A stretch of 37,345 nt of DNA from a virus (lineage: Duplodnaviria > Caudoviricetes): positions 1 through 37,345 of the IMG/VR virus record IMGVR_UViG_3300044513_001674; one strand, written 5' to 3'. Positions 1 to 37,345 of this stretch are shown here, piece after piece (within the stretch, counting starts at the first letter, position 1; every line of letters starts with the position of its first letter). Both the position numbers and the translations under genes were made by a program. A model generated the notes under the pieces. It was not told where the DNA came from, did not search any database, and saw nothing but the letters and a program-made list of their open reading frames with translations.

Positions 1-556
1 CATCGAGTAGCAGGATTGCTCCTCGTTGGAGTGCTTCCACGACAGGTCCGTTATGCCAAACAGTTGCCCCATCGACAAGACGGAAACCACCAATAAGATC
101 GTCTTCATCAGTTTCAATAGTAATGTTGACGCGGATTAGTTCACGACCCAGTTGAGCACACGCTTGCTCCACACTGAACGTTTTACCATTACCCGAAAGA
201 CCCGTAATGAACGTAGGATAAAAGAGATTGGACTGAATAATCTTTTTAATGTCGCCAAAATTACCAAACTTGACAAAGGTATCATCTTTATCTGGTATAA
301 GATTCTGTTCGATAGCAGGCATTGCTGCAGGAGCATTATAAGTAACTTCAAGTTCATTGACTGTATCTTGAGTAACCTCAAGATTCCAACGACCACGAGA
401 AGTTTTAAAATTCTCAAGACGACGAGTAACAGTTTGATAGTTAAGACCACGAGAGGCACAGAATCCCCTAATGTCTGCAGCAGTTAGTTCAGAACCATAC
501 AGTTCTTTAATGCTGTCAATCAGTGCTTCGTCGTTCACAGAAATTTTGCGGGGCAT
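1..556 (-). CDS. cobS: CobS-like / MoxR-family AAA+ ATPase (5' part; runs off the left edge)
   Basis: Not in the ORF track; translated by hand from ATG at 556: MPRKISVNDEALIDSIKELYG...FITGLSGNGKT (Walker A)...RVNITIETDEDDLIGGFRLVDGATVWHNGPVVEALQRGAILLLD (Walker B). Typical phage 'CobS', next to a vWA partner. Confidence 0.88.
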   Translation of the reverse strand, partial: MPRKISVNDEALIDSIKELYGSELTAADIRGFCASRGLNYQTVTRRLENFKTSRGRWNLEVTQDTVNELEVTYNAPAAMPAIEQNLIPDKDDTFVKFGNFGDIKKIIQSNLFYPTFITGLSGNGKTFSVEQACAQLGRELIRVNITIETDEDDLIGGFRLVDGATVWHNGPVVEALQRGAILLLD

Positions 557-592
557 GATCTAGTTAGGTGGGATCGATGTTTGAACAAAGTT

Positions 593-650
593 ATTATAGA
601 GGCACATCATCGGATTTTTTCCGATCATGTGCCAGTTAATCAACTGTCAC
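593..650 (-). promoter_or_regulatory. Putative early promoter cassette for cobS: palindromic CAGTT-N4-AACTG motif, hairpin, TATAAT
   Basis: Minus strand reads GTGACAGTTGATTAACTGGCACATG-N27-TATAAT (593-598). Inverted repeat 601-633 (GGCACAT-C-ATCGGA-TTTTT-TCCGAT-C-ATGTGCC on +). Confidence 0.65.
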
Positions 651-2782
651 GCAACAAGATCAATAAACTCACTCAGAATTTTTTTGTTCATTTTTTTGGT
701 CCTTAAACTCTTGACAAATGCACTCTTAATCTGAGTTTTTGTTGCATCCTCAGCAACCTGGAATTCAGACTCTTGGGTCATTGCGTTTGCTGCTAGTCCA
801 AAGTAAGAATCGTAAGCAGTATTCTTGATTGAGAATGCACGAGTCTTTTTCCAAGAATTCATAATCTTATCAAATTCGTCTCCATAAAATCCAACATACC
901 TACGAATGAACGCGCCAGCATCACGAGATTCAAGAACACGAATACCAATAAAATTAGTATCTGAAAATTTATCTTTCAGGTTATTGATAAGAACATTGGG
1001 GTATTCATACCAGTCACAGTTGAAAGAGTAAGTTGTTCCCAATTTACGATCACGAAGAATACAACTAGAATTCATTCCACCAATACCAATGTATGGTTCA
1101 GATTCCCAATGACGTTTAACCTCACGATGATACTTTAGCGGAGGTGCTTCACCGTCAGTAAGGATAACACATTGAACCTTCTCCAGATTATTCTTCTTTT
1201 TAAATTGTGGGATAATTTTATGAAGACAAACCAAAGACTCATTTAAAGGAGTTCCAGAAAGACCCAATCCATTAGGACAAGGATATCTTGTATAAAATGT
1301 ACGAGAGAACGATGCTGCCAATCTGAAGATATTTTTCATTTGAATGTCAAGATCACCCGACTTGACATTACTAGTAAACAAATTCAACAATGAGAAGTAT
1401 TCTCCAAGATGTAGGATACCATCACGCTTCTCATACATTGGTTCTGGCATGATTGCCCTTCCATCAAAATCATATTTGATCTTTGCCCACTCATATGTGA
1501 AAGCATAAACCTCAAAGGGAATAGAAACTTTTTTACAGAACCAAACCAGATTAAAAAGTTGTTTGACAGTATCCAACATAACGTCCTGCATTGAACCAGA
1601 CCAATCTAGTACAAAAACTAGACCATGATTTTTACCATCAGGAAGAATAGTTACTTTTTTAAATACGTCTTCATTGTACCTGTAAGTATGAAGTTTACTT
1701 GTGTCAAGAACACCCGTCTTAGCAACTGATGCACGGGCGTAAGCACTAGCAGACTTTTTACACTCAAACTCTTTAACAAGATAACTAACTTCTTTTTGAG
1801 CAGAACGTTTGAACTCTACATACTTTTGATCTACATATTCAAAAACATCTTCTTCAGCATATCCATTCCAAGTAGAGTTGATTTGCTCATAGATATCAGC
1901 ATTTGGAACAATTACAGTATCAAGATTAACATCTGGAATTTCAAGATAAACATTTTCATATGTATTCTCATTAATCAAATCTTTCAATGCATCTTCAAGA
2001 GACTGTGCTGTTTTCACCGAAGGTTCTTCTTCACTGGGTCCATCCGAAGGCATCATATCTGGTGCTTTAGAACTCCCACCATTATCAGCACTTGGAATAT
2101 TTTGATTCGACTCAGATTTATCTTCAGAAGAATCTTCACTTACATTCTCACTGGGCATCTCACTTGGAGCACTTGACGATGACGCTCCTGTATTCCCAGC
2201 AGAATCAAGTTCTACCTTATTTTCTTTCTCTTCTTCTTTTTTCTTGCAATAATTATAGAGTCGTTCTGCTGCATCAAGAACATCATCAAAAGTTTCACAC
2301 TTGCCAACTTGATCAACAATTAATTTCTCTTCATCATCAAAAGGAATTTGAATATAATTACCAACCTTATAAAAGAGATTTACCTTATCGGCAAGGTTGT
2401 AAGTATTGATGTCATCATCACCAATAGAGAAGAAGTCGTCATCAGACAGTTCCTGATAACCCCGATAAAAAGTCTTTGCCAGACCCATGTAGCGGCGCTT
2501 CATCATCTTCTCAATGCGAGCATCCTCAACTACATTTACAAATTGGGGTGGTATTTTGCGTTCCTTTAACCAGTCAATATCTGGCGTATACAATGCATGA
2601 CCAACTTCATGACCCACGAGGAGGTCATACACAGTGTTGCTTGCCCTCTCCCACATTGGCAGGGTCAACACACGGGTATGGACATTGAATTGTGCAGTAT
2701 CAACGGACTTGTGCTCAACAACAAGGTCTTCAGTAGCAAGGAGGCGAGCAAGATTGCCTTTTACTTGTTGGTTGATAGGCAT
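647..2782 (-). CDS. CobT-like protein: N-terminal HExxH metallopeptidase-like domain, acidic linker, C-terminal vWA domain
   Basis: HEVGH and NVVEDARIE motifs; Ser/Glu-rich linker; MIDAS motifs VLDWSGSM, LSGTPL, ILTDGE; directly upstream of the AAA ATPase. Confidence 0.85.
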   Translation of the reverse strand: MPINQQVKGNLARLLATEDLVVEHKSVDTAQFNVHTRVLTLPMWERASNTVYDLLVGHEVGHALYTPDIDWLKERKIPPQFVNVVEDARIEKMMKRRYMGLAKTFYRGYQELSDDDFFSIGDDDINTYNLADKVNLFYKVGNYIQIPFDDEEKLIVDQVGKCETFDDVLDAAERLYNYCKKKEEEKENKVELDSAGNTGASSSSAPSEMPSENVSEDSSEDKSESNQNIPSADNGGSSKAPDMMPSDGPSEEEPSVKTAQSLEDALKDLINENTYENVYLEIPDVNLDTVIVPNADIYEQINSTWNGYAEEDVFEYVDQKYVEFKRSAQKEVSYLVKEFECKKSASAYARASVAKTGVLDTSKLHTYRYNEDVFKKVTILPDGKNHGLVFVLDWSGSMQDVMLDTVKQLFNLVWFCKKVSIPFEVYAFTYEWAKIKYDFDGRAIMPEPMYEKRDGILHLGEYFSLLNLFTSNVKSGDLDIQMKNIFRLAASFSRTFYTRYPCPNGLGLSGTPLNESLVCLHKIIPQFKKKNNLEKVQCVILTDGEAPPLKYHREVKRHWESEPYIGIGGMNSSCILRDRKLGTTYSFNCDWYEYPNVLINNLKDKFSDTNFIGIRVLESRDAGAFIRRYVGFYGDEFDKIMNSWKKTRAFSIKNTAYDSYFGLAANAMTQESEFQVAEDATKTQIKSAFVKSLRTKKMNKKILSEFIDLVA

Positions 2783-2952
2783 TGGTCTTTGTTTGAACTG
2801 AACGTATTATACAAAGAAGGGTCGCCCTTTGGACGACCCATGTGACGCTTTTTGAACTGGCGCAGTGCTTCACGCCTTGCTCTCAACGCCTGAGGTTTAA
2901 GTTTTCTCTTCTGTTCTTTTTTAGAGTGGTGTTGCCAATTCGGGGTTGTCAT
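2761..2952 (-). CDS. Small basic hypothetical protein (start at ATG 2952, 63 aa)
   Basis: MTTPNWQHHSKKEQKRKLKPQALRARREALRQFKKR, strongly K/R-rich; resembles a small ORF I recall at this locus in cyanomyoviruses. Confidence 0.55.
   Translation of the reverse strand: MTTPNWQHHSKKEQKRKLKPQALRARREALRQFKKRHMGRPKGDPSLYNTFSSNKDQCLSTNK
2806..2862 (-). promoter_or_regulatory. Putative early promoter cassette for the peptidase/vWA gene
   Basis: Minus strand reads GCCAGTTCAAAAAGCGTCACATG-N27-TATAAT (2806-2811), with hairpin GGGTCGTCC-AAA-GGGCGACCC (2819-2839); same architecture as 593-650. Confidence 0.65.
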
Positions 2953-3664
2953 TGATCGTATCCAGAACATTGATGGTAGGGAACCATCCAGTACTAGTTA
3001 GCAAACTAACATCCGCAACGTTGTCTTGTCTCTCTCCAGGAGTCAGTTCTTTAACTGGCAAGTGACCCATCCCCATCTTCTCAGCAAGTTCTCTAACTGA
3101 TACAGATTTTCCAGATCCTACAGAAACTGGTCCACAAATTTTGCTACTTGCAAGATAACAAATAGCGCGACAAACATCTTTAACATGAATCCAATCTCTG
3201 CGGTGATTAGTCACATAAGTTGCGGTTTTATCTTCAAGCATACGATACATCATATCTGGACGACTATCGGGTCCATATACAGTTGTAAATCTCATCCCAA
3301 CTGAGTTTGGTGGTGCCATTTGCTCATTAATCCATTTTGTCATGGCATATGGATTTTCCCAGTAATCTTCCTCAACTGCACTAGAGGAAGCATACAAAAG
3401 TCTTGTATTAGTTTCTCTACACCAATCAAAAAGTTTTTTGGACTTTACCACATTATTCTCATAAAACTTTTGAGGATTTTCTAGACTATCCCTGATGTTT
3501 GCAAATGCTGCAAGGTGAATAACCAACTCATATTCACCACCATCAAAGTTACTAATGTCATATGGGAAGTCCATTCCCACAACAAGATTATTGTGAGTGC
3601 TTTGCCAATCAGCAAATACGTTCCTACCAATAAATCCCCTATGACCAGTGATTAAAATCTTCAT
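2921..3664 (-). CDS. NAD-dependent epimerase/dehydratase (extended SDR, nucleotide-sugar epimerase)
   Basis: ILITGHRGFIG (GxxGxxG), IHLAA, YASSS, YAMTK (YxxxK), RFTTVYGP, RDWIHVKDV. Confidence 0.9.
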   Translation of the reverse strand: MKILITGHRGFIGRNVFADWQSTHNNLVVGMDFPYDISNFDGGEYELVIHLAAFANIRDSLENPQKFYENNVVKSKKLFDWCRETNTRLLYASSSAVEEDYWENPYAMTKWINEQMAPPNSVGMRFTTVYGPDSRPDMMYRMLEDKTATYVTNHRRDWIHVKDVCRAICYLASSKICGPVSVGSGKSVSVRELAEKMGMGHLPVKELTPGERQDNVADVSLLTSTGWFPTINVLDTINDNPELATPL

Positions 3665-5373
3665 GATGCCAACCTACTAAATCCTTTCACCTTCTCAAAT
3701 TTTAACACATTCAAGAACTTATCGCGCATTCCTTCCTTGTGAGAAATAACAAATGTATTTGCATCTTTGATTACAAACCTAATAATCTTCATGAACTCAT
3801 CTGTACCAAATCCATCAAGGGATGAATCAAAAGTCTCATCAAAAATAATCAAATTACAATTTAATGAGTTCTTAATTTTTGCTATCTCTCTCCATGTAAA
3901 CAGAAGTGCAAGGTCAATACGCATCTTCTCACCTTCACTGAAGGAAGCATAAGAGAAGTCTTCGTGAATAGGTGACTGAATGGATTCATTGAACTCCTCA
4001 TCCAAACAGAAGTTCACAAAGAATTCCATCATCTGAAGATATCTATTTACCTGATTATTAATCAGTGGTAAATATTTTTTAATAATTTGACCTTTGACGC
4101 CACCATCTTTTAACAAATCAAAAATAAAATTATAGTTGATTAAAAGATCTTTATTGCTATCTGCGTCTTTAGATACAATTTTATATTGTTCTTCTAAACT
4201 CTTTAACTTCTCATGTTCAGAATTTCTTGTTTCAAGTCTATCGGCAACAGTTTGAATTTCTTGTTCAAGACCACTGACCTGTCGCTGGTATCCAGAGATC
4301 TTAGTATTAATTTGAGAAATCTCATGTGTTAAGGTAGTTACCTCTTTTGACACTGTAGAAAAATGACGCTCTCGCTCTTCTTCCTCTTTAATTGCCTCTT
4401 CTAGTTCTTTATAACCAGATTGCAACTCCTTTGCTTTATCTTGAGCGTCCTTAATTCTATTTATTCTGAAGACTTCTTCTATAGACTGGGTACATGTAGG
4501 GCATACCGTATTGTTAGTAAAGAACTTATGCTCTTCGGTAATTGTTGCAACTTTTTGAGATATCTTTCCTTTAAGGTTTCCCAATTTACGAAGTTTAGAC
4601 GTTGCTCCAGAGTATTCTTCAAGTTCTTTTTGTTTCTCTTGCAATTGATTCTCAATAGCAAGTGAGTCAATAAGTAATTTATCCTGAGCATCTTTTAGTT
4701 CTTGAATCTGCTCTTTTTTTGCTTTAATGTCAGATTTGCCTAAACGTTCTACTTCATCAATAAACTCTTTTTGCATTCTGAGTTTATCTTCTACAGATTC
4801 CTTTTTAAGTGAGAGATTTCTAATATCTTCTCGGCACGCTTTAATCTTATCCTTTATAACAGAATTCATCGAAGAGAAGATCTTAATGTCTAACAAGTCT
4901 TCAATGACTTCTCTCCTAGAAGCAGCAGGAAGTTGCATAAAAGGAATAAAATTGCTGCTCCCAAGAATAACAATTTGAGTAAATGATTTGTAATTCATTT
5001 TCAGAACTACACTTTCTAACCACGTCTGCTGATCTTTAGAAGCAGCGTCGGAGTTTAATAACTCTCCGTCTTTATAAATCTGAAATACTGTTGGTTTAAT
5101 TCCACGTATTATCTTCCACTTAGTATTACTAATCTTGAACTCAATTTCAACTAAGCAATCTTTTTCGTTGACTGAATTTATAAGTTGAGGTTTATTAACC
5201 CCACGATAAGATTTTCCAAATAAAGAAAAAGTAAGGGCATCGAGCATTGTACTTTTACCAGCACCGTTATTGCCAATGACAAGAGTTGTAGATGCTGTTG
5301 TAAAATTTATCTCAGTAAACTGATTGCCTGTACTAAGGAAATTTTTATATCGAAGTTTTTCAAATAAGATCAT
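3661..5373 (-). CDS. g46: Recombination endonuclease subunit gp46 (SbcC/Rad50-like ABC ATPase)
   Basis: GNNGAGKST Walker A, coiled coil with CPTC zinc hook, FSEGEK signature, IIFDE Walker B, ISH. Confidence 0.96.
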   Translation of the reverse strand: MILFEKLRYKNFLSTGNQFTEINFTTASTTLVIGNNGAGKSTMLDALTFSLFGKSYRGVNKPQLINSVNEKDCLVEIEFKISNTKWKIIRGIKPTVFQIYKDGELLNSDAASKDQQTWLESVVLKMNYKSFTQIVILGSSNFIPFMQLPAASRREVIEDLLDIKIFSSMNSVIKDKIKACREDIRNLSLKKESVEDKLRMQKEFIDEVERLGKSDIKAKKEQIQELKDAQDKLLIDSLAIENQLQEKQKELEEYSGATSKLRKLGNLKGKISQKVATITEEHKFFTNNTVCPTCTQSIEEVFRINRIKDAQDKAKELQSGYKELEEAIKEEEERERHFSTVSKEVTTLTHEISQINTKISGYQRQVSGLEQEIQTVADRLETRNSEHEKLKSLEEQYKIVSKDADSNKDLLINYNFIFDLLKDGGVKGQIIKKYLPLINNQVNRYLQMMEFFVNFCLDEEFNESIQSPIHEDFSYASFSEGEKMRIDLALLFTWREIAKIKNSLNCNLIIFDETFDSSLDGFGTDEFMKIIRFVIKDANTFVISHKEGMRDKFLNVLKFEKVKGFSRLAS

Positions 5374-5629
5374 TATCTTCTGGCGGTATTACAAGATCAT
5401 TTGCAGTGATTATCGTATAGTTATATTGATGCACTTCACATGTTTGTATTATCAACTCATCATCCACCTCAATAACACATAGTTCTGGATAGTCTTTGTC
5501 CTCTAGCATCATGGCAAATCTTTCGGCATCATCCTCTTGCTCAAAGATGTAAAGAACTTGATCCCCATCTTCGTTTGTTACTGAGTATGCTCCCTCTTGT
5601 TCTTTACCAGCTAAAGTAAGAATAAACAT
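5360..5629 (-). CDS. Conserved acidic hypothetical protein between g47 and g46
   Basis: 89 aa ORF tightly packed between g47 and g46; motif EGAYSV...LYIFEQEDDAERFAMML. Confidence 0.75.
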   Translation of the reverse strand: MFILTLAGKEQEGAYSVTNEDGDQVLYIFEQEDDAERFAMMLEDKDYPELCVIEVDDELIIQTCEVHQYNYTIITANDLVIPPEDNDLI

Positions 5630-5630
5630 A

Positions 5631-6674
5631 TTATACCAATTCGCAAGCCTCTTTGTAAACCTGATGGATTATTTTTTTAATTTCTGGTTTATTTATTGAT
5701 GCCTCAGAATCGTCAATATATTTACTTAGAATCGATATTGTATCTTCAGACTCAGGATCATAATCTTGCAATTCGGTTTTTGCCTCGACAAATGACTCTA
5801 CAAGTTTTAACTCTGAGATATTAGATGCTATTAGTTTATCAACAAACTTTTCATATTTTTTAGCATCTGTTTTTTTACGAACTATTAACTTTACAATCTT
5901 GCCTTCAAGAGATCTTGTATCAAATGTTTGATGATTATTATCTTCATATTCAATAACCTCATACATCTTGAATGGATTATTAACTGGCGTCAACTCTAAA
6001 GTATCTGTGTCAAAAATATGGAATCCTCTAACATCACCAATATCATTGGCATATATCTCGTAAGGATTTCCTAAGTAAAATATCTTTCCGTCTGTCGATC
6101 TAGTGTGATAGTGACCAGAGAAGACATGGGTGAACTTCTTAAATAATTTGCGGTCCACACCTTCTTCCATGGTGTGTCCACGATAAGCTGGAAATCCGCT
6201 GAGCTCAAGGTGCCCCATCGCACATAAGCAACTTGTAGTTTTAATAGTCTGGAAAGTACTACTAGTGTTTTCTTCATTAATCCAAGGAATAAACAATACA
6301 TTTAAATTATCCAGTTTAGTTTCTGTTGCCTCAGAATAAACTTTAACATTCTCATATTCTCGTAAAAGAAGATCTACTGCATTTACTTCATTCGTGTTTT
6401 TATAATATGCAGTATGATTTCCTACAATTGTATGTACGGTAACACCAAGTTTTTTTAATCGATCATAATAATTATCCTTTGCCCAGGCAAGAGCAGCAAA
6501 ATCAATTCCTTTTCTACTATCAAAAGTATCTCCCATATCTACAACGGTAGTGATGCCATCTTCGATTAGTTTAGGAAAGAATACCTCATCATAGAACTTT
6601 AAAAAATAATCATGGAACAACTTGGAATTTTTACGAGCACCAAAATGTTGGTCTGTAATTATAGCAACCTTCAT
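5631..6674 (-). CDS. g47: Recombination endonuclease subunit gp47 (SbcD/Mre11-like nuclease)
   Basis: Metallophosphoesterase motifs TDQHFG, MGDTFD, VGNH, GHLE, SGHYH; synteny with g55 and g46. Confidence 0.96.
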   Translation of the reverse strand: MKVAIITDQHFGARKNSKLFHDYFLKFYDEVFFPKLIEDGITTVVDMGDTFDSRKGIDFAALAWAKDNYYDRLKKLGVTVHTIVGNHTAYYKNTNEVNAVDLLLREYENVKVYSEATETKLDNLNVLFIPWINEENTSSTFQTIKTTSCLCAMGHLELSGFPAYRGHTMEEGVDRKLFKKFTHVFSGHYHTRSTDGKIFYLGNPYEIYANDIGDVRGFHIFDTDTLELTPVNNPFKMYEVIEYEDNNHQTFDTRSLEGKIVKLIVRKKTDAKKYEKFVDKLIASNISELKLVESFVEAKTELQDYDPESEDTISILSKYIDDSEASINKPEIKKIIHQVYKEACELV

Positions 6675-7213
6675 TGATATCTAGATTTAGAATGGACACT
6701 ATCTTTAATAGAATTATAGTCCGAATAATTCACACCATCAATAAGATTGTCATCAAAGAACACTTCGTCGTAACCTGTTCTTTCAAGAATCTTATTTTTA
6801 ATCTCTAATTGTTTTTTCTCTTTTTGTATTCTACGTAGAAACGCGTAGTGAATAATTTGAGTAAAATAAGCAAACGGGTTTTGAGACTTCTCAGGATCAA
6901 AATTGTGGATGTACTGGACACAGTTTTCAATCCCATCTGAAATCATGTCGTCTTTAAATATGTAGTTAACAAAATTAGGTTTAAACGACAGGTGAGTAGC
7001 AATTTTTAAAAAACACTCTCCAAGATAGTTTGTGATTGGAGGTTTACCTTCCCAATGTTTTGATCTATCTTCTTTGGTTGGTTCTCTTTTATGCTTTTGT
7101 ATAAAGTCTGTTTCGACTCTTGCTCTGTACTGAATTAAAGCTTCTAAGAGTTCTTTGTTGTTAACATAGTGTACGGATCTTTTTCTTTTAGTCATTGCAC
7201 TACTGTTTATCAT
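6671..7213 (-). CDS. g55: Late-transcription sigma factor gp55
   Basis: HYVNNKELL, YLGECFLKIATHLS, DDMISDGIENC, NPFAYFTQIIHYAFLRRIQKEKKQ. Confidence 0.96.
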   Translation of the reverse strand: MINSSAMTKRKRSVHYVNNKELLEALIQYRARVETDFIQKHKREPTKEDRSKHWEGKPPITNYLGECFLKIATHLSFKPNFVNYIFKDDMISDGIENCVQYIHNFDPEKSQNPFAYFTQIIHYAFLRRIQKEKKQLEIKNKILERTGYDEVFFDDNLIDGVNYSDYNSIKDSVHSKSRYQ

Positions 7214-7238
7214 TACTCTATTTAATACTATTGTCTGT

Positions 7239-7247
7239 ATTATAACA
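7239..7247 (-). promoter_or_regulatory. Extended -10 sigma70-type promoter upstream of g55
   Basis: Minus strand TG-T-TATAAT, 25 nt upstream of the g55 ATG. Confidence 0.6.
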
Positions 7248-7269
7248 CTTTGTCTTCAATAAACAAAGC

Positions 7270-7298
7270 TTGACAAGGGTCTCCAAACTGTGTACAAT
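7270..7298 (+). promoter_or_regulatory. Near-consensus sigma70 promoter pointing antisense to the uvsW operon
   Basis: TTGACA (7270-7275), 17-nt spacer, TACAAT (7293-7298), in the intergenic gap; no credible plus-strand ORF follows. Confidence 0.65.
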
Positions 7299-7325
7299 AA
7301 CCTTTGTGGAGGTTCAGAAACAATA

Positions 7326-7736
7326 TTAGCTTTCTTTATATAACCTTTCTAAGATCTCTTTAGTATCACTTACGTTACCTATCCTACCCATTTTTCTATT
7401 GATCTTCCTTCTGATTCCATGTGGATCTTCTGAATCAGAGAAGTCTTTAGATTCCCGTAACCAAGACTGATACATCATAATCATTTCAATATCCCTAGAT
7501 TCACTCATGGTGATAACATCATCCATGTCAATAATAAACATGTCATCTCTTGTTGTCTTTAACCAGGGTTCTAGTTTATATCCTTGTTTGTTACCTCTAA
7601 CTCTTACTTGAGAGTAAGTAATTGGATTAGATACTAAGAGGAATGTATTATCTTCTTCTATACATGGAGATACTTTAGTGAATATCTCTTCTCCAGATTT
7701 TAACTTTATAGTTGCGTAAAAGTCATCTTCCATCAT
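7326..7736 (-). CDS. Conserved hypothetical protein between uvsW and g55 (possibly Sm-like fold)
   Basis: FYATIKLKSGEEIF...EPWLK...MSES motif; standard syntenic position in cyanomyoviruses. Confidence 0.75.
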   Translation of the reverse strand: MMEDDFYATIKLKSGEEIFTKVSPCIEEDNTFLLVSNPITYSQVRVRGNKQGYKLEPWLKTTRDDMFIIDMDDVITMSESRDIEMIMMYQSWLRESKDFSDSEDPHGIRRKINRKMGRIGNVSDTKEILERLYKES

Positions 7737-7740
7737 TTGA

Positions 7741-9213
7741 CTATTCCTTTAAATTAACGTTTATAATCTCATAGTTAAAATTTTCTTCATTGTAAACTTT
7801 AATTCTTTCTATAAGATGGTTTAGTGTGTAATTCCTTCTTGCCTTATGTGTGCAATCATCAGATATATCATAAAGCATTGCTTTTGTTTTGTTCTTGCCT
7901 TTTCTTAAGACTCTACCAATAGATTGTAAATTACGTATTCTAGATTTACTGGGAGATGCAAAAACAACGTTGTGTAGGTTTCTTATATTTATTCCAGTAG
8001 AGAATACACCATAAGAAGCGACAATAATTGCATCACTTTCTCTCTCTGTAATTTCTCTTACTTGTTCTCTCTCCACAGTATCTACACCACCATGAACAAA
8101 AAATACTTTTCTGTTACTCTTCACGCTAGACTCAATAAGTTCAAATAAAGGTTTACCATGTGCTTCTACTCTTGAGAATAGAATAAGAGTATTACCTTTT
8201 AAATCTATAGCAAGGTTTTTAATAAAATTATTCCTACGCTCATGTGATATAATAAATTGAACTTCATCTTCATAGGTAGGAAATATTTGTGGAGTATGTT
8301 TTAACACTAAACAAGTAATATCCAATTTTGATAAATGACCCTTTGCCATCAACTCTGCAGTTCTGACAATTTTGTAGGAAGGACCAAACAAACCTTCAAG
8401 AACCCATTTGTGGGTTTGAGTTCCATCAAGTGTTCCAGTAAATCCAAATCTATATTTTGCATCAGCAAGTTTAGTCATTATAGATATTAAAGACTTACTC
8501 TTAAAAAGGTGTGCTTCATCGCCAATGACCACCTCATAAGGTTCAAAAAATGAACGGTCAAGTTTATAAATTGATTGCCAAGTGGTTATTGTGACAGGAG
8601 CATCAGATACTTTTTCCCGTCCAGAATAAATTTTATGGCAATATGTCTGAGCATCCCAACCATAATCCTCAAAGTCTTTATACATCTGCTCTACTAGAGA
8701 TGTCGTTGGAACAACTAAGAGGATTTTTTTCTGTTTATCTGAGTAATACCGAACTACTGAATAAATCATCAATGATTTACCTGAGGCAGTTGGTGATATC
8801 AATAATTTTCTATTATGTCGTAAAGCATCGTATACTCCCTCAATTTGATAGTCTCTGGGACGAATTGAGGTAATAGAATTCATGTAATCCTTGACACCTT
8901 CTTTTGATATACCCTCATTTACTTCAAAGGGCATACCATAGAATTTATTATCTTCAAACTTGTACGTATATCTATAGTTTTCACAAAAGGATATTAATTT
9001 ATCAAGTAAACCAATATACAATTGTTTTGATCTCATATCAAATAAGTGAATTTCCCCATTCCAGTTTCTACCTCTATATTGAGGCATGAATTTGGCGTTA
9101 GGAACTTCAAATTTAAAGTAGTCTCTTAATTCATATTCAACGTGTGGTTCGCATTGAATTTTTAAAAACACCTCATTTGATTTTTGAATAATGAGATCAT
9201 AGTTATTAACCAT
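7741..9213 (-). CDS. uvsW: UvsW RNA-DNA/DNA-DNA SF2 helicase
   Basis: PRDYQ, SPTASGKS, TTWQS, GDEAH, GFTGT, STGINI, QSIGRVLR. Confidence 0.96.
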   Translation of the reverse strand: MVNNYDLIIQKSNEVFLKIQCEPHVEYELRDYFKFEVPNAKFMPQYRGRNWNGEIHLFDMRSKQLYIGLLDKLISFCENYRYTYKFEDNKFYGMPFEVNEGISKEGVKDYMNSITSIRPRDYQIEGVYDALRHNRKLLISPTASGKSLMIYSVVRYYSDKQKKILLVVPTTSLVEQMYKDFEDYGWDAQTYCHKIYSGREKVSDAPVTITTWQSIYKLDRSFFEPYEVVIGDEAHLFKSKSLISIMTKLADAKYRFGFTGTLDGTQTHKWVLEGLFGPSYKIVRTAELMAKGHLSKLDITCLVLKHTPQIFPTYEDEVQFIISHERRNNFIKNLAIDLKGNTLILFSRVEAHGKPLFELIESSVKSNRKVFFVHGGVDTVEREQVREITERESDAIIVASYGVFSTGINIRNLHNVVFASPSKSRIRNLQSIGRVLRKGKNKTKAMLYDISDDCTHKARRNYTLNHLIERIKVYNEENFNYEIINVNLKE

Positions 9214-9643
9214 ATCCTGCTTGGAATCGTAGGAACTCTATTGCATTCTTAATTTGGTAAGTTCTATTTTGAATTACCTTAAGAATACTTTCCAAGTAAT
9301 TTAAAATGGTATCGTAATACTCAACTTTTAAACTGACTTGTGATAATTTTTCGTCAGCATCCAAATACTTTTGGAGCGTATCTTTGTCTCTAATTTTTTT
9401 GGGGAAAGGATTTTCTGTGTAGACTTCTGGATCTGCCTTTCCTGTAAAATACTCGTACCGTTCGTGTCTAATATTTTTGCGGGTCTGTTCCGCCTTTTTC
9501 TTCAGTAAAATTACGGTATTATAGATCTCAAAATATTTAGCATGTAAAACAGGAACGTTAATCGATTCCTGATGCAAATTATCCATATCAATGTGGGCGT
9601 CTTTTTCCCACATCTTCTGGATCTCATCCAAATCTAAAATCAT
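9206..9643 (-). CDS. uvsY: UvsY recombination mediator
   Basis: LHAKY, YFTGKADPEVY, YLDAD, RTYQIKNAIEFLRFQAG; upstream of uvsW. Confidence 0.92.
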   Translation of the reverse strand: MILDLDEIQKMWEKDAHIDMDNLHQESINVPVLHAKYFEIYNTVILLKKKAEQTRKNIRHERYEYFTGKADPEVYTENPFPKKIRDKDTLQKYLDADEKLSQVSLKVEYYDTILNYLESILKVIQNRTYQIKNAIEFLRFQAGYG

Positions 9644-10203
9644 AAAGGTTTGCCGTTTCTATCTAATATATTGTAAATAGTATACTTGAAAGATACCTCT
9701 GCCGTAAAGAATTCGGTATCTGAATTGGTAGCATCAAATTGCATGTCTCCCAAATCATATGGGAACATGTCTTTAAATACGACTTCAAACTGTGGTCTAT
9801 TATTACTATTCATAACAACAAGAGATCCATCAGAATAGATATTCATTGAATTACTATCATAACCAACATTATTTGTTTGATCTTCTTGGAAGTCATATAT
9901 CTCATTTAAAGACTCTGGAAATCCTAGTCCTCTCATCCATCGTTGGATCTCCATGTAATTTTCGAGATTCTCATCAACAATAAATCTTAAAGTAAAATCA
10001 TTAAATTGAATTTTATCTCCAGGAATATCAATGTTCTTGAGATATGATGGTTGCTCCGCAACACCAAGACTTAATCCTGGAATATTTGCAGAGTTTGAAA
10101 AGAATGATACCTTCCTTGCTCTCGTGAGAGTAAATCTAAACCCAATTGAAGATAGGAAGTTCCTATTTTGAATTTGATTACTATATGCGTTTCCTACTGC
10201 CAC
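9640..10203 (-). CDS. g3: Tail completion / tube terminator protein gp3
   Basis: NFLSSIGFRF, ANIPG, IPGDKI, FIVDENLENY, FKDMFP (tube-like fold); GTG start; position between g23 and uvsY. Confidence 0.88.
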   Translation of the reverse strand: MAVGNAYSNQIQNRNFLSSIGFRFTLTRARKVSFFSNSANIPGLSLGVAEQPSYLKNIDIPGDKIQFNDFTLRFIVDENLENYMEIQRWMRGLGFPESLNEIYDFQEDQTNNVGYDSNSMNIYSDGSLVVMNSNNRPQFEVVFKDMFPYDLGDMQFDATNSDTEFFTAEVSFKYTIYNILDRNGKPL

Positions 10204-10227
10204 GGTTAGACGTACAAGTATATGGAC

Positions 10228-10234
10228 TATTTAG
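10228..10234 (-). promoter_or_regulatory. T4-type late promoter (CTAAATA) for g3-uvsY-uvsW
   Basis: CTAAATA on the minus strand just downstream of the g23 terminator and ~25 nt before the g3 start. Confidence 0.65.
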
Positions 10235-10236
10235 AT

Positions 10237-10262
10237 AAAAAAAGAGACCCTTGCGGGTCTCT
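10237..10262 (-). terminator. Rho-independent terminator after g23
   Basis: Minus strand AGAGACCC-GCAA-GGGTCTCT followed by a T run; GNRA tetraloop. Confidence 0.9.
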
Positions 10263-10288
10263 CGTATACAGATTGTGAATCCGATGGA

Positions 10289-11692
10289 TCACATGAGGTT
10301 CTTGATTTGAACTCTTCTGTAGTAACGGTTCTGGTTGACCTTGAGACGACCCAGACCTTGCTCGGTGCCTTCTGCGAAGGGGTTTGCAACAAGACCATAA
10401 CGGGTCTTGAAGCCGATCTTGGGCTGGAAGGTGTTCTCGCCAACTGCACGTACCATCTGGAGGGGTACGTATGGGCAGTAGAAGAGACCTGCGTCGTAAG
10501 GTGAAGAACCCTTGTAACCTACAACGTAGTACTGCTGAGCAGCAACGTTTGCAGCATAAGGATCGATATAAACGCGATACTTACCGAGCAGAACACCAGC
10601 GAAGGTGTTGCCAGTGTCATCAACGTTCAGGTTAGCGTTGAGTGCTGGGGTGTAATCCAGAACGCCTGCCATTGACAGTGCCGAAGCAACGTCAGCAGAA
10701 CACATGATTACGTTGCCCTTTCCTCTACGAGTTCTTTGTGCAATCGCGTTAGCGTCGCGCTCGATTTGGAACAGCAGACCCTTGAACTTCTCAACTGACC
10801 AACGACCGTTGGAGTCGATGTCGAGGTCGAATACGCCAGGAGTTGCGGTGTTAGCAGCAGCGCCTTGCTCAGCAACCTTATAGATGGTTCTGATAACTTC
10901 TCTGTTGATCTCAGCGAGGATCTCAGTGGAGAGAATGTTAGCAAGTTCTGCTTCTGCATTCAGACCATGAATTGCCTTCAGGTCTTGTGCAAGCTCAAGG
11001 CTGTATTCTGCCTTCAGTGCTCTTGACTTTGCTTCAACGAGAACTTTCTCGATTGAGAATGCCATCTCGTTGAACTGGTTGCCATCACCATTACCCAGGT
11101 TCTCAGCGTCGCCAGTTACCATACCCTGACCAACGTTGTAGCCAGTGGATGATGCTGAACCAACAGGGTTCAGGAGACCAGGATTGCTACCTGCTTGTGA
11201 AGTAGTACCCATACCAGCAACTCCATCGGAGAAGCCAGCAGCCTGATCAAGACCATCAGGTTGACCAGAGAATGCGGTATCTGCTTCGTTGAACAGTGCT
11301 TCTGCGCCACTCTGATTGGTGTAGCGTGAACGCATTGCGAAGATCAGTCCAGTAGGACCGCTCATTGGTTGAACGCCTGCCAGGTCATATGCGACGAGGT
11401 TAGGCATTGCGCGTCTGATCAGTGAGATCAGAACGGGATCAAAACCTGCAACAGGACCTGCTGCATCAGCCGAACCTGAGAAACCGCCTGATGCACCAGC
11501 AGCGTTAGCTGCGTTGGTTGGGGTTTCGTTCAGCATACCTGAAGAGAATGCTTGCTGCTCTCTCAGGAACTTTTCTTGGTTTTCCAGCAGGACTGCGGTT
11601 ACCGCTCTTCTGTGGGAATCTTTGATTGGATCAAGACCCTCATAGTCGAGAAGTGGACTCCACTTTTCCTGCAGATGCTCTGATTGGAACAT
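10289..11692 (-). CDS. g23: Major capsid protein gp23
   Basis: EKWSPLL, FDPVLISLIRR, GVQPMSGPTGLIFAMR, KSRALKAEYSLELAQDLKAIHG, GLFYCPYVPL, FQPKIGFKTRYG. Confidence 0.98.
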   Translation of the reverse strand: MFQSEHLQEKWSPLLDYEGLDPIKDSHRRAVTAVLLENQEKFLREQQAFSSGMLNETPTNAANAAGASGGFSGSADAAGPVAGFDPVLISLIRRAMPNLVAYDLAGVQPMSGPTGLIFAMRSRYTNQSGAEALFNEADTAFSGQPDGLDQAAGFSDGVAGMGTTSQAGSNPGLLNPVGSASSTGYNVGQGMVTGDAENLGNGDGNQFNEMAFSIEKVLVEAKSRALKAEYSLELAQDLKAIHGLNAEAELANILSTEILAEINREVIRTIYKVAEQGAAANTATPGVFDLDIDSNGRWSVEKFKGLLFQIERDANAIAQRTRRGKGNVIMCSADVASALSMAGVLDYTPALNANLNVDDTGNTFAGVLLGKYRVYIDPYAANVAAQQYYVVGYKGSSPYDAGLFYCPYVPLQMVRAVGENTFQPKIGFKTRYGLVANPFAEGTEQGLGRLKVNQNRYYRRVQIKNLM

Positions 11693-11741
11693 TTGCTTTT
11701 ACCTTTACTAAATGTGTTTTTTGGTTTGAATTATATTAAAT

Positions 11742-12947
11742 TCACTTTTTGCTAACAGCACCGAGAGTTCTGAGGTAGCTGTTCATGTAATCAGGTGTAT
11801 GACCTGTTGCATCAACATCTACTTCCTCAGACAGATTTTCGGTCTGCGCTTTAGGAGCTTTCTTTGCTGAGAAGTATGACTCCTTCAGCATCTCCAGTTT
11901 TTCACGATATTTTGCTGCACTTTCAAACTCAACACTTTCGGCAAGTGAAGCGAGCTTCTCTTTTTGAGAGAGTGCAAGACCCTCTGCTACTTCATCAAAG
12001 ATTCCATCTGCAACCGACTCAGAGAGGCGCTTGTTAAGGTGGATATTCTTCTCGATCTGCTCGTTGAGTTTTGTCTCCATGTCATCAAGTTTTTCTACCA
12101 TGCTCTCAAGTACATCATATTTCTCTTCAGGGATTGATACATAATGCTCTTCAAAAAGTCCCTTCAGACCAGCCATGAAGGACTCTGACATTTCTGCCTT
12201 CAGTCCACCCTCAATGGCAAGTCTATTTTCGGTGACCCATTCTTCTGCAACATACTCAAGATACGAGTCAACTCTTTCTTCAAGAGCAGACTTGATCTCG
12301 GTTACCTCTTCCATGAGGCGCTCTTCGTATGCTTCGTCGTAAGCAGCGGTGAGACCTTCTTTGATCTCTTCGACCTTTGATCTCAGTGCTGCTTCAAAGA
12401 TGGTGCGTGCTTTCTCTTGGAATTCTTCCGAGAGATCTTCACCATCGAGGAGGGCGCTAACGTCTTCAGTGACATCAAACTCCTCTTCTTCGATCTCGTC
12501 TGCCTCAGCGACAACCTCTTCTTCAGTTTCCTCTTCTTCAGAGACAACCTCTTCTTCGGTTTCCTCTTCTTCAGAAACTACCTCTGCCTCATCGGTGATT
12601 TCCTCATCCTCTTCGATATACTCTTCAGAGTCGAGTTCTTCTTCCTCTTTAACAGCGTCACTCTTCTTCAGACCCTTCATAGGATCAGCACCTTTAGCAC
12701 CCTTGGTTACAACATCCTTAACTTGCTTAAGGGTTGCACCAGGAGTTTTAAGTGCTGCTGAATTGTCATCAGACTTATAGTTTTCTGGTGTAGGACCACC
12801 AAGATCTTCCCAGGATCCAGTTTGACCTGCTACTGCGCCTGGAGCAAGCTTCTGCATGGGATCCCCTGCCTTTGCACCTGCATTGACAGCGGTCTTGGAT
12901 TGACTTGTGCCTGCTTCCATTTCCTGTAAATTGTTGTCACTAGACAT
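11742..12947 (-). CDS. g22: Prohead core scaffold protein gp22
   Basis: Acidic coiled coil, LSEEFQEKARTIFEAA, VDSYLEYVAEEW, LKESYF; between g21 and g23. Confidence 0.94.
   Translation of the reverse strand: MSSDNNLQEMEAGTSQSKTAVNAGAKAGDPMQKLAPGAVAGQTGSWEDLGGPTPENYKSDDNSAALKTPGATLKQVKDVVTKGAKGADPMKGLKKSDAVKEEEELDSEEYIEEDEEITDEAEVVSEEEETEEEVVSEEEETEEEVVAEADEIEEEEFDVTEDVSALLDGEDLSEEFQEKARTIFEAALRSKVEEIKEGLTAAYDEAYEERLMEEVTEIKSALEERVDSYLEYVAEEWVTENRLAIEGGLKAEMSESFMAGLKGLFEEHYVSIPEEKYDVLESMVEKLDDMETKLNEQIEKNIHLNKRLSESVADGIFDEVAEGLALSQKEKLASLAESVEFESAAKYREKLEMLKESYFSAKKAPKAQTENLSEEVDVDATGHTPDYMNSYLRTLGAVSKK
12511..12576. repeat. 33-bp tandem duplication (2 copies) within g22
   Basis: acaacctcttcttcagtttcctcttcttcagag / acaacctcttcttcggtttcctcttcttcagaa (2 mismatches), encoding SEEEETEEEVV twice. 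Confidence 0.85.
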
Positions 12948-12983
12948 TTGAGACTCTCCGATTAACCTTTGTAATTTAATCTA

Positions 12984-12994
12984 TATTTATTTAT
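12984..12994 (-). promoter_or_regulatory. Late promoter (ATAAATA, tandem overlapping) for g22-g23
   Basis: Minus strand ATAAATAAATA in the g21-g22 gap. Confidence 0.7.
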
Positions 12995-13025
12995 TAAATT
13001 GAAAAATTGAACTGTATATATAGCG

Positions 13026-13679
13026 TCAAAGTGAATTGAGGAAGTCATTAAAGAGAGATAACTTCTTCTCTTCCAAAACCCTTGACCTTGCTGCTTCTTC
13101 AATTCTTCTCTGAGTTTGTCTGGCGAGTTTTTCGCGGAGGATGCCACCATCCCAGACCCACTCTTTACCTTCCATAATTCCCTCAACAAATGCATCGGGA
13201 GCGGAAGGATCGGCAACGATATCTGCTGCAGTAGCAAGCATAAAATCTTCGCCAACTTCTTTATAACCTGCCTTAATATTGTCTCTTAAAGAACCAATAC
13301 CACGAGAAGATACTCCAAGAGTAACTCCGTCCTTCAGAAGCGCCTCAGCAATTTTACCCATTGGAGTGTGCAGAATCTGCGCTTTGCCAACGAAGTTATT
13401 GCCGTCTTGCCTCAACTCAGTAATCTTATGTGAAACTCTATCGAGGTTTACGGTAGGACCATCGGGGTGACCTAACTCCCCAAGTGCTCTACCCTTAGCA
13501 ACATAGTCTTTGGTATAACGCTTTACTTCCCTTTCCATAATATTGAAGGGATACATTCTACCATTACGGTTGACCATCTCACTCTGAAGGAATACGCCCT
13601 TAATGAACATATTCTTCTTACCGTTTACGGTTTCAGTGAGAACTTCTACCTTCTCAATTTCTTCTCTAATGAGTTTCAT
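13026..13679 (-). CDS. g21: Prohead protease gp21
   Basis: MKLIRE, NRNGRMY, ALGELGHP, LGVSSRGIGS, DIVADPSAPDAFVEGIME. Confidence 0.97.
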   Translation of the reverse strand: MKLIREEIEKVEVLTETVNGKKNMFIKGVFLQSEMVNRNGRMYPFNIMEREVKRYTKDYVAKGRALGELGHPDGPTVNLDRVSHKITELRQDGNNFVGKAQILHTPMGKIAEALLKDGVTLGVSSRGIGSLRDNIKAGYKEVGEDFMLATAADIVADPSAPDAFVEGIMEGKEWVWDGGILREKLARQTQRRIEEAARSRVLEEKKLSLFNDFLNSL

Positions 13680-13696
13680 TTTAGAATACGGTTGGT

Positions 13697-13711
13697 TATT
13701 TAGTTATTTAT
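13697..13711 (-). promoter_or_regulatory. Late promoter(s) for g21 (ATAAATA and CTAAATA)
   Basis: Two adjacent TAAATA motifs on the minus strand in the short gap upstream of the g21 ATG. Confidence 0.65.
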
Positions 13712-13717
13712 TAACCT

Positions 13718-13885
13718 TCAGTCTTCAGCGTCTTTAAACTCTTCTTCGTCAAACATGGAGTTGTTAACTCCTGGTCTAATCGCTTCAATTTTTTCGGCAG
13801 ATTTGGTATAAAGAATCTCTTTAATCTTATCTGATACATTAGTGGGTGATTCATCACTAATAATCATATCTAGAAGGTCGTCCAT
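13718..13885 (-). CDS. Small acidic prohead-core-type protein (gp67-like position), 55 aa
   Basis: Likely start ATG 13885: MDDLLDMIISDESPTNVSDKIKEILYTKSAEKIEAIRP; preceded by CTAAATA; occupies the usual slot between g20 and g21. Confidence 0.72.
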   Translation of the reverse strand: MDDLLDMIISDESPTNVSDKIKEILYTKSAEKIEAIRPGVNNSMFDEEEFKDAED

Positions 13886-13908
13886 TGCTATACTGTAGAT
13901 TACCGAGT

Positions 13909-13923
13909 TATTTAGGATAAATA
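13909..13923. promoter_or_regulatory. Back-to-back divergent late promoters
   Basis: TATTTAG (13909-13915; CTAAATA on minus) then ATAAATA (13917-13923 on plus), 1 nt apart, in the 56-nt gap between divergent starts. Confidence 0.65.
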
Positions 13924-13941
13924 CGAAAAAGGGTTTTTGTA

Positions 13942-14859
13942 ATGGATGGGTTCCCTCATATCTACTATACAAATGTTGATCGTAAAGTAGATAGAAAGCA
14001 GTATATGGAATCTCAGTTTGATTCTCTTGGATTATCTTATACAAGAGTTGAGATGTTATCTTGCCCTAAAGATGGTCCACCAAAAAACTTTTTAGATAAC
14101 CTAACAGGCACATATCCAGATAACTGTTCTCAATGGATAAACTGGTATGGTTCTTTATTGTTTGATTTTTTTGAAGACTGGTTGACAACCGATCAAGATT
14201 ATCTTCTTTTTATGGAAGATGATTATGACTTATCTCTAATAACAAAATGGCACTTCACTTGGGAAGAGTTTATGAATAGAGTTCCATATGATTGGGACTG
14301 TATTCAACTTGGATTTGAATCTCCAGATATAATTCCGTTTTATTTACATCCAACTAGACCACAGTACTCTTTGGGACCATGTTTGTTGAGAAGAGATTAT
14401 GTTGAGAAGTTAGTTAGTCTCCATAAACCATCGGGCAAATATAAATTTGATTACAGAATTGCGAATCATATTTACATTGATAGAGACTCTGGAATACATG
14501 ATGGTTGGGACTATGTTGCAACTTCTGGTGGTCCAGACTATTATATAAATCAATCGGGTAAAAGTTATTCGATACCACTAATCCCAATGAATCCATACCT
14601 TGCTGGAATTAGTCATCAAGGACCATTTGGAGAACTAGATTGGAAACCAAAACTTAGTTTTGTTAAATGTCATGAGGCATATCATGAATGGTGGAGTAAT
14701 GATAGGGATAATTTTACCCTAGATGAGTTCTTTACTTATGGTAAAGATAATGATGTTCTAATGGAAAAAGACATTTCCAGATGGGACGATAAATATTTCT
14801 ACGACCTGGCGATGAATAATGCGGAACGTTTATCTTTTTCAACCTCAGTATTCAGTTGA
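13942..14859 (+). CDS. Glycosyltransferase family 25-like
   Basis: IYYTNVDRKVDRKQYMESQF (GT25 N-terminal motif), LLFMEDDYD (EDD), VPYDWDCIQLG. Confidence 0.8.
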   Translation: MDGFPHIYYTNVDRKVDRKQYMESQFDSLGLSYTRVEMLSCPKDGPPKNFLDNLTGTYPDNCSQWINWYGSLLFDFFEDWLTTDQDYLLFMEDDYDLSLITKWHFTWEEFMNRVPYDWDCIQLGFESPDIIPFYLHPTRPQYSLGPCLLRRDYVEKLVSLHKPSGKYKFDYRIANHIYIDRDSGIHDGWDYVATSGGPDYYINQSGKSYSIPLIPMNPYLAGISHQGPFGELDWKPKLSFVKCHEAYHEWWSNDRDNFTLDEFFTYGKDNDVLMEKDISRWDDKYFYDLAMNNAERLSFSTSVFS

Positions 14860-16615
14860 AGTAAGAAAGGAAGATAATTATTGGTTACCTTATAGTGTTG
14901 CTTGTCTATGGAGTTACTGTGGACAATTTGATGACATTAAAGATAATTACGAGTTAAAAGATATCATCTTTAAAAGAGAACATCCAGATAAACTATTAGA
15001 TAGATTAGACAACCCGCGTTTGTGTGCATTTAGTTGTTATATTTGGAACGAGAGATATTGCTTAACTATTGCAGAACTAATTAAGAGAAGATATCCAGAG
15101 TGTATTATTGAATTTGGTGGACCGCAAGCAACTAAAAAAATGCTCGATGAGAATGATTTTATCGATTGCATTATGCTTGGGGGAGATGGTGAAGTTAACT
15201 TCTTGGATTTACTGAGAACTATTGTAGAAGGAAAAGATATAACTCGCATTTACGAGAGGGGAAGAATACAAGACTTAGAGTTTCTGAGTCCATATCAAAC
15301 TGGATTGTTTGATAAATTGGTCTCCGAAAATCCAGATACTTTGTGGGCAACTGTTATTGAATCTAATAGAGGATGTCCCCATAGATGTACTTACTGCGAC
15401 TGGGGTGGTACGACTATGAGTAAAATTAACAAGTTTAACTTGCAAAGAGTTCAAGATGATATTGAATGGGCGCGTGATAATAACGTGGCATTCTTAATGA
15501 TGACTGATGCAAATTTTGGAATATTTGCTGAGAGAGATTTGGAGATTGCAAAACTATTGAAGAAAGCGGGAGATCATCCAAATAGCAAGATCGAAGATAT
15601 TGTTCTTCAGTACTCCAAAAACTCAAATGAGGTTGTATTTGAGATTACAAAAGAGATGGGTGGATTTGCGAGACGTGGTGTTACCGTCAGTGTTCAGAGT
15701 ATGAATCAACCAACTCTTAAAGCAATTAAGAGAAAAAATTTACATATAAAAGACCTCAAAGGACATATGGAACTTGCCAGAAAATGGGGAGTTCGTACAT
15801 ACTCCGAATTGATTCTTGGTTTACCTGAAGAAACATTAGAGTCTTGGAAGGATGGAATTTGCACCCTACTAGAATGCGGTCAACATGAGTCTATTGACGT
15901 TTGGTTCTGTCAAGTTTTTGGCAACACTGAATTGAACAGTGCTTTATCGAGAGAAGTATATGGAATTCAAACAGTACAAGCAGAAGATTATGTATCATTC
16001 ACAAATACTAAAGATTGTATAGAAATTAAAGAGACCGTAGAAATTATTAAAGGAACGAATACATTACCGACAGAAGAATTAATAGAGGCGTATCTTTATG
16101 CATGGATGATAGTACAATTCCATATCAATGGATATTCTCAAGTAATATCAAAGTATTATAGAAACAAAAATAAAACCAAATATAGAGAATTTTATGACCG
16201 ATTGTTTAGTGCAATAAAAAGTGATCCTGTTTTATTTGGGCAGCATTATAAAAATCTCTACGACAAAATATATAATTACATGACCACTGGAAAAGTTACC
16301 GACAGCACTGGACATGCATTAGAAATGTCAATGGCGACGGACTACAATTTATTTTGGGAGAATAAAGAGCATACATTTGGTCTAATCTCTAAATGTTGGC
16401 AGGTTGAAGATTACCTACTAGATTTCCAAAAAGAATTTGTATATAATCCACATAGAGAGTATCCAATAAAATTATCTTTACCATTCGATTTGGACACTTG
16501 GGAAGATAGGAATACCAACTACAATATTTGTAATCCTAGAGAAGAATCTGAGAGATATGACATGTGGGTATTAAAGCGCAAAGGTCTTGATAAAAATACT
16601 ATTGTAAAATTATGA
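14819..16615 (+). CDS. Cobalamin (B12)-binding radical SAM enzyme, paralog 1
   Basis: N-terminal B12-binding-like domain (LPYSVA, AFSCYIWN, GGPQAT, GDGE); ESNRGCPHRCTYCDW (CxxxCxxC); DANFG; SVQS; ELILGLPEET. Confidence 0.9.
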   Translation: MRNVYLFQPQYSVEVRKEDNYWLPYSVACLWSYCGQFDDIKDNYELKDIIFKREHPDKLLDRLDNPRLCAFSCYIWNERYCLTIAELIKRRYPECIIEFGGPQATKKMLDENDFIDCIMLGGDGEVNFLDLLRTIVEGKDITRIYERGRIQDLEFLSPYQTGLFDKLVSENPDTLWATVIESNRGCPHRCTYCDWGGTTMSKINKFNLQRVQDDIEWARDNNVAFLMMTDANFGIFAERDLEIAKLLKKAGDHPNSKIEDIVLQYSKNSNEVVFEITKEMGGFARRGVTVSVQSMNQPTLKAIKRKNLHIKDLKGHMELARKWGVRTYSELILGLPEETLESWKDGICTLLECGQHESIDVWFCQVFGNTELNSALSREVYGIQTVQAEDYVSFTNTKDCIEIKETVEIIKGTNTLPTEELIEAYLYAWMIVQFHINGYSQVISKYYRNKNKTKYREFYDRLFSAIKSDPVLFGQHYKNLYDKIYNYMTTGKVTDSTGHALEMSMATDYNLFWENKEHTFGLISKCWQVEDYLLDFQKEFVYNPHREYPIKLSLPFDLDTWEDRNTNYNICNPREESERYDMWVLKRKGLDKNTIVKL

Positions 16616-18378
16616 GAAATCTATACATGTTCCAACCGCAATATGCGGTAGAAGTTAGAAACGAAGATACGTATTGGTTACCTTATAGTGTAGGTTGTTT
16701 GTGGGCATATTGTACCCAGTATGAAGATATTGCAAGTGGATATTATCTTAAAGATTTAATTTTTAAAAGAGAGAATCCTGAAGAACTTGTCAATAGATTG
16801 GATAATCCTGCAGTCTGTGCTTTTAGTTGTTATATTTGGAATGAGCAATACAATCTGCATGTTGCAAAATTAATTAAAGAAAAATATCCTGAGTGCATTA
16901 TTGAATTTGGTGGACCACAGGCAACTGATAAACTTGCAAAGTATGAATTTATAGATTGTATTATCATATCTGAAGGAGAAGAAGCATTCTTAGATCTTCT
17001 TAGAAAAGTAATGCATAGAGAACCTTTTGAGAGAATCTACAGAAAACAAAGAATTGAAGACCTTGATTTCCCAAGTCCATATCAAATGGGAGTCTTTAAT
17101 AAAATTATTAAAGAGAATCCAAATGTTCTCTGGTCAATGACTATAGAAACAAATCGTGGGTGTCCTCATAGATGCACTTATTGTGATTGGGGTGGAATGA
17201 CATATCAAAAAGTAAAGCATTTTGATATAACACGAGTCAAAGAAGATATTGATTGGGCAGCAAAGCACAATGTTGGTTTTATTTTTAATGCCGATGCAAA
17301 CTTCGGCATGTTTAAAGAACGCGATGTTGAGATTGCAAAGTTGTTTAGAAAGGCAGCAGATGAAGGTAAACTTGAAGCAATCAACGTTCAATACTCAAAA
17401 AATTCAACTGAGGTTATTTTTGAGATCGCACAAATTCTTGGGGATATTAGTAGAGGCGTAACATTGAGTGTTCAAACTATGAACGAACCAACGCTTAAAT
17501 CAATTAAGCGTAAGAACATGAGCATCAATAAAATCTCAGAGCAGATTGAGAAAAGTAAAAAATATGGAGTAAAAACATATACTGAACTTATCCTTGGTCT
17601 GCCAGATGAGACTTTAGATAGTTGGAAAGAAGGATTTTCAAAAATTCTTGAATGTGGACAACACGAATCAATTGATGTTTGGTTTTGCCAAATGTTTGGT
17701 GATACAGAACTAAACAGCGCAACTTCTAGAGAAGTCTTTGGCATCAAAACTATTAAAGCAGAAGATTATATGTCATTCAGTAATGACGAATATGACATCA
17801 AAGAAGTTATAGAATTAATATCAGAAACAAATACAATGAGTAATGATGAACTTATTGAGGCATATATGTATGGTTGGTTGATAGTTCAATTCCATATTGC
17901 GGGATATACTCAGTTAATTGCAAAACACTTCTTCAATAATTTAAACATAACTTATAGAAAGTTTTATGATGCTTTATTTGATCATGTTAGGAATGATACT
18001 GGCATTATTGGTGATCACTACAGAGAAATTGAGAGAGCAGTAAGTCACTACATGAAGACTGGAAAGATACTTGGCACTGGTAAGCATGGGCACACATTAC
18101 ATGCAGGAAGTTTTGCATTTATGTTTAATAATAAAGATGCCATATTTAAGATGACAGAAGACGTTAGTAGATCATTTATTAATGTTGAATCCGATGTATT
18201 GAAACTACAAAGAGCATTCATTTTTGATGAGAACGCTGAATATCCGTTCTATCTTGAATGCTCTGATAGTAAGTATAAAATTGATACCGAGTTCAAAGAA
18301 TTTGATAAGAATGATCCCCACACCGTTTTTATTTTGAGGCGTAAAGGTCTACTGAAGAATCAATTATGTAAGGTTTAA
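16612..18378 (+). CDS. Cobalamin (B12)-binding radical SAM enzyme, paralog 2
   Basis: Same architecture: AFSCYIWN, GGPQAT, SEGE, ETNRGCPHRCTYCDW, DANFG, ELILGLPDET; ATGA overlap with paralog 1. Confidence 0.9.
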   Translation: MRNLYMFQPQYAVEVRNEDTYWLPYSVGCLWAYCTQYEDIASGYYLKDLIFKRENPEELVNRLDNPAVCAFSCYIWNEQYNLHVAKLIKEKYPECIIEFGGPQATDKLAKYEFIDCIIISEGEEAFLDLLRKVMHREPFERIYRKQRIEDLDFPSPYQMGVFNKIIKENPNVLWSMTIETNRGCPHRCTYCDWGGMTYQKVKHFDITRVKEDIDWAAKHNVGFIFNADANFGMFKERDVEIAKLFRKAADEGKLEAINVQYSKNSTEVIFEIAQILGDISRGVTLSVQTMNEPTLKSIKRKNMSINKISEQIEKSKKYGVKTYTELILGLPDETLDSWKEGFSKILECGQHESIDVWFCQMFGDTELNSATSREVFGIKTIKAEDYMSFSNDEYDIKEVIELISETNTMSNDELIEAYMYGWLIVQFHIAGYTQLIAKHFFNNLNITYRKFYDALFDHVRNDTGIIGDHYREIERAVSHYMKTGKILGTGKHGHTLHAGSFAFMFNNKDAIFKMTEDVSRSFINVESDVLKLQRAFIFDENAEYPFYLECSDSKYKIDTEFKEFDKNDPHTVFILRRKGLLKNQLCKV

Positions 18379-18991
18379 ATGCTTCTAATGCTTCATCCCA
18401 CAAAATTCTTCTCTCATATGGAGTATTTTTATCCATCAAAGCAATAGTAATAGTAAATCTTTTGTTATCTGTTGGATTGTGTGAACTATGAAGTGGTCCA
18501 ACGTTAACTAAACTTGGTGTTGATACATCTGCTTCATATTCAAGAGTTGAATATTGTTCTCTTGTTACTAAAACTTGTCCATGATAATGATCGTTAGTTC
18601 TATCTCCAACATTATATTCACTTCTTTCTGGAATATCTGTTGAACAAACTTGTTCTGCGCTGGTGCTAACTCGCATAACCATATCAGATTTCCACCACCT
18701 CATTGTGGTTCCTTCTCCATCAAATTGGAATATAAGTTTTGCCCAGTCAGCATAATAGACATTATCTGAATGTATTACTCCATCATCATGAGGTGGAGTA
18801 TAGAAAAATTCTATCCAGGTAGAGGTAAATCCCATACTCTCTAACCATGGTTTTATTTTATCGTTGTCAAGATCTTCAAATTGCAACTGTTTATGAAATT
18901 CTGGCCAACGTATTCCTTCTGTTTTATACTTAGACACATCAATATTGGGGATATACTCCCCAATATCTAAAAATCTATGATAACGATTCAT
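18329..18991 (-). CDS. Putative Fe(II)/2-oxoglutarate-type (cupin/DSBH) oxygenase
   Basis: FFYTPP...VIHSD (HxD), distal PSLVNVGPLHSSHN (H) and KRFTITI (basic residue then beta strand) match the facial-triad layout; starts 2 nt after the g20 stop. Confidence 0.6.
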   Translation of the reverse strand: MNRYHRFLDIGEYIPNIDVSKYKTEGIRWPEFHKQLQFEDLDNDKIKPWLESMGFTSTWIEFFYTPPHDDGVIHSDNVYYADWAKLIFQFDGEGTTMRWWKSDMVMRVSTSAEQVCSTDIPERSEYNVGDRTNDHYHGQVLVTREQYSTLEYEADVSTPSLVNVGPLHSSHNPTDNKRFTITIALMDKNTPYERRILWDEALEAFKPYIIDSSVDLYASK

Positions 18992-18993
18992 AA

Positions 18994-20652
18994 CTAAACA
19001 ATTCCAGGTGCTTCAGTACTTCCTCCATCTTTTGCACCATCAAGATTTGGTTCTTGAATTGGTGCTCCCAAATCTTCACCACCAGCAGGCATTGGTTCTC
19101 CAGTTGCAGGATCAATTGGTGCATTTGGATCTGGAATAATTCCAGCGGCAATCTCTTTTTTAATGAGTTTATCTTGTTCAATAATCTCTTCATCTGTCTG
19201 ACGAAGAATTTTACGACGTACCCAATCTTGAGAATAATATTTGCCAATATATGGTTCAGCGGTTGCTGCAATATTAAGTCGCTCTGTCATCAACTCTGCT
19301 TCTTTAAGTTCAGAGAAATGATTATCATAAAGGAAGTCATACTGAATATGTTCAGACATGATCTCCCAGTCTTCTGGAGATACAATATTTTTAAGAAGAA
19401 GTTGAGTTCTCAACAAATCATTAAACATATTTGAGAATCTCTTTCTAAGTCTACCAACAAATTTAGTAAACTTAAGTTCGTCTCTTAAAATTTCAGAAGA
19501 ACGACCGAGGTTAAATCCTTCTTGTCCACCAATTCTAGATGATGGTACATTTAGGGAACGATACAACTTCTCTTGGAAGTACTTGATATCAGATAACTCT
19601 CCTAAGTTTTGTCCACCAGGAAGTGTAGAGATTTCTGTTCCTCTACCACCTTCGCGGCGAGGCAACCAGAAGTCTTCCAACATTGACATGTATTTTTTAT
19701 CATCTCTAATCTCACCAGTATTAGCATCATAAACCAACTTGTTACGATATCTCATCATAACATCACGGAGGTATTGTTCTGCCTTCATTTTAGGCAAGTT
19801 GCCAACATCAATATAAAAGATGCGACGTTCGGGAGCACGAGATAGGCGATAGATAACCAAAGAATCTTCAATCATTCTTAACTGATTGAGAGACTTAATT
19901 GCTTTATGAAGATATGATAAAGTAAGATTTTTATTGCGATCTACAAGACCAGATGTACAATATGTGATTGAATCTTTGGAGAATTTAACACCATTAGAAG
20001 CTTGATTATTGCCTCTATTAATGATTCCAGTCTGACTTGCTGATTGGTTATAAACAAAATATTCTTGAATATCTGGGAATCCAGTATCTTTTGGATCCTT
20101 TTCTCCACTAGGTAAATATCTAACATCTTCTGGTTTTTTCTTACCTGCTTGCCTTACAAACCGCATTTTTAATGCATCAATGTAACGCAATTCTTGAATT
20201 CCGTCTGTAGGATTTTTTATGTCAATTACTTTGTGGTAATATAGTCTTCCATCAACATACCAATTTCTGTAAATTTCATGGCACTTCTTATCGAAGTCCA
20301 TCATCTCCAGAATGTGCTTAAACTCTTCTCTAATTTTTTTCTTTAGTCCATCACTAGCATTGAGGTTTGATAACTCAATTTGTACTGGACTATCATTAGT
20401 ATCACTTACAATCGCCTCATTAACAATATCTTCGATAGCACCATCGACTTCGGGATGTAGTGCCATCTCCCTGTATCTTCTAATCAGATCATATTCTGAT
20501 TTATATACTCCCTCAATATCTACATACGAACCAAAAAACCCGCTGGTTAAATAATGGTCAACCCCGTCCTCATTATTTTGAGGAACGGGGGAGACCACAC
20601 CTTTGGGTTTCTTATCGTTATCTTCTATCGAAAATCCAAATAATTTGGCCAT
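18994..20652 (-). CDS. g20: Portal vertex protein gp20
   Basis: LFGFSI, YREMALHPEVD, WYVDGR, IEDSLVIYRLSRAPERRIFYIDVGNLPK, EDFWLPRREGGRGTEI. Confidence 0.98.
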   Translation of the reverse strand: MAKLFGFSIEDNDKKPKGVVSPVPQNNEDGVDHYLTSGFFGSYVDIEGVYKSEYDLIRRYREMALHPEVDGAIEDIVNEAIVSDTNDSPVQIELSNLNASDGLKKKIREEFKHILEMMDFDKKCHEIYRNWYVDGRLYYHKVIDIKNPTDGIQELRYIDALKMRFVRQAGKKKPEDVRYLPSGEKDPKDTGFPDIQEYFVYNQSASQTGIINRGNNQASNGVKFSKDSITYCTSGLVDRNKNLTLSYLHKAIKSLNQLRMIEDSLVIYRLSRAPERRIFYIDVGNLPKMKAEQYLRDVMMRYRNKLVYDANTGEIRDDKKYMSMLEDFWLPRREGGRGTEISTLPGGQNLGELSDIKYFQEKLYRSLNVPSSRIGGQEGFNLGRSSEILRDELKFTKFVGRLRKRFSNMFNDLLRTQLLLKNIVSPEDWEIMSEHIQYDFLYDNHFSELKEAELMTERLNIAATAEPYIGKYYSQDWVRRKILRQTDEEIIEQDKLIKKEIAAGIIPDPNAPIDPATGEPMPAGGEDLGAPIQEPNLDGAKDGGSTEAPGIV

Positions 20653-20680
20653 TATAATTGGTAACTAAAACTGTTAGTAC

Positions 20681-20687
20681 TATTTAT
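20681..20687 (-). promoter_or_regulatory. Late promoter (ATAAATA) for g20
   Basis: ATAAATA on the minus strand at the g19 stop. Confidence 0.65.
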
Positions 20688-21286
20688 TATACAATAGCAG
20701 TGCCAGTTTGGTCATTACCCTCTGCTTGCCACCATTGAACTTGGAAGTCAACGGTATATTCCTCGATAGTATCTGATGTGTCATAAGACAGATCAATTTG
20801 AGATACGTTAGTTGGGAAGATATCGTAGAATCTATATGTTCTCAGTGGGGTATTTGTGGTGTCAGATGTATTTGATGTGGAGAATTTAGTTGCACCTCTT
20901 CCAAGTTGATGTACATATGCATCAACCATGTAAGATCCTGGGTTGGTAGCGCCAGTAGCGTTATCCAACTTGCTTATTTGGTTCATCCACTGCTCAAATG
21001 CTGTTCTCAGTTTGAAGTCTTCATCGTTAATGATGGTAACTGTCCAAACATCGAATGTTCTGTCTCCAGCAACCTTCAGAATACGACCTCTAAAAGGAAC
21101 TTCAATTTGTGCAACGTTTGAAGCAGGCAGTGCTGCTGCTTTGCACAGGAAGTTAAAGGTCTCATCATCCCAACCAGTTACGCTGGATGGGAATGATGGA
21201 ATGCTAACTTCAAACAGGTTTGGTCTTGCTGCACCGCCTTGAAGTTTTGCCTTGAAGTCGGTGATAGTTCTAATTGCGCGTGCCAT
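20687..21286 (-). CDS. g19: Tail tube protein gp19
   Basis: GGAARPNLFEV, CKAAALPAS, VPFRGRILKVAGDRTFDVWTVTIIND, FPTNVSQIDL; AGGAGG RBS upstream. Confidence 0.97.
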   Translation of the reverse strand: MARAIRTITDFKAKLQGGAARPNLFEVSIPSFPSSVTGWDDETFNFLCKAAALPASNVAQIEVPFRGRILKVAGDRTFDVWTVTIINDEDFKLRTAFEQWMNQISKLDNATGATNPGSYMVDAYVHQLGRGATKFSTSNTSDTTNTPLRTYRFYDIFPTNVSQIDLSYDTSDTIEEYTVDFQVQWWQAEGNDQTGTAIV

Positions 21287-21306
21287 TTGTTTTGGTCCTC
21301 CTTAGT

Positions 21307-21313
21307 TATTTAA
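21307..21313 (-). promoter_or_regulatory. Late promoter (TTAAATA) for g19
   Basis: TAAATA core in the g18-g19 gap, upstream of the RBS. Confidence 0.55.
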
Positions 21314-21325
21314 TCATCTAGTAGA

Positions 21326-24130
21326 TCAAACTCTACCAGCGACTTCTTCAAAGCTGACGCCAGTTCTTGTAGCAACGAATGTCAGAGTTACATAGTTAAT
21401 AGACTTAGCAGGCTTCAGGAAGATGTCTGCTCTAAATTCGTTGTTATCAATAACGTCAGGGGTGTTGTTAGTCTCGTCGCAAATTACGAGATAGTCATAG
21501 AGTCCGCGCTTTGATTGAATATCGCGGAGATATGGTTCAACGATGTTTACAAAGTTTGTTCTTGTAATCTGATCGTTGAATTCAAAGAGTTGTGCTTCTG
21601 CTGCTCTTTGCAGTGATTGCTCAACTGTTAAGAACAAACGGCGAACGTTAATTCTGTCAAATGCAGATGCATATGCAAGTGCTGTCTTATCACCGAAGAG
21701 GATTACGCCAGCGCCAGTCTGATTAACTACTGAGTTAATTCTTGCAGAGTACAGAGAATCTCTTTGTGTTTTGTTTGGATTGTATGCAAGTTTAATTGCA
21801 TTCTTAATAACACCTCTTTGCTGACCTGCAGGTGAGAACCATGGGTAAGCAATGATGTTTGTTCTGCACATCAGACCAGCAATATCTCCGTTACATGGAA
21901 TGTAACGGAAGAGATTGTTGAATCTATCATAGGTGTACTTGTATCCACTATCAAAGATTGCATAAGAAGACGATGAAAGTGGACCAAAGAACTCAAGAAT
22001 ATTATTTGTTTGAACAACTGGATTGGTCAAATCAACAACACTTGCTCTGTGTGGAGAGACAACTGCCACACAGTCCTTTCTTCCATCTGCAATTGAGATT
22101 AGTTTGTTTGCCTTTGCTTGTGAATCACTAACAGTGTCCAAACCAGGACCCATGATCAAGTAATCAACTGCAACATCTTCTTTATTGTTGAATAATTCAT
22201 ATGCTTCAATAATAGAACCAAGACCAGACTTCAGATTTCCCTGAGTAGTGTAGTTTCTACCACTTTCAAGAGTGTATGTTACTGGTCCAATAGAACTAAA
22301 GGTTGCTCCTTGAGCATTTCTATCCCATGTCAAATTATTCAGAGCACTTGGAACAGAGAATATTGTTGCTGGATCAGAGAATGGATAGATTGTTGGAGTT
22401 GCAGCTAAAGAGAATACAGTTGATGTTGGGAATGTATTGTGGAATACATCATTCTGTGTGCTTTGGTTTGCACCAGCATACAGATATCTTGAGAAGTTTG
22501 CCAAGTAATTCTTATACCACAGTTTTTGTGGAGAATTGACTTGAGATACTGTATCTGTTGCTTTAGAGAGACCAAGATGTTTCTCTAAAATATTTCCTCT
22601 TACACCAGTCAGTGAACCGCTGTCATCAACAACGACGAGGTGCATCTCATCATTCTCACCATTTCTTTCGGCAACATAACCCGATGTTCCTGGTTTTGGT
22701 GCAATCGTTCTCCAGAATATAGTTGAGTTATCAAGACCCAGAGTTTGTGAGTTGTACCAATCATCAATACCAGCAATTGCAACTCTAGAATTTGCCTCTG
22801 TAACTTCAACAATAATCTTGTCGTCTCTAAGTGAAGATACTGCTAATGTTGCATCATCAGTTGGTGTTACACCACCAATTGCAGTTCCTGGGATAGTGAC
22901 AATAGTGGTTGACTCGTATCCGAGACCTTCCGCAACCATTGTGACGGTTCCAATTCCACCAGAAGCATTTCTATAAACATTGAAGGATACGCCAGTACCA
23001 ACAGTACTTACGCCAGCAACATTGATATAGATGCCATTTGATGCAGCGGGAACAGTGGATGCAGTTGTCAAACCAATTTGATCAATAGCACCTTGAGATA
23101 AATCGTAACCGCCAACTGCAGAACCAGCAAAGGTTACAGTTTCACCAACTGTGTATCCAAGTCCAGGATTAACAATAGTTACTCCGCCAGCATCAACATT
23201 ACCATCAGTGTTATTTCTTGTAATGGTAAATGTTCCTTGAGAACCAGCACCACTTGCAGTTCCAGCAATTCCAGTATAAACTTGACCCTGCTCCCCATTG
23301 ATTGCAGTAGATGTTGTAATTCCAACTGCAGAAAGAGAGTCTACTGGAGATGCAACGTCTCCATTGTTATCAATGAAACTGATTCTTTGATTTAAGAGGA
23401 ATGCTGAATATGCACTATTCTCAGTATACCTTACTCTATAGTGCCTTCCAGGTTGTGTTCCACCAGTCGATACTCTTGAGTGTATTTTTACAACAACTGC
23501 AGTTTGACCTAACTCTGGGCTATCAATTACTTGGGTAATCAAACCCTTTAAGTAACCCTGGAATGCTTCAGTTGTTCCAAGACCAGGAATAACTTGACCA
23601 CTGATATCTACAGTAACTCCGTATCCAACTTGAGCACCAACTGATGCACCAGATGTGGTTGCAATACCAAGGATTTGGTCTCCTAAGTCATCAATAACAC
23701 AAACCTTGAGATCGTTACCCCATGTGCCAGGGTTCTTTGCTGAATAATAGAAAGATGCAGCAGATGTTGCGTAGTTTGTGTTATAATCATCAAAGTTCTT
23801 AATCTTTGTTCCTGCAACAGAGGAAGTACCTACACCAACGTTTGAGTTAGCAAGATTGTCTCCGTCTGTACGAACAACTTTTAAAACACCACCATACTGC
23901 AAGTATGATGAAGCACTCATCCAGTACTCATACTGGTTGTCTTCTGTTTTTGGCTTACCAAAGTTGTTGATCAACTCTTGCTCAGTCGATACCGTGATAG
24001 GTTCGTTTACAGGTCCAAGCTCAAAGGGTCCTGCAATACCTCCAATATTGTCAAGAACATTTTCAGCTCTTCCTACGGTTAAATCAACCTCTCTAGTAAG
24101 TACACCAGGAGATAATTGAGGAGTCGCCAT
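21326..24130 (-). CDS. g18: Tail sheath protein gp18 (enlarged, 934 aa)
   Basis: LSPGVLTREVDLT, FGKP, AKNPGTWGN, PWFSPAG, FDRINVRRLF, FEFND, KPAKSINYVTLTFVATRTG. Confidence 0.97.
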   Translation of the reverse strand: MATPQLSPGVLTREVDLTVGRAENVLDNIGGIAGPFELGPVNEPITVSTEQELINNFGKPKTEDNQYEYWMSASSYLQYGGVLKVVRTDGDNLANSNVGVGTSSVAGTKIKNFDDYNTNYATSAASFYYSAKNPGTWGNDLKVCVIDDLGDQILGIATTSGASVGAQVGYGVTVDISGQVIPGLGTTEAFQGYLKGLITQVIDSPELGQTAVVVKIHSRVSTGGTQPGRHYRVRYTENSAYSAFLLNQRISFIDNNGDVASPVDSLSAVGITTSTAINGEQGQVYTGIAGTASGAGSQGTFTITRNNTDGNVDAGGVTIVNPGLGYTVGETVTFAGSAVGGYDLSQGAIDQIGLTTASTVPAASNGIYINVAGVSTVGTGVSFNVYRNASGGIGTVTMVAEGLGYESTTIVTIPGTAIGGVTPTDDATLAVSSLRDDKIIVEVTEANSRVAIAGIDDWYNSQTLGLDNSTIFWRTIAPKPGTSGYVAERNGENDEMHLVVVDDSGSLTGVRGNILEKHLGLSKATDTVSQVNSPQKLWYKNYLANFSRYLYAGANQSTQNDVFHNTFPTSTVFSLAATPTIYPFSDPATIFSVPSALNNLTWDRNAQGATFSSIGPVTYTLESGRNYTTQGNLKSGLGSIIEAYELFNNKEDVAVDYLIMGPGLDTVSDSQAKANKLISIADGRKDCVAVVSPHRASVVDLTNPVVQTNNILEFFGPLSSSSYAIFDSGYKYTYDRFNNLFRYIPCNGDIAGLMCRTNIIAYPWFSPAGQQRGVIKNAIKLAYNPNKTQRDSLYSARINSVVNQTGAGVILFGDKTALAYASAFDRINVRRLFLTVEQSLQRAAEAQLFEFNDQITRTNFVNIVEPYLRDIQSKRGLYDYLVICDETNNTPDVIDNNEFRADIFLKPAKSINYVTLTFVATRTGVSFEEVAGRV

Positions 24131-24169
24131 GAGATTCTGTCTCCTTGATAGTCTCAGTTTATCTGGAAA

Positions 24170-24176
24170 TATTTAT
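24170..24176 (-). promoter_or_regulatory. Late promoter (ATAAATA) for g18
   Basis: ATAAATA 40 nt upstream of the g18 ATG, with AAGGAG RBS between. Confidence 0.7.
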
Positions 24177-24213
24177 TAAAAAGGTCATTTACGCGGGGAA
24201 TATTGACGTGATC

Positions 24214-24426
24214 CTACCAATCTGGATACTCCCATGTGTTTGATCCCTTATTTACTCTCTTTTTAGTGCATTCTTTACATTCATATGAGTATGAAGATGC
24301 AACTGCTCCTCTGTCCTTTCTAGTTCTATAAAACCCTTCGATTAAGTTTTTTCTATCTCCACAAACACGACACTTTCTTTCATGTAATAGTAAATGACCA
24401 AACTTTAACTGACCATCTAAATCCAT
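24214..24426 (-). CDS. Small Cys4 zinc-binding hypothetical protein (70 aa)
   Basis: Start ATG overlaps the g17 stop (TAATG); RKCRVC...FYRTRK...YSYECKEC. Confidence 0.7.
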   Translation of the reverse strand: MDLDGQLKFGHLLLHERKCRVCGDRKNLIEGFYRTRKDRGAVASSYSYECKECTKKRVNKGSNTWEYPDW

Positions 24427-26072
24427 TATCGATAATCCCACATATATGACATATCACCATATTCATCAGTATGCCAACGATCTCCATCGGCATCAACAAA
24501 AGAACTATCATCTAAACCATCTATAACAAAACCAAATGGTGCCATGTCTTGTTCCAATTGATTTTTTTGCTCTTCATATAATCTCTTTCTAACATCTTGA
24601 TCTGTTAATTCTTTAAAGTAGTCTTGAGCAACTAACCAAGCATAGATTACGAGACACATTGCCAAGTCATCATTACACCCATCTTCCGCTTCAAATGAAT
24701 TGTGCTTTTGAATAAATGTGGTTAATTCTGCAATAATATCATAATCTTTAAATATTAACTTGTCTTCCTCAATAAGAGTTTTGAGATTCAAACATCCAAC
24801 CTTTTTAACGGTCTTGGACATCTTGACACCAAGTTGTGTTTTCTTTCCAGAGAATCCTTGTCCAACAATTTGTCCTGCCCTTCCTCTCATAGAGCACATA
24901 AGTACATTTGGATATTCTAGATCATAGTTTAAAATAGACGCTACTTGATCTCCAACATCATTGACCTCACATAAAATATATGCCGTATTATAATTCTGTG
25001 CAACCTCATGTATAACACTTGGAAATAGCATAGGTTTAATTTCATTATTCCTATACTTTGCAACTAATCTATGTGGAAATGTAGTTATATCAATTACAGT
25101 AAATGCAGAGTAATCACTACCAACTCCTCTAGCAACATCAACTGTAATTACATAGTTATTTCCTTCTTTAGCATGTTCAAAAACATCTAATCCTTGATGA
25201 CTTATTTGAGGTTGTTCATAAACCATCGTCCTAATTTTGGACGGATTAATTAGAGTGTCAACAGATCCTAAGAACTCACATTCAAACTCTACCTTGAACT
25301 GCTGTTCAGAAGTATTTGCAATTGTTTGTCTCTTCCACGCCTCATCTCTTCCTGGAACATCGCTCCAATGAACTTCAGTTGGAATATATTCGTTCTTTTG
25401 CCTTTCGGCATCGTGCCAAATCTTGTAAAAATGGTTCATACCGTGAGGCGTGCTCACGATAATAACTTTGGTGTTTTTACCAGAAGAGATTGTTGGATAT
25501 ACTGAACTGAAGAATTGATCCGCAATGTGATTTGCAACGAACGCAAATTCGTCCAGGAAGATGATATTATAAGATCCACCACGAACAGCAGATGCTGAGG
25601 TAGATGCTGCGATAATCTTTGACCCGTTCTCTAATTCAAGAGATGCTTTGTTCCATGTCAAAACACCTTGTTGTAACCAACGAGGTAAATTCTCATATGC
25701 AGTTTGCAATCTATCTAAAAGATCTTTCGCTGTAGATGCTTTGTTAGCAAGAATTGCAATATTTACGTTGTCGTTAAAGATTGCATAATGTAATAGATAA
25801 GATACAACAATAGTTGACTTACCAGACTGTCTAGGTAATTTACATACATTAAAACGGTTATGATGGAACCTATCCAACATAACTTTTTGGAATTCGTATG
25901 GTCTAAAATTTTGTAGACCATGATCCAGAGTAACAATCTGGATATAATTCATTGCAAAGTAGACTGGATCATCAATACACCTTGCAAACTCAAGAACTTG
26001 TTCTTCTGTAAATTCTTGAGTTGTATTTGCTTTTTTTAGTAATGGATTACCAAGATAATGATCAACAGACAT
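24426..26072 (-). CDS. g17: Terminase large subunit gp17
   Basis: YLGNPLLK, PRQSGKST Walker A, IFLDEFAF Walker B, VSTPHG, VDVARGVGSDYSAF, DDLAMC. Confidence 0.98.
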   Translation of the reverse strand: MSVDHYLGNPLLKKANTTQEFTEEQVLEFARCIDDPVYFAMNYIQIVTLDHGLQNFRPYEFQKVMLDRFHHNRFNVCKLPRQSGKSTIVVSYLLHYAIFNDNVNIAILANKASTAKDLLDRLQTAYENLPRWLQQGVLTWNKASLELENGSKIIAASTSASAVRGGSYNIIFLDEFAFVANHIADQFFSSVYPTISSGKNTKVIIVSTPHGMNHFYKIWHDAERQKNEYIPTEVHWSDVPGRDEAWKRQTIANTSEQQFKVEFECEFLGSVDTLINPSKIRTMVYEQPQISHQGLDVFEHAKEGNNYVITVDVARGVGSDYSAFTVIDITTFPHRLVAKYRNNEIKPMLFPSVIHEVAQNYNTAYILCEVNDVGDQVASILNYDLEYPNVLMCSMRGRAGQIVGQGFSGKKTQLGVKMSKTVKKVGCLNLKTLIEEDKLIFKDYDIIAELTTFIQKHNSFEAEDGCNDDLAMCLVIYAWLVAQDYFKELTDQDVRKRLYEEQKNQLEQDMAPFGFVIDGLDDSSFVDADGDRWHTDEYGDMSYMWDYR

Positions 26073-26081
26073 GAATTAAAC

Positions 26082-26351
26082 TCAATAAATTGCGATACCT
26101 ACACCTTCGATTGTTCCAGATGCAGTTTTAAATAAATCCGTTGGTTCTTTTCTAAGAGTCACTTCTTTTGATTCGGATACTGCATTGACATAATATCTAC
26201 CAATTTCAGTTCCTAAAGAATTGGTTCTAATAATAGTAGTTGAGGTTAATCCAGATGTGCTGACTTGGAAAAAGGTAATTTCTGTCTGACCATCAAAGTC
26301 AGTTCCAGCAGTTCCAACTGTAGTAATACCAGTTTTTATTTTGATGGACAT
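26082..26351 (-). CDS. Small beta-rich hypothetical protein, probably virion-associated
   Basis: 89 aa, T/G-rich, preceded by an ATAAATA late motif at 26371-26377. Confidence 0.6.
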   Translation of the reverse strand: MSIKIKTGITTVGTAGTDFDGQTEITFFQVSTSGLTSTTIIRTNSLGTEIGRYYVNAVSESKEVTLRKEPTDLFKTASGTIEGVGIAIY

Positions 26352-26370
26352 TTTTACAAAATCTTTTTTC

Positions 26371-26377
26371 TATTTAT
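26371..26377 (-). promoter_or_regulatory. Late promoter (ATAAATA) for the 89-aa ORF and g17
   Basis: ATAAATA at the stop of the upstream gene. Confidence 0.6.
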
Positions 26378-27651
26378 TATCTTTGTTCGATCCAGTTTAA
26401 AACAGCAAGTGCTGCTTTGTTGGTATTAGGAGAAGCACAAGCAAGAGTATAAGTATCACTGATTGTACCAATACCAGATCTTCCAAGTTGCAATGTCGCT
26501 TTACTATCAACATCCACTAAAGAAGCACCACCAGCAATCGTAAATCCTGAGAGGAGTGTTATTCCTCCAGTGACTGCTGTTGCTGTAGTATCATATTGGA
26601 TAAAAGAGTTTGGATCTGGATGGTTTGTCCAATTCGCACCAGTCAAAGTTGCATTCTCAAAAAGTCTCCAATAGACATTCGTATTATCGTTCGTTACTGC
26701 CTGTAGAGATCTCAGTAACATAACTGCCTGAAGTCCAGATACCTTAAGACGCAAACTGATGATTGGATAGAAAGTATTAGCAGTAAGCATCGTTGTCCCT
26801 CCAATGGGATTTGAGATACTCAACAAAGTACCAAGTTTTTCTGGTTCACCTTCTTGGATCAGAGAGTTAGAACCTTGATAGAGATAATGAGTTCCAGCAA
26901 CACCAGTTACATTCTCAATCTCACAACGAATTGGAAGGAATGGACTTCTACACCAAACTAAATCATTGACATTTGAGTTCTCAAATTTATGGCTAGCAAT
27001 AGTCTCATTTTTCATTAACCAATTAAATGTTACACCACCTGCACCATACCATTCATAGTTAATGGAAATCATCTGTTGTTTGGTTGGATCTGCAGTTACA
27101 CCAGTGTATCCGTTACCATCAAACTTTTCACCATTCCAGTTTTCTCTGGTTACTCTTGTTTCTGTGGTGATACCAGATGCACTGCTGCGAATTACATAAG
27201 AATATGTGCCACCATCATCCTCAAAGAAAGCACCATCAGTCTCATTAAACAATCCGAATCTTCTGCGAATACCGACTTGTGGTGTTTCTAGACGAACTGC
27301 AAATGCGAGAGTTGCTGGTCTACCAGGAATGTATCTCATTACATTCTTTGTCTGCCTGACAACCTTACTACCAGCAGTAGATCCAACCTCCATAACCACA
27401 TTACTGGAATTGGGATTATGAGTAGCAGTTGCAACACCAGTGACTCTCTCATCCCAAACATCGGTCTCCTTACCATACTGGAAAGTATTGAAGAAAACTG
27501 TTTGGAAGGGAGCAACCTTTAGTCTGTTATTGTCAGAAAACTGAGGTCTCCAGTCTGTCTGGTTTCCCCAGTGATCTGCGATATTATAAACCTCAAAGAG
27601 ACTTCTCTCTTGGTTTAGAAAGTCTTGTGTATTCTTATTCCACTGTGCCAT
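26377..27651 (-). CDS. Putative virion structural protein (beta-rich, possibly lectin-like)
   Basis: 424 aa, T/G/N-rich; motifs MRYIPGR, RRFGLF, YEWYGAG, PFLPIRCE; lies in a late structural cluster. Confidence 0.6.
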   Translation of the reverse strand: MAQWNKNTQDFLNQERSLFEVYNIADHWGNQTDWRPQFSDNNRLKVAPFQTVFFNTFQYGKETDVWDERVTGVATATHNPNSSNVVMEVGSTAGSKVVRQTKNVMRYIPGRPATLAFAVRLETPQVGIRRRFGLFNETDGAFFEDDGGTYSYVIRSSASGITTETRVTRENWNGEKFDGNGYTGVTADPTKQQMISINYEWYGAGGVTFNWLMKNETIASHKFENSNVNDLVWCRSPFLPIRCEIENVTGVAGTHYLYQGSNSLIQEGEPEKLGTLLSISNPIGGTTMLTANTFYPIISLRLKVSGLQAVMLLRSLQAVTNDNTNVYWRLFENATLTGANWTNHPDPNSFIQYDTTATAVTGGITLLSGFTIAGGASLVDVDSKATLQLGRSGIGTISDTYTLACASPNTNKAALAVLNWIEQR

Positions 27652-27654
27652 GAA

Positions 27655-27975
27655 TCAATCAATCCATTCTAGTTTTGAGGGATGATACCTCTGTGCATTT
27701 TTGATATTAAAATTCTTTTCTTCTACTGGATAAATGTTATGTACAATAGCTCCTGGATATTCTTGCTGGAGTTGTTCACCTAATTCTCTTTTTGATGGTA
27801 GACCAGTTTTAGTAACCATCTCAAGTCTATATAGACTTCCTTTCCACATCACATCTGCAACATAGTTCTCACCGACTTCTTGAGGTTGTTCTTGTTGAGA
27901 GTTGATATAAAGGTTGCCATTAAAGTCGCCAGAAATATTTACTGACTCTGACATAAACTGTTTAAAGTTTTTCAT
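27655..27975 (-). CDS. Putative internal head protein
   Basis: N-terminus MKNFKQFMSE resembles the T4 internal-protein capsid-targeting sequence; its domain is paralogous to a module of the 832-aa ORF. Confidence 0.6.
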   Translation of the reverse strand: MKNFKQFMSESVNISGDFNGNLYINSQQEQPQEVGENYVADVMWKGSLYRLEMVTKTGLPSKRELGEQLQQEYPGAIVHNIYPVEEKNFNIKNAQRYHPSKLEWID

Positions 27976-28427
27976 TTTTTCTTCCTCTTCTTTTTAACTT
28001 CAGTAGCAACGTTAATTGGTTTACCTTTACGATTTGGATTCTTGTCTTTTTTGTTCTTCCTTCTAAATGCACTCTCCTCTTCTTTTTTAGAGAGGTTGCG
28101 CTTCATTTTTGAAGAACCACACTTTGGTTTGGTTTTTTGTCCTGGTTGTTTTGCACAGGGTTTTCCTCCGTATTTACCACCCAATTGAACCCAACCAGGG
28201 GTGCCATCAGAAGAGCGACTCTTGCTAAACCAGTCACGCAAAGAATAATCACCACTTTTGCGCCCCTCTTCGATTTTTTCATCATCTTTTTTATTCAAGT
28301 ATTTTTTTCTAAAGTTATCAAATCCCTCTGGGGGTTGAGATGGTTTTGGTTGTTTTTTGGGTTTGTATTCTCTATAAGGAGAACCACCCTCACTTGCTTC
28401 TGAAATAAACTGTTTAAAGGTTTTCAT
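27972..28427 (-). CDS. Putative basic internal head protein (151 aa, start ATG 28427)
   Basis: MKTFKQFISEA N-terminus; TGATG coupling to the upstream stop; very K/R-rich; SLRDWF...GWV...PC...PKC motif. Confidence 0.6.
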   Translation of the reverse strand: MKTFKQFISEASEGGSPYREYKPKKQPKPSQPPEGFDNFRKKYLNKKDDEKIEEGRKSGDYSLRDWFSKSRSSDGTPGWVQLGGKYGGKPCAKQPGQKTKPKCGSSKMKRNLSKKEEESAFRRKNKKDKNPNRKGKPINVATEVKKKRKKK

Positions 28428-30925
28428 CAGTTGCAATTCCAACGACGAAGTGCTTTATTGATTCTGGAGTCTGGATCTCTTGCAGTTTTTGCAGAGGTCA
28501 GTCTCTTCTTCATACCCTTCATCCTGGAGCAGAATGAAGATCTACGCTTAGCGTCTTTGGATCCAGTTTTAAGTTTAGATGGTTTGGTTGTAACAGCAGT
28601 CTTCAGTTTAGAACCTGGGTTCTCTTTACGATAAGCATTGACTGCCTTTTGACTTAATCCATCCGTTTTATCTTTACGATTGACCTTTTGCCAATCTTCT
28701 TTTTGCTCACCTCTTTCCGCCTCTAATTTAGCAGCGATTGCCATCTGACGACGCTTCTCTTTAGATTTGCCTTTAAATTGTGGAGCATCAGATTTATAGA
28801 AGTCTTTTACAACATCACCCATATCTGCGTTAGCGAGATTCATCTTCTCGCTAACTTCAGACTTTCCCAGGCGATCTTCTTCCTCCTTTCTGACTTTTAA
28901 TGATTCAATGTCTTTTTTGGCTTTTGCAACACCTGCTTTGATTGCGGCACTACCTGCCTTCTTAACTGCTTGTCCAACTTTAGATTCACCAGCACGACGA
29001 CCTGCTTCATGAGTTACTGCTGCTACTTTTGCAACAGTTTTAGCAGTTCCTCCAACGAGTTTTTTGGTTGTCTCGATGTCACGCTTTCCTTTTGCCATTG
29101 CAGCTTTATGACGCTCCATTCCCTTGAGGACTTGTCTTGCAATTCCATCTAGAACGGGTCTCTTTTTAGGTTGTTCCTTTTTAGCAACTTCTGTTGCCGC
29201 TTTTGTTTTTTGTGCAGATGGTTTTTTCTTTGCTGCTTCTTTAGCATCAATCTCTGCTTTTACTTCGGCATAAGACTTAGCACCCTTTTTTGCTTTTTTT
29301 GCTGCTCTTGCTTCAGTAAGATAAGTGTCTGCAGAGAGACCTTCTACAAAATTTACAAACTGATCCAAACCAAGTTCTTCAATAAAAATATCTACACCAT
29401 CTTCATTGATTCCCTCATTAAACAAATACTGTGCAGCAATATCTGCTAATACTTCTTCAGATTTATTGCCCCAGTTATCAGCACCGACTTTGCGGCACTT
29501 AGATAATGCTCCCGATGCATATGCACTTGGCCATACACTATAACGAGATTTTACCTTTTTGTAGCAAGCATCTTTTTCACCTGCTGCTTCATCAACTTCT
29601 TTCTCTTCACCGTGGCACTCACATTCACATCCTTTACCACACTTACCAGCACATTTGGGACAACCCATTTCTTTCTCTTCCTTAGTCACCTTAAACAAAG
29701 GTGAATTGATAGGAGCAAATTGACTTGGAAGATCGTTTCTTACTACACTAAGAACTTTACCGCCAGGATATACCTTTTCAATTTCTAGTTGTGCTTCCTT
29801 TTTAGTTGGCATCTTTGCCTGGGGGAAGAACATTCTGATGTGGTAAGACTTACCTCTCCACATCACAACAACTGCCATAATATGACCAAATTCTGATGGA
29901 AGTCTTACTGCCTCACCAAGTTCCGATTTCACCTTAGCAAGACGCTCTGCTCCAGTTTTTCCCTGGAACTGAGTTCCACTAGTCTTACCTCTACGGACAT
30001 CTTTCTTGTCCTTATTCATCTCATCTCTTTCTCTATGTGCTGCTCTTCTTGCAACATTTCCAGTGTGAGAACTTACATTCCTACCAACACGAAGTTCTGC
30101 ACCTGCATAACCCTGTCTTGCAGTTCTAACTTTTGCTTTTTCTTTGTCAGTTAATCCAGCATCTACTTTTGCTTCTTGCATTTCGGTCTCCTCTTTTTTA
30201 GTATATCCTGCTGCAGCATCAGTGTTATGCTCAGTATCAGTAATTTTTGCTTGAACCCATGCAGGAATGTTCTTCTCTTTAGTTCCTAATTTCTTTTTAA
30301 GATCCTTAATATTCTTTGCAGATTTATCAAGTTGTGCTTGTGCCATTGATACTTCATGATCTTTTTCTTCACCAACAGGAACACAGTTGGGAACCATCTT
30401 TTTACCTTTTTTCTTAAGACCCTTTTGGGTATAACCCTTCCAACACTTCTCAGCAATCTCTTCTGGTTTGATGAGGTCAACTACTTCCATAAACTTATTA
30501 CCAAAAGCATCTTCAATAGAAAGTCCTTCACCAAAATCACCACCTTTACCATTAGTGTTTCCACCATGTTGAGTGGGAGTATCAATTCCAACTTCCTCTG
30601 GTTCTTTATCTCCGCCACTAAACCTAGCGGTCATTTTTAAACCATCAGGAATCTTCTTACACTTTTTATCTGTGTAGCAGTAGTACATGCCTTTGCCACA
30701 CTTTTGCTCACCAAGAATGATATCAACTATTTTAAGACCAGGAACAACTTCTTCATTGGGATTCATTCCCTTTTTGATTGATCCTTTTGGTAAAGATGGA
30801 CCAGTTGTTTTGCTAAGTGCTGCCGTTCTTTCTCCTTCAGTAGCACCGCCCTTTACAAGGTTTCTTACCTTTGCAGCACGAGCGTCTTTTCTTAATTTTT
30901 GGGGATCTATATCGAAACTAGGCAT
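28427..30925 (-). CDS. Large Lys-rich modular protein, putative internal-head polyprotein
   Basis: 832 aa of short basic modules separated by Glu-rich spacers; late motif ATAAATA at 30947-30953. Confidence 0.65.
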   Translation of the reverse strand: MPSFDIDPQKLRKDARAAKVRNLVKGGATEGERTAALSKTTGPSLPKGSIKKGMNPNEEVVPGLKIVDIILGEQKCGKGMYYCYTDKKCKKIPDGLKMTARFSGGDKEPEEVGIDTPTQHGGNTNGKGGDFGEGLSIEDAFGNKFMEVVDLIKPEEIAEKCWKGYTQKGLKKKGKKMVPNCVPVGEEKDHEVSMAQAQLDKSAKNIKDLKKKLGTKEKNIPAWVQAKITDTEHNTDAAAGYTKKEETEMQEAKVDAGLTDKEKAKVRTARQGYAGAELRVGRNVSSHTGNVARRAAHRERDEMNKDKKDVRRGKTSGTQFQGKTGAERLAKVKSELGEAVRLPSEFGHIMAVVVMWRGKSYHIRMFFPQAKMPTKKEAQLEIEKVYPGGKVLSVVRNDLPSQFAPINSPLFKVTKEEKEMGCPKCAGKCGKGCECECHGEEKEVDEAAGEKDACYKKVKSRYSVWPSAYASGALSKCRKVGADNWGNKSEEVLADIAAQYLFNEGINEDGVDIFIEELGLDQFVNFVEGLSADTYLTEARAAKKAKKGAKSYAEVKAEIDAKEAAKKKPSAQKTKAATEVAKKEQPKKRPVLDGIARQVLKGMERHKAAMAKGKRDIETTKKLVGGTAKTVAKVAAVTHEAGRRAGESKVGQAVKKAGSAAIKAGVAKAKKDIESLKVRKEEEDRLGKSEVSEKMNLANADMGDVVKDFYKSDAPQFKGKSKEKRRQMAIAAKLEAERGEQKEDWQKVNRKDKTDGLSQKAVNAYRKENPGSKLKTAVTTKPSKLKTGSKDAKRRSSFCSRMKGMKKRLTSAKTARDPDSRINKALRRWNCN

Positions 30926-30945
30926 CTCTAGAAAACACTTTTTTT

Positions 30946-31368
30946 CTATTTATCTTCCTTTAGGTTTTTAGATTGTGCCTTAATCATTTTGGATAACTCA
31001 GCAGTAGATCCAAAAAACATCGCATTATTTGTTACGTTAGTTGGTCCTTTCTGATCAGCATCTAATTCTTTTAATTTTTTCTGAAGATCAATTAATTTAT
31101 CAGTTGCATCTGCAACATTTTTAATTAACTGACCAACAACCTCATATTGTCTTGGTTGACCACCATCTTGTGCAAGTTCCAAAGCACAATCAAGTGCTTC
31201 TTGACCTTTCTCAATAATTGAATATAGATTGCCTCTTGTATATTCGTAATCTTTGGTTACGTCTTCTTTATCTGATGGTTTTTTTATTTGCTTTTTTTCT
31301 GGTTCTTTCCTTACAATCTCTGCCTCAACATCAAAGGCATCATTTAAATCGCTAAATTTGTCTGGCAT
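30946..31368 (-). CDS. g16: Terminase small subunit gp16
   Basis: DYEYTRGNLYSIIEKGQEA, PRQYEVVGQLIK, TNNAMFFGSTAEL; follows g15. Start placed at ATG 31368 (GTG 31377 possible). Confidence 0.9.
   Translation of the reverse strand: MPDKFSDLNDAFDVEAEIVRKEPEKKQIKKPSDKEDVTKDYEYTRGNLYSIIEKGQEALDCALELAQDGGQPRQYEVVGQLIKNVADATDKLIDLQKKLKELDADQKGPTNVTNNAMFFGSTAELSKMIKAQSKNLKEDK
30947..30953 (-). promoter_or_regulatory. Late promoter (ATAAATA) for the internal-protein block
   Basis: Overlaps the last codons of g16, 21 nt upstream of the 832-aa ORF. Confidence 0.6.
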
Positions 31369-31373
31369 ATTTG

Positions 31374-32348
31374 TCACCCACTAAATCCAAAATCATCACC
31401 TGCTTGAATAGAATCATTATCAGCAGCAGTTATTAGAAGAACACCTGCACCACCAACGTGCTCGTTTGCCCTTGTATTATACATTCCTCTAGTTACTGTT
31501 AAATCATTATTTGTTTTAGATTTTACATATAATGTTTCATCATCTATCGTTATGTAAGATCTGACAGGAATGTTTGTGGAATCATTGACTGCAATAACAG
31601 TGTCTTTATCACTAATATCAACATCTAGATTAGTAATAACATTTCCATTGTATGCCTTTGTTGCTGTTGGAGATTTGTAAATAAGATCTCTCTTTGCTTC
31701 TGGACTTGGATCTCCTCCAGCAAGTCCAACAGAAACTCTGGTAATAACATCTTTGCTTGCTTCTGGAACTGGACCAAACAAGAATGTTTTGGCAGTAAAT
31801 TTTAATGTGTAGAGTAAAACTCTTCTACTAGTATAATCACCATCATAATTATCCTCAAAAGACACACTTTCAAGAGTGATTGGAATATCTCTTTTCTCTC
31901 CTATTGATTCAACCAGATCTATGGATAAATTAAAATTAGGTTGGAAATATGGCAGTATCTGTTCTACAATTTGTAGTGCATCATCATTTAAAAGTGCCAT
32001 GATAGACAGTTCAAAACTCATATTATATGGAACAGGAAAATACATCTTTTTGATGTCTGTTCTATCATCTTTAGATGCTACAGCATATGCTTGAGTTGAT
32101 GCCAGTTTTCTACTAGTATCATAAGACACACCAGTAAATTCAAATGACATTCTTGGTAAACTGATTTGAACTGGTTTATTCAAATCTGGTTGCTGCTCAA
32201 GACGTGCCAAAAACTTTTGAGTGGGACCATATGCAAGAGGAACTTTAATGATTTCTCCACCATCTCTTTTGATGGTTACTCCATTAAAGAGTGTTCCAAA
32301 TCCAATTACGGTTCGTCTAAAAATCTGGTGATAAAAATGATCAAACAT
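31374..32348 (-). CDS. g15: Tail sheath stabiliser / completion protein gp15
   Basis: FGTLFN, VPLAYGPTQKFLARL, LPRMSFE, PVPYN, QIVEQILPYFQP. Confidence 0.95.
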   Translation of the reverse strand: MFDHFYHQIFRRTVIGFGTLFNGVTIKRDGGEIIKVPLAYGPTQKFLARLEQQPDLNKPVQISLPRMSFEFTGVSYDTSRKLASTQAYAVASKDDRTDIKKMYFPVPYNMSFELSIMALLNDDALQIVEQILPYFQPNFNLSIDLVESIGEKRDIPITLESVSFEDNYDGDYTSRRVLLYTLKFTAKTFLFGPVPEASKDVITRVSVGLAGGDPSPEAKRDLIYKSPTATKAYNGNVITNLDVDISDKDTVIAVNDSTNIPVRSYITIDDETLYVKSKTNNDLTVTRGMYNTRANEHVGGAGVLLITAADNDSIQAGDDFGFSG

Positions 32349-32359
32349 AGTGTAACTCC

Positions 32360-33760
32360 TTAGGGGATACCAAATGGATTAGATTCGCTAAAGTCAAGTA
32401 TTTGATCTGCTTCTAATTCAATAGTATCGTTTTGTGCAAACTTATCTTCTGGCACATTAAATGTATTTATGTTTATTGTTGCATACTCTGCACCACTCGA
32501 TTGACCAGCAATAACTTCACCAGGCAAGAATTCTCCTATAATATCTCCTAACTTGAGAACCTGAGTCACTGCATTCCAGGATTTAACTCTTGCTGTTGCA
32601 CTACTTGCTGCCCCAACAACATCTTCATTTGGTATGTAAGTTCCATATCCAACAGTTTGTTGTGGCGCAGAAATGATTATCTGAGGAACCCCTTCATAAT
32701 ATCCACCAGCATCTTCTATAATCAATTCTGTCAATGTACCAAGTCCAGATATTCTTGCTTTTATTCTTGCATCAATCGTTGTACTTCCAATTCCTGGTTT
32801 TACAACAGTAACAGTTGGTATACCGATATAACCACTACCAGCACTTGTTATGGTTACAATACCAATGGCACTATCTGAAATATTTGCTGTTGCATATGCT
32901 CCGCTTCCACCACCGCCATGGAAAGTCACTCTAGGTGCAGATGTATATCCATAACCAGGATCTGCGATATCAACTCTCTGTACTCTTAGTTTATCGGGAC
33001 TTGTTTCGCAAAGATCAATTATTCCGCCAATCATTGATGCGATTCCAACCGCAGTCAATCCACCAGAAGGAGCAGATGTAATTGCTACCCTTGGTGCTTC
33101 ATCATAACCAGAACCTCTTCTAGATACGACAATATTTCTTACAACACCATCTCTGAGACTTGTAATTGCAGTTGCGGTTGAACCCACCCCAACCATACTA
33201 AATGTTTGAATGTAACCTTCATCTATTACATTATCATCGATTTCTGAGATTCCAGTATCAATCTCTTCATCATTATATGCAAATAACTCACATCTTAATT
33301 CATAGACATAATTTTTTTGAAGTTGCCAAAAAGGTTTTTCGTGCTCAACGTACTTGATCTCAAATAATCTATCTCCCAGTGGGAAGTAGATTAAGTCTCC
33401 TTCTTTTGGTCTATTTGTTAGTTTTGTTTTGTTTATCGTTGCTATTTGAGACTCAACTACACTCTCATATCTTTCTTTAGATATGACTAATGTTAAGTCA
33501 TCAATCTCTTGCACTCCAAATTTAGATAAAAGTGTCCCTGCTCCACTAAATCCATCATAGGTATCAATATATGCTTCTAATGGAACGGCAGCAGTAAATT
33601 CCGATCTGGACACTTCTTCCATGATCGTTTTTTCATTTACATAAACTCTGGGAATGTAATATATTTCAACTCCGAACATTTTTAAATGTTCGTTTACTAA
33701 ATCTTGAACCAGATTCTGTTCACCAGAAGATCCGTGTAAGAAAAAAGGATTGAGTGCCAT
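32360..33760 (-). CDS. g14: Neck protein gp14 with inserted Gly-rich repeats
   Basis: LNPFF, GVEIYYIPR, LSKFG, RPKEGDLIYFPL, FEIKYVEHEKPFWQL, LDFSESNPFG. Confidence 0.93.
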   Translation of the reverse strand: MALNPFFLHGSSGEQNLVQDLVNEHLKMFGVEIYYIPRVYVNEKTIMEEVSRSEFTAAVPLEAYIDTYDGFSGAGTLLSKFGVQEIDDLTLVISKERYESVVESQIATINKTKLTNRPKEGDLIYFPLGDRLFEIKYVEHEKPFWQLQKNYVYELRCELFAYNDEEIDTGISEIDDNVIDEGYIQTFSMVGVGSTATAITSLRDGVVRNIVVSRRGSGYDEAPRVAITSAPSGGLTAVGIASMIGGIIDLCETSPDKLRVQRVDIADPGYGYTSAPRVTFHGGGGSGAYATANISDSAIGIVTITSAGSGYIGIPTVTVVKPGIGSTTIDARIKARISGLGTLTELIIEDAGGYYEGVPQIIISAPQQTVGYGTYIPNEDVVGAASSATARVKSWNAVTQVLKLGDIIGEFLPGEVIAGQSSGAEYATININTFNVPEDKFAQNDTIELEADQILDFSESNPFGIP

Positions 33761-33764
33761 ATTA

Positions 33765-34604
33765 CTATCCGATCATGTCTAACGGTGGAAGTTCATATGT
33801 TGAGGACATCTTATCAATAAGGGCATTGAGTTCATTTACCCCATCATCATAAATTTGTCTTCCATTTAATTCAGTACCACCAGGAAGTTTTACTCCTTGG
33901 AATTTAATTAAGTTTTGTCCCCATTGCTTTTTAAGTGCAGCAGTAACGTACTTCTTCAGGAAAGAATCGCTCCATACTCTTGGCGAATCCGCAGGATCAA
34001 TCAGTCTATAGCAATCAATAATTAAAAATTGACCAGGAGTTACTGACCCCCAATCCATATCCATATAAAGTCTGTCTTGCCTTTGATTAAATCTTATTTG
34101 TTTTTCTGTAGTTAATAGAAAGTCAATATCAGATAAGTATCTCTTAACCATCGAATACGTTAAGAGTTCTGTTGATCCCCAGTAATAGACATCATTTAGA
34201 AACAACTGGTATTTTATATTGAACATACCACTTGAGAGACTACTCGATCCCTCAAATGCAAATACTTTATTGATACCTAAAATTTGAGGAGGAATTTGAA
34301 TAAAGTTGTTAGATTCAAAGAAGTTAAATGTTGTTGGCGTTCCTGCAATATTTGCTGTAGCAGATGTTGTGGCAATTCCTACTCCACCTGCTGTTGCTCT
34401 TGCTCTGTCAATATCTTCTTGAGTAACCTCATACTTTAAGTACGTTTGTATAACACCATCAAAATGTCTCTCATAAAAATATTGAAGTGAGTCATCAATA
34501 ATATCTTCAACTTGTTCATCAGCAACATTAATCTCCAAAACAGGAGCACCTAGTTGCCTTTTAGCATAATCGATTAATTGTTGCCTAGATGTTGGTGTTG
34601 CCAT
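33765..34604 (-). CDS. g13: Neck protein gp13
   Basis: LGAPVLEINV, ERHFDG, KKQWGQNLIKFQGVKLPGG, PPLDMIG. Confidence 0.95.
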   Translation of the reverse strand: MATPTSRQQLIDYAKRQLGAPVLEINVADEQVEDIIDDSLQYFYERHFDGVIQTYLKYEVTQEDIDRARATAGGVGIATTSATANIAGTPTTFNFFESNNFIQIPPQILGINKVFAFEGSSSLSSGMFNIKYQLFLNDVYYWGSTELLTYSMVKRYLSDIDFLLTTEKQIRFNQRQDRLYMDMDWGSVTPGQFLIIDCYRLIDPADSPRVWSDSFLKKYVTAALKKQWGQNLIKFQGVKLPGGTELNGRQIYDDGVNELNALIDKMSSTYELPPLDMIG

Positions 34605-34605
34605 G

Positions 34606-34818
34606 TTACTGATCCTTCTCTATTAGTTGCCTCAAGAGATCTTTAATTTCGCCAATATCATTTTCTAATTTATCAATTCGATCTCGCTCCCTACTTTTTG
34701 CACGCTTCAAATTTTTGTATGAGTCATACCCATTTTTGTCGAGATTCACAATAGCATTACTACGTGAATCTCTGACCAAATAACTATGACCTTCTACTTT
34801 GAAATATCTATTATCCAT
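34606..34818 (-). CDS. Small coiled-coil hypothetical protein upstream of g13 (70 aa)
   Basis: KVEGHSYLVRD...AIVN...IGEIKDLLRQL; start ATG 34818, just after the upstream stop. Confidence 0.72.
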   Translation of the reverse strand: MDNRYFKVEGHSYLVRDSRSNAIVNLDKNGYDSYKNLKRAKSRERDRIDKLENDIGEIKDLLRQLIEKDQ

Positions 34819-34819
34819 A

Positions 34820-37345
34820 TTATGCAAGTGCAATTACTCTAAGGTCTTTAAATCTAGGTGGATATGCTTGGTTTGTTGATGTTCCAACAATCTTAATTGT
34901 AAAGTATCTAAATTCTGGTAAATTATCGATACTAAACTCATAATCTCTGAATGGGAGATTTGCACTATCTGATGCTAAGATGTCTGTCTTTGGAACTCTC
35001 TTATTGGGCAGTCCATTAGAAGCAGCAAAATCTATAATTCTGCCTGCTGTATCAATGTTGTTGTAACCTGGGAATGGATAATATAATGGGTTATTCTCTG
35101 GTTCATTGCTAATAGAGTAGAACACTCTAATATCATTAAATGTATTTACATAACCAGATAAGAGAACTTTAATGGATGTCGCAGCATTTTCTAATTCAAC
35201 TGGTTTGTTTGCATAGATGAATGCTGTTGGATCTTCGTTTAACGTAGATGTTCTTGGATCATTTGCATAATCAGTAATTGGAGAATTCACTCTGTTGGTA
35301 ATAAGAACCATACCAACCCTATCCAAGTCAATAACAGGAGATACTGCTGAGTTTGCAGTTGATAGTGTGAACGTTACTTCCATTGACTTATTGCCAGGAA
35401 GGTTGTCAAGTTGCTCAAGTTCATTGACTCTTGAGGCAATCATTCTGGGTTCTGGGAGATATGTATCTTCCGTCAGATTGATTGGAGTTGCTTCTGTTTC
35501 CTGGAATGAAATCTCATTGCCATCAACACTTGTTGCAGTAATACCCTTGAGTGTCGCAGTGGTCTGTGTTCCTGGCAGGTTTAATGCCTGGACAATTGGA
35601 CGAACTGCTTCATACTGAATATTCTGCGTTGCGTGAATTCTATCGCCACCACTTGATTTGGATATTGTTTGATAGAGTTTTGCAAATCCGCTTCCAGTAT
35701 TTCTATTAACACCATTTGCTGCTGTATTAATTCTAATATAGTAATAATCAAGACCAATTCCTCTAGAAACCAGAGAATCTTGTAAGTAGTGATTTGTATT
35801 AATACGTCTCAATGATATTCCATTGTTTTCATACTTTTGAAGTCTGGTGTTTGATTGGTATGTAAATGTTCTTGTGTTATCTACACCCCTAGTAATACCA
35901 GTTAGTTGACCATTGGCAACTCCAGTGTAAGCGATGATTTCATCATCAATACGTACATAACCAGGATTTGTTGCTCCAACAGATACATTTTCAAAAGTTG
36001 CAAATCCTGCAGTACTTGCGATACTGATCGCAGTAGAATCTGAGTTTGTATACTCTGTAGTAAGAGTTGTTGGTTTAGAATCGCCACCTACATCAGATAT
36101 CTTAACAATATTAATGGTCGAGTGCATACCATGGTTCTTATGGTTAACCTTAATGTGCAATCCATCTTCAGCGACTGATGCTAATTCAAAGTCATCGATA
36201 ATAGCATTTCCACCAGCAACTAATGTCATAGTTGTAATACCAGTGGTTGGACTAATGTACTGTAAAGGTTTAGATGCATTCAATTCAAAATCGCCTTGGA
36301 CATTATCGAGGATTAATTCATTAATTCCAGTAATTGCTGGCAGAGAAAGTTGTAAGTTTCTTCCCAATTGGTCATTACCAATTGTATCTACAGTGAATAC
36401 GTCACCAACTTGATAACCAGATCCTCCAGTATTAATTGTTGCTGCAATTGCAACTCCATTCGTAGCACCAGCAGATCCGATTGTAATATCTGCAGTAGCA
36501 TTTCTACCTGTTCCAGAGAATGTTATGAGAGGAACATTTGTAAAGGTAAACTGATTTCCATCAGATGGAGTATATCCAATACCAGCATTTACAATTGTTA
36601 ATGCTCCAGTTGCAGATCCACCTGCACCAACATAGTCACCTCTAGCGGAGGTATTTTGTTGGACAATGGTGTTACCCTCAACAAAGGGACTGGTGTTAAT
36701 AATATCATTAGCAGTTACAATTAATTTTCTGGAGTTAAATTCCAGAGCGTCCTTACGTAAAGTTGCAATCTGCTGGTTTCCTTTATTCAACTCTGGGTTG
36801 AAGAAGGATACTGTTGCAGAGTCTCCAAACTTTGCAGTATAAAGATTGAACTTAAGATCTTCATATTGGCTTGCAGTCCAAGTAGCACCATTTTGAGACT
36901 TAAACAGAGAACCAAGAACTGGTTGTGCGGACACAACTACTTGTCTAGATTCTGGTTGAAGAAGCGTACTAATATCAACTTCACCCATTCTAGAGATCCA
37001 TACTGTATACTCGTTTGATTGTGACAACAGAACGATCGCATGATCTGTGTTGCCATTTAAGTATACTGGTGCAGGGAATGTAACTTTTGTTGGAATAGAT
37101 GCATCAAAGGTTTCGATAACATCCTTGGAGTCCAGAATAACCTCACCAAAAGGATATACTTGTGCAGATGGTACACCCGCAATCATTGGTCTCAGTTGGA
37201 CTGTTACTGGGAGCAGAGGATCTCTTGTTCTGAAGTAAACATCAACCTCCGTTACAAACGCACCTGGATTATCAGTAATCGTAAATGATTGTGCTAATGG
37301 ATCCTTACCACGAGGCGCTGGACGCGGTGGCGGCGGTGGTGGCGG
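34820..37345 (-). CDS. Large virion structural protein, VrlC/DUF4815-like (3' part; continues beyond the window)
   Basis: The frame is open to the window edge: PPPPPPPRPAPRGKDPLAQSF...VDVYF..., then PVYL, GSLFKSQNGATW...EDLKF, SPVIDL, C-terminal PRFKDLRVIALA. Confidence 0.8.
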   Translation of the reverse strand, partial: PPPPPPPRPAPRGKDPLAQSFTITDNPGAFVTEVDVYFRTRDPLLPVTVQLRPMIAGVPSAQVYPFGEVILDSKDVIETFDASIPTKVTFPAPVYLNGNTDHAIVLLSQSNEYTVWISRMGEVDISTLLQPESRQVVVSAQPVLGSLFKSQNGATWTASQYEDLKFNLYTAKFGDSATVSFFNPELNKGNQQIATLRKDALEFNSRKLIVTANDIINTSPFVEGNTIVQQNTSARGDYVGAGGSATGALTIVNAGIGYTPSDGNQFTFTNVPLITFSGTGRNATADITIGSAGATNGVAIAATINTGGSGYQVGDVFTVDTIGNDQLGRNLQLSLPAITGINELILDNVQGDFELNASKPLQYISPTTGITTMTLVAGGNAIIDDFELASVAEDGLHIKVNHKNHGMHSTINIVKISDVGGDSKPTTLTTEYTNSDSTAISIASTAGFATFENVSVGATNPGYVRIDDEIIAYTGVANGQLTGITRGVDNTRTFTYQSNTRLQKYENNGISLRRINTNHYLQDSLVSRGIGLDYYYIRINTAANGVNRNTGSGFAKLYQTISKSSGGDRIHATQNIQYEAVRPIVQALNLPGTQTTATLKGITATSVDGNEISFQETEATPINLTEDTYLPEPRMIASRVNELEQLDNLPGNKSMEVTFTLSTANSAVSPVIDLDRVGMVLITNRVNSPITDYANDPRTSTLNEDPTAFIYANKPVELENAATSIKVLLSGYVNTFNDIRVFYSISNEPENNPLYYPFPGYNNIDTAGRIIDFAASNGLPNKRVPKTDILASDSANLPFRDYEFSIDNLPEFRYFTIKIVGTSTNQAYPPRFKDLRVIALA

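Follow-up and report, generated by a model that had tools for sequence, protein, structure and literature searches.

The head gene block of an uncultured cyanophage carries, between its prohead protease and portal genes, a cassette with two cobalamin radical SAM enzymes (rSAM-1 and rSAM-2) whose membership of the TokK/CysS-type methylase class is supported by sequence comparison and a predicted structure. As our leading but tentative explanation, we propose that the two enzymes, predicted to use host cobamide, act late in infection by adding carbon-bound methyls to a sugar unit, which GT25-like transferases likely attach to the virion.

Layout and promoter motifs of the cassette

The window, meaning the whole 37,345-nt stretch analysed, contains g21 (prohead protease, 13026–13679) and g20 (portal protein, 18994–20652) on the minus strand, both identified by Pfam and PHROG, and by ORF calls the 5.3 kb between them (5315 nt in the near-identical L159) is filled by four genes. 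Three lie on the plus strand: a GT-like glycosyltransferase gene (GT; 13942–14859, 305 aa), rSAM-1 (14819–16615, 598 aa) and rSAM-2 (16612–18378, 588 aa), with overlaps of 41 nt between GT and rSAM-1 and 4 nt (ATGA) between the two rSAM genes. The fourth, on the minus strand, encodes a predicted Fe(II)/2-oxoglutarate oxygenase (18329–18991, 220 aa), overlaps rSAM-2 tail to tail by 50 nt and starts 2 nt past the g20 stop. All plus-strand ORFs outside the cassette were ≤143 aa across the window, and GC skew changed sign across ~14.0–18.5 kb. These coordinates bear out what the first-pass annotation had described: a split of the g20–g21 head module by ~5 kb and four genes, an overlapping trio as the sole credible plus-strand genes, and an oxygenase start immediately after the portal stop. 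An origin of the reading frames as artefacts or shadow ORFs was rejected. The left border of the cassette is a small conserved head-module gene (13718–13885, minus strand, 55 aa; PHROG 14164/2088), presumably gp67-like, which was absent from that annotation.

Two motifs that we take to be T4-type late promoters stand back to back at this border, ATAAATA on the plus strand ahead of the cassette (13917–13923) and CTAAATA on the minus strand ahead of the 55-aa core gene and g21 (13909–13915). A further presumed late promoter lies inside the GT 3' end, 30 nt before the rSAM-1 start (14789–14795, plus strand), and the two plus-strand late motifs of the window are both in the cassette. The one ahead of the cassette was present in 46/49 loci, and the internal one was kept in 37/37 GT alleles, a count that is its sole support, the D/N-K-Y codon control having contained the GT sites. 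Because a late motif also precedes 50/217 genes of a complete relative (G001), including a photosystem gene, it is not specific to virion genes. Scans of sigma-70 promoters (26 vs 26.8 expected) and terminators (3 vs 2.0 expected) gave chance levels. Metatranscriptome contigs of ~99% identity covered, at depth 2–15, part of rSAM-1 (X18), parts of rSAM-2 and the oxygenase gene (X17) and the GT–rSAM-1 junction (X19), all strandless and without information on level or start, with DNA carry-over possible. Late expression, as claimed previously, is therefore consistent with the conserved motifs but is not demonstrated by the contigs.

Enzyme classes of the four proteins

Both rSAM proteins exceeded the Pfam cut-off of Radical_SAM (PF04055), and B12-binding (PF02310) scored 19 and 26 bits, below its cut-off of 32.1. 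A cobalamin-binding domain was assigned despite this score because the match to TokK, by sequence and fold, covers the N-terminal Rossmann domain. Searching the PDB returned TokK at E 1.7e-74 and CysS at E 6.4e-40, and the rSAM-2 model (pLDDT 87) gave TM 0.88 to TokK and 0.76 to CysS, with ≤0.50 to OxsB and TsrM and 0.43 to the protein methylase MgmA. The three CxxxCxxC cysteines were invariant in 115/115 alignment rows, as was the CDW tryptophan (52/52 rSAM-1, 63/63 rSAM-2), and the equivalent of TokK Trp76 was kept in 52/52 rSAM-1 and 62/63 rSAM-2 rows (one gap). TokK Trp76 and Trp215 correspond to W76 and W193 of rSAM-2 and are conserved in both paralogs; the TokK preprint describes them as common to TokK, ThnK and CysS and missing from other aligned methylases. 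The pair of class B (B12) radical SAM enzymes called at first pass was thus upheld, and cofactor binding and SAM cleavage are predicted from the class.

The phage enzymes share the three-domain fold, lower-axial Trp76 and the CxxxCxxC-then-DW arrangement with TokK/ThnK (carbapenem C6 alkylation; PDB 7kdx, 7kdy) and CysS (cystobactamid alkoxy extension; PDB 9n1b-d), but they differ from both in ~25% identity, a shorter C-terminal domain and the lack of carbapenem or NRPS genes nearby. TokK Arg280, the carbapenam carboxylate anchor, is replaced by Asn258 in rSAM-2 (63/63, by hand count on the alignment) and by Val/Thr/Asp/Ser in rSAM-1, a loss by which the rSAMs are not TokK orthologs; TokK Leu383 aligns to Cys359. 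A carbapenem or NRPS substrate was rejected on this loss and on finding no such genes among the 147/217 G001 proteins scanned. TokK, ThnK and CysS are sequential methylases, whereas repeated sp3-carbon methylation is only predicted for the phage rSAMs. These formed a phage-specific clade in a FastTree tree that had long-branch joins among its cellular rows. Substrate-channel positions were variable among rSAM-1 alleles and fixed in rSAM-2. Eight of 10 longer homologs (P0121–P0128) were two such modules fused, on which basis the paired modules are predicted to act together. PADLOC returned one generic match for rSAM-2, PDC-M51A.

Some cobalamin radical SAM enzymes, OxsB for one, are not methylases, and no NCBIfam cut-off was reached, the best match being the KedN5 family (NF033712) at 157.5 and 186.6 bits against a curated cut-off of 700. 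It nevertheless seems very improbable that the rSAMs perform rearrangement, ring or redox chemistry instead of methylation, or that the cassette is a passenger without coupled function, given invariant TokK-type residues, conserved reading frames and promoter motifs, and presence in all six close relatives.

The cassette GT had no Pfam match, GT25 (PF01755) included. It fell in PHROG 2835, had annotated cyanophage homologs at 25–35% identity, and its profile matched two G001 proteins (1e-85 and 5e-41) that both pass PF01755. A MEDDYDL motif, whose acidic EDD is predicted to bind metal, was invariant in 19/19 GT sequences. We therefore describe the protein as a GT25-like GT-A glycosyltransferase; the earlier GT25 label is weakened to GT25-like, through PHROG 2835, homologs and the profile, and not by a direct Pfam match. 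A screen of 562 candidates turned up no fused, longer form of the GT, a negative result of little weight. Profiles of the GT and the oxygenase found nothing significant among PDB sequences, and PADLOC matched neither.

For the oxygenase, no match was obtained in Pfam, PHROG, NCBIfam or PDB sequence. H74-x-D76 and H168 were invariant in 12/12 sequences and R178 was present in at least 90%. The top matches of a fold search were oxygenases and cupins (Foldseek E 2e-4, TM 0.3; VIA Z 8.7 over 127 aligned positions at rmsd 3.1, a score close to what the tool labels common), protein hydroxylases were among the fold matches, and the nearest named Atlas clusters lay at 0.89. The 220-aa protein is thus predicted to be an Fe(II)/2OG oxygenase of putative double-stranded beta-helix fold, as first annotated, a call that keeps the HxD...H triad, the downstream Arg and the fold matches and finds no backing in sequence databases.

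Distribution and allele swapping in the clade

The cassette was carried by all 6 phages whose g21 was ≥83% identical and by 0/74 of those below 80%, indicating that it marks one uncultured cyanophage clade, whose members likely infect aquatic cyanobacteria; the phage-specific rSAM branch is estimated to occur in ~1,000 stored IMG/VR stretches. Neighbourhood analysis, which had been put forward as a check on recurring linkage, placed rSAM-2 at the same g20–g21 site in 73/78 loci found with rSAM-2, far beyond chance. Among 50,697 cultured-phage records there was no close TokK-type enzyme and one weak partial match per query.

The other parts are more loosely held. GT was present in 28/42 spanning loci and the oxygenase in 29/42, with both in 23/42 and neither in 8/42, and the two showed no co-variation (partial rho −0.04 with portal controlled for). 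An obligatory four-gene unit was rejected on these counts, and the fixed hydroxylate-glycosylate-methylate pathway envisaged at first pass is not sustained. Correlation of identity with the portal gene was 0.84 for rSAM-2, 0.92 for the oxygenase, 0.36 for rSAM-1 and 0.19 for GT: the oxygenase and the conserved paralog rSAM-2 track the portal gene, whereas allele types exchange GT and rSAM-1, the latter a fast-evolving paralog that falls into 9 allele clusters. GT clusters 2/3 occurred only with rSAM-1 cluster 2 (8/8, across three portal clusters). GT also correlated with rSAM-2 (partial 0.46), and the GT–rSAM-1 co-variation could be plain linkage.

The constancy of the rSAMs, the sole part kept in the eight loci without GT and oxygenase, and the tracking of structural genes by rSAM-2 are also what direct methylation of virion proteins might produce, with rSAMs C-methylating residues as Mmp10, QCMT and PoyC do in other proteins, and with GT and oxygenase as passengers; the protein hydroxylases among the oxygenase fold matches fit this as well. 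We consider it improbable, since the rSAM fold is much nearer TokK/CysS than MgmA, distant viral relatives adjoin sugar genes away from head genes, and clade genomes lacking the cassette GT keep GT25-like paralogs.

Candidate substrate and acceptor

Among distant viral loci (n=19), an NAD sugar epimerase was found in 14/19 (9 directly upstream), a short DegT-like gene in 12 and an oxygenase matching 'sporadic carbohydrate cluster' models in 9, counts that are not independent because most of these loci look like one lineage. Top cellular loci had a sugar-pathway neighbour in 10/18 and none in 8/18, figures that carry no background control. Within the clade, a cluster between helicase and MazG encodes a short DegT-like protein, an amidinotransferase, a small oxygenase, a UDP-sugar dehydrogenase and 5–6 GT25-like paralogs; the DegT-like, small-oxygenase and amidinotransferase partners were seen in both long clade genomes examined, and in L054 an rSAM-2 ortholog sits exactly between helicase and MazG. 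Since distant viral and cellular relatives often adjoin nucleotide-sugar genes and their usual partners sit in the helicase–MazG cluster, the rSAM substrate is, by analogy, likely a sugar. Against this count the pantetheine-linked small molecules, not sugars, that TokK and CysS use, the 14/42 spanning loci without GT, and the oxygen sensitivity of cobalamin radical SAM enzymes in a host that is likely oxygenic.

Following the established chemistry of TokK and CysS, one SAM would methylate cob(I)alamin, and a second would yield a 5'-deoxyadenosyl radical that abstracts H from an sp3 carbon, after which the substrate radical would take the methyl, possibly repeatedly. The substrate may be a nucleotide sugar or glycan from the helicase–MazG cluster; the mark written by rSAM-2 would then be constant and that written by rSAM-1 together with the cassette GT variable, and the oxygenase may hydroxylate the same sugar unit or an acceptor residue.

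A virion protein as the acceptor is suggested by the head-block position and by the virion structural genes that sister phages have at this site, a position that is weak evidence because the g20–g21 interval of related phages takes varied insertions. Virion glycosylation in mycobacteriophages was reportedly described by Freeman in 2023. As cited in PMC12619734, mycobacteriophage capsids are glycosylated, which counts for the virion, and in the citing passages of that paper and PMC12801897 phage-encoded GTs decorate virion proteins, as the cassette GT may do, with no radical methylation in those passages, whereas the cassette has rSAMs.

The same sugar chemistry could be aimed at host surface polysaccharide (O-antigen or capsule), masking receptors from competitors or freeing progeny from lysed-cell debris, which we regard as possible but unlikely. 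GT25 is an LPS-biosynthesis family by its Pfam description, cellular rSAM homologs are often among polysaccharide genes, and GT/rSAM-1 allele swapping would fit an arms race. The 'LPS / cell-wall modification' GT clusters of P-SSM2, S-SCSM1 and S-SCSM2R also hold GT25-like genes (35% to S-SCSM2R ORF307) and share the DegT-like, small-oxygenase and amidinotransferase partners with the clade, but the cassette sits among the head genes and on the other strand, and the S-SCSM2R radical SAM is a 266-aa SkfB/NifB/PqqE family annotation, unlike the TokK-type rSAMs. A host-surface role is proposed for cyanophage and pelagiphage GT clusters in passages of PMC7824862, PMC12801897 and PMC7029224, which do not themselves give experimental backing. 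Late timing would leave little time for surface remodelling, and rSAM-2, which tracks the portal gene, is fixed throughout the clade.

A DegT-like aminotransferase, an amidinotransferase and a B12 methylase together make up an aminoglycoside-tailoring toolkit, so that the cassette and the helicase–MazG cluster might instead produce a diffusible amino- or guanidino-sugar metabolite, an idea to which we give little credence. The first two are called antibiotic synthesis genes in a passage of PMC12801897, and one in PMC7824862 leaves room for a secondary metabolite as the product of a different cyanophage cluster, but 5–6 GT25-like paralogs fit chain building better, and the benefit of a small molecule late in the lytic cycle is obscure.

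Packaged DNA, an acceptor offered at first pass, is disfavoured, and tailoring of a sugar placed on it by base hypermodification appears just as improbable as a diffusible product. The pairing of an oxygenase with a GT is familiar from TET/JBP systems and is common to the cassette and phage DNA hypermodification (TET/5mYOX + GT; 7-deazaguanine Dpd), and 7-deazaguanine-type clusters of other phages hold distant rSAM homologs: in a second phage lineage a homolog (43–49% identity) is an optional add-on, in 8/80 loci, to a FolE, QueD, QueE, DpdL-like, TGT-like and GT-B cluster. In contrast to such systems, the clade lacks the tested precursor routes and avoids restriction-type words. FolE/Que, ThyA-type hydroxymethylase or synthase, and C5-methyltransferase were found in 0/5 records including the complete G001, with positive controls detected; TET/JBP dioxygenase was likewise found in 0/5, its control also being unmatched; and G001 had no match to TGT-like, DpdL-like, QueE or GT-B profiles. 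CCGG was absent from the window (0/17 expected), G001 (0/121) and G003 (0/57), and AGCT and GGCC were depleted. DNA is disfavoured because of this absence and of the routes missing from the complete relative. Loci with deazaguanine clusters showed no CCGG loss (362/278), a contrast that is only suggestive as hosts may differ.

Returning to virion sugar methylation, a more ambitious form, which we rate as rather unlikely, would have a phage branch of TokK-type enzymes furnish sugars with C-methyl, ethyl or isopropyl substituents, with fixed rSAM-2 and swappable rSAM-1/GT writing a hypervariable, pseudocobalamin-dependent virion glycan coat and the second lineage tailoring a sugar on 7-deazaguanine DNA. 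Our literature search found no paper on the cassette, in keeping with the first-pass remark that no described phage pathway of this combination was known. The TokK/CysS-type enzymes known so far serve antibiotic pathways in soil bacteria; the present clade, uncultured but widespread, has a phage-specific branch of them as a fixed trait. If sugar methylation is true, infection would be linked to host pseudocobalamin (discussed in a passage of PMC5816740), the rSAMs would be new enzymes for hard C–C bond formation, and a C-methyl sugar would be an easy tracer for what cyanophage GTs decorate. In the more ambitious form, viruses would themselves encode B12 radical alkylation of glycans, and the surface identity of the phage would depend on host cobalt/B12 status.

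The g20–g21 cassette, its promoter motifs and its distribution

The window, a whole assembly, covers 37 kb of a T4-like phage whose structural genes lie on the minus strand. The first-pass annotation had described the portal gene g20 (18994–20652, minus) and prohead protease gene g21 (13026–13679, minus) as split by a plus-strand trio and an oxygenase gene, and the ORF layout agreed: overlapping plus-strand genes encode a GT25-like protein (GT; 13942–14859, 305 aa) and the radical SAM proteins rSAM-1 (14819–16615, 598 aa) and rSAM-2 (16612–18378, 588 aa), and the minus-strand gene of a predicted Fe/2OG oxygenase (18329–18991, 220 aa) begins 2 nt behind the portal stop. The trio also held up as the only credible plus-strand genes, all other plus-strand ORFs in the window being ≤143 aa, and GC skew reverses across it. 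A small core gene (55 aa), absent from that account, also lies between g20 and g21. Elsewhere in the window, the tail sheath protein gp18 (21326–24130, 934 aa) has a large Gly/Thr/Ser-rich insertion and is a candidate glycan acceptor. At 10 kb from the cassette, a gene for an NAD-dependent sugar epimerase/dehydratase (2921–3664) directly follows g46.

The closest cultured portals belonged to Synechococcus phages (75–77%), and two photosystem II reaction-centre genes were found in two of five records, G001 (a complete 246.5 kb relative with twin rSAM enzymes) and G002, and not in the three shorter ones, so a cyanobacterial host is likely. Habitat labels of the DNA sources were aquatic, freshwater, marine and marsh.

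Back-to-back motifs at 13909 (minus) and 13917 (plus) fit the T4-type late consensus. The plus motif was found in 46/49 loci, the misses being two loci with overlapping ORF calls and one (L030) with the minus motif alone. The window holds two plus-strand motifs, both within the cassette, and 15 minus-strand ones. Of the plus-strand two, the second precedes rSAM-1 by 30 nt and was kept in 37/37 GT alleles, even with a changed preceding residue. Because such motifs precede 50 of 217 G001 genes, they point to timing rather than a virion role. RNA-library contigs, which carry neither strand nor level information, covered parts of the cassette.

Searching IMG/VR with rSAM-2 recovered 78 loci, 73 of them at the g20–g21 site, supporting recurrent linkage. 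Among 42 site-spanning loci (selected by rSAM-2, with the window counted and near-duplicates kept), 38 carried at least two rSAMs, 28 GT and 29 the oxygenase, with both of the latter in 23 and neither in 8. In a g21 control search (best 80 of 599 matches confirmed, from 6/64 database parts), rSAM was present in 6/6 loci at ≥83% g21 identity versus 0/74 at ≤79%, with g20 in view in 64 of the 74. Virion structural genes occupied the site instead in several rSAM-less loci, this interval being a hot spot for insertions. In sister phages (L165–L180) these were PHROG 1645 and 1742, which the window has near g17. A GT-less sub-clade (L041–L047, L057, L058, L063) carried a 118–141 aa gene between g20 and the oxygenase (e.g. 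L041:4430–4855, minus), some members also having a small plus-strand ORF ahead of rSAM-1. Of 61 close oxygenase homologs, 57 were followed by rSAM and four ended at a contig edge; 17 distant homologs were located elsewhere. Among cultured phages no close rSAM homolog was found, each query giving one weak partial match, although very near genomes may have fallen outside the search.

A TokK-like radical SAM pair and its partners

rSAM-1 and rSAM-2 share 53% identity. Their annotation as B12-binding radical SAM enzymes was supported: both passed Pfam Radical_SAM, and although B12-binding scored below cut-off in both, that domain aligned to TokK; neither reached an NCBIfam cut-off (top family, KedN5). 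The nearest solved relatives were the antibiotic-pathway methylases TokK (E 1.7e-74) and CysS (E 6.4e-40), and the rSAM-2 AlphaFold model (pLDDT 87) gave TM-scores of 0.88 to TokK and 0.76 to CysS versus ≤0.50 to OxsB, TsrM and MgmA. As given in the available text of 10.1101/2021.07.10.451909, Trp76 and Trp215 are common to TokK, ThnK and CysS and missing from the other methylases aligned, and TokK Arg280 anchors the carbapenam. By alignment to TokK, these correspond in rSAM-2 to W76, W193 and N258. The two tryptophans were retained, as were the three cysteines, in 52/52 rSAM-1 rows and every covering rSAM-2 row (63 rows, one gap at W76), whereas Arg280 was replaced, by Asn in 63/63 rSAM-2 and by Val, Thr, Asp or Ser in rSAM-1. 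The paralogs also differ at positions 18–20 and 497–500, close to residues assigned to the channel in TokK and CysS. Given the retained residues and these changes, TokK-type radical methylation of an sp3 carbon, on a substrate other than TokK's, is likely; the mechanism is taken from the accessible part of a CysS preprint (10.1101/2025.11.17.688841).

In a FastTree of 61 rows, 41 viral proteins grouped on a single branch (support 99), separate from the 15 cellular sequences, with five divergent viral rows outside it; the cyanophage enzymes formed a sub-branch (support 97), split once into long-branched rSAM-1 and short-branched rSAM-2 groups. Two TokK-like modules were fused in 8/10 longer homologs, suggesting that pairs act together. 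Those eight (P0121–P0128, 1271–1321 aa) each hold two complete modules, and in P0129 and P0130 intein/Hint domains interrupt the homolog near the iron-sulfur motif. A more divergent third paralog (525 aa) lies upstream of GT in some clade members (L007:3851–5428 and L011), and cellular loci L080 and L084 carry four or five radical SAM genes in a row, several B12-binding, with a GT2 mid-run in L080.

GT matched PHROG 2835, and its homologs (identity ≤35%) came from 98 phage records, of which 91 are cultured cyanophages; its MEDDYDL motif was invariant (19/19), and its profile also matched two G001 proteins passing Pfam GT25. In the oxygenase, H74, D76 and H168 were invariant and R178 conserved; since its model (pLDDT 81) gave moderate matches, to 2OG oxygenases and cupins, that class is only probable.

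Co-variation and sugar context

Two evolutionary modes were indicated by pairwise identities, whose pairs are not independent: correlation with the portal was 0.92 for the oxygenase, 0.84 for rSAM-2, 0.36 for rSAM-1 and 0.19 for GT. Where portals were ≥90% alike, median identity was 91% for rSAM-2, 56% for rSAM-1 and 64% for GT, and GT clusters 2/3 were restricted to rSAM-1 cluster 2 (8/8) across three portal clusters. Against a clean two-mode picture, GT also correlated with rSAM-2 (partial 0.46), and the tail tube gene g19 likewise diverges from the portal (0.32); linkage alone could explain the joint movement of GT and rSAM-1. The proposal of a single hydroxylate–glycosylate–methylate pathway of all four enzymes was unsupported, because GT and the oxygenase did not co-vary (partial −0.04).

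Nineteen distant viral loci were considered once a duplicate and six island-type loci had been set aside: a sugar epimerase was present in 14 (immediately upstream of rSAM in nine), a short DegT-like gene in 12, a small oxygenase in 11 and a TIGR04323/04324 'sporadic carbohydrate cluster' match in nine. In the cellular set (top 19 of 80 loci from 4/64 database parts; 18 evaluated, 118/127 neighbours scanned), raw counts, uncorrected for background, gave a sugar-pathway neighbour at 10/18 loci and none at 8/18. Between helicase and MazG, G001 (L249:7121–19263) and another long clade genome, G003 (L255:4476–15260), carry a DegT-like gene, small oxygenase, amidinotransferase, UDP-sugar dehydrogenase, sulfotransferase-like gene and five to six GT25-like paralogs; in L054 an rSAM-2 ortholog lies exactly there. 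The cultured phage S-SCSM2R has the same partners but lacks a TokK-type enzyme. From these neighbours and partners we infer that the rSAM substrate, summed over acceptors, is quite probably a sugar.

The acceptor

A second phage lineage has rSAM as an optional extra (8/80 loci) to a cluster found by a GT-B query; besides the GT-B enzyme, this comprised FolE (65 loci), TGT-like (68), DpdL-like (68) and epimerase (68) genes. The TGT-like label comes from an Atlas lead (0.92), to a cluster of which 17% carries PF01702, with no match in PHROG, NCBIfam, PADLOC or PDB, and the DpdL-like label is based on the LxxxHRHxF motif in the available text of 10.1101/2023.04.13.536721. This raises DNA as a possible acceptor for the wider family. 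In this cyanophage clade, packaged DNA, one of the targets first proposed, is disfavoured, since G001 lacks FolE, ThyA-type and C5-methyltransferase genes, and the window, G001 and G003 contain no CCGG (17, 121 and 57 expected), unlike deazaguanine-type loci (362 vs 278 expected). Host restriction pressure differing between clade members is suggested. GCGC numbered 0 in G001 (90 expected) and 28 in the window (31 expected); AGCT and GGCC were depleted in the window, G001 and G003.

A large-phage lineage (contigs ≤331 kb; L282–L361, e.g. L283, L291, L314, L352) has a conserved cluster of clamp-like, TGT-like, DpdL-like, GT-B glycosyltransferase, sugar epimerase, short DegT-like, FolE, QueD and QueE genes, also seen in L073, L263–L266, L270, L274–L277 and L280. 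From its gene content it looks like 7-deazaguanine DNA modification plus an added sugar; about 950 such stretches are estimated in IMG/VR, and the literature available in part yielded no paper on it.

For the cassette, the virion is tentatively put slightly ahead as acceptor because of position, timing and the mycobacteriophage virion glycosylation precedent cited in the accessible text of PMC12619734 and PMC12801897. The host surface, preferred in published readings (available portions of PMC7824862, PMC12801897 and PMC7029224), appears slightly less likely.

In line with the original remark that no such phage pathway is described, no publication describing the cassette, or any TokK-type enzyme from a phage, turned up in a literature where subscription journals were thinly covered and supplements may list such genes. 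Within their accessible text, PMC9723712 notes B12-binding radical SAM proteins in viruses but gives them no function, and PMC7029224 mentions radical SAM cassettes in pelagiphage islands; 'radical' and 'cobalamin' are absent from the available main text of 10.1101/2023.12.21.572611 and PMC13326640. The cassette joins a known enzyme type to a glycan cluster of a kind already known from phages; the combination itself is undescribed.
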